Assembly: GCA_051003795.1 (NCBI GenBank)
Contig: JBPCKZ010000152.1
Coordinates: forward strand, 7,520-71,519
From: Bryobacteraceae bacterium
GTDB lineage: Bacteria; Acidobacteriota; Terriglobia; Bryobacterales; Bryobacteraceae
Direction: 5' to 3'
Length of the DNA stretch: 64,000 nt
In this document: positions 1 through 64,000 of the stretch, one piece after another
Layout: the number at the start of each line of letters is the position of its first letter
How positions within the stretch are numbered: position 1 is the stretch's first letter
Program-made: the position numbers and the translations under genes
Notes under the pieces: generated by a model
What the model was told of the DNA's origin: nothing
The model's database searches: none
What the model saw: only the letters and a program-made list of their open reading frames with translations

Positions 1-81
1 GCGATCCTCGCCATCATGGCGCTGTTTTGCTCCGCGATCACGTGGGCGGCTCACGCCAGGCTGCGGTATCTTCTGCAATGA
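1..81 (+). CDS. C-terminal end of an upstream membrane-protein gene (partial; begins before the window)
   Basis: Frame 1 is open from base 1 (AILAIMALFCSAITWAAHARLRYLLQ) to TGA 79-81. The stop overlaps the hemA ATG as ATGA (78-81). Too short to name. Confidence 0.35.
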   Translation, partial: AILAIMALFCSAITWAAHARLRYLLQ

Positions 82-1322
82 AACTCTTGCTCGCCGGCGT
101 CAGCCATAAGACCGCGCCGGTCGAAGTGAGGGAGCGGCTGGCGTTTCCGGAAGCCCGCCTTGCGCCCGCGGTACGCGCGCTCAAGCAGCGGGAGGGCATT
201 GCCGAAGCGGTAATTCTCTCGACGTGTAATCGCGTCGAGATCACGGTTTGCACCAATGACGATTGCGACGCCGGTCCGGCCATCGAATCGCTTTTATCCG
301 AATCTTTCGGACCCTATATTTACCGGCATGAGGGGCGCGAAGCCATCCATCATCTGTTCCGGGTGGCGTCCAGCCTGGAATCGATGATTGTTGGCGAGCC
401 GCAAATTCTCGGACAGATGAAAGCCGCGTACAACATTTCGAAATCCGAAGGCGCGGTGAGCGGGCTGCTCGATAACGTGTTCACGCGCGCCTTCAGCGTG
501 GCGAAGCGCGTACGCTCGGAAACGGGCATCGGCCAGATGGCCGTGTCGGTGAGCTACGCGGCCGTCGAACTGGCCCGCAAGATTTTCGGCTCGCTGGCCG
601 GGCATACCGTCATGATCGCGGGCGGCGGCAAGATGTCGGAACTCGCCGCGCGGCATTTGCGGAGGTCGGGCGCCTCCCGCATTTTCGTGACGAACCGGAC
701 GCACCAACGCGCGGTTGAGCTTGCCCAATTGTTTCAGGGAACCGCCATCGAGTACAGCCGCTTTCCCGGCATGCTGCCGGAGATCGATATTCTGATCGCC
801 TCGAGCGGCGCGCCCCATTACATCCTGGTGAAAGAGGACGTTCAACGCGCGATTAGCGCGCGCAAGAACAAACCTATGTTTCTGATCGACATCGCCGTGC
901 CGCGCAACATCGAGCCCGCGGTGAACAAAGTCGATAACGTTTTCTTGTACGACATCGACGACCTGCAGGGCGTGGTAAACGCGAACTTGCGCGAGCGCAT
1001 GAAGGAAGCCGAGTGCGCCGAGGCGATTGTCGCGCAGGAAGTGGAGCGCATGGTGGGCCGGCTCCGTGTCCAGGAGATTGCCCCCACGATCGTCAGTCTA
1101 CAAGAGCAGCTCGAAGAGATCCGGGCCGGCGAAGTAGCGCGAACCATGAGAAAGCTAGGGCCGCTTACGCTTGAACAACGCGAAGCCATTGACGCGCTCA
1201 CGCGTTCGATCGTGAACAAGATCGCGCACGGGCCGATTTCGGAATTGCGCAAGCAGGCGAGCGAGCCCGAAGGCGTGCAGATTATCGAAACGATCCGAAG
1301 AGTGTTTCACCTGCAGGATTGA
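78..1322 (+). CDS. hemA: glutamyl-tRNA reductase
   Basis: N-terminus MKLLLAGVSHKTAPVEVRERLAF, catalytic-Cys region ILSTCNRVEI and NADPH-binding GGGKMSELAARHL are hemA hallmarks. Start moved from 27 to ATG 78 (M18), which couples to the upstream stop. Confidence 0.93.
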   Translation: MKLLLAGVSHKTAPVEVRERLAFPEARLAPAVRALKQREGIAEAVILSTCNRVEITVCTNDDCDAGPAIESLLSESFGPYIYRHEGREAIHHLFRVASSLESMIVGEPQILGQMKAAYNISKSEGAVSGLLDNVFTRAFSVAKRVRSETGIGQMAVSVSYAAVELARKIFGSLAGHTVMIAGGGKMSELAARHLRRSGASRIFVTNRTHQRAVELAQLFQGTAIEYSRFPGMLPEIDILIASSGAPHYILVKEDVQRAISARKNKPMFLIDIAVPRNIEPAVNKVDNVFLYDIDDLQGVVNANLRERMKEAECAEAIVAQEVERMVGRLRVQEIAPTIVSLQEQLEEIRAGEVARTMRKLGPLTLEQREAIDALTRSIVNKIAHGPISELRKQASEPEGVQIIETIRRVFHLQD

Positions 1323-1357
1323 TCGATGCAGGATTGATCGATGCAGGATTGATCGTG
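1313..1357. repeat. 15-bp tandem repeat x3 (GCAGGATTGATCGAT, third copy ...CGTG) spanning the hemA stop codon
   Basis: Read directly: gcaggattgatcgat gcaggattgatcgat gcaggattgatcgtg. Each unit contains the TGA. Confidence 0.9.
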
Positions 1358-1443
1358 CGATTCGCGGCCAAGCGGTCTGCTTGCCGGCGTGGCGATTCCA
1401 GTCCGCTTTAACGTTGCCGGCGCGAGGGCATATACTGCTTTGC

Positions 1444-2832
1444 ATGGATCGCTTTCGCATGGATCGCCTTCGCGTGGACCGCCGCCGTTTTCTGCAAACC
1501 GCCGCCGCCGGCTTGGCCCTCTCGTCGAGTCGCGCGCATGCCGACCAGAAGCCCAAACGCGTGGGTCTAATCGGCTGCGGCTGGTACGGCAAGGCCGATC
1601 TGTTTCGTCTGATTCAAATCGCTCCGGTGGAAGTGGTTTCGCTCTGCGATGTCGATTCGAATATGCTGTCCCAGGCCGCGGACATGACCGCCGCTCGTCA
1701 AGCGTCGAAAAAACGGCCGCGCGCTTACAGCGATTACCGCGAGATGCTGAAGGAAAAAGATCTCGACATAGTCGAGGTCGCGACGCCCGATCACTGGCAC
1801 GCGCTCGCGACGATCGAAGCCGTCAAATCCGGCGCGGATGTTTACTGCCAGAAACCGATCAGCGTCGATATCGTGGAGAGTCAAGCCATGCTGGCCGCCG
1901 CGCGCAAATACGATCGCGTGGTGCAGGTGGGAATGCAGCGCCGCAGTACGCCGCACATCGTTGAAGCGCGGGATCGCTTCACCAAGCCAGGCAAGCTCGG
2001 TCCGCTGGGTACCGTCGGCTTAGTCGAAATCTACTGCTATTACCATATGCGCGCGTCCGAAAATCCACCCGACACCACGCCGCCGCCGAATTTAGATTAC
2101 GAGATGTGGACCGGCCCCGCGCCCATGCGGCCTTACAACAAGCTGGTGCATCCGCGGACCTGGCGGGCATTCATGGAATACGGCAACGGAATTGTCGGCG
2201 ACATGGCCATCCACATGTTCGACATGACGCGATGGATGATGGACCTCGGCTGGCCCAAGCGCGTCTCAGCCGAAGGCGGAATTTTAGTTGACAAAAATAG
2301 CAAGGCCGACATTTCCGATACTCAGACGGCGAGTTTCGATTATGACGATGTGAAAATCGTCTGGCAGCACCGTACTTGGGGGCAAGCTCCGGACCCTCAG
2401 TACCCATGGGGCGCGACGTTCTATGGCGATAAAGGAACCCTGCGCGTCGGCGTTTTCGGTTATGACTTCACGCCCGCCGATACAAGCGGCAAGAGCGGCA
2501 AGCCGGTTCATCGCGATGTAACTTACGAGCTGGAGCAGTATCCCGAAGACAAGACCGAGAAGGATCTGGAGAAACATGTCGCGCCGGCCATTCGCTACCA
2601 CATGAAAAACTTTCTGGCCGCAATCGATTCGCGCGGGAAGCCAGTCGCGGATATTGAACAGGGCTACATCTCGACGGCCAGTTGCATTCTGGCGAATCAA
2701 TCGATGAAGTGCGGCCGGACCCTAACCTGGGACGCGGCGAAACAGCGGATCGTCGACGATGAAGAGGCCGATAGCTTGATGCGGCGGCCTTACCGGCAGC
2801 CGTGGATTCACCCCGACCCGGAAACCGTCTAG
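1444..2832 (+). CDS. Gfo/Idh/MocA-family oxidoreductase with twin-arginine (Tat) signal
   Basis: RRRFLQTAAAGLALSSSRAHA Tat signal, then Rossmann GLIGCGWYGK and YCQKPIS (EKP-like) motif. Start set at ATG 1444 (MDRFRMDRLRVDRRRFLQ); TTG 1381 is possible but less likely. Confidence 0.85.
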   Translation: MDRFRMDRLRVDRRRFLQTAAAGLALSSSRAHADQKPKRVGLIGCGWYGKADLFRLIQIAPVEVVSLCDVDSNMLSQAADMTAARQASKKRPRAYSDYREMLKEKDLDIVEVATPDHWHALATIEAVKSGADVYCQKPISVDIVESQAMLAAARKYDRVVQVGMQRRSTPHIVEARDRFTKPGKLGPLGTVGLVEIYCYYHMRASENPPDTTPPPNLDYEMWTGPAPMRPYNKLVHPRTWRAFMEYGNGIVGDMAIHMFDMTRWMMDLGWPKRVSAEGGILVDKNSKADISDTQTASFDYDDVKIVWQHRTWGQAPDPQYPWGATFYGDKGTLRVGVFGYDFTPADTSGKSGKPVHRDVTYELEQYPEDKTEKDLEKHVAPAIRYHMKNFLAAIDSRGKPVADIEQGYISTASCILANQSMKCGRTLTWDAAKQRIVDDEEADSLMRRPYRQPWIHPDPETV

Positions 2833-3116
2833 CGGGTTAGGTGGTACTAAAGCAAGATTCGGACTGCGTACCCTGCTTTGAAACTCGACCACGCTAAGGG
2901 AGGGCTGGTGCCGCATTCTTCGCTTGTTCCTATCGCTCCCGCTGCTAAAAAACTGAAAGCTGGGGGCTCTAGTCCCTGAAGTTACTATGTCGTCACAACT
3001 GTTCTCTATGTTGGCGATTTACAGTCAGGTTCATTCGGACACGCTTTGAACGCGTCTTGTTCTCATTGTTTAGTCCTGATTTACTTTGAGCAGATAACGC
3101 AACCCGTCCGGTGCTT

Positions 3117-3359
3117 TCAACGGAATAGTTCTGGGTTCTTCCCTCTGACCAATGCCTCTATACTAACTGCGCCGGACGCAAGCTCTATGACCTCAGACGC
3201 AAGTAGCCCAATATCATGCTCTGGCAAATTCACGCCTGGTATCGCTTTTAACTGCGGCTGAGCGGCAACAACGTAGATTAGCTTTCCGCTTGCTTCGACG
3301 TAGGATTCCAACAATCCGTATTGCTTCTTCACGATTTTCAACGCTTCATCTATTGTCAT
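3117..3359 (-). CDS. hypothetical small protein
   Basis: ORF in a low-GC islet. Start placed at ATG 3359 (MTIDEALKIVKK...), giving a 14-nt overlap with the upstream ORF. No recognisable motif. Confidence 0.3.
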   Translation of the reverse strand: MTIDEALKIVKKQYGLLESYVEASGKLIYVVAAQPQLKAIPGVNLPEHDIGLLASEVIELASGAVSIEALVRGKNPELFR

Positions 3360-3876
3360 GCTGTCTTTTCCAGAAATGCGGATTATCGAAGAAATACCGC
3401 ACCCACATGCAAGCAAAAGGAAAAGTGAACGTCCACCGCGCTCGATTCAGGCCTGAATCATTCTTCTTCACCTCTCCATCCACGATGAAATGACTAAAGA
3501 ATTTTGCCCGGTTCGGCCCCGCGTAGCTCATGATTATTTCGAAATGAGTGAGGAAGGCAACGTCGGCAGATTCGCTTCCAACATCAATTTCACACTTCTC
3601 TCCCGGCTTCAGCGACGAAATACGTTTGTCGAGGTGCGACTCATAGCCGGGCGGGATCGTGGCGTTGTACTCCCTGATTTCCCATTCAATGCTCTGAGCG
3701 ACTTTGTCGCCGACATTTTCAATTTCGAGAACCTGTGGGTACTTATCATCCCCCCGCGCCGTGTTCCGGTTGGTGAGAGAAATATTTGGCCCCGGTACGG
3801 CGAAGACCTGAAGTTTCCGAAGTTTCCAGATTAAGCCTCCTCCGAAAACAACTCCAACAAGCTCCTGAGCACTCAT
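3346..3876 (-). CDS. hypothetical protein with N-terminal hydrophobic segment
   Basis: 176-codon ORF with LVGVVFGGGLIW near the N-terminus. Low-GC, no recognisable family. Confidence 0.4.
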   Translation of the reverse strand: MSAQELVGVVFGGGLIWKLRKLQVFAVPGPNISLTNRNTARGDDKYPQVLEIENVGDKVAQSIEWEIREYNATIPPGYESHLDKRISSLKPGEKCEIDVGSESADVAFLTHFEIIMSYAGPNRAKFFSHFIVDGEVKKNDSGLNRARWTFTFPFACMWVRYFFDNPHFWKRQHDNR

Positions 3877-4064
3877 AACCTAATGTTACCTTCCAACGCC
3901 CGGTAAAGCGTGACGCGGCCCACGGTTCAAGAGGCGATTCTCGCCGATTCGTCGTTTCTCGGAAAGGCTCTCCCCCGGCTTGCACCGAAAACCAAGGGAT
4001 TTTTGAAACTGTTTGACGCGCATTCTCATCGTACAGAATATCGGTATCCGACGTTCGATCGAAT

Positions 4065-4814
4065 TTGAACTCCATGGGCCACCTCACAAACCGAAATCGT
4101 CTCCTCGGGATCGTTTTCCTGCTGGCGTTGGGACCGCTATCGCGCGCGTCGTTTTGCCAGCAGGCAAACACCACGGAGAACACCCCGGCAGCCACCACGG
4201 CAGCCACCACGCCGGAACCTCCGAATAAGCGGATTTTCTGGATTATTCCGAATTTCCGGTCCTCTCCGGTTCTAATCGAGTACAAACCGCTGACGCCGAA
4301 AGAGAAGTTCAAGATTGCCACGCTGGATTCTTTCGATCGCGGAACCGTGGCGCTTGGCGCGGCCTTCGCCGGCGAATCGCAATTGAGTAACTCAAATCCA
4401 TCGTTCGGCCAGGGAGTGAAAGGCTACGCCCATTACTTTGCCACGGCCTACACGGATTTCGTGGTCGGCGACTTTATGACCGAGGGCATCTATCCAGCGC
4501 TTTTGCACCAGGATCCTCGCTATTTCCGGCGTGGGAAGGGAAGCGCGTTATCGCGCCTTGGATATTCCGCGGGTCAGATCTTTTGGACGCATAAAGATTC
4601 GGGCGGTGGGCAATTCAATTTCTCGGAGGTCGTGGGCAACTCGACCGCCGTCGCGATTTCAATGGCTTACTACCCGGAGAACCGCAGCGCCGCGGACGGC
4701 GTCTCGAAACTTGGAAACCAGCTTGCGGTCGATATGGTCTCCAATATCCTGAAGGAATTCTGGCCCGATCTGGACCGCAAATTTAGCCGGAAACATCACG
4801 CCGAAGCGCCCTGA
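4065..4814 (+). CDS. hypothetical secreted/membrane-associated protein
   Basis: Signal-like LLGIVFLLALGPLSRASFCQ, T/A/P-rich linker, then a conserved-looking body (DPRYFRRGKG, GNSTAVAISMAYYPE). Family not recognised. Confidence 0.6.
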   Translation: MNSMGHLTNRNRLLGIVFLLALGPLSRASFCQQANTTENTPAATTAATTPEPPNKRIFWIIPNFRSSPVLIEYKPLTPKEKFKIATLDSFDRGTVALGAAFAGESQLSNSNPSFGQGVKGYAHYFATAYTDFVVGDFMTEGIYPALLHQDPRYFRRGKGSALSRLGYSAGQIFWTHKDSGGGQFNFSEVVGNSTAVAISMAYYPENRSAADGVSKLGNQLAVDMVSNILKEFWPDLDRKFSRKHHAEAP

Positions 4815-4821
4815 TGTTGGT

Positions 4822-6882
4822 TTAGTGAAAGGCGACCCACACCGAGTTAGCCGCCTGGCCGTCAACCGTCAGCGACACGGTTAGGCGCCCCCGCCCCTTC
4901 AGCATGGCCGTTGGAAGCTGCACGTTCACCTGATCGAGTCCGGCGTATTGTCCCTGCGGTCCCGCGAACAGCACGGTGCCGGCGACGTTGCCGATCGATA
5001 CATTGACGGTGTTGAGCGATGTGCGGCCGCTAATGCCGGTGCCGTAGAGTTGCAGAAAGAGCCGGTCTGAATCCGGGCCAAAGTCGATCGAAACTGGCGT
5101 GCAATTGCGGCCGTTCGAATCGCATTGCGCCACGTTCTCGAAACTCTGGCTCCCATCGGAATGAACGCGCTGCACTAGCGCCGCCGCCACGCCCGCGCCA
5201 TTCTGGTTGGCTGTGTACAAACCGGGAGCGACGGCCGCGATCATGGCAATTCCCGATCCGGTCGTCGTTCCGTTGTTGGCGATCGTGACCGCGGCCACGC
5301 CGCCGGAGGTTCCGTCCGGGATTTGGTAATTGACCTGCGTGGGGGAAACGAAAAACAGCGGCGCAATCCGCTCCGTGCCGGCGCTGTCCTTCACCTTCAC
5401 CATCGCATTCAGCAGCGTTGGGCGAAGGGGGAGCGATGGCGCGCCCAGCGTTCCGCCCGCCAGATTTGTTCCGAAAGCCGACGCGATCGCTCCGGGCGCC
5501 AGCGAGTAACTGTTGTTCGCCGACGACACGGTCGAGAGCGCGTTCGCCGGATGCGCCAAAGTCTGCGGAACGGGCGGATATTTATCGCCCGCCGGTTTCA
5601 ACACCATGGGAATCCGGGGCGATTGCGTGAAATCGAACGAGTCGATCATGTCGCCCGCCGTGCTGTCGCGCGCCGTCATCGGCGTGACGCCAAAGCGTTC
5701 TTCGACGATCCTTAGCCAGGATTCGAACGAGTAGGTCTTGTGATCCACGAAATTCTGACGCGCGTAGGGGCTGATTACCAAACCGGGCACGCGGATGCCC
5801 AGCCCGTACTGATCCACTTGCGGCGGGTTTACGTGGTCGTAGAAGCCGCCCCAATCGTCCCAGCTCAGGAAAATCGCGGTCGTGTTCCAGTTCGGTCCCT
5901 GCATGATGGCGTTGATTACGCCGGTAACGTACTCTTGGCCCGCTTTGAGACCGCCGGGGGGATGTTCGCTCACGGCGCCGCTCGGAATTACCCAGCTTAC
6001 CTGCGGCAAAGTGCCGTTCTTGGCGTCTAAGTAAAGCTGCGTGACGTCCACCAGGCGGCTGAACTGGGCTGGATCGTTCTTCACGGCCGGAAATGCCGGG
6101 AGCGGATTCCAGAGCGTGTATTTATCGGGCGCCTGCTGCTGTTGGGATTGCGATCCAACCACTTCGCCGTCCTCGGTATCGGGAGAAGTGCCGGATGTAA
6201 CATAATATTTCCAATCGATCTTGCCGCTCTGGAGCAACTCGGTGATCTCGGGGAAGTTGTAGGTGGTCGGCCTCGCCTGTCCCGTGCTCGCGACGTAGCC
6301 GCCGCTCTGCGCCGCCAACATGTAGAGGTGCGCGGGCAGGCTATAGGAAGCCACCGATTCGAACATACGGTCTTGCAGCACGTACTGATTCGCGTAGGCC
6401 CAGTAGTTCGGCAACTCATTCCAATCGTGCCAGCCCATCACGTCGCGCGGATCCTTTCCCGGGGTGCACTGCGGGTTGGGCGGCTTGCAAGCTTCTCCGC
6501 CGACATTGCTTTTCCCTTGAAAAGATTGCCCGAGGAACCCATCCATCACGCCGCTATTAATATCCGCGTGGGCGTTATTCCAGCCGTGAGGACCGCCGCG
6601 GTTCACGTCGTTGGCGTCGTGAAAGGTCTGCACGCAACCCGTAAGCTCCGGCGCCGATTCGCAGATATTCGGGGGTAGCCCGTCCACGTTCGGGTAGGTG
6701 CCGAAATAATGATCGAAACTGCGGTTCTCCTGCATGATGAAGACGAAGTGCTGGATTTTCTCGAGACCTGGAGGAGCGATCAATTGGACGGCGCGCGAAC
6801 GTTTCGACCCGACGGTAAGGAAAAACGCGGCGAGCGCGAGGACGGCCGCCGCGGGAAAAAGAATTCTCTTGCGTTTCAGCAT
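4822..6882 (-). CDS. phosphoesterase-family protein (phospholipase C / AcpA-type acid phosphatase) with Solibacter-type C-terminal domain
   Basis: [19 protein letters not shown] and [10 protein letters not shown] motifs, plus a signal peptide. The C-terminal ~200 aa has the QVNYQIP ... LYGTGISG ... [11 protein letters not shown] pattern seen in acidobacterial C-terminal domains. Confidence 0.85.
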
Positions 6883-7169
6883 TATGTTTCCATCTTGTTT
6901 AACACAAAACGCGCGAGAGGTTTCGATTTAATTAATAATAACCCATGCGTTCCGCGTGAGCGGGGGCCAATCGAGGCCTCGGCCCGACCCCGTGGAGGGA
7001 TTAGGCAGCTATATAGTCAACGGCGCCGGCGATCGCAATTGTGCCACGACTGGCGGGGCAAGCCGCTCATCGGTTATCCATTGACACCGGGCTGGATCGA
7101 AGGCAATAATAACTCTGCTGGTCGGATATCACCGTAACGGTTCCGAAATATCGAGGAAATGTATCTTAA

Positions 7170-9725
7170 ATGATTAATCGTCTGCCACGTTTGCACGGAA
7201 TTTCAACTTTTGCTGCCTTAACGCTCACCACTTTCGTTATTGCCGGCACGCTTACTGCCCAGGATGAGCGGAAACTGCATCATGTTCATCCCTGGGTCCC
7301 GAATTCCAGCGTTTCCAACAATCATTCGATTCAGACGCTGCAGCCATCAGTTGCGCCGAGGCCGCTGAACTCAACGTCTTGGGTCAACATCGGACCCGCA
7401 CCGGTCACAGCCGATCCCACGAGCGAGGCGACACCCGATAGTGGCCGAGTCAATGGCATCGCTGCTCACCCGACGGACCCCAACACGATTTACGTGGCAG
7501 CAGCCGGCGGCGGCGTGTGGAAAACGATTAATGGCGGGACGACGTGGGCTCCGCTCACCGATACTCAAAAAACCTTGGCGATGGGCGCCCTCGCCATGGC
7601 TCCTAGTGATTCGAATGTCCTCTATGCCGGAACTGGCGAGCCTGATAGTGGAGGCGATTTCGGCCGGGGAGTTCTGGTCACCACCGACGGCGGAGCCAAT
7701 TGGACTCTGCAGACCAATAATGGCGTATTCGATCGGGTAGAGGTGTCGGAGATTGCTATCGATCCGAACAATGCGAAGGTGGCTTACGTGGCTACCTCGT
7801 CTTGTTGCGGCACGAACACGGACTCCAGCAAAGTTAGCGGCGTATATAAAACGATGAACGGCGGAGCCACCTGGACCAACACAACGAGAACAGTCTCCAC
7901 AGTCTCATGGTCAAGCGTTCGAATTGACCCCGGCGGTCCCTCTACTCTATACGCCGCTGTCGGCGATACCAACGGTCGAGACGACAACGGCGTTTACAAG
8001 ACAACAAACGGAGGGGGCACCTGGACTAAGCTGGCAAACGCGCCCTCCGGAGTACTGACGGGACGGATGGTGGTCGCGGTCTCTAAATCCGCCTCGTCAG
8101 TGGTGTACGTCTCGGCGGAGTCGCAGGCGGACGACTCTCTGTACAAGTTCATGCGCTCCGATGACGGCGGCGCGACGTTCACGGACTTGACGCCTGGAAC
8201 TCCGAATTATTTGGGCCACCAGGGAAATTTCGATACTACGCTGATTGTCGATCCGAAGAATTCGGCTATTGTGTACGCTGGCGGCGATTCGAATCCCAAT
8301 GGCCTGATCAGGTCCACGGACAGCGGCAAAACGTGGAAAGATATCTCCGGGACTAGCAGCAACGGCGCAAATGGACCGCATGTAGATCACCACTCGTCGG
8401 CTTTCGATGCCAACGGCAAGTTTCTCGACGGCGACGACGGAGGCATCTTCCGGTATGACCCCGCAGTAACAAATCGAACAAAGGCATGGACCGCGCTCCA
8501 AGGCAACCTGAGCACGGTTACGGTTGAAGGCATCGGGCTTCACCCCACCAACGACAAGATCGTGGTGGCTGGTACCCAGGACAACGGCGCGGTCAGGTAC
8601 AGCGGAAGTCTGGACTGGTCGGAGGTCACCTGCGGAGACGGCGGAAAGGTCCGGTTCAGCAAGCAAGACTCGTCCCGGGTATATATTCAATGCCCCCAAA
8701 CGCCGGACGGCTTCTTCCAGCGTTCCGATGATGCGGGGCTAACCTGGGCATTCAAGGTCAATGGCATCACGGATAATACGTCCTCCACACAGAATTTTTA
8801 TGCGCCCTTTGCCGTGGATCCCAATGGCGGCAACCGGGTTCTTTTCGGCGGAAAACACGTTTTTGAAACCACGGACGGGGGCGAAAATTGGACGGCGCTG
8901 GTGGGCTCCCCAAGCTGCGCTATGCCATCCTGCGGCGAATTCGCAAACAGAATTGACGCCCTCGATTTGTCGGCCAGCCACCCGAATACCATCTACGTGG
9001 CAGCGGGCCCGAATCTATTTGTCACGACGGACAACGGCAAAGTGTGGAACCAGCGTGACCTGCCGGTAGCCGGAAAGGTCACATCGATCCAGGTTTTTCC
9101 GGGCCACAACCTCCGCGCAGTTGTCACCATTGGCCAGTTTACAACGGGGGCCTACGTCTTCCATACGATCGATGGCGGGATGACGTGGACTGACATTACC
9201 GGCAACCTGCCCAAGCAGCCCGTCTTCTCCGCGCAATTCCATGGAGATTCTATTAAGACGCTCTATGTAGGCGCCGAGGATGGTGTTTACAAAACGACCG
9301 ATGCGGGGGGGACCTGGTTGCGGTTCGGTTCTGGATTGCCCAACGCGCAGGTGTTCGATATCCAGTTGGACACCGCACTGGGCTTGTTCGCGGCCGGTAC
9401 CTATGGCCGCGGTGTATGGGAGATCAAGCTCCCGCCGCCGACGACTACTTCGGTCTCGAATGAGGTGGGCACGCCCAACGAATTAATTACGTTGAAGGCC
9501 GACGTCAAGCCGGCGGGTGTGCCGGGCACGGTCAAATTCGAAGTGGACGGGGTAGCCATTCCAGGGACAGCTACTTATGACCGCACCACCGGGCATGCCG
9601 GGCAGGAGTACATAATCCCCGCATCGCTTTCCGTCGGAAAGCACCAGATCACGGCTGATTTCGTCAGCTCGAATGATTCGATCGGGGGAAATAGCGGGGG
9701 CGTCGGCGTGCTGACAGTAAAGTAG
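7170..9725 (+). CDS. secreted BNR/Asp-box repeat beta-propeller protein with C-terminal Ig-like domain
   Basis: About eleven S/T-x-D/N-x-G-x-T-W Asp-box motifs (TTDGGANW, KTMNGGATW, STDSGKTW, TTDGGENW, TIDGGMTW ...). Signal peptide. The last ~95 aa look like a bacterial Ig fold. Confidence 0.75.
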   Translation: MINRLPRLHGISTFAALTLTTFVIAGTLTAQDERKLHHVHPWVPNSSVSNNHSIQTLQPSVAPRPLNSTSWVNIGPAPVTADPTSEATPDSGRVNGIAAHPTDPNTIYVAAAGGGVWKTINGGTTWAPLTDTQKTLAMGALAMAPSDSNVLYAGTGEPDSGGDFGRGVLVTTDGGANWTLQTNNGVFDRVEVSEIAIDPNNAKVAYVATSSCCGTNTDSSKVSGVYKTMNGGATWTNTTRTVSTVSWSSVRIDPGGPSTLYAAVGDTNGRDDNGVYKTTNGGGTWTKLANAPSGVLTGRMVVAVSKSASSVVYVSAESQADDSLYKFMRSDDGGATFTDLTPGTPNYLGHQGNFDTTLIVDPKNSAIVYAGGDSNPNGLIRSTDSGKTWKDISGTSSNGANGPHVDHHSSAFDANGKFLDGDDGGIFRYDPAVTNRTKAWTALQGNLSTVTVEGIGLHPTNDKIVVAGTQDNGAVRYSGSLDWSEVTCGDGGKVRFSKQDSSRVYIQCPQTPDGFFQRSDDAGLTWAFKVNGITDNTSSTQNFYAPFAVDPNGGNRVLFGGKHVFETTDGGENWTALVGSPSCAMPSCGEFANRIDALDLSASHPNTIYVAAGPNLFVTTDNGKVWNQRDLPVAGKVTSIQVFPGHNLRAVVTIGQFTTGAYVFHTIDGGMTWTDITGNLPKQPVFSAQFHGDSIKTLYVGAEDGVYKTTDAGGTWLRFGSGLPNAQVFDIQLDTALGLFAAGTYGRGVWEIKLPPPTTTSVSNEVGTPNELITLKADVKPAGVPGTVKFEVDGVAIPGTATYDRTTGHAGQEYIIPASLSVGKHQITADFVSSNDSIGGNSGGVGVLTVK

Positions 9726-9746
9726 CGCTGATCGGGTAGAGTTAAA

Positions 9747-10301
9747 ATGTCCGTTATGATTGCGAAGCCAATCCTGAGGCTGGTCGCTCACAGTCTCCTG
9801 GCGCTTACAGTCGTAGTAACCTTTCGTCCGCGGCCGGCAACAGCCGCGGACCTTCCCTCGGGCCCCGGGGTTGCGTTCGCTATGGTCGGCGTTGCCTCGG
9901 GTCAGACAGCGCGAATCACTGCGCTGAATGCCGGGCCAGGCGGCCCGCTGTCGGCATCTGGGCTGGCGGAGGGAAGTTGTGCAGGTGGGGTAACGCTGGA
10001 ATTTTATGGTGCGGCGGGTGAACTGCTAAAGAGCAAGACCATTCCCAATCTTGCGCCGGGAAAGACCGCGCTCCTTAAGCTGAGGCGCGATGAGTTGCCG
10101 AAAAGTGTGCTCAGAACCGAAATTCGCGCTGTGCTCCGGTTCGGATACGCCGGAGGCGTGCCGCTGAGTCCCCGGAAAGAGCGGCTCTTCGAATGCAACA
10201 TCGCCCCGAGCCTTGAAATAATCGAAGAAGCTACCGGAAGAACCAGCCTCGTTTTGACGGACGCCAAGCTTTTGCCTGGACCCAATCCCCCGCGGAAGTA
10301 A
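9747..10301 (+). CDS. hypothetical secreted protein
   Basis: 184-codon ORF with signal-like LVAHSLLALTVVVTFRPRPATA. No recognisable family. Confidence 0.5.
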   Translation: MSVMIAKPILRLVAHSLLALTVVVTFRPRPATAADLPSGPGVAFAMVGVASGQTARITALNAGPGGPLSASGLAEGSCAGGVTLEFYGAAGELLKSKTIPNLAPGKTALLKLRRDELPKSVLRTEIRAVLRFGYAGGVPLSPRKERLFECNIAPSLEIIEEATGRTSLVLTDAKLLPGPNPPRK

Positions 10302-10417
10302 TCAGTCGGCCGCGACCCAGAGCTCCTCTAGAGTCAAACCTTAATGCCCAGAACTGACCGCCGTTTTATTCAGTTTTCGGCAAGCTTGATTGAAACGCTT
10401 CTTGTTTGATACTCCCG

Positions 10418-11881
10418 CTAAGCGAGAACTTCTTTCACCACGCGGCCATAGACATCGGTTAACCGGAAATCGCGGCCGCTATAACGATACGTCAGCTTTT
10501 CGTGGTTCAGTCCAAGCAGGTGAAGGATCGTCGCGTGCAAATCGTGCACGTGCACTTTTCCGTCGACCGCTTTCCAGGCATACTCGTCCGTTTCCCCAAG
10601 AACGACACCCTGCTTAACTCCGGCGCCAGTCATGAACATCGTCCAGCAGTAGGGGTTGTGATCCCGCCCGGCCGTGTCGCTAGCGCCCGCCGTCGTCATG
10701 AGTGTCTGAGCGTAAGGAGTCCGGCCAAACTCTCCCGTCCAGATAACGAGCGTGTCGTCGAGGAGACCGCGCGCTTTCAGGTCCGTGAGCAACCCGGTCA
10801 AAGGCTTGTCGATTCCCTTCGCGCTCTTGCGCAGCAGGGTGCCGATCTTCGCATGATGGTCCCATCCGGTATCGGTTACCTGGATGTAACGCACGCCCGC
10901 TTCGGCCAGGCGCCGCGCCATTAAACACTTGCGGCCGAAGTTGTCGGTGTCCTCGTCGCCAATGCCATAGAGGTCGAGCGTCGCCTTGGATTCTTTGGTC
11001 ACATCGAAAACTTCCGGCGCCTTCATCTGCATCCGGAATGCGAGTTCATAAGATTGGATCAGTCCCTCGATATTCCGGTCCTCGCCCATCGCGGATTCGT
11101 CCATCCGGTTGCGGGCTTGTATCAGGTCGAGGTGCTGCCGCTGCAACTCCGGCGTCAGACTGGGATCGCCCAGATAGCCGATTTTGGAATTCTTGACGGG
11201 GGTCCTGGCATCGCCGAGCCGCGTCCCCTGATAGATCGCGGGCAAGAACACATTGGAATAGTGCAACGGGCTGCCATCGTCGCCGTAGAGCATCGGGCTG
11301 ATCACGACGAAGCCGGGCAAGTTCTGGTTCTCGGTGCCGAGCCCGTATACGACCCATGAGCCCATGGATGGGCGCACGAACTGCAGCGATCCCGTCTGAA
11401 AGATCCGGATGGCTCCCGGATGGGCGGGGCTATCCGTCTGCATGGCCCTCAAAAAACACAACTCATCGACCTTGCCGCCCAGGTTTGGCAGCATGTCGGA
11501 CATCCACATGCCATTTTGGCCCACTTGTTTGAAATCGGATATGGCCGGCATCAGGCGGGCATTCTTGTCGAAACGTTCCGTATTTGAATTCAGTGAGAAC
11601 GGAACCTGATTTCCGGCTTCGGTCTTCAGCCGGGGCTTGTAATCGAACAAGTCGGCTTGAGACGGACCGCCCTGCATCCAAAGCAGGATCACACGCTTGG
11701 CCTTGGCCGGGAAATGCGGCTGTTTCGGCGCAAGCGGATTGTCCGCGGCGGACGGCAAAGAGGAAGCCCGGGCAGCTTGCTCCGACGCGATCGCGGCAAA
11801 TGCAAGCGAGCCGAAGCCGCTCCCCACGTTTCGGAGAAATTCACGGCGATTGGCGGGAAGCGGCGCGACGGGATGTTTCAT
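10418..11881 (-). CDS. DUF1501 domain protein (sulfatase-like fold, Tat signal)
   Basis: NRREFLRNVGSGFGSLAFAA Tat-type N-terminus. Conserved GWDHH and GRDHNPY blocks typical of DUF1501. Sits directly downstream of a DUF1549/DUF1553 gene, the usual pairing. Confidence 0.9.
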   Translation of the reverse strand: MKHPVAPLPANRREFLRNVGSGFGSLAFAAIASEQAARASSLPSAADNPLAPKQPHFPAKAKRVILLWMQGGPSQADLFDYKPRLKTEAGNQVPFSLNSNTERFDKNARLMPAISDFKQVGQNGMWMSDMLPNLGGKVDELCFLRAMQTDSPAHPGAIRIFQTGSLQFVRPSMGSWVVYGLGTENQNLPGFVVISPMLYGDDGSPLHYSNVFLPAIYQGTRLGDARTPVKNSKIGYLGDPSLTPELQRQHLDLIQARNRMDESAMGEDRNIEGLIQSYELAFRMQMKAPEVFDVTKESKATLDLYGIGDEDTDNFGRKCLMARRLAEAGVRYIQVTDTGWDHHAKIGTLLRKSAKGIDKPLTGLLTDLKARGLLDDTLVIWTGEFGRTPYAQTLMTTAGASDTAGRDHNPYCWTMFMTGAGVKQGVVLGETDEYAWKAVDGKVHVHDLHATILHLLGLNHEKLTYRYSGRDFRLTDVYGRVVKEVLA

Positions 11882-11886
11882 AAGAC

Positions 11887-14364
11887 CTACCTTCTATAGA
11901 GAAATTCGCTGGAAACCAGAATTGCTTGACAATAACGGGACCACGCTTCCAGACCCTGGTCCGCGGAAGAGCTGGAGACTTTGGTCAAACCGTCCTCGAA
12001 GCTGGAAATGAAAGCGCGCGCCTGTTGGATATCGGGATCGGCCGCCGGCCGGTTCAGCGCGGCAAAAATAATCTTCGAGACCCGGCCGGAATCGTCCAGA
12101 CTCTTGTCGTCGAGTAGCCCTTGGGCCAAATGCCTTGCCTGTTCCTTCACAAACGGAGAATTCATCAGGTAGAGCATCTGCGTCGGCACGGTCGTCGGCA
12201 TGCGGGTCCCGGCCACCTGATCGGGATCTTTGAAATCGAAAAGGTTCAAAATATCGATCCCTTCCATCTGGCTGTTTCGCATGATTGGCTGGTAAACCGT
12301 GCGCCGGTATTTAACGCGGTCCTCGATCACGGAATCGTCTTCAAGGAAAAACGGGGCGATGGTGTGCACATTTTGCGCGGTCAATGGCAGCGACGGACCC
12401 CCGCGCCCGCTATCAAGACGTCTGCTCACCTGCAAGATGGTGTCGCGGATCGCTTCCACCTCAAGGCGCCGGCGGTTCGCGCGCCATAGCAGCTTATTGT
12501 CGGCATCGATCTCGTTTGCTTTTGCGTCCTGGATGCTTGAAATTTGATAGACATGGCTCAGCACGATTTCACGAATCGTCTTCTTCGTCGACCAGCCGTT
12601 TTCGATTAACCGGGTAGCGAGATAATCGAGCAATTCCGGATGCGTGGGCAACTCTCCGCGAGAGCCAAAATTCTCAGTTGTCGCGACAATGCCGTCGCCG
12701 AATAGGTGATGCCAGAGGCGGTTGACGTAAACTCTGGCCGTTAACGGATTTTTCTCGTTCGCGATCCACTCCGCAAGCTCTTTCCGCCCGCTCGACTCCG
12801 GTTCGATCGCCGGTGGTTTGCCATACGAGACGGCACTCAGAAACCGCCGAGGCGTAAACTCCCCAACCTGGTGCGCGTCCCCGCGAACCGCTATCCGCGC
12901 ATCTTCGGGGAACTCCATGTCCTCCGCCGCGTACACAAACGGTAGCGAGGGCTTGCTAAATCGCGTGAACTCCAAAATTTGGCGATCCCCGGCGGTGCCC
13001 GTCTTCTTCTTCAAGCCGGCAAGCTGCTCCTCGGCAGCCTTGATCCCGGCTTGCGTTTCGTCGCTCTTCGGTAGGGCCTTCAGGCCCTCGATGTTTTTGT
13101 TGACGGCCTCCTGCTCTTTAGCGTTTTCCTTATTGGCCGCCTCCGCATCCGCGACTCGCTTGTGCCACTTCTCGAGCCCGTCCGCGTATTGTTTCACCGT
13201 GTCGAGCGTTTCGGGCAGCTGGACCATATTGATCCCGCCGTTGGAATTGCCCTTCGCAAGCGTTTTAGTGCTCAGGAAAATGCCAACCAGCCCATAGTAA
13301 TCTTTGTTCGGAATCGGATCGAACTTGTGATCGTGGCAGCGAGCGCACCCCACCGTAAGCCCAAGAAAGGTTCGTCCCACCAAATCGGCTTGAAGGTCGG
13401 CCACATCCAGGCGCAACTGGGTCCTGTCATAGGAAAACCAAGCCCAGGGTCCCAATACCAGGAATCCCGTAGCCGCCGCCGACGGATCGTTTGCGTCGGC
13501 AGAGTCTTTCTTTTCCCCTTTCCGATGTTTTCCCTCGCCCGGTCCGGCAATCTGCTCGCGCACGAACTGGTCGTACGGCTTGTCGTCGTTGAAAGCCTTG
13601 ATAACGTAGTCCCGGTAACGCCAGGCTTCCGGGAGCGGAATACGCCGGCCTACGCCAGTCGTGTCCGCGTAGTAAGTAACATCCAGCCAGTGCCGCGCCC
13701 AACAATCTCCATAGGCAGGGGACGCCAGCAGCCGGTCGACGACATGTTCGAATGCCTGGGGAGATGAGTCGTTTATGAACGAATCGATTTCAGAGACGGT
13801 CGGCAACAGCCCGGTCAAGTCGAGTGTTGCGCGGCGCAGCAACGTGTACTTATCGGCGTCGCGCACGGGCGCGATCTTTTTTGCCTCAAGCTTGGCCAGG
13901 ATGAAGCGGTCGATCTCGGAATGCGGCCAGGATTCGTCGTTTACTTTAGGCGCGGCCGGTTTCGTCACCGGCTGAAAGGCCCAGAAACCGCTTGTCCGAG
14001 ACGATTTCGAAACCGGAGATGTTTCGGGCCAGACCGCCCCCGAAGCTACCCACTGCTCGAGCGATTCGACTTCAGCGCCGGGAAGCTTGCCCGCTGGCGG
14101 CATTTTGATTTTGCCGGTGTACCGGACCGCATTTACGAGACGGCTGGAATCCACATCGCCTGGAATGACGACGCCGGATGCGTGCATTCCCTCGCGGGAT
14201 GTTAATTGGATGCCGCCCATCTGAACCTTGTCGCCATGACAGGAACCACAGCGGGACAGGATCACCGGGCGGACTTTGGATTCGAAAAATGTTACTTGGG
14301 CTGGTGTTTGCGCCCAAGCTGTCGAGGTAGCGAAACTGATCAGGCTAAAGATGAGGAATCGCAT
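11887..14364 (-). CDS. PSCyt/DUF1549/DUF1553 (PSD1) domain protein
   Basis: N-terminal CGSCHG planctomycete-cytochrome-c-like motif, CARCHDHKFDP block, and a long C-terminal DUF1553-like region. Start placed at ATG 14364 (MRFLIFSLISFATSTAWA signal); the ORF extends to 14397. Confidence 0.88.
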   Translation of the reverse strand: MRFLIFSLISFATSTAWAQTPAQVTFFESKVRPVILSRCGSCHGDKVQMGGIQLTSREGMHASGVVIPGDVDSSRLVNAVRYTGKIKMPPAGKLPGAEVESLEQWVASGAVWPETSPVSKSSRTSGFWAFQPVTKPAAPKVNDESWPHSEIDRFILAKLEAKKIAPVRDADKYTLLRRATLDLTGLLPTVSEIDSFINDSSPQAFEHVVDRLLASPAYGDCWARHWLDVTYYADTTGVGRRIPLPEAWRYRDYVIKAFNDDKPYDQFVREQIAGPGEGKHRKGEKKDSADANDPSAAATGFLVLGPWAWFSYDRTQLRLDVADLQADLVGRTFLGLTVGCARCHDHKFDPIPNKDYYGLVGIFLSTKTLAKGNSNGGINMVQLPETLDTVKQYADGLEKWHKRVADAEAANKENAKEQEAVNKNIEGLKALPKSDETQAGIKAAEEQLAGLKKKTGTAGDRQILEFTRFSKPSLPFVYAAEDMEFPEDARIAVRGDAHQVGEFTPRRFLSAVSYGKPPAIEPESSGRKELAEWIANEKNPLTARVYVNRLWHHLFGDGIVATTENFGSRGELPTHPELLDYLATRLIENGWSTKKTIREIVLSHVYQISSIQDAKANEIDADNKLLWRANRRRLEVEAIRDTILQVSRRLDSGRGGPSLPLTAQNVHTIAPFFLEDDSVIEDRVKYRRTVYQPIMRNSQMEGIDILNLFDFKDPDQVAGTRMPTTVPTQMLYLMNSPFVKEQARHLAQGLLDDKSLDDSGRVSKIIFAALNRPAADPDIQQARAFISSFEDGLTKVSSSSADQGLEAWSRYCQAILVSSEFLYRR

Positions 14365-14409
14365 CGGCTTACGCGGCCCACGATTTGGAAGCTCCAATTA
14401 TACTCCGAT

Positions 14410-15984
14410 TTACCGGCGTAGCGCTTCTCGCGCCGCCAAAGACTTCGGCCTGAACTGCAGATACCGCTCGAAAGTCTTTCGAAGATCGTATTCGTCGTGC
14501 TGCTTGGCGTATGCGTCCGCCAACCGGCGGTAGGCTACTTCCATCGACGGATCCAGTTGGATGGCGCGATTCAGACGCTCAATCGCAACCCCGGCCTGCC
14601 CTATTTCCAAAAAAGCCGCCGCAAGGTTTACTTGCGCGGGCGCGGAATCGGGCTCTACCGCCGCGGCGCGCTCAAACTCGCGAAGCGCATCGCGCGGCAG
14701 GTGCTTTCTCATATACGCCACGCCCAGGCCTGTCAGGAATGCAGGATCGCTGGTGAAGGACCCTTGCTCCTCAAGTAAGAGCTGGTATCCCCGTTCTAAA
14801 TACTCGGGAAGACGATCCCGTTCGCCTACCGTGATGTACGCCAACCCTAGATTTCGATTCGCCAGCGGTTTCGGAGGGTCGCGCCAAGCGACCAGCCGCT
14901 CGTGTCCGTTGTCCACGCCCGCGTCCGTCCTTTTCATGATCCGGTGATCCGTGAAAGCGGTGTGCCCGCCGTCCCGGGCGGGTCGTGAAGGCATATGACA
15001 CGCCACGCATTCCCGGGAAGCAGTGGAATGCGATTTGGCGAGTACCTGGCCGTGGCAGGAAAGGCAGCGTTCGCGATAAGAGTCCCTTGACGCTTTGACG
15101 TGAGGGTTGTGACAGGTTCCACACCAGAGCCGTCCGCCGCTCTTCCGCGCGCACATGCTCAGCGCGAGTTGCTCGGCATGGCTTACCACTTTTATAGACG
15201 GGGTGCTTTTAGAGGGAATGGGCGAATCGAAGACATACACGGAGTAATAGTCTTCGAGTTCACGCCCCGGCTCGAAATCGCTTAATTTTCGTCCGGGATT
15301 CGCTATTCTTGCCTCACCCGTAAGATGACATTGCTCGCAAACACTGTCCCGAGCCTTGGCGGGCAGCCGGACCGGATTGATAATGTTGTTTCGCGAAGGA
15401 TCGCGTAAATGGCTTGCGACCGGTCCGTGGCATCGATCGCAAGATATGCCGGGCGTACCGATCGCCGGCTGCTTGTACCGGTTTATGGTTCCGTTGACCG
15501 GGGAAGAGTTTCCCGTATGGCAGAGAAGGCACTCGGGGGTGACAGGCCGTGTAAAGTCGGGCAGAGAATCCCGCTCGTAGCCGGGCGCCATGTCCCATAG
15601 TTCCCGTTTTGTGTAGTAGGAAATGGGCGATTGAAATAGGTAATCGCCAACCTGAATCAAGTAAGCGATCGCGCGGCTTCCCGAACCTATCGAGTAAGCG
15701 ACGGCATATTCCGCGCCGATACCTCGTCTTTGAATACTCTGGCTTACACCCGCGCTGCCTGAATGGATCTGAAAAGCGGTCCCCGATAACGCGTGAGTGA
15801 AACCTCCGGGCGGCTGGCCCGAAGGCAATCCGGATGAACGGGCCATGGGGCTGGCAGCGTATCCATCCACCTCTTTTGGATGACAAGGCGCGCACGGATG
15901 AGCGGCCGGCGCGGGCAGGGCGCACGCCAGATTAAGCGCGCAGAGTAACCCCGCCTGGATCGGTCTATCGATTGCCCAGCTCAC
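14410..15984 (-). CDS. seven-haem c-type cytochrome fused to C-terminal TPR repeats
   Basis: Seven CxxCH motifs (CAPCH, CLLCH, CDRCH, CEQCH, CGTCH, CLSCH, CVACH). The C-terminal ~150 aa are TPR-like. Signal peptide. Confidence 0.8.
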   Translation of the reverse strand: MSWAIDRPIQAGLLCALNLACALPAPAAHPCAPCHPKEVDGYAASPMARSSGLPSGQPPGGFTHALSGTAFQIHSGSAGVSQSIQRRGIGAEYAVAYSIGSGSRAIAYLIQVGDYLFQSPISYYTKRELWDMAPGYERDSLPDFTRPVTPECLLCHTGNSSPVNGTINRYKQPAIGTPGISCDRCHGPVASHLRDPSRNNIINPVRLPAKARDSVCEQCHLTGEARIANPGRKLSDFEPGRELEDYYSVYVFDSPIPSKSTPSIKVVSHAEQLALSMCARKSGGRLWCGTCHNPHVKASRDSYRERCLSCHGQVLAKSHSTASRECVACHMPSRPARDGGHTAFTDHRIMKRTDAGVDNGHERLVAWRDPPKPLANRNLGLAYITVGERDRLPEYLERGYQLLLEEQGSFTSDPAFLTGLGVAYMRKHLPRDALREFERAAAVEPDSAPAQVNLAAAFLEIGQAGVAIERLNRAIQLDPSMEVAYRRLADAYAKQHDEYDLRKTFERYLQFRPKSLAAREALRR

Positions 15985-17596
15985 GTAGAGCCTTTCGCGC
16001 GGTTATGTTCTCCGGCATGAACAGCAGATACTGCTGGGACGTGCGGCGAACTCCCCCGATATCGCGAGCTTCGAAATATATTTCACCGAGGGAGCGATAG
16101 GCTGCTTCCAATGAAGGATCGAGTTGGATGGCGCGCTCCAGTTCCTGAATCGCCTTATCCTTCGTGCCGGATTCTTTATATGCGCTGCCCAGGTTTGCAT
16201 GGGAGCCGGCGCGGTCGGGCTCCAGCCGCACGACATATTCAAAGAGGTCGATCGCTTCCGCGGGCGTCCCCGCGCGCATCAGAACCATGCCGAGTTTGGT
16301 CAGCAAAACGGCATCTTCCGGGAAGGATTTCATGGCTGAGACCGCCTGACGCGCGCCCTGCTCCAGTTGTTCGGCCGATTTTTCGCGTTGTCCGATTTCG
16401 ATATTTGCAAGACCCAGGTTTCGCGTTGCTAACGCGCCGGCAGGTTCGCGCCAAGCCACCAGGTTCCGAACAGGTTCCTGCGGCTCCGAAATCCCGGACG
16501 CGTAAACGCGTGCAATCCGATGGTCGGTAAAAACCGTGTGAGCTCCGTCTTTCGCTTTTCGCTTGGGCATGTGGCACGACACGCAGTCGATCGCCGGTTT
16601 GGAATGTGTGTGAAGTATTCGCGCGCCATGACAGCCGAGGCAACGGTCCCGGTAAAAGCTTACTGGATTTTCGGGCTTCTGGTGGGGATTGTGACATGTG
16701 CCGCACCATAGCTCTCCGGCGCTGCTTCTCGAACAGGCGCTCAAAGCGAGTTGTTCGGCATGACCGATTACTTTGATCGAAGAGTCCGGCGGCGGCTTGC
16801 CCCCATTGTCCCGATTGTCCCGAACATAAACGGAGAAGACATCTTCAAGTTCCTGTCCCGGTTGGAAGTCGCCAAACTGCCGTCCCGGATTGAGAATGCG
16901 TACTTCCCCGCTAAGATGACATTGTTCGCAGACGCTGTCGCGGGCGCGTGGCGAAAGCCTTCGCGCGTTGACTATGTTGCGGCGGCTGGGTTGTTTCAGG
17001 TGCGCGGAACCGGCGCCGTGGCATCGATCGCACGAAATGGCCTCTTCGGAGAATGCCGGAACTTCATATCGATTCAGGGTGGTGGGGACGGGCCGGGGCC
17101 GGCCGGCGTGGCATTCCAGGCATTCCACGGTAACCGGGCGTGAAAAGTCCGGCGCCGGATCGGTTTCATAACCGGGAGCCATGTCCCAGATACCGCGCTT
17201 TGAGTAAAACGATATGGGGGCTTGAAATAAGTAACTGGAGATATCGACTAAATACCCATGGGCGTGATTGCCGGAGCCGATGATATATTTGACCGGATAA
17301 CTGGCGGTAAGTCCCTCCCGCGTCATGCCGATCCTGATCTTCCCGTCGCCGGGGCCGACAACGAATTTCGTGCCGGATAGATCGTGCGTAAAGCTACCCG
17401 GTTGGCATGAGGACGCGCGCGACAGCGAATGCGCCATCGGCGATTTATCGAAACCCGCGACTTCCTTCGCGTGACAGGGAAGACACGGGCTGGCCGCCAT
17501 ACCTAAACCGGATGAACTGGTGATAAAAATAACACTTGCGGCGTACCGTTTCCACCCGTGACGAGACGCACGAAACTCTTGCGCTTCAATAATCAT
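15965..17596 (-). CDS. seven-haem c-type cytochrome fused to C-terminal TPR repeats (paralogue of the downstream gene)
   Basis: Seven CxxCH motifs in the same order (CLPCH, CLECH, CDRCH, CEQCH, CGTCH, CLGCH, CVSCH). Collinear similarity to 14410-15984. 20-nt overlap with it. Confidence 0.8.
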   Translation of the reverse strand: MIIEAQEFRASRHGWKRYAASVIFITSSSGLGMAASPCLPCHAKEVAGFDKSPMAHSLSRASSCQPGSFTHDLSGTKFVVGPGDGKIRIGMTREGLTASYPVKYIIGSGNHAHGYLVDISSYLFQAPISFYSKRGIWDMAPGYETDPAPDFSRPVTVECLECHAGRPRPVPTTLNRYEVPAFSEEAISCDRCHGAGSAHLKQPSRRNIVNARRLSPRARDSVCEQCHLSGEVRILNPGRQFGDFQPGQELEDVFSVYVRDNRDNGGKPPPDSSIKVIGHAEQLALSACSRSSAGELWCGTCHNPHQKPENPVSFYRDRCLGCHGARILHTHSKPAIDCVSCHMPKRKAKDGAHTVFTDHRIARVYASGISEPQEPVRNLVAWREPAGALATRNLGLANIEIGQREKSAEQLEQGARQAVSAMKSFPEDAVLLTKLGMVLMRAGTPAEAIDLFEYVVRLEPDRAGSHANLGSAYKESGTKDKAIQELERAIQLDPSLEAAYRSLGEIYFEARDIGGVRRTSQQYLLFMPENITARKALRELGNR

Positions 17597-17671
17597 TGCA
17601 GTATACTCGCCTCAATCGGAAAGCTTAATGCTTCAACCTTTCCCTACTGGAAGTAACGGAGGCTCGTCAAA

Positions 17672-20600
17672 GTGAAAACCAAAATACCATGCGGAAGATT
17701 AGTTCCTGCGCTATTGGGCTTGAGTCTTTGCCTTATGGCACAGTCCGAACGCGGTTCGATTCGCGGAACTGTTGAAGATGCAAGCGGCGCCGTAATCTCG
17801 GGAGCCACCGTGACGGCCATCAATGCCGGTACCGGCGTCCGCACCACGGCGACGACGGCGGAGGCTGGAAACTACAATATCCCGCAGCTACCCGCCGGGA
17901 ACTACACGGTGGAAGTCGACCATCCCGGCTTTAAGAAGGTGATCCAGGAGCATTTGACCGTCGAAGTCGGCGCGGTCGCGGCGCTCAACTTGCGGCTGGA
18001 GGTCGGTCAAGCCTCCGAGAGCGTTACCGTGGCAGCGGCCGCGCCCCAATTGAAGACCGAGACCACCGATGTGAGCACGGCGATAAATCCCAAATCGTAC
18101 AACGATCTTCCCTTGAACGCGGCGGGAGGCGGGCGGGCTCCGGAAAGCTTCCTTTTCCTGGCGCCGGGAACCACGGGCAGCACCTTCGACGCCCACATCA
18201 ACGGAAGCCAGACCTTGTCGAAAGAAATGCAAATCGACGGGATGAGCACCCAGATCGCGGAAGTACAGGGAGACCCCCGCACGCTTACGTTTCCACCGGA
18301 TGCGATTCAGGAGATGTCCGTTTTGACCAGCGGTTACCCCGCTGAATTTGGAAATACCGGTGGCGGCGTGGAGCAGTTCGTGGTTAAGTCCGGCACAAAC
18401 GATCTACACGGCAATTTGTACGAATTTTTGCGGAACGATAAGCTCGATGCGCGCGGTTTTTTCAATGCCAGCCGCTCGATTCACCGGGAAAATGAGTTCG
18501 GCGGAAGCGTCGGCGGGCCAGTGTTCATCCCCAAGGTGTACAACGGCCGAAACAAGTCTTTCTTCTTCACGAATATCAATTTTTACAAACTGAGAGGCGG
18601 CGCGCAGAACTCCATCGCGTCCGTTCCAAACACTGCCTTTCGCAATGGGGATCTTTCCGGCCTGCGGGATGCTTCCGGCAATTTGATCCAGATTTACGAT
18701 CCAGCTACCACGCGGTCCGACGGGATGGGGGGATTCATCAGAGATCCTTTCCCCGGCAACATCATTCCCGCGAACCGGATCAGCCAGGTCTCCAAAAATA
18801 TCTTAGGGTTGGTTCCCGCTTCGAAGACCCAGGACGTATTTAACAATTACCCGGCTTCGGGCGGGTCACAGAACAATAACCACAACTATACGATTAAAGG
18901 CGATCAATATTTGGGTTCAAACCACCGCCTCAATGGTGTCTTCAACCAGGGGCGCAACACCGACAATGGCCCTTATGCCGCGCTGCCACATCCGGTCGAA
19001 AGTTCGCGCGACGGCATGAATACGCAAAATACCGTGCGGCTGGCATACGACTGGACGATTAGCCCGACGCTGCTGAATCACTTGGGCGCGGGCTACAACC
19101 GGCAACACCAGTTGCTGGTTGCTCCCGAAACAACCGTAAGCTGGGGCCAGAAATTAGGTATCTCGGGAATCAACGATGGTTTTCCGGCCATTTCCTACGG
19201 CGCATTCACCGCTCTTGCGCAGAATCAGGATCGCATCGAGCCGGTTTCGAACACCTTTCTTTACTCCGACAGCCTCTCCTGGACCAAGGGCCGGCACAAT
19301 ATGAAATTCGGAGCCGATTATCGAAAACTGCAGCATAACGGACGTTATCCCAGCAGGTCGGCCAATTTTGGCTTCAGCTCAAATGAGACGGCGTTTCCTA
19401 CCGGCGATCTTCGGGGGAAGACCGGCCTGGCTTTTGCCAGCTTTTTGTTGGGGCAAGTGGATGGATCGAGCGAATTCATTAGCAACGTCGTTTCAGGTAC
19501 TCGCTGGAGCTATTTCGCCGCGTATGCTCAAGACGATTTCAAATTAAGCCCGACTTTGACTCTGAATCTTGGCTTGCGCTGGGATGTTTTTACCCCGCAG
19601 CAGGAGGTGGCCGACCGTTATTCGATTATGGACCCGAAAGCCCCGAATCCAAGAGCGGGAGGTCTGCCGGGCGCTTACGTATTCGCCGGTAAAGGGCCGG
19701 CTCCGCATACCGGCACCTCGCGGTTAACAAGCGCTAGCGACACCGATTTCAGGAACTTCGCGCCGCGCTTGGGTCTTGCCTGGAAGGTCACCGAGAGGTC
19801 GGTGATCCGTACGGCCTATGGCATCAGCTATTACCCGACGGGAGCAATGGCGGGCGGCAATTCCGTCGATTCCATCGCTGGTTACTCGGGCAATCCCACC
19901 TTCAACAGCTTGGACCAGGGGCTACATCCCGCGTTTCTATGGGACGCCGGCTTCCCCCAGAATTTCGATCATCCCCCCTTCATCGACGCGGGCCTGAACG
20001 TTGGTGCAGGTGCCAGCATCTGGTGGGACAACGCCACGAAGCCGATGTACCGGCAAGATTGGAATTTCGGCACTCAACACCAATTGACGAACTCCATGGT
20101 TCTGGATGTGGGATATGTGGGCGCGAAAGCCACCCGCCTCAACACCGGCGCTGTAAACGTCAACCAGGTAGACCCCCGATATCTCAGTTTGGGAAACCTC
20201 CTCACTAAAGACATCGCCGATCCGGATGTTGTTGCGGCCGGCTTCAAGCCGCCATACGCTGGCTTCACGGGATCGCTGGCCCAAGCCCTCCGGCCCTTCC
20301 CTCAGTACCAGGGGATCGGCACGAAGCAATCCGCCAATATCGGAAATATGACATACCACTCCCTTCAGGCTAAAGTTGAAAAGCGGTTTTCCCACGGGCT
20401 GTTCTTTTTAACTTCATACACCTGGAGCAAGACGCTGACGGACTCGAACTCCGCTCTCGGCGGCTTCTTCTCGCCTGGGGCTCGTGACAATTACAACCGC
20501 CAACTGGAGAAGGCCCTCTCGGTCTATGACACCCCGCACCGCTTGGTGACCGCATTCAATTACGAACTGCCCATCGGCCCGGGCAAGCCGTTCCTGAATG

Positions 20601-21088
20601 TGAAGGGCGCGGCCGGAAAGGTACTGCAAGGCTGGCAGGTGAACGGGATTGTGAGCTACCAGTCCGGCCATCCGATACAGATCGGAGTCAACAACACGCT
20701 TCCGCTGTTCAACTCGGGCAACACGCCCAATTCCGTCACGGGCCAATCGCCGGAACTGCATTCCAAATCCGGCTTCGATCCGGCGAAAGACCTGTTGCTG
20801 AATATCAAAGCTTTTGGCGTTCCCGCGCAAGGAGTGTTCGGAACGTCGGCCGAGGTACTGCCGAATGCACGCGACTTCCCGGTCTACAACGAGGATTTCG
20901 GCATCCTGAAGCGGACGTATATTACGGAAAGCATCAACTTCGAGTTCCGCTTCGAAATGTTCAACGCTTTGAACAGGGTGATTTTTGGCGGTCCGGCAAC
21001 TAATATCAATAATGCCAACTTCGGTCAGGTGAGCGGGCAGGCGAACAGTCCTCGAAATGGCCAGTTTGCCTTGAAGTTCAACTTCTGA
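17672..21088 (+). CDS. TonB-dependent receptor with N-terminal carboxypeptidase-regulatory-like domain
   Basis: Signal peptide, then SIRGTVEDASGAVISGATVTAINAGTG...YNIPQLPAGNYTVEV (CarboxypepD_reg). ~1100 aa barrel ending ...QFALKFNF. GTG start with GGAGG 10 nt upstream. Confidence 0.9.
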   Translation: MKTKIPCGRLVPALLGLSLCLMAQSERGSIRGTVEDASGAVISGATVTAINAGTGVRTTATTAEAGNYNIPQLPAGNYTVEVDHPGFKKVIQEHLTVEVGAVAALNLRLEVGQASESVTVAAAAPQLKTETTDVSTAINPKSYNDLPLNAAGGGRAPESFLFLAPGTTGSTFDAHINGSQTLSKEMQIDGMSTQIAEVQGDPRTLTFPPDAIQEMSVLTSGYPAEFGNTGGGVEQFVVKSGTNDLHGNLYEFLRNDKLDARGFFNASRSIHRENEFGGSVGGPVFIPKVYNGRNKSFFFTNINFYKLRGGAQNSIASVPNTAFRNGDLSGLRDASGNLIQIYDPATTRSDGMGGFIRDPFPGNIIPANRISQVSKNILGLVPASKTQDVFNNYPASGGSQNNNHNYTIKGDQYLGSNHRLNGVFNQGRNTDNGPYAALPHPVESSRDGMNTQNTVRLAYDWTISPTLLNHLGAGYNRQHQLLVAPETTVSWGQKLGISGINDGFPAISYGAFTALAQNQDRIEPVSNTFLYSDSLSWTKGRHNMKFGADYRKLQHNGRYPSRSANFGFSSNETAFPTGDLRGKTGLAFASFLLGQVDGSSEFISNVVSGTRWSYFAAYAQDDFKLSPTLTLNLGLRWDVFTPQQEVADRYSIMDPKAPNPRAGGLPGAYVFAGKGPAPHTGTSRLTSASDTDFRNFAPRLGLAWKVTERSVIRTAYGISYYPTGAMAGGNSVDSIAGYSGNPTFNSLDQGLHPAFLWDAGFPQNFDHPPFIDAGLNVGAGASIWWDNATKPMYRQDWNFGTQHQLTNSMVLDVGYVGAKATRLNTGAVNVNQVDPRYLSLGNLLTKDIADPDVVAAGFKPPYAGFTGSLAQALRPFPQYQGIGTKQSANIGNMTYHSLQAKVEKRFSHGLFFLTSYTWSKTLTDSNSALGGFFSPGARDNYNRQLEKALSVYDTPHRLVTAFNYELPIGPGKPFLNVKGAAGKVLQGWQVNGIVSYQSGHPIQIGVNNTLPLFNSGNTPNSVTGQSPELHSKSGFDPAKDLLLNIKAFGVPAQGVFGTSAEVLPNARDFPVYNEDFGILKRTYITESINFEFRFEMFNALNRVIFGGPATNINNANFGQVSGQANSPRNGQFALKFNF

Positions 21089-21094
21089 AGAAGT

Positions 21095-21124
21095 CCGGGC
21101 GGAGAGGCGCGCCTCTCCGCCCGG
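21095..21124 (+). terminator. perfect 30-nt GC-rich palindrome just after the receptor stop (putative terminator)
   Basis: ccgggcggagaggcg/cgcctctccgcccgg read directly. The weak T-tract (tggtatctt) lowers confidence. Confidence 0.45.
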
Positions 21125-21139
21125 TGGTATCTTGAGTCT

Positions 21140-21916
21140 ATGCGGTTGCGAGGGGCACTGCTCGCGGCAATATTGACTGCGCCGCTGATTCCTCAATCTT
21201 CGGTTACTCCCCTGCAATCGAGCCTACTGCTTTTCAATTCGGGCAAATACGGCGAATGTTACCAGATCGTTTCCTCGTATGTTCTCTCGAATCCGAGTAG
21301 CGGCCCGGCTCGCAAACTGCTCGGCATGGACGAGTTCATGCTCGGCAAACGCCAGGAAGCTCTTCAGGAATTGCAACGCGCGACGGAGCTGATGCCTCGC
21401 GATACCGAAGCGTTTTATTATCTCGGCCGGCTCTACTTCGAGGCGGACAACGCACCCGCCGCGCTGACGGCTTTTCAGAAGGCCGTCGAATTGGACCCAT
21501 CGAACGTTCGCGCCCGGAATAATATGGGCCAGTCGTACGAAGCCATGGGCCGGCTTCTCGATGCCGAGCGCTCTTATCTGAGAGCCATCGAAGTGGAAAA
21601 GGGTCAAGCCAAAAAATCGGGATGGCCTTCTTATAATCTCGGTCTCCTTTACTTCAATAGCGGACGCTCCGATCGGGCGGTCTCGTGTTTTCGCGAGGCA
21701 CTAGCTTCGAATCCCGGGTTTTCCGAAGCCAAGATCAAGTTAGCGGCGCTATTGTCCGACGAAAATGAAGCGCGCGGGTTGCTCGAAGAGGCCGTGCGAA
21801 GCGATCCGCAAAATGCGGAAGCGCACTACCGCCTCGCTCTACTCCTGACGAAATCCGGAATGCGGGATGAGGCTCAACGGCATTTCGCGCTTTTCGAAAA
21901 ATACCGGAAGCTTTGA
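21140..21916 (+). CDS. TPR repeat protein
   Basis: Signal-like N-terminus followed by repeated 34-aa A..Y..LG..Y TPR units (EAFYYLGRLYFEADN, NNMGQSYEAMG, YNLGLLYFNSG, HYRLALLL). Confidence 0.8.
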   Translation: MRLRGALLAAILTAPLIPQSSVTPLQSSLLLFNSGKYGECYQIVSSYVLSNPSSGPARKLLGMDEFMLGKRQEALQELQRATELMPRDTEAFYYLGRLYFEADNAPAALTAFQKAVELDPSNVRARNNMGQSYEAMGRLLDAERSYLRAIEVEKGQAKKSGWPSYNLGLLYFNSGRSDRAVSCFREALASNPGFSEAKIKLAALLSDENEARGLLEEAVRSDPQNAEAHYRLALLLTKSGMRDEAQRHFALFEKYRKL

Positions 21917-23574
21917 CCGTGCGCGCGATCGGAGGCGTCCTCGGTCTTGCGGCGATCGCCGCGGGTCTGCTCGTATCGGGCCTTTCCCCCGCTCCAATCC
22001 AATTCCAGGATGTCGCCGGGCAGAGTGGGATTCGCGCTCAAATGCGCTGTGGAGGCCCGGAGAAAAAGTGGATTCCGGAAGCCAATGGTTCCGGGGCCGC
22101 CTGGCTCGATTACGACCGCGATGGCCGGATGGATCTGCTGATCGTTAATGGCTCCAACATGGACGACCTTCGGCAAATCGTGGCTGGGAAAGTGCCGCCC
22201 GCTCGCCCCGGCAGCTTGTATCTTTACCGCAATCTCGGCGGCGGACATTTCGAAGATGTCACCGCGCGCGCCGGACTCTCGAACCCTTACTGGGGGACTG
22301 GAGCCGCCGTCGCCGATTTCAACAACGACGGGTACCCGGACATTCTGGTCACCAGTATTGGGCTTGACCTTCTCTTTCGTAATAACGGCGATGGGACGTT
22401 CACCGACGTCAGCCGTGCCGCGGGCTTAAGCTCCAAAATTGCCTGGCACACCGGCGCGGCGTTCGGCGACTATGACGCCGACGGCAATCTGGATTTCTAC
22501 GTCGCCGGGTATGTGGATCTCAAGGCGCTGAAGTTGGATGCTCCAGCTCCCGTTTGCCGATACCGTGCGATAGAGGGCTTCTGCGGGCCGCTCGGTTTGA
22601 AAGGAGAGCCCGACATCCTTTATCGCAACAACGGAAATGGAACGTTTACGGACGTAACGGAAAAAGCGGGCGTGAGGGATACGGGGCTGTATCACGGCTT
22701 CGCGGTGCTGTTCGACGATTTCAATCAAGATGGCAAAATCGACATCTTCGTTGCGAACGATTCCGATCCCAATTACCTCTACGTGAATCGGGGCGATGGG
22801 ACGTTCCAAGAGGCCGCGCTCCCAACCGGCGTCGCTTTCAGCGGAGACGGACGAGCCCAGTCGAACATGGGAGTGGCGGCCGGTGATTTCAATAACGATG
22901 GTTTGCTCGACCTGTTGACGACGACCTTCTCCGAAGATTACTTCCCCCTATTTCGACAGTGGTCTCCGGGATTTTTTGAAGATAGTTCGGCGCGCGCCGG
23001 TTTGGGCGCGGCGACTTTGCCCTGGGTGGGATGGGCTTGTGGATTCGCCGATTTCGATAATGACGGGAACAAGGATCTGTGGACGGCGAACGGCCATGTG
23101 TACCCTACGGCCGACATACTCCCGAGCACGAGTTACCTTCAGCCGGTCGCGGTCTTCCGCAACCAGGGCGGGAAGTTTGCGCCTGTTCCGGGTATCGGCG
23201 GGAAAGGATCGTATAGGGGGGGATGCACCGGAGACTTCAATAACGACGGCCGGATCGATTTACTAGTATTGCCGATTGCAGGTTTGCCTTTATTACTCGA
23301 GAATCGCACGGAGTCCCGGTCCCATTGGATCGGGTTCGAACTTCGCGGCCGGGCGATCGGCGCGCGGATCCGAATCGAACACTGCGGTAGCGCTCAGTTC
23401 GACACGCTCCGGAATGGCGGCAGTTATCTTTCGGTGAACGATCCGCGGATTCACTTCGGCCTTGGTTCCTGCGGGAAGGTCGACCGGGTTCGCATTCGAT
23501 GGCCCAACGGCCGTCGGCAGGTGCTCGAAAACCCGCTCACCGACCGCTATTTGACTATCGAAGCGCCCATCTGA
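21913..23574 (+). CDS. CRTAC1-family protein (FG-GAP/VCBS repeats plus ASPIC/UnbV C-terminal domain)
   Basis: Repeated DxDxDG loops (DYDRDGRMDLLIVNG, DFNNDGYPDILV, DYDADGNLDFYV, DFNQDGKIDIFV, DFDNDGNKDLW, DFNNDGRIDLL). C-terminal GARIRIEHCG...SYLSVNDPRIHFGLG...IRWPNG. Its start overlaps the upstream stop. Confidence 0.88.
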   Translation: MTVRAIGGVLGLAAIAAGLLVSGLSPAPIQFQDVAGQSGIRAQMRCGGPEKKWIPEANGSGAAWLDYDRDGRMDLLIVNGSNMDDLRQIVAGKVPPARPGSLYLYRNLGGGHFEDVTARAGLSNPYWGTGAAVADFNNDGYPDILVTSIGLDLLFRNNGDGTFTDVSRAAGLSSKIAWHTGAAFGDYDADGNLDFYVAGYVDLKALKLDAPAPVCRYRAIEGFCGPLGLKGEPDILYRNNGNGTFTDVTEKAGVRDTGLYHGFAVLFDDFNQDGKIDIFVANDSDPNYLYVNRGDGTFQEAALPTGVAFSGDGRAQSNMGVAAGDFNNDGLLDLLTTTFSEDYFPLFRQWSPGFFEDSSARAGLGAATLPWVGWACGFADFDNDGNKDLWTANGHVYPTADILPSTSYLQPVAVFRNQGGKFAPVPGIGGKGSYRGGCTGDFNNDGRIDLLVLPIAGLPLLLENRTESRSHWIGFELRGRAIGARIRIEHCGSAQFDTLRNGGSYLSVNDPRIHFGLGSCGKVDRVRIRWPNGRRQVLENPLTDRYLTIEAPI

Positions 23575-25043
23575 TTGCCCGTCGTTTGGCTTTGCTTGAA
23601 CAGCGCCAGCTCTTTCTCGGCATCTTGCGTTCTTCCGAGTTTGCGATAAACAGCCGACAAGCGGTAATGCGCTTTCGGATCCGAAGAATCCGTGCGCAAG
23701 GCAGCCTTCAGGTGTTCGAGCGATTTTTCGTAGAGACCCTTTTCGGTGTAAATCTTTTCGAGCGCGTAATGCGCTTCCACCATCTTCGGTTCCAGCTTCA
23801 GCGCCGCCAGAAGATACTTTTCCGCTTGCCGCGCATCCTCGCTGGAAGAAGCGATGTCGCCCAATTCATACAGGGCCTCCGGATGGTTCGGGTTGATTCG
23901 CAATTCCTGTTGCAGTTCCGCGCGCGCCAAGTCGAAATGCTGGTCCTTCCAGAACAATGAACCAATGGCGAAGTGTATGTTCTGCAGTTCGGGCTTCCGC
24001 TTCAGCACGCTCCGGTATTCCGCAATCGCGTCCTCGTCTTTGTTGGAGGATTCCAGCATCTGGGCCCGCAGCTGGTGAGCGCGGTATGAGTCCGGATCGG
24101 ATTCGAAGACGGCAAGCGACGCCAAGTACGAAAGCGCGCGGTAGCCTTCGCCGGCAAGATAGACCTGCTTATCGTCGGCGTCATGCCGCGGCAGCGCGTG
24201 CACTCGGGTCCGCCACAGCGCCAACTCCTCCCTCAGTTTCGACCCCGACGGAGCCGCATCGCGGTAAGCCAGGGAGCCATCCATCAGTTCATCTATTCCA
24301 TCCGCCGCCCCTGCCTCGGCCTTCGTACCCGCATCCGCCGCCTTGCTTGCCGCCCATTGAGACTTCTCTCGAAGGCGCGCGCTATCCGGCATCTTCTCGA
24401 GCGCGAGGCGGTACTGTTCACTCGTACCCTTCCAATCCTGCGCGGTTTCAAAGTAATGGGCGCGTGCCAGGTTTGTATAAGGCGAGTTCGGGAATCGGCT
24501 CTGCAACTGGCCGGACAATTCTTTGGCGAGGTTGCCGTACGACTTGCTGAGATGGTAGAGCACGTCGATGTCGGAAGAATCTACTGCCAAGGCCTTTTCC
24601 AATTCATCCGCGGCTTCCTGGAAAACCGACCGGGCGAATTGCGTGTACCCCAAATAACCGTGCACCAGCGAATTCGAAGGCTCGAGTTCTTCGGCGCGGC
24701 GCAGGTAACGGGCGGCGGATAAATAGTCGTGTCCAGTGAAGGCGATCACGCCCAGGAAAAACTGCGGACCGGCTAGGTCGGGCTTTATGCGGGCCGCTTT
24801 CTCATAAGTGGTCTTGGCACGCTCCGTTTGGCCCTGCTCGTAATACAGATTACCCAGATTCGCATACGCCTCGGCCATTTGCGGCCGGAGGCGGACGATT
24901 GCCTCATATTTCCGTCCGGCCGCCGCGAGATCGCCGGCCGCCTGGGACTGCTTTGCTTCCGAATAAAGCTGCGCGAGATCCTCCTGGCACAAGAGGACGG
25001 AAGCCATTGCGAGCAACATAATCGCGAGCTTCAAAACTGCCAT
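23547..25043 (-). CDS. TPR repeat protein (secreted)
   Basis: 498-codon ORF with a signal peptide and TPR units throughout (AEAYANLGNLYYEQG, FFLGVIAFTG, HYALEKIYTEKG, HYRLSAVYRKLG). Confidence 0.8.
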   Translation of the reverse strand: MAVLKLAIMLLAMASVLLCQEDLAQLYSEAKQSQAAGDLAAAGRKYEAIVRLRPQMAEAYANLGNLYYEQGQTERAKTTYEKAARIKPDLAGPQFFLGVIAFTGHDYLSAARYLRRAEELEPSNSLVHGYLGYTQFARSVFQEAADELEKALAVDSSDIDVLYHLSKSYGNLAKELSGQLQSRFPNSPYTNLARAHYFETAQDWKGTSEQYRLALEKMPDSARLREKSQWAASKAADAGTKAEAGAADGIDELMDGSLAYRDAAPSGSKLREELALWRTRVHALPRHDADDKQVYLAGEGYRALSYLASLAVFESDPDSYRAHQLRAQMLESSNKDEDAIAEYRSVLKRKPELQNIHFAIGSLFWKDQHFDLARAELQQELRINPNHPEALYELGDIASSSEDARQAEKYLLAALKLEPKMVEAHYALEKIYTEKGLYEKSLEHLKAALRTDSSDPKAHYRLSAVYRKLGRTQDAEKELALFKQSQTTGNQMGASIVK

Positions 25044-25090
25044 ACGGACGATGATACCCCGGACGTTACACTGCGATAAAGTTAGATCCC

Positions 25091-26614
25091 ATGAGAATCG
25101 TTAAGGGTTCCGCTCTCTTTTTCGCCGCGCTGCTCAGCGTCTTGGCTCAACCGGGCAAGCCGGTAAGCGTGCATCCCGAGAATCCGAAATACTTTCTATT
25201 TCGCCGGAAACCGCTGGTGCTGATCACCGCCACCGAACACTACGGATCCGTGATCAACCGGCCATTCGACTTCGAAAAGTATCTCGACGATGCCGTCGAA
25301 CACAAGATGACTCTGACGAGGACCTTTCTTCTGTTCCGGGAACTCCAGAGCGCGCGGAACCCGTCGTCGCCTTGCAAGCCGGAGTCTCCGGATTACATCG
25401 CTCCATTTCCGCGCACGGGACCGGGCAAAGCAATGGACGGAGAGCCCGCCTATGATCTCGACCAGTGGAACCCGGGATATTTCGAGCGATTGCATCGCTT
25501 TTTGGATGCCGCCTCGAAGAGAGGTATCGTCGTGGAGCTTACGCTCTTCAGCAATTCCTACGCGGATAATATTTGGGCGTTGAACCCGTTTCGCGCGCGG
25601 AACAATAAGCAGGGCGTCGGGAAAATGGAGTGGCCGGAGTATCTGTCTCTTCAGGATAAGGAGTTAGTTCGGCGGCAGAGCGAGTACGCGAGAAAAATCA
25701 TCCGGGAGACCGCCGCTTACGACAACGTATATTACGAAATCTGCAATGAACCCGGCGGGGGCGTTGCGGGCCACATCTCGCCCGCGGAGGTGGATGCCTG
25801 GCAGGAAGAGATGGGCGCCGTCATGCGCGACGAGATGCGCAAATTGAATCAGCCTCACCTGATCGCCGGGCAGGAGGCCTTTTCTTACACTCCGCAGTTC
25901 CGGTTCCCGCTCGATAAAACGTTCTCGAGTCCGTTGTTTCAAATAGTCAACGTGCATCCGCTGCCAAACACCGTCCTGGAAGGACACTCCTACCAGCTTG
26001 GCAACTTCATGTCGAAAGAACTCATGCTGCCGGAACTTGCGGAGTTCTGCCGCGCGGCCTACAGCCTGCCGAAGCCGGCGGTGCTCGACGAAGACAACAC
26101 CGCGAGCATGTATCGCGATGCCACCGGTTGGACGATTCACCGGAAGCGGGCATGGACGGCGTTATTATCCGGCGCGCACTACGACTACATCGATTTTTCC
26201 ATTACGGTGGGTAGCGAAGCGGGCACTCCGGAATCGCGGCGTCGCATTCGTGGCTGGATGCAACATCTCTCGGAGTTCATGAGCGGCTTCGACTACGTGC
26301 ATTCTAAACCCGCATCCGGCTGGATTACGGCGAAGCCGGACCACTTGGTGGTTTCGGCGCTATCCGCGGGCGGCGGCGATTTCGCGGCCTATCTCGCCGA
26401 CTCGCGCGAGGTCGCCGATGCCACGGCGGGACAAAGCATCCGCGGACCCGTCGCGTTCACTTTGCCTGCCGGTCAATTCGAGGTCCGGTTATACTCGCCT
26501 ACCTCCGGCCGGTACTCCCCGGGAATCACAGTCGACGGAGGTAAATCCGCTTCGCTCGAAATCGGACCTTTCCAAGAAGACGTCGTAATTCGCGCCACGC
26601 GCGCGCGGCGCTAG
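25091..26614 (+). CDS. secreted glycoside-hydrolase-like TIM-barrel protein (GH5/cellulase-superfamily-like)
   Basis: Signal peptide. YYEICNEPGG resembles the NEP acid/base motif of clan GH-A enzymes. Family assignment is tentative. Confidence 0.55.
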   Translation: MRIVKGSALFFAALLSVLAQPGKPVSVHPENPKYFLFRRKPLVLITATEHYGSVINRPFDFEKYLDDAVEHKMTLTRTFLLFRELQSARNPSSPCKPESPDYIAPFPRTGPGKAMDGEPAYDLDQWNPGYFERLHRFLDAASKRGIVVELTLFSNSYADNIWALNPFRARNNKQGVGKMEWPEYLSLQDKELVRRQSEYARKIIRETAAYDNVYYEICNEPGGGVAGHISPAEVDAWQEEMGAVMRDEMRKLNQPHLIAGQEAFSYTPQFRFPLDKTFSSPLFQIVNVHPLPNTVLEGHSYQLGNFMSKELMLPELAEFCRAAYSLPKPAVLDEDNTASMYRDATGWTIHRKRAWTALLSGAHYDYIDFSITVGSEAGTPESRRRIRGWMQHLSEFMSGFDYVHSKPASGWITAKPDHLVVSALSAGGGDFAAYLADSREVADATAGQSIRGPVAFTLPAGQFEVRLYSPTSGRYSPGITVDGGKSASLEIGPFQEDVVIRATRARR

Positions 26615-28296
26615 ACCGGAGATCGTTTCGGCTCCCGCACCGTCAGCACCTGGTCCGCGGTAATTCGCTCCATCCGCTGTACCGTCCCGCTCGGCCATGT
26701 GATTTCCAATAATCGAATCAGGCGATCGGTTCCGAGCCCGAAGTGAACGCGTTTATCGCTTGCCGAAAGGTAGCTCCCGGCGGTGGTGACATAGCCGTGC
26801 TGTTCGCCTCCGGTTTCCGGAACCAGACGAATGTGAGCGCCGATGCCATCCCGGTTGCTCGCGGTTCCGACGGTGTTCACCAGCAGCCAGTGGTTCCCGT
26901 TGCCGCCGTTGTTCAGTAGCACGACCGCCGGCCCGTCGTTGCAATTAATCGCGACATCGAGGAACCCGTCGTTGTTCAGATCCCCGAACGCCGCGCCCCG
27001 AGCCGCAAATCGTTTCTGAAAAGACGCGCCGCTCGATTCCGACACATTGTCGAAACGGCCGTCCCGGTTGCGCAGCAGCAGCAGCGGCTCAAGATACCGG
27101 ACCTGAGGTTGCGTGAATTCGATGTTATCCATCACATGGCCTTGGGCGACGAACAAGTCCTTTGAGCCATCGTTGTCGTAATCGATGAACCGCGCCCCCC
27201 AGCCGGAATGAAGCTGCGTGGCCGCGCCGAGGCCGCTCTTCTGGGAAATGTAGTTAAAGGAACGTCCTTTTTCATTGTGAAAGAGCGCGTAGCGCTGATT
27301 CGCGAGAGCGTTGATGAAGATGTCGGGCCAGCCGTCGTTATCGTAATCGGCGAAATCGATTCCCATGCCGGCGAAGGTTTCCCCGTCGTCGTTGTAAGCC
27401 AGACCCAGCGAGAGCGCCGACTCAGTGAACGTTCCATCGCGGTTATTGCGAAACAACTGCTGGGGAAAGGAGTCGTTGGCGATCGCGATATCCGGCCAGC
27501 CATCCCGGTCGAAGTCGTTCACGGCGATTCCGAGACCCTTGCCCGGATACTTCCCGATGCCGCATCGCTCCGAAACATCGGTAAACGTTCCGTCGCCGTT
27601 GTTGTGATAGACCAAATGCGTGATGGGCTTGAAATGATTCGGGTGGCAATAAGATCGAAATCCAGGCCGGTGTTCCCCGCACCAAATATTTTGCGTAAAA
27701 TCCCAATCGAGGTAGCGGGCTACCACCAGATCGAGCCGCCCGTCCCGGTCGTAATCGACGAACGCCGCGCCGGTGCTCCAGCCTCCTCCGGCCACGCCGG
27801 ACGTATCCGTTACATCGGTAAACGTACCGTTCCCATTATTGCGATAAAGGATGTTCTTCCCGACATTCGTAATATAGAGATCGGGAAATCCGTCATTGTC
27901 GAAATCGCCAACTGCAACGCCCATTCCGAACGAGTGGCCCGCCAGGCCGGCTTCCCTGGTCGCATCCGTGAAAGTCCCGTCGCCGTTGTTGCGGTAGAGG
28001 CGGTTCCAGAAGAGTGGGTCGGATTTATCGGGCGCCCGGCCGGAGCTCATGGGATCGGTCAGCTTGGCGCCATTTACAAAAAACAAGTCCAGCAGTCCAT
28101 CGTTGTTGTAATCGAACATAGCCACGCCGCCGACCATTGACTCGGGAAGATATTTTTGGGCGGTACGGCTGGATTGCGTGCGGAAGCCAACCCCAGCCGT
28201 CGCCGCGACGTCCGTAAACGTGGGGAGCTTGCGCGTCTCCCGGGCGAAGAGGCTTCCGCCCGCCAAGGCGGATAGGAAGAACGACCTGCGGTTCAA
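26611..28296 (-). CDS. CRTAC1-family protein (FG-GAP/VCBS repeats plus ASPIC/UnbV domain)
   Basis: Same repeat signature as 21913-23574 (DYNNDGLLDLFFVNG, DFDNDGFPDLYITN, DYDRDGRLDLVV, DFDRDGWPDIAIAN, DYDNDGWPDIF, DYDNDGSKDLFV, DLNNDGFLDVAI). Also GAHIRL...SYLSASDKRVHFGLG...ITWPSG. Confidence 0.88.
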   Translation of the reverse strand: MNRRSFFLSALAGGSLFARETRKLPTFTDVAATAGVGFRTQSSRTAQKYLPESMVGGVAMFDYNNDGLLDLFFVNGAKLTDPMSSGRAPDKSDPLFWNRLYRNNGDGTFTDATREAGLAGHSFGMGVAVGDFDNDGFPDLYITNVGKNILYRNNGNGTFTDVTDTSGVAGGGWSTGAAFVDYDRDGRLDLVVARYLDWDFTQNIWCGEHRPGFRSYCHPNHFKPITHLVYHNNGDGTFTDVSERCGIGKYPGKGLGIAVNDFDRDGWPDIAIANDSFPQQLFRNNRDGTFTESALSLGLAYNDDGETFAGMGIDFADYDNDGWPDIFINALANQRYALFHNEKGRSFNYISQKSGLGAATQLHSGWGARFIDYDNDGSKDLFVAQGHVMDNIEFTQPQVRYLEPLLLLRNRDGRFDNVSESSGASFQKRFAARGAAFGDLNNDGFLDVAINCNDGPAVVLLNNGGNGNHWLLVNTVGTASNRDGIGAHIRLVPETGGEQHGYVTTAGSYLSASDKRVHFGLGTDRLIRLLEITWPSGTVQRMERITADQVLTVREPKRSPV

Positions 28297-28387
28297 TCGG
28301 TTTTCACCACGTTAAATCCGGTCCGATGTAATCTTATCCAAATCGGGATTCTGGAATATCCAATGTCGATCCCATTTCCGAGCACCC

Positions 28388-29233
28388 TTACGGTTCGCGG
28401 GCGGCGCGAAAGCCAATCATGCGGTGCGATTGAACCGAAGGCCACGCGGCCGATCGCGCGTAGGTCCGCAGATCGAACGCATCTTCGAAAAACGTGCCGC
28501 CCCGCAGCACCCGATACGCCCCGTTCTCCGGCCCTTGCGGATTCTTGCGCGGCGAGAACTGGTAATAATTGCGGCTGTACCAATCCTGGCACCACTCCAT
28601 CACGTTGCCTGCCATGTCGAACGCGCCGTAGGGCGACGCGTTGTCATGCGTTTGCATGCCGCCACGCTCGCTGCCATCATAGAATCCGACCGGCTTTGCC
28701 GTCGCGAAATCGCTCCCGATCGCGTAATTGGCGTACGAGCGATCGATCTCATTGCCCCACGGATAGCGCCGCTGGTCCGTGCCGCGCGCGGCCTTTTCCC
28801 ATTCGGCTTCGGTGGGAAGTCGGTATTTCTTCCCGGTCTTCGCGCCGGCCCAGTTGCAGTAGGCCGTCGCGGAATCCCAATTCACGCCGAGCACCGGATA
28901 ATTTTCATTGCCCGCGATTGCCCCGCCGTGGTTCTTGGCATCGGTCCAATACGGAACCTGATCTTTCGGAACAACCCGCTGGCCGGGCCAGAATTTGGGA
29001 TCTTCGTAACCCGGATCGTCGCGAAATTTCTTCCACTCGCCATTGGTCGTTTCATATTTGGCGATGTAGAACGCGTCGAGTTCGACTGCATGGACCGGCC
29101 GCTCGCGCGATTCCCCATCGCCGAAGTTGTCGCCCATCTTGAACAGGCCGGACGGGACGTAGACGAAATCGCCGTGCCCGTCGTTCACGACCGGAGCGGC
29201 CGATGCCGCCAAAAGAAGCAGCGCGAAGATCAC
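28388..29233 (-). CDS. formylglycine-generating-enzyme (SUMF1/FGE) family protein
   Basis: YRLPTEAEWEKAARG, NVMEWCQDWY and YRVLRGGTFF blocks. Start placed at GTG 29233 (signal VIFALLLLAASAAP), which overlaps the upstream stop as GTGA. The ORF extends to 29293. Confidence 0.85.
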   Translation of the reverse strand: MIFALLLLAASAAPVVNDGHGDFVYVPSGLFKMGDNFGDGESRERPVHAVELDAFYIAKYETTNGEWKKFRDDPGYEDPKFWPGQRVVPKDQVPYWTDAKNHGGAIAGNENYPVLGVNWDSATAYCNWAGAKTGKKYRLPTEAEWEKAARGTDQRRYPWGNEIDRSYANYAIGSDFATAKPVGFYDGSERGGMQTHDNASPYGAFDMAGNVMEWCQDWYSRNYYQFSPRKNPQGPENGAYRVLRGGTFFEDAFDLRTYARSAAWPSVQSHRMIGFRAAREP

Positions 29234-30048
29234 TCCCGGCCGCCCGGAATAAAACCGTCCTGTTGAAGAAAATGCTGAAGGCGCGGCATCCAATCCGAGA
29301 AATTTCCGCTCGCGTATCCGCTGCCAAACCCGTGGCGGCCCTTTTGATAAATGTGAATCTCGGCGACGGCCCCGGCCTTTGTCAGATCCATGAACAGTCG
29401 CGCGGACCCGAGCGCGGCTCCTTTATCCGCCGCGGCGGCGAGCAGAAACACCGGCGGAAAATCTTTCAGCGATTCTCTCTCCGTCGCGCGGCCCGGGCCG
29501 TACACCAGCCCCAGGTAGTCCGGCCGCGAACTCATGCGCTCGATCGGATCCGCCGAATGCGGATCGCCGGGGCCCGACGCCGCCGCGACCGAGCGTCCTA
29601 AATTAGACCCCGCCGAAAATCCGATGAAGCCGACCCGATTCAGGTCGAGCTTAAACTCGTCGGCCCGCGAGCGGATCAGTTGGATCGCCCGCTTCCCATC
29701 GAGAACCCGCGCGCTTTCGCCATAGCGGGGCGACAGGCGGTAAGTCAGGACGAAAGCCGCCACTCCCCAATCGTTGTAGCGCTCCGCGATATCGATTCCC
29801 TCGCCGCCATACATCAGCATGATGTTGGAACCGCCGGGAGCGACGATTACGGAACCGCCGTTGCCCGTGCCCGCCGGTGGCAGAAAAACGGTAACGAACG
29901 GCTTGTCCAGTGGACCGTCGCCCTTCGCCAGCGGAACTTTGCCTTCGCCCCATAACGGGATGTTGTAATTGACGTCGAGTTTCCCGCTCCCTGAAGTTGC
30001 CCCATGCAGAGTGCAGCACAGAGTACAGCCAAACAGAACCGTTGTCAT
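29230..30048 (-). CDS. alpha/beta-hydrolase esterase (secreted)
   Basis: GFIGFSAGSNL nucleophile elbow (GxSxG). Late HGFG block. Start at ATG 30048 (MTTVLFGCTL... signal). The 195-codon upstream extension of the ORF overlaps hyi and is R/G-rich junk. Confidence 0.75.
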   Translation of the reverse strand: MTTVLFGCTLCCTLHGATSGSGKLDVNYNIPLWGEGKVPLAKGDGPLDKPFVTVFLPPAGTGNGGSVIVAPGGSNIMLMYGGEGIDIAERYNDWGVAAFVLTYRLSPRYGESARVLDGKRAIQLIRSRADEFKLDLNRVGFIGFSAGSNLGRSVAAASGPGDPHSADPIERMSSRPDYLGLVYGPGRATERESLKDFPPVFLLAAAADKGAALGSARLFMDLTKAGAVAEIHIYQKGRHGFGSGYASGNFSDWMPRLQHFLQQDGFIPGGRE

Positions 30049-30059
30049 CCATTTCGAAG

Positions 30060-30857
30060 TCACGTCGCCATTCCTCGGCCGATGCCGTAGGGCGCCAGCC
30101 ATCCCAACCCGTCCGCCGTCTTCCCCGCCGGACGATATTCGCAGCCAATCCAACCCGTATACCCCAATTCGTCCAGCAAGCTGAAAATGTAATCGTAATT
30201 CACTTCGCCCCGATCCGGTTCGTGCCGCTCCGGAACGCCCGCGATTTGGATATGCCCGCAATCCGGCAAATACCTTCGCAACTTGATCGCGAGATCGCCT
30301 TCCATGATCTGCATGTGATAACAATCCATTTGCATTTTGACGTTGGGCGCGGCGACGGCCTCGCAAATGGCATGGGCCTCCGCCTGAGTGCTGTGGAAAT
30401 AGCCCGGAACGTCGCGCGTATTGAGCGGTTCGAGCAGGAGAGTTACGCCGTGCCGCCCCGCCTTGTTCGCGGCATAACGAAGATTTTGGATCAGCGTCGA
30501 AGCGTACGCATCGCGCGCCGCTCCCGCTGGAACGATCCCGGCCATGCAGTGCAAACGCCGCGTTCCGAGCGCATCTGCATACCGGAGCGCCGTCTCCAGG
30601 CTCTCGCGGAACTCCGTCTCGCGACCGGGAATGCAAGCCATGCCGCGATCCCCCGCCGCAAGATCGCCCGGAGGCAAATTGAACAGCACATTTTCAAGCC
30701 CCGCTCCGCGCAAACGCTCCGCGATCGCCGATGGCTCGAATTCGTACGGGAACAGAAATTCAACCGCTCGAAACCCCGCTTCCGCCGCGGCCGCGAACCT
30801 TTCGAGAAACGGCGCCTCGGTGAACATCATGGATAGATTCGCGGCGAAACGTGGCAC
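30060..30857 (-). CDS. hyi: hydroxypyruvate isomerase-family protein (xylose-isomerase-like TIM barrel)
   Basis: MPRFAANLSMMFTEAPFLERFAAAAEAGFRAVEFLFPYE is a typical Hyi N-terminus, and the 265-aa length fits. Confidence 0.82.
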   Translation of the reverse strand: MPRFAANLSMMFTEAPFLERFAAAAEAGFRAVEFLFPYEFEPSAIAERLRGAGLENVLFNLPPGDLAAGDRGMACIPGRETEFRESLETALRYADALGTRRLHCMAGIVPAGAARDAYASTLIQNLRYAANKAGRHGVTLLLEPLNTRDVPGYFHSTQAEAHAICEAVAAPNVKMQMDCYHMQIMEGDLAIKLRRYLPDCGHIQIAGVPERHEPDRGEVNYDYIFSLLDELGYTGWIGCEYRPAGKTADGLGWLAPYGIGRGMAT

Positions 30858-30869
30858 GCTTATCCTGCG

Positions 30870-31835
30870 TTACCGTTTGAGTCCCGGAGCGCTTACCGGC
30901 ACGCTCCACAATTGGCCGCCGGCCGTCGCGAAAAGGGTTTTCAGATCCGGGCCTCCAAACGCGCAATTCGTGGTTTCGTCTTTTGGGAACGGAACGAACT
31001 CGATCAACTTGCCCTCGCGCGATAGGATGTAAATCCCGCCCTTGAACTCGTCGGTGGTTTCGAATTCGCTCGCCTTGTTTAACCCCGCCGCGACGTAGAA
31101 CCGCCCCTTTTGGTCCATGCGGAATCCATCCGGACCGCGGCCGTTTTTCCAATCGAAGATCGTTTTCCGGCTGTCGGGAACAATTGCACCATCGGGCTTC
31201 AGATCGAACCGGTAGATCTTCCGCGCGCCGCCGATCCGGTTGTTATAGTTGTCCGCAATGTAGAGGTAGCGATCGCCCGCCGAGACGAAAATGCCGTTTG
31301 GCCGTTCCACTTCATGCGTCGTCAGGCGCGCGATTTTGCCGGGTGCGTCGATGCGGTACACGGCCTCGATCGGCGTGCCTGCCTCGTCCTTCATCTCCAT
31401 GTCGTCCATACGGCCGTAGCGCGGATCGGTGAAATAAACGCGGCCTTTGGAATCCATCGAAAGGTCGTTCGGCGAGTTGAGCTTCTTGCCCTCGTAGTTA
31501 TCGGCGAGGATCGTGAGCGAGCCGTCTTTTTCCATGCGCGTGACGCGGCGCCCGCCGGCTTCGCACACCAGCACGCGGCCTTGCGGATCGACCAGGGAGC
31601 CGTTCGCGCCGGGCGCATTGTCGCGGAAGACTTCAACTTTGCCATCCATGGTCCGCCGCATCACCCGGTTGCCGCCGACGTAGTAAAGAGCGCTCGAGGC
31701 CGGGTCCCACGAAGGGCCTTCGCGCGCGCCCGTTTCGACGAGCAGCTTGGGAGGCCCGGTGGTGATCTTGCCGGCCGCCATCAGTTGGAAGGCGGCGGCA
31801 AAAGCAAGCACGAATCGTATCGTGCCGCCGCGCAT
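30870..31835 (-). CDS. SMP-30/gluconolactonase/LRE-family protein
   Basis: Signal peptide. EGPSWD, NSPNDLSMDSKGRVYFTDP, PNGIFVS, GPDGFRMD blocks of six-bladed lactonases. Confidence 0.85.
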   Translation of the reverse strand: MRGGTIRFVLAFAAAFQLMAAGKITTGPPKLLVETGAREGPSWDPASSALYYVGGNRVMRRTMDGKVEVFRDNAPGANGSLVDPQGRVLVCEAGGRRVTRMEKDGSLTILADNYEGKKLNSPNDLSMDSKGRVYFTDPRYGRMDDMEMKDEAGTPIEAVYRIDAPGKIARLTTHEVERPNGIFVSAGDRYLYIADNYNNRIGGARKIYRFDLKPDGAIVPDSRKTIFDWKNGRGPDGFRMDQKGRFYVAAGLNKASEFETTDEFKGGIYILSREGKLIEFVPFPKDETTNCAFGGPDLKTLFATAGGQLWSVPVSAPGLKR

Positions 31836-32716
31836 TAGCGGCCCCGGCCCCCGGCGCCTAACTCCGTATCCAGATCGTCCTTCCTCGTTGAAATTCCGAT
31901 AATCATGAACTCCAAATCCCCGGAACCGTTATTCGTGAAAGAGTGCGCCTCGTTCAACAGCACCGGCACGGCATCGCCTTTATGTATGGGCGACGTCTCT
32001 CCCCCCACGCGCGCTTCTCCATCGCCATTCAACACGTAGTAAATCTCTTCGACGAAGGCGTGCCGGTGCAGTCCGTCCGAAGCGCCGGCCGGAAGCAGCA
32101 GGTGATCCATGAACGCCCAATTGGTCAGGAACACATCGGGATCGAGCGCGCGTCGATACTGCGCCGTCCCTTGCCCGCCATGGTAGTTCTGAATGGGACG
32201 AAGAAGTTTCCGGTCGAGCCGCATCGTCATGAAGGTGGGGATCGCGTCCTTCGCCGCGCCCACGCGCGCATCGTCGAGGTTGAACGCATCGTAGTGCCCC
32301 TTGGTTTGAGATACGTTGATGTTCATGAACTCGACCGGCTTATCGGAAGGGTTGTAGATGGCGTGCGAGTGTCCCATGCGGCAGGGCGCGCCAACGGTGC
32401 CTTGCAGAACCGCGGTGCGTCCGTCGATCGTGAACTCCGCCTGCCCATCGAAGATCACGAACATCTCTTCGTTCGTATTGTGAAAATGGTGGCCGACGCC
32501 GCCGCCCGGCATGATCTGGCAGCGATGCACGAAGTTCAAATTGACGTCCATCGCGGTCGCCGGAACCAACACCTCGCAGGCCATTTCGCCAGTGCTGTTA
32601 TGCGAACGGCTGCGGGTATATTTACCCGGATCGGTATGCCCGATTCGCTGCGCCAGCGGATCGCGCGCCAGCAAAGGCACGCTTAGGGTTAACAACAGAT
32701 AACATGTAATTCGCAT
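31835..32716 (-). CDS. bicupin protein
   Basis: Two cupin motifs: GVGHHFHNTNEEMFVIFDG and GLHRHAFVEEIYYVLNGDG. Signal peptide. 1-nt TAATG overlap with the lactonase gene. Confidence 0.7.
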   Translation of the reverse strand: MRITCYLLLTLSVPLLARDPLAQRIGHTDPGKYTRSRSHNSTGEMACEVLVPATAMDVNLNFVHRCQIMPGGGVGHHFHNTNEEMFVIFDGQAEFTIDGRTAVLQGTVGAPCRMGHSHAIYNPSDKPVEFMNINVSQTKGHYDAFNLDDARVGAAKDAIPTFMTMRLDRKLLRPIQNYHGGQGTAQYRRALDPDVFLTNWAFMDHLLLPAGASDGLHRHAFVEEIYYVLNGDGEARVGGETSPIHKGDAVPVLLNEAHSFTNNGSGDLEFMIIGISTRKDDLDTELGAGGRGR

Positions 32717-32720
32717 AATC

Positions 32721-35700
32721 TTAGAACACCAGGCGCATGCCGAACTGGATGTTCCGATCGCCGCCCCCCAGTACGATTTGCCCGAATTGCGGGTCGGTCA
32801 GGTTCGTCGTGGCGCCGCGCGCTTCGAGCTGCGGATGGTTGAACACGTTGAAAAACTCGGCCCGGAATTGCGCGTTGTAATGTTCCCGGAAGCGGTTGTT
32901 TTTGATCAGCGAGAAATCCGTGTTGATGCGGCGCGGTCCCCGCAGATCCGGTTGGCTCAACGAATCCGTCGGAACGGTGAACGGCGCCGCGGTCTGGAAT
33001 GCCGTCGTATCGAACCAATGATTCAGAGTTTGTCCGCTCGATAGCACCGGATCTTTCAAGCGGTTTGCCCGCCCATTGGTCGCAATGAAGTTCAGCAGGT
33101 TCGTTTGGTCCGGCGCCTGAATCAGAATGGGCCGCCCGCTCTGGAATACGGAAATGCCGCTCGCCTCCCAGCCGCCCAGCGCCCAAGCCGCGATGCCGGT
33201 ATTCAAATATTGCCTTCCCTTTCCAAACGGCACCTCGTAAATGTAACTGAGCACAAGCCGTTGCGGAGCGTCGTTAGCTTCGAGGCCGCGGTTGTACTTC
33301 GCGTTATAGAGAGCGTTCGAAGGGCCGACCACCCACGTGTTCGATTGCGCCGTGCTGGCGATCGTCTTCGAAAGCGTGTATCCGAGCGTGAACAGAAACC
33401 CATGCGACATCTGCTTCTGAATGCGCAGCGTCATGCTCTCGTATTCCATGTCGGCATAGGGATCGCGGAAAATCAGGATGTCGCCATATTGCGGATACGG
33501 CCGCAGAAGCTGTCGCAACTGAACCGTAGGCGTCCCAAGAATACCGGTCGTGACGTTTCCATAAAACGGGTTAGACACCTGCGAAGTCAGCTTCGACCCG
33601 AGCGTCAAAAGAGCCGGATCGTTCTGGTTATTCTGCCGGTTCCAGAATAGGTGAGTCATCTTCGAGCCGACGTATCCCACTTCGGCAATCAGCGAAGGCG
33701 TGATTTCCCGTTGAATGTTGAATGTCCAGTTACTTAAGTACGGCGTAGGCCGGTTCAACTGATCGCCGCGCACGTTCTGGCCGACGAAATCGCCTTTCCC
33801 GGGTTGTTGAATGCCCGTCACAAACGCGTTGGTCCAAGAGCCGCCGGGTGGCGGAGTATTGGCGTACGGGCTGGGATTTCCGAGCGAACCCGCATCCGAG
33901 ACGAAGCCGCCGGTTCCGAAATCGGTAGATGAGGCGTTCACGCCCACGAATGTCGCGTAGAAGATTGCACCGGCGGTTCGAATAACCGTCTTGCTATTCA
34001 ACTTATAGGCAATGCCGACCCTCGGCTCGAAATTCTTGCGCTGCGGATTTTCCTGATAGCCGCCCGGCTTGGTCGACTTATAGACGCCTTTCAGTCCGGT
34101 AGTCGGCTCGATCCCGTTGAAATCGAAATAGCCGATCTGCCCGAACTTCTCCGCATAGGGAGTCGTGTATTCATAGCGCAATCCAAGATTGAAAGTCAGC
34201 TTGTTGTTGAAGCGGTAGTCGTCCTGAAAATACCCGGCGTAAAACTTCTGATACAGAAAGAGCGGATACTGCAGCGTCAGCGTGCTCGCGACCGGAATTC
34301 CGAGCAATAGGCTCGCCAAGCCATTGCCGCCATTGAGCGTTGTCTGAGTCGGATCGGGCCCTTGCGTGTAAGTGCGGTCGAAGTTGAATTGGCCGTCCGC
34401 GTATTGCGAGTTGTAAGCGTTCAGCTTGATCAATTGCAGGTCCGTGCCGAACTTGATATTCTGTCGGCCTCTTACGATCGTGAAATGATACTGCGCCTGC
34501 CACGTATCCTGCGGGTCCAGGCCCCTGGTGGCGCCGCCCAACTGATCGAAATCGGTGGGGGCCGCTTGCGTGACGCTCAAGCCGGACCCCGTGTTGTAGG
34601 TCTGGACGTTGATCACGGGAAACTGCTTATACAGAATATTGTTCGTCAGGGGCGGACCGAAACCCAGGGATTTGATGTCGAAACCCTGGCTCTTCGGGTA
34701 ACTGTTGAATTGGAGGCGCGTATAACTTAGCCGCGCCTCGCCCAAGACGTTCGGCGAAAACGTGGATGTCAGGCTGATCAAGGCTTGCGTGCCTGGATTC
34801 GAGCTAACTCCTCGCGATGCGTATACCACGCCGGGAAGCGTACTGAAATTAGCGTACGGGTTATAGCCGAAGCGCCCGAAGACTCGATGCTTCTGGTTGA
34901 TCAAGTGATCCACGCGGGCGAAGTAGTTATCGGTATTAGTTACGGATTTCCCTGTCCGGAGATAGTTATTGACTCCCTGGGGACCTATGCCGGGCTTGTT
35001 GGGTTCGGGGTAAAAAGTAACTACTTTCGCGGAAATCGCGCTGATCGTGTTCGGAGGAATAATGTTTCCGGGATACGGATCGCGGATGAGCTTCCCGGGG
35101 TTGCTCGGATCCGGCCTCGTCGTAGTCGGATCGTAAATGACATCCAGTTTCCCGTTCCGGTCGAAAGTGTGCGAGAAATCGCCCGCGCGCTGCGCATCCG
35201 TAGGCACCGTGCCGAGCACCTGATCCGGCGCGCCCTGCCGCACTCCTTCGTAATTGAAAAAGAAAAACGTGCGGTCGCGAATGATCGGTCCGCCTAAATT
35301 TCCGCCAAACAGGTTCCGTTGAAACAGCGTCTTGGCGATGCTGTTGCGGTTGTTCTGCCAGCCGTTCGCGTTGAGATGATCGTTGCGCAGAAACTCGTAA
35401 CCCGTTCCATGGAATTGATCGGTGCCGGATTTGGTCGCGATGTTGATGATGCCGCCCGCCGCGCGCCCTAGATTGGCGGCGTAAGTCGTGGTTTCGATCT
35501 TGACTTCGGCGACCGCTTCGACGGGCAGCGAAAACGAATTGCCCGATTCGGTGGTGCCCCGGCTCTCCGCGCCGTCGATGAGCACTCCGTTCTGTTGCGC
35601 CAGTCCGCCGCCGATCTGCGCCGTGGTTGCCACGCCCACAATTCCACCGCCGTTCGACTGCTGTCCGCTCGTCGGAATAACTCCGGGCGCCAGCGCCGCG

Positions 35701-36161
35701 AAGGAAAGCGGATTCCGCCCTAGCAGGGGAAGCTCCAACACCGGGCGCGTGTTGATCACCGTTCCGACACCCGACGTTTGCGCTTCGAGCTGCACCGCGC
35801 TTGCCTGCACTTCGACCGATTCCGATACGGTTCCGACTTGCATCGTCACATCAACCGTCGCGGTAAGGCCAACCGTCAGCGGAATATTTTCTATCCTGGA
35901 CGAGCGGAATCCGCTTTTCTCGACGCTCAACTCATATGTTCCCGGAGTAAGCGCGCGCACGTAGTAAAGGCCGGCCGAGTTCGACGCCGTATGCACCGTG
36001 ACGTTGGTCGCCAGGTTGCGCACGGTGACCTGGGCATCGGGAACGATGGCCTTCGAAACGTCGGAGACGCTGCCCGTAATGCTGGCCTGTTCGGCCTGGC
36101 CGAAAGCGAATGGGGCGGCGAGGAAAGCGATGCAGCAGAGACTAAGAGTTGTTCGAAGCAT
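32721..36161 (-). CDS. TonB-dependent receptor with N-terminal carboxypeptidase-regulatory-like domain
   Basis: SITGSVSDVSKAIVPDAQVTVRNLATNV...YYVRALTPGTYELSVEKSGF. 1146 aa. C-terminal ...IQFGMRLVF. Confidence 0.9.
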   Translation of the reverse strand: MLRTTLSLCCIAFLAAPFAFGQAEQASITGSVSDVSKAIVPDAQVTVRNLATNVTVHTASNSAGLYYVRALTPGTYELSVEKSGFRSSRIENIPLTVGLTATVDVTMQVGTVSESVEVQASAVQLEAQTSGVGTVINTRPVLELPLLGRNPLSFAALAPGVIPTSGQQSNGGGIVGVATTAQIGGGLAQQNGVLIDGAESRGTTESGNSFSLPVEAVAEVKIETTTYAANLGRAAGGIINIATKSGTDQFHGTGYEFLRNDHLNANGWQNNRNSIAKTLFQRNLFGGNLGGPIIRDRTFFFFNYEGVRQGAPDQVLGTVPTDAQRAGDFSHTFDRNGKLDVIYDPTTTRPDPSNPGKLIRDPYPGNIIPPNTISAISAKVVTFYPEPNKPGIGPQGVNNYLRTGKSVTNTDNYFARVDHLINQKHRVFGRFGYNPYANFSTLPGVVYASRGVSSNPGTQALISLTSTFSPNVLGEARLSYTRLQFNSYPKSQGFDIKSLGFGPPLTNNILYKQFPVINVQTYNTGSGLSVTQAAPTDFDQLGGATRGLDPQDTWQAQYHFTIVRGRQNIKFGTDLQLIKLNAYNSQYADGQFNFDRTYTQGPDPTQTTLNGGNGLASLLLGIPVASTLTLQYPLFLYQKFYAGYFQDDYRFNNKLTFNLGLRYEYTTPYAEKFGQIGYFDFNGIEPTTGLKGVYKSTKPGGYQENPQRKNFEPRVGIAYKLNSKTVIRTAGAIFYATFVGVNASSTDFGTGGFVSDAGSLGNPSPYANTPPPGGSWTNAFVTGIQQPGKGDFVGQNVRGDQLNRPTPYLSNWTFNIQREITPSLIAEVGYVGSKMTHLFWNRQNNQNDPALLTLGSKLTSQVSNPFYGNVTTGILGTPTVQLRQLLRPYPQYGDILIFRDPYADMEYESMTLRIQKQMSHGFLFTLGYTLSKTIASTAQSNTWVVGPSNALYNAKYNRGLEANDAPQRLVLSYIYEVPFGKGRQYLNTGIAAWALGGWEASGISVFQSGRPILIQAPDQTNLLNFIATNGRANRLKDPVLSSGQTLNHWFDTTAFQTAAPFTVPTDSLSQPDLRGPRRINTDFSLIKNNRFREHYNAQFRAEFFNVFNHPQLEARGATTNLTDPQFGQIVLGGGDRNIQFGMRLVF

Positions 36162-37172
36162 ATTGCGCGCCAGTTTATCAAATTTTCGAAATGGCCCGGA
36201 ACAAAAAGTCCGGAATGTTCGGTAACGGCCGCTTTCGCAAAGATTTTCGATTCATCTCAATCGTTTGCGATCCTCGCGCTGCATCGCGCCCACGATCCGC
36301 GCCTAACATCCAACCAGAAGTACCTTCGTGGCCACGAAGCTTTCGTCAGTAGCACGGTGAACTGCCTCCCGGCGCCCTAGAAAGGCTCGACGCATGGCTG
36401 GAATTCCCAGACTATGCCAACGGGAGCATTAGGAATCGATTCCCGGCAGAGAGTAGCGCTGGTTAGCCGAGCGGGCGCGGGTCAAGCTTTTCGAAGCGGG
36501 ACCGGCGTGACCAACTGTGCGATCATTCTGGCACTTACCCCAATCACCCCGCACGAGGCCGGTCCAAACGACCGGCCTCGCGCGGAGACGAAACCCGAAT
36601 CAAAATGCCGCCCGCCAGTCCGTAGTGTCTATCGATCTCAGTCGATGTCGCGAATCCGTTTCATCACCGCTTCAACCACCCGGTCGCAATGCTCTCCCAG
36701 AAACCTGCTGAGGCCCAGGCACTCCGCCGTTTCCGCCGTTTGGCAAGGGAACTTTTTACGACCCCCCGGTTGAGCGATGCCACGCAATTTCCCATCGCCG
36801 CCAAAGCCGGTTTCCCGGAAATGTGGTAAACGAACCGGATCTGATCGCCCCCAAGCTCGCGGCTCTCCACTTCTACCAGCTTGCGATTCGAGCGATCCCA
36901 GCGGTTATTTTGTTGCTTATATCGAATGACACACACGCGCGGATTTCCGCGTCCCGCTAGGTTGATTTACGAGCGTGGAAGTTGCTAAGCAAGTGCATTT
37001 CAGAGCAAATGCCGATTCGGCTTGAGATCAGGCAGGTCCCCGCGTAGTACAATCATTCCCTCCCTTGATCGACGGGAATGAAGTCTGGGGCGGTCAGCGG
37101 AGCTCGTTATCCCGCCAGCGATGCTGGTCAACCAGGCGCTTGAACCTAAGATCGTCTGTACAGGAGGACGCA

Positions 37173-37640
37173 ATGCGACATATCGGAACCAAGTTGTTTA
37201 TCGTTGCGGCACTTACCGGGTTGGCGGCTTTTGGAGCCGACAATTCCCTCGGGACCTGGAAGCTGAACATGGAAAAATCGAAATTCCATCCGGCACCCGG
37301 TCCAGTCAAGAGTCTCACGTCCACGCGAGAAGCATCGGATGGCGGGGTCAAGGCAACCAGCACGGGAGAAAGGGCTGACGGCACTCCGGTCAACGCCAGC
37401 TACACGGCAAAATACGATGGCAAAGAATTTCCCGTGACCGGAGCCCCATGGGACACGATGACTCTAAAACAGGTCAACGCGAATACCTTAACCGGCACAA
37501 CCACGAAATCCAGCGGAAAGTATCGCGGCACGAGCCGAACGGTGATTTCGAAAAATGGCAAGACCATGACTACTACCAGTAAAGGTACCGGCGAAGACGG
37601 CAAGCCGTTCCACAACGTTATGGTTTACGACAAGCAGTAA
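37173..37640 (+). CDS. small secreted protein (beta-rich, lipocalin-like guess)
   Basis: ATG 37173 preceded by CAGGAGGA. MRHIGTKLFIVAALTGLAAFGA signal. T/K/G-rich beta-strand pattern. Confidence 0.6.
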   Translation: MRHIGTKLFIVAALTGLAAFGADNSLGTWKLNMEKSKFHPAPGPVKSLTSTREASDGGVKATSTGERADGTPVNASYTAKYDGKEFPVTGAPWDTMTLKQVNANTLTGTTTKSSGKYRGTSRTVISKNGKTMTTTSKGTGEDGKPFHNVMVYDKQ

Positions 37641-37645
37641 AGCTG

Positions 37646-38896
37646 TCACTCGTATCGCAGAGCTTCGACCGGATCCAACCTCGAAGCCTTCACCGCGGGC
37701 CAAGTTCCGAAAAACAGCCCGATCGCCACCGACACCGTAAATCCCGCGATCACCGCCCAGCTTGGAACTTCGGATGGCAGCGATGGAACCAGCGCCGCTA
37801 TCAGCATCGTCGCCAGAACGGCGATCAGAATCCCCAGCACGCCTCCCACGCCCGTCAACGCCATCGCTTCCGCCAGAAACTGCCCGACGATATCCCGCCT
37901 CCGCGCCCCAATCGCCTTGCGAACCCCGATCTCGCGCGTGCGCTCCGTGACGCTCATCAACATAATGTTCATTACGCCGATGCCGCCCACCAGCAATCCC
38001 AGCCCGGAGATGGCAATCGCCACCAATCCGATCAGCCCGGTAATCTTGTCGAACTGCTCGATAATCTGATCGGGCGTCGAGATGCTGAAATCGTCCGGCT
38101 GGTTTCGCGGTGTTCGCCGGACCCGTCGGATTATCTGCTCGACTTCGTCATACGCCTGCTTGCGCATCCCCGGTTTGGCTTTCGCCACGATCATGAACCG
38201 GTCCACCTGCGGATAGCGCGATTCGGCCGTGCGCAGCGGAATCACGATCTGCGTATCGTCGTCGTTCTGGCCGAAGAATCCGCCCTTCGCTTTCGCGAAC
38301 ACGCCGATCACGGTGTACTCGGCGCCATCGCACGTGAACGTCCGGCCCACGGCATGGCCGTCCGGATACAGCGTGTCGGCCAAATCGTTCCCCAGCACGG
38401 CGACGTGGGCCACGCGCGCGTCTTCTTCGGGCGTGAAGTAACGCCCGGCGCGGAAATCCCGAGGGGAAAGGGAAGTGGAATTCGGCGTCGTGCCGATCAC
38501 CGAAAGCGAATCGGATTCAAAACCCGGAACGCGCGCGGTGAGCGGATTTCCATTCACCACGTTCGGAATGAACAACGTTATGCCGACATCCTCCACCGAA
38601 CTCGCGGAGCGCCGGATCGCATCCGCGTACTCCGGCAGAATCGCCCGGCGCTTGCGCTCTTTTTCGGAGCCGCGGCCTTGCGGAGGGCCGCTGATCTTGC
38701 TAATGAAAACGTTGTCGGGACCCAACTCGTCGAAAAACGTCACCACGCCCTTGCGCAACCCTGTCAGCAGAGACGCCACCGTAACAACCGTCGTGATCCC
38801 AATCACGATTCCGAGAATCGTCAATAGCGAGCGGAAGCGATGCGTCCACACGGCGCCGAGCGCCATGGTCAAATTTTGCGCGGGGCTGATGTTCAT
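37646..38896 (-). CDS. ABC transporter permease, MacB/FtsX type
   Basis: N-terminal TM (RSLLTILGIVIGITTVV), large periplasmic domain, C-terminal FtsX helices (ERTREIGVRKAIGARRRDI). Start at ATG 38896 overlaps the upstream stop as ATGA. Confidence 0.88.
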   Translation of the reverse strand: MNISPAQNLTMALGAVWTHRFRSLLTILGIVIGITTVVTVASLLTGLRKGVVTFFDELGPDNVFISKISGPPQGRGSEKERKRRAILPEYADAIRRSASSVEDVGITLFIPNVVNGNPLTARVPGFESDSLSVIGTTPNSTSLSPRDFRAGRYFTPEEDARVAHVAVLGNDLADTLYPDGHAVGRTFTCDGAEYTVIGVFAKAKGGFFGQNDDDTQIVIPLRTAESRYPQVDRFMIVAKAKPGMRKQAYDEVEQIIRRVRRTPRNQPDDFSISTPDQIIEQFDKITGLIGLVAIAISGLGLLVGGIGVMNIMLMSVTERTREIGVRKAIGARRRDIVGQFLAEAMALTGVGGVLGILIAVLATMLIAALVPSLPSEVPSWAVIAGFTVSVAIGLFFGTWPAVKASRLDPVEALRYE

Positions 38897-40146
38897 TCGG
38901 AGCGCAACGCCTCGATCGGATCGAGCTTCGCCGCGCGCGATGCCGGATACCATCCGGACGCCACGCCCACGATGGTCGAAACCGCGAGAGACACCAAAAT
39001 GTAAGGCCACGTAATCCGCATGCTAATGTCGAACACGCGCCCGACGATCTGCGTAACAACCGCGCCCAGCGCCACTCCGAGCGCGCCCCCCATGCACGCC
39101 ATCAGCACCGATTCGATCAGGATCTGCAGCATGATATCGAACCGCCGCGCTCCCAATGCCTTGCGGATTCCGATTTCGCGCGTGCGCTCGGTCACGCTCA
39201 CCAGCATGATGTTCATGATCACAATGCCGCCCACCAGCAGCGAGATGCACGTCACCGGAATCACGACCGCCGTCACAAGGGCGAGCAGCGTATCGATGAA
39301 TCCGCGGATCGCGTCGGGGGTGAGCGTGTCGAACGTGTCCGTCTGCCCCGGCCGGTTGTGAAACTTGGTGCGCAGAGCCACTCGCGTCAGATCCAACGAT
39401 TGCTGAAGGCTCAAGCCCGTTCCCGGTTTCGGCCGCCCGAAGATCGCGATCGATTGCCCCTGCCCGTACATCCGGTTGTAAACCGTGATCGGAATGTACG
39501 CCGATTTATCCTGGCTGCGCCCGAAGGCCGACCCCAGCTTTTCCTGCACGCCGACCACGACGAAATCGATTCCGTTGATCTTGATCTCCTTCCCGAGCGG
39601 AGAACCGCCATCGGGAAACAGAATGGCGCGCGTTTCGTCGCCGATAACGGCAACGGCGGTACGCGTCCGCTCTTCCTCTTCGGTGAAAAAACGGCCTTCC
39701 GTAAGCGTGATGTCGCGAATATCGACCAGCGAAGCGGAGACGCCCAGAACCGACGACTCCTCGCAAATAAATCCTTCGCGCTTGATATCGGCGCTGTGCT
39801 GCTGGTACGGGCTGTAGAGCGTGTTATCGCTGTTGATCGATTCGAGGTAGCGGTCGTCGGCGAGAGTGAGTTGCTTGTTGCGCCGGACCTTATCGAAATA
39901 TTCCTTGCGGCTCAGGCGGCCCGCCGACGCGATCTGCGCGATCAGGTACGAATCGCTGCCGAACGCCTTCGCCGTACTCTGCTCGGCATAGAGGCCCAGG
40001 CCTTCGATGGCCGAGCCGACCATGATGACGCTCGCCACGCCGATGATCACGCCGAGGAGCGTGAGAAAGCTTCGCAGCTTGTGCACGCGAATCGAATCGA
40101 AGGCGAGCTTCAGCGCGTTTATGAGGTCGTAGCGGAAACGTGCCAT
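38893..40146 (-). CDS. ABC transporter permease, MacB/FtsX type
   Basis: Same architecture (LRSFLTLLGVIIGVASVI ... ERTREIGIRKALGARRFDI). Start placed at ATG 40146 (MARFRYDLINALK). Confidence 0.88.
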   Translation of the reverse strand: MARFRYDLINALKLAFDSIRVHKLRSFLTLLGVIIGVASVIMVGSAIEGLGLYAEQSTAKAFGSDSYLIAQIASAGRLSRKEYFDKVRRNKQLTLADDRYLESINSDNTLYSPYQQHSADIKREGFICEESSVLGVSASLVDIRDITLTEGRFFTEEEERTRTAVAVIGDETRAILFPDGGSPLGKEIKINGIDFVVVGVQEKLGSAFGRSQDKSAYIPITVYNRMYGQGQSIAIFGRPKPGTGLSLQQSLDLTRVALRTKFHNRPGQTDTFDTLTPDAIRGFIDTLLALVTAVVIPVTCISLLVGGIVIMNIMLVSVTERTREIGIRKALGARRFDIMLQILIESVLMACMGGALGVALGAVVTQIVGRVFDISMRITWPYILVSLAVSTIVGVASGWYPASRAAKLDPIEALRSE

Positions 40147-40182
40147 CCCGTGACCAGGATAACGTAAGATGAAGAATCGCCC

Positions 40183-40572
40183 TTGCTTCGCATCGCCTAC
40201 AGCATAGAATTCCTGATCGCGATCATCGCCATCTTCACATTTTGGAGCGAGGTCGGCGGCCAAGGGCATCTCGATCTGATGGCGTGGTATTGGAAGCTTG
40301 GTTTTTCGCTTGCCGCCGCCGCGGTTTGCCTCAAACTCACCGCCGCGACGCTCGAGAAGCAGAGCGTCTGGTCGAAATCCGCGCTCCGCTGGCTGCTGGC
40401 GCTTGTGCTCTTAGCCGCCGGAGCCGGCGCCGTGACTTATTTTTATCATCTCAACGAACCGGCGGATACCGACGATAGCGAGGCAATCTATTCGTCGAGT
40501 TGGCGCGCCATCGAGTCGCAAGCGACCTCGATACATGGCGATTTTGTGGTAGTGGTTCATTTTGAAATTTGA
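40183..40572 (+). CDS. hypothetical membrane protein whose last ~8 codons come from an inserted element
   Basis: Three or four hydrophobic helices. TTG start. The 8-bp duplication (40540-40547) and left terminal repeat (40548-40564) lie inside its 3' end. Confidence 0.4.
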   Translation: MLRIAYSIEFLIAIIAIFTFWSEVGGQGHLDLMAWYWKLGFSLAAAAVCLKLTAATLEKQSVWSKSALRWLLALVLLAAGAGAVTYFYHLNEPADTDDSEAIYSSSWRAIESQATSIHGDFVVVVHFEI

Positions 40573-40604
40573 CACTTAAGTACCGAATTGGTAACTAAAT
40601 ACAA

Positions 40605-40698
40605 CGCCGTTAGTGAGGAATAATCCACCGCAGATCCCCGCCGGGCCACTTCGGGCGGGCGTGTCATCTGGACTGAATCGGCGAACAGAAGCCGACTT
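40605..40698 (+). repeat. 94-nt subterminal block (L-type end), copy 1
   Basis: About 91% identical by eye to the reverse complement of 49709-49801 (cgccgttag...ccccgccgg.ccac.tcggg...catctggactgaatcggcgaacagaagccgactt). Confidence 0.85.
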
Positions 40699-41029
40699 AT
40701 CGTTCCTAATCCGACCGACGTGGTCGAACGCTGCTTCTGGATTGTGACTGTCATAATCACGGAATGCCGGTTACACGACCAACTGCACCGCGTGATGCTC
40801 AGCAAACCCACACACCTATAGCACGCGGACCTCTCCCTCGGCGTTGTTGTTGGTGCGGAACGATGAAAATCGGAGAAGCAGTACTCTGTTGTATCTATAC
40901 TGATATTTGATCCCTGAGGCAAAGATTTTAGAGGTGGAAGCGTCTCGACACGAAATGCAAATCATCGATATCGACAAAGAGCGCAGGAAATGTTAGCTTT
41001 CGCTGCTGTCCGGAGGATCGCTACTGCGG

Positions 41030-41596
41030 TCAACGCCTGAGGACCTTAAGCGGCAGACTGAGTCCCTTCGCCTTGCAGGCAATCTCCCCTTCCTTAACCG
41101 CGAAATCGTACGGCTTGCCTGCAGCGATGGCATCGTAGAAGCCCTCTGCAAACTGAATTGCGGCGACGTCATCGATAGCCGCTTCCATCCCAATAGTCAA
41201 ATCCGCCAGTGGTTCGGTGCGGGCTGCCAGTGAACTGCAAGCGTTGAGAATCACGCATTTTATGGATGGGTGGTGGGCGACGAGCGAGGATATGGCGTCG
41301 ATCGGTGAAACGGCGATTTTGCCGGACGCGTCTTCAAACAGCAGTGAATCGAAGTCGCCGTGCCCGGAGAAATGAAGTATTTCGTAACCGTCATCCAGCA
41401 GGGCGTGCCGAACATCATCAACGGTTGTGGCGTGTCGCACTTCAAGAGAGACGCAGTCTCGCGCCTTCCCGCGCTGAAGGGCGTGGCGGATAGCGCGATC
41501 CTCTTGTGTAAGCCGCAAGTTGCCGGTTCCTTCAGGGTTCGCGAAAACGACGATGACTCGTATTTTAGGAATCGCCGCGCGGGCGACATTCTCTCT
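41030..41596 (-). CDS. CHAT/caspase-like protease domain (C-terminal part of a frameshifted gene)
   Basis: ILHFSGHG (His) and VILNACSS (Cys) dyad. The frame is open upstream of the annotated TTG back to TGA 41597-41599 and reads PKIRVIVVFANPEGTGNLRLTQEDRAIRHAL, the usual CHAT N-terminal strand, with no start codon of its own. Confidence 0.7.
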   Translation of the reverse strand, partial: RENVARAAIPKIRVIVVFANPEGTGNLRLTQEDRAIRHALQRGKARDCVSLEVRHATTVDDVRHALLDDGYEILHFSGHGDFDSLLFEDASGKIAVSPIDAISSLVAHHPSIKCVILNACSSLAARTEPLADLTIGMEAAIDDVAAIQFAEGFYDAIAAGKPYDFAVKEGEIACKAKGLSLPLKVLRR

Positions 41597-42729
41597 TCAA
41601 GGCTTTGGCCGGACGTGCCCGCCTCGATTTTCAAATCTTCTGGAAGCCGCTCGACGATTCTGCGGACGGATAACACCAGTTCTTCCAATTGTCCCTGCGG
41701 GCGCTTACTTCCCGCGTAAGTCGCCCCGGCGCCAATCTGAATGGCGGCGCTGCGAAGGCTCTGGGCGGTCGTAGCGTCGGTGCGACCTACTACGTCGGCG
41801 ATTCGGAGACATAGCAGGATGAGGGCTTTATTCGTGTCGCCACGGTCAAACGGAAAACGATCAATGAGACCGGAATATCCACCAAGTCTCTCGAGGACTT
41901 GGGAAGATATTTCCAGCGACTCCCGGCTGAAGGTTTCGTGGTCCATCCGAAAGAGTTGCTCTACCCCCTCGATGTCGAGTTCCTTCGCCATGCGGCCGAC
42001 CGTCGCCTCAGGAACCAACGGGCATACGCAAAGTACATGCCCACACTGTACGCACAAGCCGGGATAACGCTTAATCAGTTCGTCCTCAAGCGAAAAAGGC
42101 GTGTCGGTTTGCTGCTGCGCCATAAGTTCATGCTCGTTGGCAAGGCCCATCAGATACGAGAAAACATCGGACGCCTCACCGGCAAAGTATTTGGGATATC
42201 GATCAAAGACGCGGACTGCTTCGGCCAGCTCGCCAAGTTCTTCGAATAATCCTGTGACGCTGCGCCCGGAGCGTGCGTCGTCAATCGAACGCGGGTAGAT
42301 ATCGGAAAACATTCGCTGCCACCCGTTCAGTGATTTGGGCCTCAGCAAAACGTTCGATTCCTTCGCCCGTTTGAGTGCCGCGTGATCGACCGTCTTGCTC
42401 GTCCCACGGGTGGTTTTGCATGGCAGGTCCTGATGGGGCTTCAGCCTGCAGTACGGACATACGTAGGGGTACTTCCGAAATACGAGTTCCTCAACGCTCG
42501 AAACGCGAAACTTGGCCATCAGGGGGAAAAACCATCCGAGGGCTTTGCAAAGAGCATCCAAAAAACTGAACCCTTCGCGTTTCTTATTCCGGGAGTGCAC
42601 GGTAAGCATTCCGCATACTTCTACGAAGTGCGTGAACGTTGCTGCCGCAGGCCGGTGAGCGTTCTGCTCACTGTACGTGTGGGCGATCATCTTATAAAAA
42701 TCGTCGAGCCTCAGTGGCGTGTCGCTCAT
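41589..42729 (-). CDS. tandem MazG-like nucleotide-pyrophosphohydrolase-type domains (N-terminal part of the frameshifted gene)
   Basis: LFEELGELAEAVR ... EASDVFSYLMGLANEH ... KRYPGLCVQCGHVLCVCP is a MazG-like core with a terminal Cys cluster. A degenerate first copy precedes it (FVEVCGML ... RKYPYVCPYCRLKPHQDLPC). Start at ATG 42729 (MSDTPLRL). The ORF tail beyond ~41590 is out of frame over the CHAT part. Confidence 0.65.
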
Positions 42730-42887
42730 GATGTGTCGCTCAATGATCGTTCGCTTGATGTATTGGACCACACGCCGGAATGACACCCACCCGGCCGACG
42801 GGGTCTAGACCCTCAGATTAGCGATCTGGTCGGGAGGTCTTTGACCTGACCGTGGGGGATCTCGCCGGGTTAGTAATGATAAACGCG

Positions 42888-43021
42888 CTTCCGTTCGCCT
42901 AACGGCCAGGATCGTCGGCAATCCGGAAGTGGGCCGCATTCCCGAATTAACACATAGGTCCTCCCTTGTCGCCCAGCGTTTACCGAACATCTCGCTCGAC
43001 GATTCAAACTGACCCACTACC
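42888..43021 (-). repeat. 134-nt terminal block (A-type end: TIR plus conserved leader), copy 1
   Basis: About 90% identical by eye to 47555-47688 in inverted orientation. Lies directly upstream of, and in the same direction as, the cargo gene. Confidence 0.9.
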
Positions 43022-43049
43022 GATTTTGTAGTCCTGAAACCTAAATGCA

Positions 43050-44783
43050 TTAACTCGCCAACTCGAGCTCAATCCTTTTCTTATCCGCGTCCAGCCTCGC
43101 GATCCGGAAACTCCTGATCTGCCCGGCCCTCGCCGGCTCTTTCTTCACCGGGGCCGACAAGTCGCTCTGCCCCTGCTTCCACTTATTCGCCAGCATCGAA
43201 CTCAACGACGAAACGTCGGCCCGCGCGCCGGCGGCCTGTTTCTCTTCCCGATTCTCGCCGGCAATGTTGCACGAAGCCCGCACGCCTTCGCCCAACTCCA
43301 CTGTTGCCTTCCCGCGTGAAACGTCCGACACCCGCCCCGTCACCATGTCGCCTTCTTTATGCTCGGCGATGTACTCGTCGACCGACGTCGGCTGTAGTTG
43401 CTTCAATCCCAGCCGTAGCCGCCGCTTCGCGCGATCCATCTCCAGCACAACCGCCCGGACCTGCTGTCCCGCCTTCAGCACGTCCTGCGGATGCTCGACC
43501 CGCTTCTCCGCGCTGATGTCGCCGACGTGGATCATCCCCTCGACGTTTTCGCCCAATTGCACGAACGCCCCGAACTTCGTGAGACTCGTGACCGGCCCTT
43601 CGACAATCGTGCCCGGCTGATATTGTTTCTCCGCTTCCGCCCACGGATCTCCGAGCGTCTGCTTCAACCCTAAAGCAATCCGGTGTTCCGCCGGATTCAC
43701 GCCCAACACAACCACTTCCACCGCGTCGCCGGGCTTCAGCACGTCGCTCGGCTTCCGCACTTTTTTCGACCACGACATTTCGGACAGATGAACCAGCCCA
43801 TCGAGCCCCGGCTCGAGTTCGACGAACGCACCGAAATCCGCGACCCGCGAAACCGTTCCCTTCACGCGGTCGCCCACGTGGAATTTTTCCGCTACCTGGG
43901 TCCACGGGTCCGGCTGAAGCTGTTTCATTCCGAGCGCAACCCGCCGCTTGTTCGGATCGATCTTCAGAATCCGGACGTCCACCTGCTGCCCGACGGTCAA
44001 AACATCGGCGGGCTTCCCGATGCGCCCCCACGAAATCTCGCCGACATGCAGCATCCCATCGATGCCGCCGATATCGACGAACGCGCCGTAATCCATGAGG
44101 CTCCGCACCGTGCCCCGCACCTCCATGCCTTCGCGCAAATCGGTGAAGCGCTGCTCGCGGGAATGCTTCTCTTCTTCTTCCAGGACCACGCGCCGGTCGA
44201 CCACCACGTCTTCATCGGCCACATCGAGCTTGATGATCCGGCAGCTGATTTCCTGCCCCACCAGCGCCTGCAGCTCGGCCGCGTCTTTCGTGCCGCTGCG
44301 CGAACCGGGCATGAACGCGCGCACGCCCACATCCACCGTGACGCCGCCCTTGATCAATCCCGCGACCACTCCGGCGATGGCCCGCTTTTCCGCGAACGCC
44401 TGTTCCAACGAAGACCAGTCCTTCGGCCGCGCCACTTTAATCAAAGAAAGCTGATAATAACCCTCCGGATCGCGCCCCGTGATCGCCGCCTGCATCTTGT
44501 CGCCCTGCTTGAGGGTCAAATTTCCCGCCGGATCGCGGAAGCCTTCAACCGGCATGATGCCCTCGGTCTTCAGCCCGACATCGAGGAAAACCGACTCGCC
44601 CGAAATCGCGACCACGGTTGCTTCCCGCCCTTCCGTCCCGCCCCCCGGGGCGTTCGTGCGCGTGCCGTGCGACCGCTCGTATTGGCTCAGGATGTCGCCG
44701 AAGGAGGTATCGGCTTCAGACGGAGTTGGGGCTTCGAGGTCGCGCGTTTCCGAGTCGCGACCCAGGGAGTTGTGATTGGCCAT
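43050..44783 (-). CDS. rpsA: 30S ribosomal protein S1
   Basis: Six S1 repeats (e.g. GTVRSLMDYGAFVDIG, GTVSRVADFGAFVEL, GPVTSLTKFGAFVQLG). Start at ATG 44783 (MANHNSLG). The 97-codon upstream ORF extension is R/H-rich and implausible. Confidence 0.93.
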   Translation of the reverse strand: MANHNSLGRDSETRDLEAPTPSEADTSFGDILSQYERSHGTRTNAPGGGTEGREATVVAISGESVFLDVGLKTEGIMPVEGFRDPAGNLTLKQGDKMQAAITGRDPEGYYQLSLIKVARPKDWSSLEQAFAEKRAIAGVVAGLIKGGVTVDVGVRAFMPGSRSGTKDAAELQALVGQEISCRIIKLDVADEDVVVDRRVVLEEEEKHSREQRFTDLREGMEVRGTVRSLMDYGAFVDIGGIDGMLHVGEISWGRIGKPADVLTVGQQVDVRILKIDPNKRRVALGMKQLQPDPWTQVAEKFHVGDRVKGTVSRVADFGAFVELEPGLDGLVHLSEMSWSKKVRKPSDVLKPGDAVEVVVLGVNPAEHRIALGLKQTLGDPWAEAEKQYQPGTIVEGPVTSLTKFGAFVQLGENVEGMIHVGDISAEKRVEHPQDVLKAGQQVRAVVLEMDRAKRRLRLGLKQLQPTSVDEYIAEHKEGDMVTGRVSDVSRGKATVELGEGVRASCNIAGENREEKQAAGARADVSSLSSMLANKWKQGQSDLSAPVKKEPARAGQIRSFRIARLDADKKRIELELAS

Positions 44784-44819
44784 GGGGATTACATTTTTAT
44801 TTTTGCATAAGATGTCTCC

Positions 44820-46079
44820 GTGGATGCTCCGACCAACGCTTCGACCAACGCTTCGAGGAACGCGCTGAAGCCGCAGGACGCCGTGCTGGTGTTGTTGTTC
44901 ACGGCGATGGCGGCGCTGAACCCGACCCACGATCCGTGGGAGATCGGCATGATCGTGACGTTGGGCCTGCTGCAAATCGCCGAACCGAAAATCGCCGTCC
45001 TCGATTCGACGCACGGCCGGATTGTTTGGATACTGCTGAAGCTCGGCGTGGGTTACCTGTTGATCGGCCTCACGCACGGCCTGAATAGCGAATATTATCT
45101 GATCCTGTTGCTGCCCGTGATCTCGGCGGCCACCTATCTTGGGGTGTTCGGAACGCTTCTGTTCACGGTGCTCGCGTGCGGAGCGTACTTATCTTTCATC
45201 TTCTTCGTCGATTGGACGGAGTTTCATATCGATGCCGATCAATTGCGCGTCTTGACCTTGCGGCTGCTTTTCCTCGCCATAGCCGCGAACCTGGTCAATA
45301 CTCTCGCCGAGGCTCTGCGCGTTCAATACTCGAAGTACAAAAGCGTGGCGGAACAACTGGTCGAAGCCAATCGTCATCTCGGCGAAGCCGAAGCGGCGAT
45401 GCGCCGCTCGGAGCGCCTGGCCGCGCTCGGCCAACTCTCGGCGGGCCTCGCGCATGAGCTGCGCAATCCGCTCGGAACCATTCGCGCATCCGCTGAAATG
45501 CTCGCGCGCGGAGTTTCGCAAGAAAACGAGGTGGCCCGCGAAGTAGCGGGGTTCATCTCATCCGAAGTCGACCGCACCAACTCGCTGGTCACGCGCTTTC
45601 TCGATTTCGCGCGCCCGCTCCATCTCCGGCTCGCTCCGGCCGATCCCGCCCAGGCCATCGACCGCGCCGTCGAATTGATCGAGCGCGATCCCGCGAAGCA
45701 TCCCGTCACGATCTATCGCAACTACTCGCCGGACCTTCGTCCGTTTCCGATGGATGCCGAATTCATGGAGCGCGTTTTCTACAATCTGCTCTTGAACGCG
45801 GTTCAGGCGACCGCGCCGGGCGGCGCCGTGACCGTCAAGACCAGGGTAGTGAATCAAACGGCGGAAATCGCGGTGATCGATCGCGGCTCGGGTATCGCCC
45901 CCGCGATCAAGGAAACCATTTTCAATCCGTTCGTCACGACCAAACCCGAGGGTGTCGGCCTGGGGCTCGCCATCGTTTCGAAGATCGTCGATGAGCACGG
46001 CGGTAACATAACAGTCGAAAGCGAACCCGGCAAGGGCAGCGTGTTCCGCGTCCATCTCCCCATCCCGGAAACCGAATGA
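44820..46079 (+). CDS. membrane sensor histidine kinase
   Basis: Multi-TM N-terminus. H-box SAGLAHELRNPLGTI. N box LLLNAVQA. DRGSGI and GVGLGLAI G boxes. Confidence 0.85.
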   Translation: MDAPTNASTNASRNALKPQDAVLVLLFTAMAALNPTHDPWEIGMIVTLGLLQIAEPKIAVLDSTHGRIVWILLKLGVGYLLIGLTHGLNSEYYLILLLPVISAATYLGVFGTLLFTVLACGAYLSFIFFVDWTEFHIDADQLRVLTLRLLFLAIAANLVNTLAEALRVQYSKYKSVAEQLVEANRHLGEAEAAMRRSERLAALGQLSAGLAHELRNPLGTIRASAEMLARGVSQENEVAREVAGFISSEVDRTNSLVTRFLDFARPLHLRLAPADPAQAIDRAVELIERDPAKHPVTIYRNYSPDLRPFPMDAEFMERVFYNLLLNAVQATAPGGAVTVKTRVVNQTAEIAVIDRGSGIAPAIKETIFNPFVTTKPEGVGLGLAIVSKIVDEHGGNITVESEPGKGSVFRVHLPIPETE

Positions 46080-47419
46080 AATCGCGCATTCTGATCGTCG
46101 AGGACGAGGAAAAACTTTGCCGCGTGATCGAGCTGCAACTCGCGTCGGAAGGTTACGAAGTTGAGAAAGCCCGCTCGGCCGAAGAAGCTCTTTCCATGAT
46201 GGATCGCGCCGATCTCATCGTCACCGATCTGCGGCTTCCCAAGATGGACGGGCTGGAGCTGCTGGCGCTCGCCCGGCGCCAGAACGCGCGCGCTCCGGTG
46301 ATCGTGATGACCGCTTATGGCACGGTGGAGACTGCGGTGGAGGCCATGAAAACGGGCGCCGTCGATTTTCTGCTGAAGCCCTTTTCGCTCGATCACTTGA
46401 GCGCCGTGGTGCGTAAAGCGCTGGAGGTTCGCAATCTTCGCGATGAGAACCGCCAGTTGCGCGAAGAGCTTGGCCAGCGATACACCTTCGACAACATCGT
46501 CGGTCGGAGCGCCCCGATGCAGGAGATTTTTGCGACCGTGATGCGCGTGGCTCCCACGCGCGCGACGGTGCTGCTGGCGGGCGAGAGCGGCGTCGGCAAA
46601 GATATGATCGCGCGCGCGATCCATTTCCATTCGCCGCGCCGCGACCGCCCGCTGGTGAAGATCAATTGCACCGCGCTGCCGGAAAATCTGATGGAGAGCG
46701 AGCTGTTCGGCTATGAAAAAGGCGCGTTCACGGGCGCTAACGTCTCGAAACCCGGAAAGTTCGAGCAAGCCGACACCGGCACCGTGTTTCTCGACGAGAT
46801 CGGCGACGTGCCCGCGTCCGTTCAGGTGAAATTATTGCGCGTGCTGCAGGAACGCGAGTTGGAACGGCTGGGAAGCAACAAGACCAAGCACATCGATGTC
46901 CGCGTGATCGCGGCGACCAATCAGGATTTGCGCGCCGCCCTCGAGCAGGGCACGTTTCGCGAGGATCTTTATTACCGCCTGAATGTCGTTCCCATCGAGA
47001 TTCCGCCGTTGCGCGAGCGCAAGCAGGATATTCCGTTTCTGGCCGGGCATTTCGTGCAGAAACTGGCCGCCGATTCGGGCAGCCGCGTGGAGAAAATCAC
47101 GCAGCCCGCGATCGACAAGCTGCTGACATATCACTGGCCCGGTAACGTCCGCGAGCTCGAAAATGTTATCGAGCGCAGCCTGGTGATGTGTACCGGGCCG
47201 GAGCTGGACGCGGCGGATATCAAGCTCGACATCCCGCGGGCACGGCAAGGTTCGGGCGATCTATCGCTGCCGGAGGGGATGAGCCTCGATCAATACGAGC
47301 AGGAACTGATTCGCCAGGCTCTCAAGAAAGCGGATGGAAACAAGAGCCAGGCCGCGCGCCTGCTCGGCCTGACGCGAAACGCCCTTCGTTACCGCCTGAC
47401 CCAAATGGGCATTGAATAA
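46076..47419 (+). CDS. sigma-54-dependent Fis-family response regulator (NtrC class)
   Basis: REC domain (ILIVEDEE ... DLRLPKMDG). AAA+ module with GESGVGKD and GAFTGA. C-terminal HTH QAARLLGLTRNALRYRL. 4-nt overlap with the kinase gene. Confidence 0.92.
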   Translation: MKSRILIVEDEEKLCRVIELQLASEGYEVEKARSAEEALSMMDRADLIVTDLRLPKMDGLELLALARRQNARAPVIVMTAYGTVETAVEAMKTGAVDFLLKPFSLDHLSAVVRKALEVRNLRDENRQLREELGQRYTFDNIVGRSAPMQEIFATVMRVAPTRATVLLAGESGVGKDMIARAIHFHSPRRDRPLVKINCTALPENLMESELFGYEKGAFTGANVSKPGKFEQADTGTVFLDEIGDVPASVQVKLLRVLQERELERLGSNKTKHIDVRVIAATNQDLRAALEQGTFREDLYYRLNVVPIEIPPLRERKQDIPFLAGHFVQKLAADSGSRVEKITQPAIDKLLTYHWPGNVRELENVIERSLVMCTGPELDAADIKLDIPRARQGSGDLSLPEGMSLDQYEQELIRQALKKADGNKSQAARLLGLTRNALRYRLTQMGIE

Positions 47420-47452
47420 CATTTGTTTGTGGCGCGGACACTCGTGTCTGCC

Positions 47453-47483
47453 GTGTCCACACTCGTGTGGACACAAGTTTTTT
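47453..47483 (+). terminator. rho-independent terminator of the response-regulator gene
   Basis: gtgtccaca-ctcg-tgtggacac (9-bp stem, 4-nt loop) followed by aagtttttt, 34 nt after the stop codon. Confidence 0.75.
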
Positions 47484-47554
47484 GCCACACGAGCCCGCGC
47501 CACAATTCCGGCTCAAGTTCAATTCTGAACGTCCGGTTTTTTGTATCACAATTC

Positions 47555-47688
47555 GGTAGTGGTCAGTTTGAATCGCCAAGCGAGATGTTCGGCAAACGCT
47601 GCGCGACAAGGGATGATCCTATGTGCTAATTCCGGAATGCGGCCACTTCCGGATTGCTGACGAATCCTGGCCATTAGGCGAACGGAAG
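47555..47688 (+). repeat. 134-nt terminal block (A-type end), copy 2
   Basis: See 42888-43021. Contains a perfect hairpin TCCGGAA-tgcggccac-TTCCGGA (47631-47653). Confidence 0.9.
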
Positions 47689-47954
47689 GGCCGATGCCCC
47701 ACTTGTAGCGTAACTTCGTGTAACCCACGGACCGGCTCCAAACAATAACCGTTCTCGTCATCTTCGCTGGACGCGATAGTAGCCCATGCGGACACGCCCA
47801 GATCGAGTGGCTCTAATGTCTCGCTGAGATTATTTATGGTTTTCGAGAGTTCCCAGGCGGCAGAGTGCAGTTCAGGGGAAATAGACTTGAGTTCTTTGAA
47901 TGATGTGGCGATCCGCTCTGTCGGAGGAACCTGAGGGACCTTCGGTTTAGGCAT
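47619..47954 (-). CDS. hypothetical small protein (divergent from the HEPN gene)
   Basis: ATG 47954 is preceded by AGGAG at a good spacing. 111 codons. The 3' third runs into the conserved terminal block, so the true end is uncertain. Confidence 0.35.
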   Translation of the reverse strand: MPKPKVPQVPPTERIATSFKELKSISPELHSAAWELSKTINNLSETLEPLDLGVSAWATIASSEDDENGYCLEPVRGLHEVTLQVGHRPFRSPNGQDSSAIRKWPHSGIST

Positions 47955-48136
47955 AGGAGCCAGCTCCTTAGATAAATTGCGCCTTTAAAGGCGGTACTGC
48001 GCAAGGCAAGAGCCGCGGATCAAACCGCCGGTATAAATGCCGCTCCGACCTTTTGGCAACGGTGTAACACGTTCCGGCCCTGCGGGCGCGTTCGCTCGGG
48101 TATGCTCATTGCCATGTTCGCAGCGACCTTGCTACG

Positions 48137-48850
48137 GTGAAAGTCATGGTTCCGAGCGGCCCACCGCCCATGACCGAGGCGGAATACTGGCGCGATTACG
48201 ACATCATCCGCAATGACGTGAATGCGGCCATGGTCAGCTGCTACACACATCGCGCCATCAACGACATATCCGTGTCAGATCAGAAAATCTACCAGAGACT
48301 CAATCGGCATCCGGACTTCTGGCGGGTTACGTCATTCAGCCTACAGAACGGTCTGTTCATAGTGCTGGCGCGCATTTTGGATTCGGACCCCAAACTGCAT
48401 TCGATCTATCAGGTCTTGAACGCGACAACCGCGCATCCGGAGTTCTTCAATAAGGCTGCACTGCGAGCACGAAAACTCAGCATTCCGGGCATCCCGCCGA
48501 ATCCACCGTGGCTGGACGAGTATGTTCAGAACGCCTGGGAACCAACCGTGCAGGACCTGCGCGCACTGAAGAAGGCCCTCGCTCCGCACAAGACGAAGTT
48601 CGACGACATCTACAAGCCGGTCCGCAACCAGATCGCCCATATCATTTTCAAAGACAAGCAGTCCATCTCGTCCCTTTACGGCAGAACGCTAAGAACAGAC
48701 ATTGATGAGATCCTCCGTTTTCTTCATAGTCTTGTGCGCGCGATCTGGGAGATGGCCCACAATGCCGCGCAACCGGATCTCAGGGGCGACAATTACGGAC
48801 GCCGATCGGGTGGCGGAAATCACGAAGGAGACACACGAGCTACTCCTTGA
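48137..48850 (+). CDS. AbiU2-like HEPN-domain protein (abortive-infection type)
   Basis: RNQIAH (R-x4-H HEPN motif) within YKPVRNQIAHIIF. Helical N-terminal region with LFIVLARILDSDPKLHSIY, as in Abi-type HEPN families. The 3' end may be frameshifted (see findings). Confidence 0.5.
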   Translation: MKVMVPSGPPPMTEAEYWRDYDIIRNDVNAAMVSCYTHRAINDISVSDQKIYQRLNRHPDFWRVTSFSLQNGLFIVLARILDSDPKLHSIYQVLNATTAHPEFFNKAALRARKLSIPGIPPNPPWLDEYVQNAWEPTVQDLRALKKALAPHKTKFDDIYKPVRNQIAHIIFKDKQSISSLYGRTLRTDIDEILRFLHSLVRAIWEMAHNAAQPDLRGDNYGRRSGGGNHEGDTRATP

Positions 48851-49021
48851 ACTTCCTACGCGCTCTTCGCGTAAAGGCGTGCGATCATAGCAGAGACTTT
48901 TGAAGCTTCAATGTTGCGTTGCTTCGAAATTCCGCTGAAGCGTGGTGACGAAGTGCTCCCCCGCAGCGATGCGGCATCATGACTAGGCAGGGAGATCATG
49001 ACCCTGCTGGAGGCAAACGCC

Positions 49022-49400
49022 ATGCCCGTCGTCTACCGTGTCGGCGGCGGGATACCCCTGATGATTAAACTGCCATATGCCGACGACAACTCTACTTGGC
49101 TCAGGGGCGATAATCCTTCAGAAACCCGACTGGAACAAGCAATATAAATGCTGGGAGACGCCGAACACTTAGTTTTTAGTGAAGTCGTCGGCGAATACTG
49201 AACCGGTTTGGCCGCGTCTACGTCATTCAGCCTTACTAAGTTCTGGAAAAATGCGCTCCGGCATGGAGTGCGAATGCTCCTGTATGGGGGAAAACCATGG
49301 TTCTTAGGTGACGGGAAAGTGGTATGTGATATCAGAAATCTGCGCATTGCAATGGCACAAGCGTGAGCTTTCCTGTCGCCTTTTTAAAAGCCTCTTCCCC
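49022..49400 (+). pseudogene. decayed Cys-rich gene (one frameshift, two in-frame TAG codons)
   Basis: MPVVYRVGGGIPLMIKLPYADDNSTWLRGDNPS continues only after a +1 shift as KPDWNKQYKCWETPNT*...MECECSCMGENHGS*VTGKWYVISE... No intact ORF spans it. Confidence 0.35.
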
Positions 49401-49708
49401 TCGGAGTCAACCGGTACCCCATCCCAGTTCCGCCGAGGACATAAACCGCGAATTATATTCCGCGCGCCGACCGCGCCCCCGACACCTTTAAGAGACTCGC
49501 CCGCGACGGCAGCGCTTGCCAGTTTTCCTCCGGCCGTATCTCGCCAGCGCTTCCGCCTGACGGGCCATGAAGGTCAGGCGGGACCAGATTGGTCGGAACT
49601 ACGGGCCCGATGCAAAGCCCCACGCTGGTTTATACATTCCGATTACTCTGAGACACCTCCACCGCTTTTCCGCCCTCTGCGGTCAGCGCAAGGAAGATGA
49701 GTCCCCGG

Positions 49709-49801
49709 AAGTCGGCTTCTGTTCGCCGATTCAGTCCAGATGACGCGCCAACCCGATGTGGCCGGCGGGGATCTGCGGCGCATTATTCCTCTCTAACGGC
49801 G
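49709..49801 (-). repeat. 93-nt subterminal block (L-type end), copy 2
   Basis: Reverse complement matches 40605-40698 with about 8 differences. Confidence 0.85.
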
Positions 49802-50241
49802 AAGCATAGATCTGGTGATGCCTGCCGCTTGACTCTACGAAACGCACTAGGCGGGAGTTGAGCGCGGGGCGTCTCGATAACGCCAAGGATCGACTGAGAC
49901 GCCTGCTTTGTTTACATCGCATGCGCGACGAGAACCGGCCCTTCTGATAGACTCCTACTTTCATGGCGCGCCTCGCTCACGAGCCTTGACCTGTCGCACA
50001 CACGCACCTAGTCTAGGCCGGAAGAGCTTTCTATCCGGCGGAACCCACTCTCCGTCCGGGTTCAAGTTCGAATAAGCGGCTCGAATATACTTGAGTAGGC
50101 TCAGCGACATGGGAATCCTCTGTTTTCTCCGCTCCCATATTACCGCGCGGCGACGTCGAAAGCCGTTCTCGCCGCCGCCGGACATCAACACCCTACACGC
50201 TTTCCGGAAGCGAACCGTCTAATATTCCGAAAGGAGAACCC

Positions 50242-51228
50242 ATGGGCAAACTTGCGATTGCCGTTTGTTTCGCTTCCGCGGCGTTCGGGCAGAATGTCGA
50301 CCGCGTTTTTCATCCGACAACCGCGATGTCCGCGCAGACATGGCAGGAGATTGCCACCACGATACGAACGGTGGCCCAAATTCAACAACTGTCGCTAGAC
50401 CTTCCGGGCGCAACACTGACCGTGAAAGGGACACCCGATCAGATGGCGCTCGCCGAGTGGCTGGTTCCTAAACTGGATGAGGCGGCGGGCTCGAATCCAG
50501 GCCCGAGGGACTACTGGGTGTCTCGAAATAGCGACGATGTCGTGTTGGTATTTGAGTTGGCTCATACCTCTACCCCTCAGGGCGCTCAGGAGATAATCAC
50601 GTCGCTTCGAACTATTGCGGATATCCAAAAGATCTTCCTGGTAACCGCGCACGGGATAATGGCGCTGCGGGGCAATGCGAGCCAGATTGCGTTAGCCCGA
50701 TTTTTGCTTCCGGAATTGGATCAGGCGCCGGTAGTGGCGCGACAGAGCGCCCTGGTGCACGTGTTTACGATGACTGGCGGCGGCAATGACACAGTGTTGG
50801 TGTATGGCCTGACCCACACGGATACCCCACGGGATTTTCAGGAGATTATCACAAATCTGCGCACGGTGCTGAGTATCCAGAGGATTTTTCAGGTCACCGC
50901 GCCGAAGTTGCTGGCGCTACGGGCCAGTGCAAGCGAGGTACAGATGTCCGAATGGCTAATTCCCGAATTGGACCGCCAGACCGCGAACGCCGGCGGGAAT
51001 GAGGCGCGAGTGCCTGGGGGCGACGACGATGTAGTGCATGTTTTCTACTTATCGCATTTGACGACCGCGGAAGGCATGAATGGCGTTATGCGCGAGATGC
51101 GCGCCACGGCGCACATCTCGAGGGCATTCGTGCGCACGTCACCGGCGGCGTTGGTGTTGCGAGGGACCGCGGACCAGATTGCGATGGCGGGGCGCATGAT
51201 CGAGTTGAGCGACCATGCGGCTCCCTAA
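50242..51228 (+). CDS. secreted protein made of four tandem ~80-aa repeats (secretin-N-like guess)
   Basis: Signal peptide. Four units of pattern V.V..L.H..TP...QEIIT.LRT...IQ.IF.V.....L.LRG.A.QI.....L.PELD. Confidence 0.7.
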   Translation: MGKLAIAVCFASAAFGQNVDRVFHPTTAMSAQTWQEIATTIRTVAQIQQLSLDLPGATLTVKGTPDQMALAEWLVPKLDEAAGSNPGPRDYWVSRNSDDVVLVFELAHTSTPQGAQEIITSLRTIADIQKIFLVTAHGIMALRGNASQIALARFLLPELDQAPVVARQSALVHVFTMTGGGNDTVLVYGLTHTDTPRDFQEIITNLRTVLSIQRIFQVTAPKLLALRASASEVQMSEWLIPELDRQTANAGGNEARVPGGDDDVVHVFYLSHLTTAEGMNGVMREMRATAHISRAFVRTSPAALVLRGTADQIAMAGRMIELSDHAAP

Positions 51229-51242
51229 ATCGCCGCATTCGG

Positions 51243-51644
51243 CTAGGCCGGAAGAGCTTGTCTATCCGGCGGAACCCACTCTCTTTTCGCCCGATCGCAA
51301 GTTAACAATTCCGGTGTCCAGAATCGATGCAACAGCGAACTGTTTAAGCGAGACTCATTCTCGGACAGGAACTCGGCAAAACTCGATTCGCGATGCGTGG
51401 AAATCAGTCGAACCCAAGCGAGCGTAACCGTCTCGTTGTAGATGTCGGCGACGCCGTGCCGCTCGGCAAAACGCTCGATCCCGGATCGCACGAGCCGTTC
51501 GGCGTTTTCTAGCGACGTTTGGCGCAAGTAAAGCCACGCGAGCCGAAGATGATCGGCATGCCGGAACTGCGAAGGATGCAGTGCCGCCGAATCCACCGCG
51601 GCTAAGAACTCTTCATCGCTTAATTCGGACGATCCGGCGCGCAT
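51243..51644 (-). CDS. hypothetical protein
   Basis: 133-codon ORF abutting the deacetylase gene. A truncated copy of its C-terminal coding end (EWVPPDR) lies at ~50013-50110. Confidence 0.55.
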   Translation of the reverse strand: MRAGSSELSDEEFLAAVDSAALHPSQFRHADHLRLAWLYLRQTSLENAERLVRSGIERFAERHGVADIYNETVTLAWVRLISTHRESSFAEFLSENESRLNSSLLHRFWTPELLTCDRAKREWVPPDRQALPA

Positions 51645-54176
51645 TTATTGGGGCAATTTTCCGGCGCTTAACAGGTTCGCAAAGATGCGATACGCGCCCG
51701 GAACGCCAGCCGGCAATTGGCGAAACCACGAATAGGCCGTAAAAATATACGCCCCTTTTCCATACCGCGTGTACAGCGTTCCGCCGGGCAGCGGTACTTC
51801 GCCTGGATCGTGCGATTCAAGCACCGTCTGATAATGTTCGTCCCATTTCGACGCAAAGTACAGACCCCGCTCCTGAATCCAACCGGTGAAATCCTTCTCG
51901 GTAATATGGTTCGGAGCTTGCAAAAGCGGAGAGTCGGGATGCGGGAAAGCCACGGGCGATTCTTCCACCGTCACGCGGCTGCCGCCCAGTTTGAATGGAT
52001 ACGGCCCGATCTCCAGGTTCGACCCTTCCAGCCGGTTATATTGCACGATCATCGTGCCGCCATCGCGCACATAGTCGAGCAGCCGATGCTGGTTCGCGCG
52101 CAAATCCGAGCGCACGTTGTAAGCGCGCACGCCGGTCACGATAGCGTCGAAACCGGAAAGATCGCCGCGCGCGAGATCGTCCTCGGTGAGCAGCCGCACC
52201 TCGCAACCCATTTGCCGGAGAGCGTCCGGGACATCGTCGCCGGCTCCCATAACATACCCCACCCTTTTCGCAAGCACTCGCAAAGGCGCGATCCGCAGCA
52301 ATCCGTTTGAAGGCGGAGTCAGCGTTTGCGGCGGAATATGCGGGTAGGCGATCACCTGCATGCCCGCCGCCACCTCTTTGCCATCCACGCGGGCGATCGC
52401 GTGAAAGTGCGCCGGAGCCGCGTTTTCCGAACCGGGTTCAAAGCCGGGGACAGCCCGCGTCAGAGCAAATGAGACCTCCTGCCGCTCGCCCGTCTCGGTG
52501 AACTGAAACGTTCGCGACGTGGGCTCGAGCTTCCAGCCGGGATCGGCCTCAATGCGGATCTCACCCGACGCGCGGGGAACATTCGCCGTCAACTCCACCG
52601 CGATTTGGCGCGTACCGGGTTGAGTGAATACGACGACCGGCTCCGGCAAATCGACGGCCACCGCCGGGACCACCGTGAGGGGGCGGGTCAACTCTCCCAG
52701 GACGTGAGCCACATAGCGGTGTCGCACCGGGCGCGCGATGGAAATCCGAGCGGCGCCCACGTTCAACTGAAACACCGCTTCGAGCACTGGAAGCACGTCC
52801 GCCCTTCCGATCAGGCGCGGGTCGCGAATATCGTAAGCGTCTCCGGCGTGCGGCAGGCGGAGCCAAAACGGCTGCGAATACGGTGTATCGGCTGGAATAT
52901 TTACGTCGAGATTGCGCGAAACCGGCACGTTATAACCGAGAGCTGACGCAACTTCGAGGGTTTGCTCGCGGCCCAAGCCTTCCAGCTTCACGGAAACGTT
53001 GCCGGCCGGGGCGGGCGACCGCTGAATCGCCGTGAAATTGACCTTGAAAACGCTTCCCGGCGTGGCTGCGTACCGGTCGGCATCGGCATCGAGCCACAGT
53101 CCCGCGCACAATGCGATTGCCTCGTCGATTTCCGCGAGCTTGCGAACGCCCCAGGCGTTCTTTTCAGCCGCAAGAGTCGCGATCGGTTGCCGCGCCTGCG
53201 CCAGCAGCGGAATCGTCAGTTCGGGATGGTCCGGGTCGAGCTGTCCCGCTGCTTTCGCGAGGATCGGTCCAATGAGATTGCCTCCCGGCACGCGATTCCA
53301 CGTGGTATCGATCCCGTCAAACACGTCGTTTGCGGCCGTATCGCCCGCCAGGGTCACCAGGTAATTGCGAGAGGGCCCCCGCCTTTCCGCGTTCCCCATT
53401 CCCTGGCTGCGATGCTCGTCACGGCTGAGGGAAGCGATTTGAGAATAGGAAAGGCCGAGCACCGGATCGAAGACGCCCGTGTCGACCGCAATGCTGCCCG
53501 GCGTTTGCGCGGCTTCACGCTCCTGACCGGGCCGGAACGAGAGGACGTTATACATCAGCCGCTTTGCCTGCCAGGGCTGCGCCAGAGTCAACTGCTCGGG
53601 AAAGCGCGTAGGGTCGGCGGCGGCGCTGAAGGCTTCTTTGCCGAGAATCGCGGAAGCTTGATGCTGCCCGTGGCCGTCTTTGGGCGTACCGGAAAATCGC
53701 AGAATGATCACGTCCGGCCGATATTGCCGGATCACCCAAACCATGTCCGACAGGATCTTCTCGCGGCCCCATTTTTGCAGCGTTTCCTGCGGCGTTTTGG
53801 TAAAGCCGAAATCGATGGCGCGGGTGAAAAACTGCTCGGCGCCGTCGATTCGCCGCGCGGCCAGAAGCTCTTGCGTGCGGATGACACCCAGCAGATCGCC
53901 CTGTTCCGGGCCAATCAGGTTTTGTCCGCCTTCTCCGCGCGTCGCCGATAAATACGCCGCGCGAACTTTGCGGCCGCGCGCGTAGTAAGCCAGAAGCGCC
54001 GTGTTTTCGTCGTCCGGATGCGCGGCAATCATCAGCACGCTGCCGAGCACATTCAGCTTATCCAGAGCCTGCTTGATCGCCGGAGTACCCGACAACTGGC
54101 GCTGCGCCGGCAGAGGCGCGAGGCAGCACAATGCGCACAGGTAGAGGGTGAATAACCGCCGGGAAAGGTTTGCCAA
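51645..54176 (-). CDS. PIG-L/LmbE-family deacetylase with large C-terminal extension (ThuA/GATase1-like end)
   Basis: VLMIAAHPDDENTALLAY zinc-deacetylase motif near the N-terminus. Signal peptide. 843 aa. Confidence 0.8.
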   Translation of the reverse strand: MANLSRRLFTLYLCALCCLAPLPAQRQLSGTPAIKQALDKLNVLGSVLMIAAHPDDENTALLAYYARGRKVRAAYLSATRGEGGQNLIGPEQGDLLGVIRTQELLAARRIDGAEQFFTRAIDFGFTKTPQETLQKWGREKILSDMVWVIRQYRPDVIILRFSGTPKDGHGQHQASAILGKEAFSAAADPTRFPEQLTLAQPWQAKRLMYNVLSFRPGQEREAAQTPGSIAVDTGVFDPVLGLSYSQIASLSRDEHRSQGMGNAERRGPSRNYLVTLAGDTAANDVFDGIDTTWNRVPGGNLIGPILAKAAGQLDPDHPELTIPLLAQARQPIATLAAEKNAWGVRKLAEIDEAIALCAGLWLDADADRYAATPGSVFKVNFTAIQRSPAPAGNVSVKLEGLGREQTLEVASALGYNVPVSRNLDVNIPADTPYSQPFWLRLPHAGDAYDIRDPRLIGRADVLPVLEAVFQLNVGAARISIARPVRHRYVAHVLGELTRPLTVVPAVAVDLPEPVVVFTQPGTRQIAVELTANVPRASGEIRIEADPGWKLEPTSRTFQFTETGERQEVSFALTRAVPGFEPGSENAAPAHFHAIARVDGKEVAAGMQVIAYPHIPPQTLTPPSNGLLRIAPLRVLAKRVGYVMGAGDDVPDALRQMGCEVRLLTEDDLARGDLSGFDAIVTGVRAYNVRSDLRANQHRLLDYVRDGGTMIVQYNRLEGSNLEIGPYPFKLGGSRVTVEESPVAFPHPDSPLLQAPNHITEKDFTGWIQERGLYFASKWDEHYQTVLESHDPGEVPLPGGTLYTRYGKGAYIFTAYSWFRQLPAGVPGAYRIFANLLSAGKLPQ

Positions 54177-54180
54177 CGGA

Positions 54181-54729
54181 TTACGCCAGATTCAAAACCT
54201 GCTTGAGCGTACCCGCTTCCTGCTGGATCTTGCCTTGCAGTTGCATGATCGCGTAAATCAACTGCTCGGGCCGCGGCGGGCATCCAGGCACGTAAACATC
54301 CACTGGAATCGCCTGATTCACGGGAACGAGCGCGTAGTTGTTGAAGACGCCGGTCGAGGTCGCGCAAGCGCCCATGGAGATAACCCACTTGGGTTCCGGC
54401 ATTTGCTGATAAAGATGACGGATCACCGGCGCCATCTTCTGCGATACGCGCCCGGCGATGATCATCAAATCGGATTGCCGGGGCGATCCGCGAAACACTT
54501 CCGCGCCAAAACGCGCAATGTCGAAACGCGACGCGCTCATCGACATCATCTCAATGGCGCAGCACGCGAGGCCGAACGACATGGGCCAGATCGAATTCTT
54601 GCGGCCCCAGTTGATCACGCTGCCGATCGTCGTCATCAGAATGCCTTCCTGCGCGGCGAGACGATCCACGCTCTCGTTATCGATTCGCGCGAAAAGGTCC
54701 GCCGGACCGCTCGCCATCGGGGTATCCAT
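54181..54729 (-). CDS. nuoB: NADH-quinone oxidoreductase subunit B-like protein (stand-alone)
   Basis: [18 protein letters not shown] and VPGCPPRPE cluster-N2 cysteine motifs. Start placed at ATG 54729 (MDTPMASG). Confidence 0.85.
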
Positions 54730-54796
54730 AATCTTAGTTTCGCATGAAATACGAGTTGAATTGACGTTGCTAGACTTGATGGTTACCCCATAGTTC

Positions 54797-56986
54797 ATGT
54801 CATTTGAAAACTACGATCAGGCACTTGATCGCGCGGCGGATCTCTGCGGAGTGGAGCCGCGATTTTGGGATATTTTTGGGCATCTCCATACGGCGTCGGT
54901 TCAGACCAAGCGGGCCATCGTCGAGGCGCTCGGCATGCCGGCCGCGACGAAAGAAGATCTCGAAAGCGCGATCGCCCAACGCGAGAAGGCGGAATTGACA
55001 CGCATTTTGCCGCCCTGCCTAGTGGTGGACCTAGGCGAGCTCCTACGGATTCCGGTGCAGTTGCCGGAGACTCACTCGAACGTTCTCGCGGCGTTCGAAA
55101 TCGCGCTCGAAGATGGTTCGCGCCTTCGCTTCGAAAAGATAATCGGCGCGCGCATGCAGGTCGAATTGGACGCCCGCTTGCCGCTCGGATACCATGAACT
55201 GTCCGTCAGTGTCGCCGGCTTGAATCCGGAGAGTATTTCGCTGATCGTTGCGCCGGAACGCGCATTTCTGCCGGAGTCTCTGGCGCATGGGAAGAAGGCC
55301 GCCGGCGTAGCCGTTTCGCTCTACGGCCTCCGCTCGGAATTGAACTGGGGCTGCGGCGACTTCCGCGATCTGCGCGATGCAATCGACTGGGTGGCGGAAA
55401 TCGGCGGCGATTTCGTGGCCCTCAATCCGCTGCATGCGATTCACAATCGCCGGCCCTACAACACCAGCCCGTATCTTCCCAACAGCGTTTTCTATCAAAA
55501 CTTGATTTATCTGGAGGTCCCGGCGATCGAGGAATTCGAACATTCCACCGAAGCCCGTAGAGTTTGGTTTTCGCCTGAAACGCAGGAAGAGGCGCGGCAA
55601 CTTCGCGAATCCGAATTCGTGGAATATGAGCGCGTGAATGCGCTAAAGTTGCGTTTTTTAAGATTGTTGTTCGCCGAGTTCCGCCGGGCCGGGCGGCCTC
55701 TTGAAAAACGGAACGATTTTGAAGATTACCGCCGGCGGGAGGGCGATTTGCTGTATCGATTCGCGACCTACTGCGCGTTGGATGAACATCTTCATGCCGC
55801 CGATCCGGATGTTTGGATCTGGCCCGATTGGCCCGCCGGTTATCAAGACCCGGATTCGCCGAAAACACGCGAATTTCAGCGGAAACACGCCGAGGCAATT
55901 CTGTTTCATCAGTACGTCCAATGGCAGATCGATATCCAGTTGAACGCGGCGCAGCAATACGCGCGCGCGAAGGGGCTTTCAATTGGTCTCTATCACGATC
56001 TGGCGTTGGCGACGGACCGCTGCGGTTCGGATCTTTGGGCGCATCGGCCCTTCTACGTGGCGGGTTGCCGCGTGGGCTCGCCGCCCGACGATTTTTCGCC
56101 GGCCGGTCAGGATTGGGCGTTCCCTCCACCCAACGCCGAGCGCCATCGCGCCACCGGATACCGGCTATTTAGGGAATCCATCCGCAAGTCCTGCCGGCAT
56201 GGCGGCGCTCTGCGCATCGATCACGTAATGCGGTTCTTCCGGCTCTACTGGATACCCGACGGATCGGACGCGACCGCCGGAGCTTACGTGCGCGACAGGT
56301 CGGAGGATCTGGTCCGAATCCTCGCTCTCGAGAGCTTTCGCAACCGCGTGGCGGTGGTTGGCGAGGATCTGGGCACCGTGGAACCGCACATCCGCGAAAC
56401 GCTCGCGCGCTTCGGCATATTGAGTTACCGCCTGTTCTATTTCGAGCGCGGGCCGCACGGCAGCTTCAAGCGTCCGGACGAATATCCGCATCAATCGCTT
56501 GTATCCTCGACCACCCACGACCTGCCCACGCTTGCCGGATTCTGGATTCACGAAGACATCGAAGCGCGCCGCCGGGCGGGTGTAGTGGACGATGCCGAAT
56601 ATCGCCGTCAAATTGCCAATCGTTTACAAGACAAGCAGAAAATGTTGGACGCGCTTTTCGATCGGCACTTACTCCCGAGTTACTTTCCGCGGACGGCGAT
56701 TCACGTCCCCGAGCTAACCGGCGAGTTACACAACGCGGTAATTGGATTTCTCGCTTCGACGCCTTCGATGTTGATGGTCGTTAATCAGGAGGATCTGACT
56801 AAGGAGACGCATCAGCAGAACCTGCCGGGAACGACTTCGCAATATCCCAACTGGAGCCGGAAGATGAGGTTTACGTTTGAGCAATTGAGGACGGAGCCGC
56901 TCGCGATGGGATCGATGCAGATGTTCCGGGACTGGATGCGGCGCACGGGGCGGGAATCGGAACGAATCGCGGCTAAGATGATCTAG
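54797..56986 (+). CDS. malQ: 4-alpha-glucanotransferase (amylomaltase, GH77)
   Basis: [54 protein letters not shown] blocks. Confidence 0.92.
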
Positions 56987-57222
56987 TGGCACACTCAGGG
57001 CGGTTCACCCGAATCACGATCAATCCGGCGGTCGCTACCGGAAAGGCGTGTATTCGCGACTTGCGTTTTCCCGTATCGCGATTATTGGGCCTGCTTGCCG
57101 CGGGGGAATCGCCGGAATCGATTCTGAAAGCGTATCCTTATTTGGAACTGGCGGACATTGAGGAAACGCTTCGCTACGCTGCGTTCCTGGCCGAGGATGA
57201 GACGGTGGAACTCGCTGGGTGA
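56986..57222 (+). CDS. DUF433-domain protein (antitoxin-like)
   Basis: ITINPAVATGKACIRDLRFPVSRLLGLLAAGESPESILKAYPYLELADIEETLRYAA is the typical DUF433 pattern. Confidence 0.8.
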   Translation: MAHSGRFTRITINPAVATGKACIRDLRFPVSRLLGLLAAGESPESILKAYPYLELADIEETLRYAAFLAEDETVELAG

Positions 57223-57439
57223 AGTTTCTCGTGGATGTGGCTCTGATTTTCCCCGGCTTCTGGCAGCACTGAATGGTGCGGGACCTGGACTCATTCTCCT
57301 CCGTGGTGGAAATTACAGTGAATTCGAAAGCATGAAGTGCGTACGCCGCGTGCTGGCGGCAATACCCGGCCAGGAACTGCGGAAATCCGTTGTAGTAGTT
57401 GACAGAGAAAAGATCAGACGGCGATGGCTTCCGATATAG
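57219..57439 (+). pseudogene. remnant of a DUF5615 (PIN-like, toxin-type) gene
   Basis: GTG 57219 (GTGA overlap with the DUF433 stop) gives VKFLVDVALIF...stop. A second frame continues PRLLAALNGAGPG...LILLRGGNYSE...VVVVDREKIRRRWLPI. The length is not a multiple of 3, and the middle acidic core is missing. Confidence 0.5.
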
Positions 57440-57999
57440 TGTGGGCGCTTAATGCATAATGGCTGATTTTAATTTCGTCGCACGGAACGCGAGACCGTTT
57501 TATTACCTACGCCTTCAGACAAGTTGTTCTCTTCGCGCTTCGGACGTTCGACAAAGTGCACCTGTGGATGAATTCGCGGTGTTCCGACACGTTTGGCCCA
57601 AAATGCGGTAGTGGGTCAGTTTGCGTGAGCCGCTTTCAGGATTGCCTGCCGCGCAAGTCGGCGGTTTGGGCGTTATACGTCCTTGTGAAGGGGATGCCAA
57701 CTCCACACTTGCCGACTTTCGGCGGTTTGAGGCGCACCTTGTGGCTACCTCGCAGGCAACCTCCCAGCGTCGGATTCAGGCTGATAACTTCCGGATCGCC
57801 GACCACCCAGACGGAACACTCGTCGCCCCTCGCGGCAAGCGGCCATCTCGATTCTCGAGACCGTGAACGCCGCGACCGTATGTTTCAAGACCTCCACGAC
57901 TTTGTCCGGGTCGCGCGCGGAACACCGCGCAGCCCACCGACGGTGGACTTCTGCGTTCCAAAAGGTGTGGCTTTCTTGAGATACTACGAATTCCGTCTT

Positions 58000-59517
58000 A
58001 TGAAGATGACCGCTGACAAACGCGCGATCGACAAAATCTTTCGTCGTCGGGATCGTTACGAGATTCCTGATTGGCAGCGACAGAAGGTATGGAACAAGAA
58101 GAAGAAGCAAGGCCTTATTGACTCCATCCTGCGGGGTTGGAAGCTTCCCAAGTTCTATTTCGTAAAAAGCTTGGACGAGAACTTTCTCGTGGAAGACGGC
58201 CAACAGCGGCTTACCGCGATTTTCGAGTTCTTCTCGGGGGACCTAGGCCTGAGCCAGGAATCTGTTGAGATCTTCGGTGGGACGTACTACAGCGAGTTGA
58301 AACGGAACGTAGCGGACGCATTCGATGACTTCGATATCGAGTTCGACGTGATCGAAGACGCGACGGATGAGGAACTCAAAGAGTTCTTCCAGCGACTCCA
58401 GGAAGGCATGCCCCTGACGGGGAGCGAGAAGCTCAACGCGGTACCCAGCAAGCTCCGCGATTTCTGCAAGGAAACTGCAGCGAAGCACCCGTTCTTCAAG
58501 GAGACCATTGCTGTGCCTGATACGCGGTACGCGCACTTCGATATTCTCGCGAAAGTGGTCACCGTCGAGATCGAGGGCCTCGACACGGGGTTACGGCTGG
58601 ATGACGTGAAAGCAGTTTTTGAGGCGAGCAAGAACTTCGCCACCACTTCGGCGGTGGCAAAGCGCATCAAGAACGCCTTGGATTTGCTCGCTACGGCGTT
58701 CAAGGGCAACGGCTCCATGCTGCGCACGAGAACGATAGTCCAATCGCTCATCACGCTCACCTGCAAGATCGTGAGCACCAAGAACTACGCGGGCCGTGAG
58801 GCCCTCCTTAAAGAGTTCTTTGAGAGCTTCATGACCGAGTTGGCCACACAGATTGACAAGGGGCAAGAAGCCACAGACAGCGACTACGTCCAATTTCAGA
58901 AATCCGTGAGCGCCAACGTCACCGGCGCTGCCCGGACGCGCCAAGAAATCCTCCTCCGGAAGCTTTTTACGATCGCCCCTGAACTCAGCGCGATCTTCGA
59001 CCCGAGCGTCATCGCCGAGAGTGGCGTGACGGGACGCATCACGGCAGTCTCAGATTCCATCAATCAGCTCATCGAGCAGATCAATAAAAGGCACGCTGCC
59101 GCGACCGGCGACGACTTACTCAAGGCGACAAACAAGACCGCCCCGGCACTGTTGCGCCTTCGCAAGACGGTCACGACCCGCGATGCTTACGGCACGTTCA
59201 TCGATGATCTCTACTTCCTCTTCCGGGAGGGACCTGGAACTCGCGTCGACCCGGCAACCTTGCCATCGTTCGTCCACATCAACGACCTACGGACGGACCT
59301 GCGCCACGACGTGGATCATGGGGACAAGGGCAAGATTCGCTCCAAGCGGAAAAAAGCGGGTACAACCTTCGCGCTCTATGCCGGCGAGGGAACGCCGGAC
59401 ACCATCGAACCAGCCAAGTACCCACTATTCCAAGCGAACATCCTCACCGCAACAGAAGGCGACCTTCGAGCGCTCCTCTCAAGGCCGACCCCAAACCAGG
59501 CCACGCCCACATCTTGA
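58000..59517 (+). CDS. DUF262 (ParB/Srx-like nuclease fold) protein with a C-terminal R-x4-H region
   Basis: IPDWQRQKVW, LIDSILRGWKLPKFYF, DGQQRLTAIFEFF and FFQRLQEGMPLTGSEKLNA are DUF262 blocks. Near the C-terminus, INDLRTDLRHDVDHG. Start at ATG 58000; the upstream ORF extension crosses the TIR and is junk. Confidence 0.8.
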   Translation: MKMTADKRAIDKIFRRRDRYEIPDWQRQKVWNKKKKQGLIDSILRGWKLPKFYFVKSLDENFLVEDGQQRLTAIFEFFSGDLGLSQESVEIFGGTYYSELKRNVADAFDDFDIEFDVIEDATDEELKEFFQRLQEGMPLTGSEKLNAVPSKLRDFCKETAAKHPFFKETIAVPDTRYAHFDILAKVVTVEIEGLDTGLRLDDVKAVFEASKNFATTSAVAKRIKNALDLLATAFKGNGSMLRTRTIVQSLITLTCKIVSTKNYAGREALLKEFFESFMTELATQIDKGQEATDSDYVQFQKSVSANVTGAARTRQEILLRKLFTIAPELSAIFDPSVIAESGVTGRITAVSDSINQLIEQINKRHAAATGDDLLKATNKTAPALLRLRKTVTTRDAYGTFIDDLYFLFREGPGTRVDPATLPSFVHINDLRTDLRHDVDHGDKGKIRSKRKKAGTTFALYAGEGTPDTIEPAKYPLFQANILTATEGDLRALLSRPTPNQATPTS

Positions 59518-59948
59518 TCACCCCACCAATCCTGAACCTTCAGTAGGTTCCCACGGGCGACCTGCGAAAGGACTGGCCGGGTCGGCGCTTCGATCTAGGA
59601 AAATCCTGCGTCGCAAGTACGAGGCCCACACCGCGCAGACGGACGCCGCCGAAGCGGAACTTTCTCGGGCGACTCGCTCTATGGCACGGATTGGCGCTAG
59701 CCCGCATTCGGAGCTTGCAAGCTTCAAGCCGTGGAGATTTATTTTTGTCGTCTCATCATTCTGGACGGTTAACGCGCTAACGTTCCTTCTGCCGTGGGCG
59801 CAATGTGTGGAGCAGCACGTCAGCGGAATGCCGATCCGGACAATATCGCAACGTGGCTTCTCAGAACGCCGAAACCGCTTGCCGTAAAATCATCGGTGCA
59901 GCGCTCAACGGAAGAACTCCCGACGATCTATGATCGACAAGGGCACGG

Positions 59949-61028
59949 ATGTCGTTGACCCAACGCGGGACAACGTCAAAGAACCGTTCAGCAAATGGAT
60001 CTGGAAAGCCGGCGCACATGCCAACACCCGAACAAATTATAAGGATAGACGCCAAAACGTTTCAGGACTCGTTGGGCGAACTGGCGGCAACGATGGTGCA
60101 GAAGGTATTCCGGGAGGGTCGTCAGCACATTGCGGGGCCACTGTATGTCGGCGAGGATATCGCCATGCTGATTAGGTACGGCGCGAGCGTATACAACCTG
60201 CTCAACTACTTGAACGCTGACGAACGCCGCAAGGAGGACTGCTACTGGTACGTCCGTTACGGCGTAACCGGAATGTCACTGGTGCGGTCGCTTATCGATT
60301 GCCTGTATAACGTCGTCGCGATTCTGGAGGACCCAGCTGAGAAGGCCCCGCAGTACCGGAAGAGCGGACTAAAGAAGACCTTGGACGACATCGACGAGGA
60401 TCTAAAACAGTACGCCGACCAGCAGGACCGGCAGGAATCCTTGCAGCAGCGGCGGAAGACGGTCGAGTTGCTGGTACAGGGGAGCGGCTTCACGATCGAC
60501 GAAGTGATGCAACTCAAGAAGCATGAGATGTGGCCCACCTTCGGCACGTACGTTAATACAATGCAGCCTGGCGGGGTACGGACGGAGATTCAGGAGTTTC
60601 TGAAGACGTTTGCGCACTTGGAATGGCGGCAATATTCCGCGCTCTCGCACGGCGCCTATGAAGCCTTCATTGGCACTCTGGGGATGGTGCCGGTTGGGGC
60701 GTACTACATGAACGACTTCCTCCCGCATGAAGTACGGGACAAGCTCGACGAGACGTACGACTTGTTTCTGTCGATGCATATCGGCCGCTCAGCAACAGTC
60801 TTGTTGTGCATGCTTACCGAAATTCAGGTTCATTGCGGTTTCGATGGCGCGAATATTAACGAGCGGATCTGTAAGGTTTGGGCTGCACTTTTGCCTGTAC
60901 CGGAGACCAAAGAGTTGTATGACGGGAGATATTCCGAGCTCATGAAGAATCGTGGAATCGAGAAGGCGAGGGAACTTACGGTACTCTCTATTTCCAGAGC
61001 GCCGAACCCGGTCGTTGAACCTAAGTAA
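59949..61028 (+). CDS. hypothetical protein, AbiV/DUF5677-like helical pattern (weak)
   Basis: MSLVRSLIDCLYNVVAILEDP and LEWRQYSALSHGAYEAF resemble the R..E...yl..dp and y..lS..H blocks of Abi-type HEPN-like families. The start could instead be ATG 60018. Confidence 0.45.
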   Translation: MSLTQRGTTSKNRSANGSGKPAHMPTPEQIIRIDAKTFQDSLGELAATMVQKVFREGRQHIAGPLYVGEDIAMLIRYGASVYNLLNYLNADERRKEDCYWYVRYGVTGMSLVRSLIDCLYNVVAILEDPAEKAPQYRKSGLKKTLDDIDEDLKQYADQQDRQESLQQRRKTVELLVQGSGFTIDEVMQLKKHEMWPTFGTYVNTMQPGGVRTEIQEFLKTFAHLEWRQYSALSHGAYEAFIGTLGMVPVGAYYMNDFLPHEVRDKLDETYDLFLSMHIGRSATVLLCMLTEIQVHCGFDGANINERICKVWAALLPVPETKELYDGRYSELMKNRGIEKARELTVLSISRAPNPVVEPK

Positions 61029-61275
61029 AGACTCCTGAGGCTAGCGGCCGACGCAACGATGCTTGAGTTTGTGGGCCAATCACGCGCGATCCGGAAGTTA
61101 AACGCTGGACAAATTCTGCTCAGATCCCGCCTGACGGCGTAGTGTTTACCGGGGCGGTGTCACTTGGCTCGTTTGTCGGCGAACCGTTGAAGTGCTCGTC
61201 TGCGCGGGCAAACTGACCCACTACCCAAAATGCAAACAACTCGATCCCGACGATAAGATCGGCTTGGCCTGAATC

Positions 61276-63315
61276 TTATTTCCACACAGGATTGATAAAA
61301 GCCCCGTTTCCCGCAACGTCCCAGATTGCCAGCCGCGCCCATTTCCAGCCCTTCGCGTCGAGTTCCCAATCGAACGAGCCCTTCCCAAATTCCCGCGTGG
61401 TGTCAAGCGAAAAAATCTTGTGGAACGTTTGCGTCCCGTCGCCCCAGACCACTTCCGCCATTCGCAACGGAAACGTGTAACTCACATCCGCGTGCGCCAT
61501 CAGTTTGTCTCCGGCCGGTCTTATGGAAGCTGCCGGCAGCGTGATCTCGCCGGTCGTGATGAAGTAGTCCCCTTTCGCCACCGTATCGAGAAGCTGTCCG
61601 TAGTTATCGTAAGTCGGCAGAGCCGGAAGCCGCACATAGTTCACATTCATGTGCCCGTATAACTCGTGCGTCGAATCGAGCTGAAACACGTCCACCTCAC
61701 CTATCATCCGCTTCTTCAGCCCTAAGTTGTTCATGTCGTCGACGGTTTTAAATGCGCGCTCGCCCAGCCGGGGAGACGAAAGGTCGGACGGCATCGCTTT
61801 CCAGCCCGATCCGAGGTAACGCGGATCGTGGAAATAAAAAGTGTCCATGATCTTGTCGGGATAACCCGTCGAGCCTTTCGTGCGCGGATGGGTTTGATAA
61901 ACGTAGCCGTTTTCGGCGCGCACCATGTCCCACACCTCCTTCGCATCGCTTACGCGATAGACGGTTCCATATTTCGGAACGGTGCTCCGAAATGGCTGAT
62001 CGGGTTTGCGGTCCATAAACCAATAGACCGGCTTGGGGAACACCAGCGCCCAATGGCCGCCGAGGATCGCATTGGCTTCTTCGGAAGGCATCAGCAGGAA
62101 ATCCGCGTTCGATTGCGCCCGGCACGCTTTAAAGAAATCGCGGAGTTCTTGGAGGCGAACTTCCCCCAAATCGCGCGGGTGGCCGTCGCCGTGGAAATCC
62201 ATGATCATCGCCGAATCCAGGCCAATCGCTTTCATTGCGGCCTTAAACGGCGGGGGCCAGTCGAAGCCATTGGCTATGGCTTGCATCGTGTATGCCAGAT
62301 GCCAGTGCGGCGCGAACGTCTTGTATCCCGCGAGCGCCGGAAACTTGTCGCCATGCGTGTAACGCAGGACGCTATCGAGCGCGGCGCGCTGGTCTCCGTC
62401 GCCCACCGAGATGAACATGCGCATCTGCTGCTCGGTTCCGGGCGGCGCGTTCATCCAAGGATAGTAAGGCGAGTAATCGTCGGGATATTGGCGAATGCCG
62501 AGCGACACGTTGCCGCGCCAGGCCGTGTACCAAACGTAGCCCATGTTCGTGGTGTAATCGCGCGCCATCATGTACTGGTGGGGAGCGGGGAACACCGCGA
62601 CACTGCCGGCGCCCGATTTCGCCGCCAAAACGCGGTATCGGACGGACAGCGAGCGCCGCTCCGAACCGTAGGCAGGCGCCATGGTTTGGAACTCGCCCTT
62701 CGTATCGAAATAGCCGATGTGCGATTCCATATTTCCGCCGGGCCGTTCATCCGCCGGCTCCGCCATTCGCAGCCCCGCATCGTAGAAGTAAGCTGTGTCG
62801 GGTTCTTGGGTCGACATCACGGCTTGCTGCTCGATTAAGCGGCTCCCCGGATAGAAAATGTAGCGGATGCTCCCCGAGAAGATTCCGCAGCGCATGCCGT
62901 CGAACGAAATCTCGATGCGGTCGCCGATCGATTTCGCGCGCGCGCCCTTTGGATGAAATTCACCCAGGAAGCTTCGCGTTCCTTCGGGATGGCTCGGCGG
63001 AAAATCGAAAAACGCGTCGAAGCCGCCGCGCCGCTTGCCTGTTTCGCAGCGATAGAACGGCTGGGCGCGTTCGATGACGCGCTTGCCTTCGATCGAGATC
63101 GCCGTAATCAAAGGTTTCGCCGAGTCGAGCGAGAACTCGGCGGACCAGTTGCGCGCCGACGCGTCTTTCCAGTGAACGGTAGCCGCCGCCGCGCTCGAAT
63201 CCACTGTCGCGGGGCCAGGCTGGACGGCGGACCCGTCGAACGTTATTGCGGCCGCGAATAAAGTCGAACAACTCGCCGCAAGCAGGACCGGATTTTTCAA
63301 AACGAATCGTGGCAT
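61276..63315 (-). CDS. hypothetical secreted protein
   Basis: Long ORF with coding-like composition. Start placed at ATG 63315 (MPRFVLKNPVLLAASCSTLFAAA signal). Family not recognised. Confidence 0.7.
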   Translation of the reverse strand: MPRFVLKNPVLLAASCSTLFAAAITFDGSAVQPGPATVDSSAAAATVHWKDASARNWSAEFSLDSAKPLITAISIEGKRVIERAQPFYRCETGKRRGGFDAFFDFPPSHPEGTRSFLGEFHPKGARAKSIGDRIEISFDGMRCGIFSGSIRYIFYPGSRLIEQQAVMSTQEPDTAYFYDAGLRMAEPADERPGGNMESHIGYFDTKGEFQTMAPAYGSERRSLSVRYRVLAAKSGAGSVAVFPAPHQYMMARDYTTNMGYVWYTAWRGNVSLGIRQYPDDYSPYYPWMNAPPGTEQQMRMFISVGDGDQRAALDSVLRYTHGDKFPALAGYKTFAPHWHLAYTMQAIANGFDWPPPFKAAMKAIGLDSAMIMDFHGDGHPRDLGEVRLQELRDFFKACRAQSNADFLLMPSEEANAILGGHWALVFPKPVYWFMDRKPDQPFRSTVPKYGTVYRVSDAKEVWDMVRAENGYVYQTHPRTKGSTGYPDKIMDTFYFHDPRYLGSGWKAMPSDLSSPRLGERAFKTVDDMNNLGLKKRMIGEVDVFQLDSTHELYGHMNVNYVRLPALPTYDNYGQLLDTVAKGDYFITTGEITLPAASIRPAGDKLMAHADVSYTFPLRMAEVVWGDGTQTFHKIFSLDTTREFGKGSFDWELDAKGWKWARLAIWDVAGNGAFINPVWK

Positions 63316-63398
63316 CCCGCTATCGTATACGAACCATGCGCGCATGGCAGGCCCGCGCCACAAAGCGCGGCTGAAGGTTTACATTAAGAGTCACGCAA

Positions 63399-64000
63399 AT
63401 GAAATTCAAAAAGATCGCGACGCTATTCGGTTTTCTCGCTTTTTCGGCTTTGGCCGCCGAGTGGAAACCCGCCGCTGGCCCGCTTACCACTCCGTGGACC
63501 TCGAAAGTCACCGCCGAACACGCTCTACCCGAGTATCCGCGGCCGCAGATGGTCCGTTCGCAGTGGACTAATCTCAACGGCCTTTGGGACTACTCAATTG
63601 TCCCAAAAGCCGATAGCCGACCGCCGAAAGCCGACGGCCAAATCCTGGTCCCGTTCCCGGTGGAGTCGGCCCTTTCCGGCGTGAAGCGTCCGCTTACGCC
63701 AGATCAACGGCTGTGGTATCGCCGCGCGTTCACCGCCCCAAATCTCCACGGCAAACGGCTATTGCTGCACTTTGGCGCGGTCGATTGGCGGGCCGAGGTG
63801 TTCGTGAATGGAAAGCCGGCGGGCACCCATGAAGGCGGCTACGATCCATTCACGTTCGACATCACGGACGCGCTGAACGCAAAGGGCGGCCAGGAATTAG
63901 TCGTTGCGGTTTGGGATCCAACGGACACGGGACTGCAACCGCGCGGCAAGCAGGTGCTCGATCCTCAAGGAATCTTCTACGCCGCCGTATCCGGAATCTG
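63399..64000 (+). CDS. glycoside hydrolase family 2 protein, N-terminal part (runs off window end)
   Basis: Not in the ORF track because no stop lies in the window. MKFKKIATLFGFLAFSALA signal. EYPRPQMVRSQWTNLNGLWDY, LHFGAVDWRAEVFVNGKPAGTHEGGYDPFTFDIT are GH2 sugar-binding-domain blocks. Confidence 0.8.
   Translation, partial: MKFKKIATLFGFLAFSALAAEWKPAAGPLTTPWTSKVTAEHALPEYPRPQMVRSQWTNLNGLWDYSIVPKADSRPPKADGQILVPFPVESALSGVKRPLTPDQRLWYRRAFTAPNLHGKRLLLHFGAVDWRAEVFVNGKPAGTHEGGYDPFTFDITDALNAKGGQELVVAVWDPTDTGLQPRGKQVLDPQGIFYAAVSGI

Follow-up and report, generated by a model that had tools for sequence, protein, structure and literature searches.

The DUF262 fusion enzymes GmrSD, BrxU and SspE carry, in one polypeptide, an amino-terminal ParB/Srx-fold DUF262 domain with a DGQQR motif, a helical middle part and a carboxyl-terminal effector. 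The same organization is found in gene A, the first of two adjacent genes in the window (the whole stretch of 64,000 nucleotides of Bryobacteraceae DNA analysed here), with the difference that gene A lacks the DUF1524 His-Me finger and has instead an unrelated, all-helical end, referred to here as the module. One relative (P0384) has DUF1524 and the module together. The best match of gene A in the defence library is Menshen NsnA, to which it is similar over nearly the whole model, with the QRxxxW and DGxQR motifs present. It differs from NsnA by ~215 extra carboxyl-terminal residues, the module included, and from the Menshen system by the absence of an adjacent NsnB ATPase or NsnC effector, both here and at 90 other gene A loci. 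A need for a Menshen-type partner was ruled out for lack of such a neighbour.

Two other groups of proteins are relevant to the module. The single-gene retrons of reverse transcriptase (RT) clade 8 hold an effector in the carboxyl-terminal slot (Toprim in type I-C, protease in type XI, TIR in type XII; PMC7736814). The module replaces this effector in P0361, P0363 and P0371, but gene A has no reverse transcriptase and its link to these retrons is the shared end module only. The ParB-HEPN and ParB(DUF262)-HNH-HEPN fusions (Anantharaman et al. 2013, PMC3710099) have an outline like that of gene A, in which a helical R-x4-6-H domain comes after ParB/DUF262, HNH being optional, and they share with the module its range of DNase fusion partners. 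The module itself gave no match to HEPN_Swt1 or to any other Pfam HEPN family (none at E ≤ 10).

Gene B, the second gene, resembles DUF5677 (PF18928) proteins, with which it aligns over 245 columns that keep the R-x-l-[DE] and S-x3-H signatures. It scores under the Pfam cut-off, and its family has additional invariant residues (C95, N98, R204, H254 and E268). The likeness to AbiV (PF18728) consists of the helical character of the protein, its location on a mobile element and a conserved His at a helix end; against it, gene B has no Pfam or PADLOC match to AbiV, and hhalign gives 0.2%, in a comparison whose control showed little power.

The mobile cassette and its two passengers

The segment 57607-61225 is a 3.6-kb transposase-less passenger cassette of IS1 type (Table 1). 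Its terminal repeats and target duplication bear out the original prediction that genes A and B, both of them intact ORFs, are mobile-element cargo. No transposase ORF is present between the terminal repeats in the ORF list or by Pfam. The terminal repeat has 21 matches in the genome at ≤3 mismatches vs 5 for a reversed control pattern; elsewhere in the genome, repeats of this family have as their cargo a TIR-domain protein, or a DDE transposase together with a trypsin-like peptidase, and an IS1-type DDE transposase adjoins a repeat of this type on both C201 and C228 (contigs). The 15-bp subterminal repeat of the leader pairs perfectly with 61086-61100 (inverted repeat I7). An Rfam scan of 57400-61400 gave no match. 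The neighbours of gene A in the window are malQ, DUF433, gene B and a 695-aa protein without Pfam match.

Table 1. Features of the cassette and of its flanks (window coordinates)
Feature	Position	Strand	Basis or remark
Left target-site duplication CAAAATGC, 8 bp	57599-57606	+	read from sequence
Left terminal inverted repeat GGTAGTGGGTCAGTTTGC, 18 bp	57607-57624	+	perfect inverted repeat I2
Leader, left repeat to gene A	57625-57999	+	includes 15-bp subterminal repeat 57785-57799
Gene A	58000-59517	+	505 aa; intact ORF
Predicted ParB-DUF262 NTPase domain of gene A	about residues 1-150		helical ParBDB-like domain next, as far as residue ~290
Carboxyl-terminal all-helical module of gene A, ~155-165 aa	residues ~340-505, nt 59017-59514	+	invariant columns, profile search
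3' region travelling with gene A	59518-59741	+	blastn and alignment
68-codon ORF	59681-59887	+	no family match
Gene B	60018-61028	+	336 aa; ORF open from 59949
Cassette right end	61080-61233	+	subterminal block 61080-61148, terminal repeat 61208-61225, duplication CAAAATGC 61226-61233

The cassette was compared with the closest gene A loci. The leader from position 57800 on has 88-94% nucleotide identity to L108, L033 and L115. Similarity to the window stops at ~59690 in L115 (93% amino acid identity to gene A), which has no gene B in the ~950 nt downstream, and at 59741 in L108 (96%); 74 nt of the window (59581-59654) are missing from both. The right-end block of the cassette comes directly after gene A in L021 (88% identity to gene A), recurring ~220 nt past gene A in L021/L022 with no gene B there. 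The segment bearing gene B (~59742-61079) occurs in this cassette lineage only. The gap between genes A and B measures 431 nt (to the ORF start at 59949) and holds the 68-codon ORF that had been proposed to encode a single-TM peptide. This ORF exists, but it has no more than its first 21 codons in common with L108, and for its hydrophobic part there is no counterpart at all. Since it runs across the junction of the A-linked and B-linked segments, it is most probably not a gene.

Genes A and B were not found as a pair at any other locus examined. Gene B is absent at 90 of 90 other gene A loci, 46 of which have at least 1.5 kb of sequence downstream and 47 at least 1.5 kb upstream; the metagenome contigs are mostly short, so that rare pairs are possible. 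Conversely, gene A is absent within 8 kb at all 16 genome loci with gene B; four further gene B loci lack it too (0/20 in total). In viral contigs gene B is absent and gene A occurs once, without gene B. The closest relatives of gene A either stand alone, with housekeeping genes on both sides, or belong to a defence island that includes a resolvase, Shedu SduA_C, DUF499 and Mrr_cat. A DNA methylase adjoins gene A at no fewer than 8 loci and an Eco29kI endonuclease at 5, this subset being the exception to the lack of any conserved neighbour at the 90 loci. Around gene B, no neighbour of at least 100 aa is conserved and no small antitoxin-like ORF partner was found within 900 nt. The two families (≥1,400 relatives of gene A in metagenomes and 258 homologues of gene B) are each widespread, strongly conserved and patchy in distribution. 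A role of gene B as immunity or antitoxin partner of gene A was ruled out, gene A being almost always alone.

Since the two genes do not co-occur elsewhere, an outcome that the original prediction had itself named as speaking against it, they do not constitute a conserved module. The two- or three-gene defence system that had been predicted, in which genes A and B and perhaps the small ORF depend on one another, would account for two adjacent genes on the same strand of one mobile cassette that code for proteins both defence-type in appearance. It is nevertheless very improbable, given the absence of pairs at the other gene A and gene B loci, the divergence of the closest gene A relatives from the window upstream of gene B, the unconserved small ORF that crosses the junction and the strong conservation of both families as solo genes. 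The explanation favoured here, with moderate confidence, is that genes A and B are unrelated conflict modules of one gene each, probably directed against phages, which ride as stacked passengers in a single IS1-type cassette and are not a co-evolved system. The part of the prediction that described both genes as defence-like thus stands, each of them resembling conflict or defence genes. Co-expression or synergy in this cassette is possible because the genes are on the same strand and no terminator is predicted between them, in a promoter and terminator scan where nothing exceeded the shuffled expectation.

Sensor core and carboxyl-terminal module of gene A

The gene A product starts with MKM, which is common to every homologue. 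Its amino terminus matches Pfam GmrSD_N/DUF262 (E 2.9e-18), with QRxxxW at residues 26-31 and DGQQR at residues 66-70, where D66, G67, Q68 and R70 are invariant among homologues, whereas DUF1524/GmrSD_C (PF07510) is absent in the Pfam search; the domain assignment of the original prediction is confirmed on both counts. The PADLOC NsnA model is matched at 1.1e-31, residues 3-287 corresponding to model positions 46-328 of 385. In the AlphaFold2 model of gene A (pLDDT 86) the amino-terminal domain resembles the ParB, Noc and KorB CTPase clamps. BrxU (7p9k, probability 0.99) is the best Foldseek match of the whole model, ParB CTPases being found too, and the 50 matches listed cover the amino-terminal ParB/Srx domain only. 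Sequence searches of solved structures with gene A gave chance-level matches only, the BrxU amino terminus appearing at E 0.09. Gene A is, as judged from its sequence, a putative Menshen NsnA-like sensor core (ParB/DUF262 NTPase plus helical DNA-binding domain) followed by the carboxyl-terminal module. The names used for the domains of the core (ParB-DUF262, ParBDB) are taken from PMC12065111.

The carboxyl-terminal 200 residues are all-helical and matched no Pfam family. The module has no match in Pfam, NCBIfam, PHROG or PDB sequences, and no PADLOC model covers it. Its most conserved stretch is LRTDLRHDVDHG (residues 430-441, nt 59287-59322), within which the motif R431-T-x3-H436-D-x-D-H-G441 spans nt 59290-59322. 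Across 53 homologues (51-87% identity) there is no variation at R431, T432, H436, D437, D439, H440 and G441, in agreement with the R-x4-H carboxyl-terminal region noted originally; FKxTNKT and IDDLYFLFxE are further conserved blocks. A profile of the module gave 621 matches at E ≤ 1e-3 among 1.84 billion representative proteins. The module is carboxyl-terminal also in retron-type reverse transcriptases, in GmrSD_N+GmrSD_C (GmrSD/BrxU-like), in DUF262+HNH and in NucS_C (NucS-like) proteins. Its invariant motif can be written R-x4-H-D-x-D/E-H-G. Seven proteins of other architectures that were read (with RT, HNH, GmrSD or unknown amino termini) keep R431 and H436 in the form [LIV]R[TNL]xxxHD[VLI][DE]HG.

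Several observations bear on the suggestion that the module is of HEPN type. In the gene A model, helix 394-408 is followed by E410 and helix 422-435 by the loop HDVDHG and helix 443-461; R431 ends the helix 422-435 and H436 begins the loop preceding the next one. At the level of modelled secondary structure, this placement is compatible with the position described for the HEPN motif (PMC3710099), at the end of helix 3 in a four-helix up-down bundle that has an acidic residue in helix 2. The module is fused to HNH, DUF1524 and PD-(D/E)xK nucleases, the partner set with which HEPN domains have been reported (PMC3710099). The motif, its helix position and the fusion partners thus fit the suggestion, which no profile or fold search confirmed. 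A PDB sequence search with the module gave chance-level matches only. The hhalign values of the module, 0.3% against HEPN_Swt1 and 0.1% against AbiV, come from a weak test, since the control comparison of HEPN_Swt1 with HEPN_AbiV, both alignments being built from genomes of the phylum, also gave 0.1%.

The architecture of the retron relatives is informative about function. The RT part of the RT-module proteins is most similar to those of the single-gene retron types XI, XII and I-C, and the module is the only non-RT domain of these proteins. This retron effector slot, together with the nuclease fusion partners, points to an effector, possibly HEPN-like. The module is tentatively read as a predicted toxic effector domain, covered by no earlier model, that is shuffled among defence enzymes. 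It would define a GmrSD-like class, with an NsnA-type core and the module in one protein, and a fourth kind of single-protein retron in RT clade 8 (after RT-Toprim, RT-protease and RT-TIR), and be an add-on of BrxU-like, DUF262-HNH and NucS-like nucleases.

Two other readings of the module deserve attention. The first holds that it is not HEPN-like but a metal-dependent DNase or phosphodiesterase, which would make gene A a type IV-like restriction enzyme with a DNA-cutting end of a new kind. The invariant H436-D437-x-D439-H440-G441 with E410 resembles a metal-binding site, and the H-D-x-D/E-H-G cluster could be the metal site of some other enzyme type. Every characterised DUF262 fusion enzyme (GmrSD, BrxU, SspE) cuts or nicks DNA (PMC10952713), gene A homologues adjoin restriction-modification genes, and no HEPN profile matches the module. 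This reading is unlikely: R-[TN]-x3-H is typical of HEPN domains, the modelled module is all-helical and has no beta-beta-alpha or PD-(D/E)xK core, and proteins already equipped with HNH, DUF1524 or NucS nucleases would have no need of a second DNase. The latter architectures, in which the module follows complete nuclease enzymes, are compatible with a second reading, where the module is non-catalytic (oligomerisation, sensing or regulation) and gene A is a ParB/KorB-like NTP-driven DNA clamp or silencer, serving for instance element maintenance. The fold of its amino-terminal domain would suit such a clamp, and the Menshen NsnA core has been proposed as a sensor, not an effector (PMC12065111). 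It is, however, the less probable of the two. In the retron fusions the effector slot is occupied by the module alone, catalysis is suggested by the polar and charged nature of the invariant residues (R, H, D, D/E, H, E), and gene A is located mostly outside recognisable mobile elements and adjoins restriction genes. Where a protein already includes a DNase domain, the module could have a regulatory instead of a catalytic role. A toxic effector is the reading retained for the module of gene A.

Gene B and the DUF5677 superfamily

The start of gene B at 60018 is likelier than that at 59949 because its homologues have ~314 aa and the collection's own gene call gives 336 aa. The sequence blocks that had drawn attention to this gene, RSLIDCLYN and WRQYSALSH, are invariant or nearly so (23-47 homologues); the invariant R90-x3-D94-C-x2-N98 is located at nt 60285-60311 and W203-R-Q-Y-S-A-L-S-H211 at nt 60624-60650. 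The AlphaFold2 model is all-helical and of high confidence (pLDDT 89, pTM 0.87).

The original description of gene B as AbiV/DUF5677-like held for DUF5677 and found no support for AbiV. Pfam DUF5677 matches gene B at E 0.002 with 18.6-18.8 bits, below the cut-off of 27.1, and 38 of 47 members of its family match the model at E ≤ 0.1. A DUF5677 annotation is precomputed for three relatives. With hhalign, the alignment of gene B to genuine DUF5677 proteins has 86.6% probability (E 4.5e-6), and R90/D94 and S207/H211 fall on the R-x-l-E and S-x3-H columns of 22 such members. HEPN_AbiV is matched in Pfam by none of the 47 family members at E ≤ 0.1, and no PADLOC AbiV model matches gene B at E ≤ 1. 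The hhalign comparison with HEPN_Swt1 was negative, and so was the Swt1-vs-AbiV control, hence it is uninformative. Foldseek searches of PDB and BFVD gave no fold match (best E 0.09 and 0.5, TM below 0.3). The solved-structure sequence searches with gene B, as with the module, returned chance-level matches only, interferon gamma and a phage fibre protein among them. The product of gene B is thus, on the profile evidence, a predicted divergent member of the DUF5677 superfamily. To our knowledge no function is known for DUF5677. A DUF5677 gene tried in Enterococcus against six phages is absent from the genes reported as protective (PMC12632615).

Proposed mode of action and significance

By analogy to GmrSD, BrxU and SspE, foreign or modified DNA would be bound by the core of gene A (ParB-DUF262 plus the helical DNA-binding domain), and NTP binding and hydrolysis at DGQQR would then activate the carboxyl-terminal module. 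The module would act as a toxic effector, most likely a nuclease, the invariant helix-end R-x4-H fitting a HEPN-like RNase, and would bring about either restriction or abortive infection. Gene B, as a helical, enzyme-like protein of the DUF5677 superfamily, would act alone and would, as a rule, be carried by integrative elements.

The locus illustrates that adjacency within a mobile cassette is no evidence of a system, two solo genes being stacked here. Gene B would represent a conserved and structurally confident branch of DUF5677, a family recurrent on mobile elements. The gene A family appears to have a DNA sensor of GmrSD/Menshen type wired to a new end module. If this module is a toxic nuclease, it would be a new effector type for two well-studied classes of anti-phage systems and would provide simple single-gene candidates for phage-challenge tests.

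The IS1-type cassette and its surroundings

Genes A (DUF262 protein) and B (DUF5677-related protein) lie in a 3.6-kb element bounded by terminal inverted repeats, between which no transposase is found. Its repeat type has 21 matches in its own genome (at most 3 mismatches) versus 5 for a reversed control pattern. Contig ends often hold copies of this repeat, and the family probably breaks the assembly. The perfect repeats, the lack of an internal transposase, the IS1-type transposase next to the same repeat on contig C228 and the passengers of the copies on contigs C127 and C201 therefore define the element as a non-autonomous IS1-type cassette whose relatives hold conflict-type passengers. 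The genes outside the cassette are malQ, a 695-aa gene without Pfam match, and DUF433, which is intact and is followed by the decayed form of DUF5615, its usual partner. Note that the right copy of a 15-bp subterminal repeat is within a block also present 3' of gene A at loci L021/L022.

Coordinates of the features (positions in the window unless a contig, C, or another locus, L, is named)
Feature	Position	Remarks
Cassette	57607-61225	holds genes A and B
Terminal inverted repeats	57607-57624 and 61208-61225	perfect, 18 bp, read in sequence
Target duplication	flanks cassette	exact, 8 bp, CAAAATGC
Subterminal inverted repeat	57785-57799 and 61086-61100	perfect, 15 bp, TAACTTCCGGATCGC; ~180 and 125 nt inward of cassette ends
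DUF433 gene, then DUF5615 remnants	56986-57439	directly left of cassette; DUF433 intact (Pfam 2.3e-21); remnants in two frames
Gene A	58000-59517 (+)	505 aa
Part of gene A 3' region	59581-59654	74 nt, absent from both closest relatives (L108, L115)
B segment	~59742-61079	gene B and flanks
Gene B, open frame	59949-61028 (+)
Block shared with L021/L022	61080-61148	69 nt
Repeat copy	C127:99-2481	2.4-kb cassette, TIR-domain protein and IstB fragment
Repeat copy	C201:29041-31500	trypsin-like peptidase and DDE transposase
Repeat copy	C228:44638 onward	IS1-type DDE transposase adjoining repeat
Locus with a gene A relative	L116:2915-4036	86% identical; HNH_5 protein upstream, 373-aa protein without Pfam match downstream

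Genes A and B as a putative pair

The original prediction grouped gene A, gene B and a 68-codon ORF of the intervening gap in a two- or three-gene defence module. The three ORFs are present in the window sequence. Their association is not borne out and the module idea fails the test set along with it, as A and B co-occur at no other locus examined. B was found at none of 90 A loci from a metagenome scan and look-ups (at least 1.5 kb is available downstream in 46 and upstream in 47), and A at none of 20 B loci, 16 of them from a genome scan covering 8 kb around B. A is likewise missing at the closest B relatives with readable DNA (L027/L028, L029 and L114; 75%, 71% and 83% aa by tblastn), whose contexts (integrase, DnaB-primase, DUF3489 or DUF736) are typical of integrative elements. 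Similarity to the window stops at ~59690 in L115 (gene A 93% aa, 92% nt), where the next 950 nt are unrelated and lack B, and at 59741 in L108 (gene A 96% aa). In L021/L022 (gene A 88% aa) the shared 69-nt block follows A after ~220 nt, with no B between. The B segment is thus an addition specific to the lineage of the window's cassette. The 68-codon ORF has no family match. It begins in the A-linked 3' region and crosses the junction to the B segment, and it has a counterpart for its first 21 codons only, in L108, and none for its hydrophobic part; we therefore conclude that it is a junction artefact.

The ~314 aa of gene B relatives and the 336 aa called by the collection itself make a start at 60018 more likely than at 59949. 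The blocks RSLIDCLYN and WRQYSALSH vary little or not at all. Of the AbiV/DUF5677-like character proposed for the protein, the DUF5677 part stood and nothing was found in support of AbiV. The window protein matches PF18928 (DUF5677) below the cut-off; 38 of 47 members of its family match at E<=0.1 (best 5e-6). Profile-profile comparison with 22 genuine DUF5677 proteins of the phylum gives 86.6% (E 4.5e-6, 245 columns), the R-x-l-E and S-x3-H columns of DUF5677 aligning with gene B R90/D94 and S207/H211. A search of PDB (best E 0.09) and BFVD found no fold match for the predicted structure, which is all-helical and of high confidence (pLDDT 89, pTM 0.87). We know of no function for DUF5677. No neighbour of gene B, of whatever size, is conserved. 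DUF5677 is enriched beside serine recombinases according to one preprint, in which a DUF5677 gene tested in Enterococcus is absent from the genes reported protective (PMC12632615). Gene B copies are split, truncated or frameshifted in several reference genomes (L009, L015, L016, L017, L018), as would be expected if a gene that is costly or dispensable often decayed. L006 and L007, from assemblies labelled Alphaproteobacteria and Acidobacteriaceae, are nearly identical over gene B and ~5 kb of surroundings, reflecting a mobile element common to both or else an error in binning.

Gene A domains and distribution

The frame of gene A extends upstream to 57556, but all relatives begin with MKM(T/L/S), which fixes the start at 58000. 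Its description as a DUF262 protein without DUF1524 was confirmed by a Pfam match to GmrSD_N (2.9e-18) and none to GmrSD_C; DGQQR is present and invariant. The best PADLOC match is Menshen NsnA (1.1e-31; residues 3-287 against model positions 46-328 of 385). By definition NsnA consists of ParB-DUF262 and a helical DNA-binding domain associated with ParB; GmrSD and SspE have the latter domain in their middle, and a sensor role is proposed for NsnA (Li et al., PMC12065111). Gene A has both the QRxxxW and DGxQR motifs of that study, but NsnB and NsnC genes are absent here and at other A loci, which rules out a Menshen system. The AlphaFold2 model (pLDDT 86) features an N-terminal beta/alpha domain and then helices only. 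The Foldseek matches listed all concern the N-terminal domain: BrxU (7p9k, probability 0.99), ParB/Noc/KorB CTPases and sulfiredoxin.

Gene A is seldom found in the phylum's reference genomes (own genome aside, one distant relative at 32% identity among 400 others) and is common in metagenomes, where 1,446 of 8,000 scored candidates are relatives at E<=0.001, a pattern that suggests recent horizontal spread. Named assemblies encoding it at 65-88% identity comprise at least Acidobacteriota and Candidatus Binatus. It is solitary and flanked by housekeeping genes in L021 and L026, belongs in L023 to an island with Shedu SduA_C, DUF499, an Mrr_cat nuclease and a resolvase, and adjoins an HNH protein in L116, another cassette-like stacking whose partners differ from those in the window. 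An N6/N4 DNA methylase adjoins its homologues in at least 8 loci, with an Eco29kI-family restriction endonuclease also in 5, suggesting a recurrent link to one type II restriction-modification system. These methylase-adjoining homologues are more distant (55-66% identity; L077, L083, L089, L097, L098, L063, L061, L047, L110).

The C-terminal module of gene A

When 1.84 billion representative proteins were searched with a profile of gene A's C-terminal ~200 residues, 621 matched at E<=1e-3. In the best 150 of the 621, the last ~155 residues form a discrete module, preceded by gene A's own N-terminus in 34 and by other long N-terminal regions in 23. Among the 23, P0361, P0363 and P0371 are retron-type reverse transcriptases (RTs; Pfam RVT_1) whose RT part alone matches PADLOC RT-Protease_XI, RT-TIR_XII and RT-Toprim_I-C at 1e-92 to 1e-139; NCBIfam groups P0361 with Retron_TIR_antiphage and Ec67 types. 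Others of the 23 are a BrxU-like GmrSD_N+GmrSD_C protein (P0384; HEC-05 at 5e-55), a NucS_C PD-(D/E)xK protein (P0373) and several with unassigned helical N-termini. The module also terminates DUF262-HNH proteins with an NsnA-like N-terminal part as in gene A (P0342, P0368). The C-terminal effector of clade-8 retron RTs is of three kinds, Toprim, TIR and protease (Mestre et al., PMC7736814), and the module occupies that slot in the three RTs, which may represent an undescribed single-protein retron type. We call the module an effector-like domain.

The motif [LIV]R[TN]xxxHD[VLI][DE]HG is kept across these architectures, together with FKxTN and (I/V)DxLYxxxxEGxG. In gene A the predicted R-x4-H region, LRTDLRHDVDHG, indeed lies where the protein is best conserved: in an alignment of 53 sequences (51-87% identity), R431, T432, H436, D437, D439, H440 and G441 are invariant. 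A HEPN-like RNase is the most likely reading of the module, with about an even chance of being correct. HEPN domains share its DNase fusion partners (HNH, REase fold, ParB-like), and their R-x4-6-H motif sits where helix 3 ends, its His being the first residue of the loop that follows (Anantharaman et al., PMC3710099), the place corresponding to R431/H436 in the AlphaFold2 model (helix 422-435, loop, helix 443-461). The competing readings are a metal-dependent nuclease and a regulatory domain. The module matches no Pfam HEPN family at E<=10 and nothing in NCBIfam, PHROG or PDB sequences, and hhalign gave 0.1-0.3% against HEPN_Swt1 and HEPN_AbiV alignments built from phylum genomes, the control of Swt1 against AbiV being equally negative, which gives the hhalign test little power. 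Judged from its sequence, gene A would be a defence enzyme of a known kind, in a variant form that is new in its architecture and its unmodelled end module. Its remaining interest lies in this architecture and in a module common to retron RTs and GmrSD-type enzymes.
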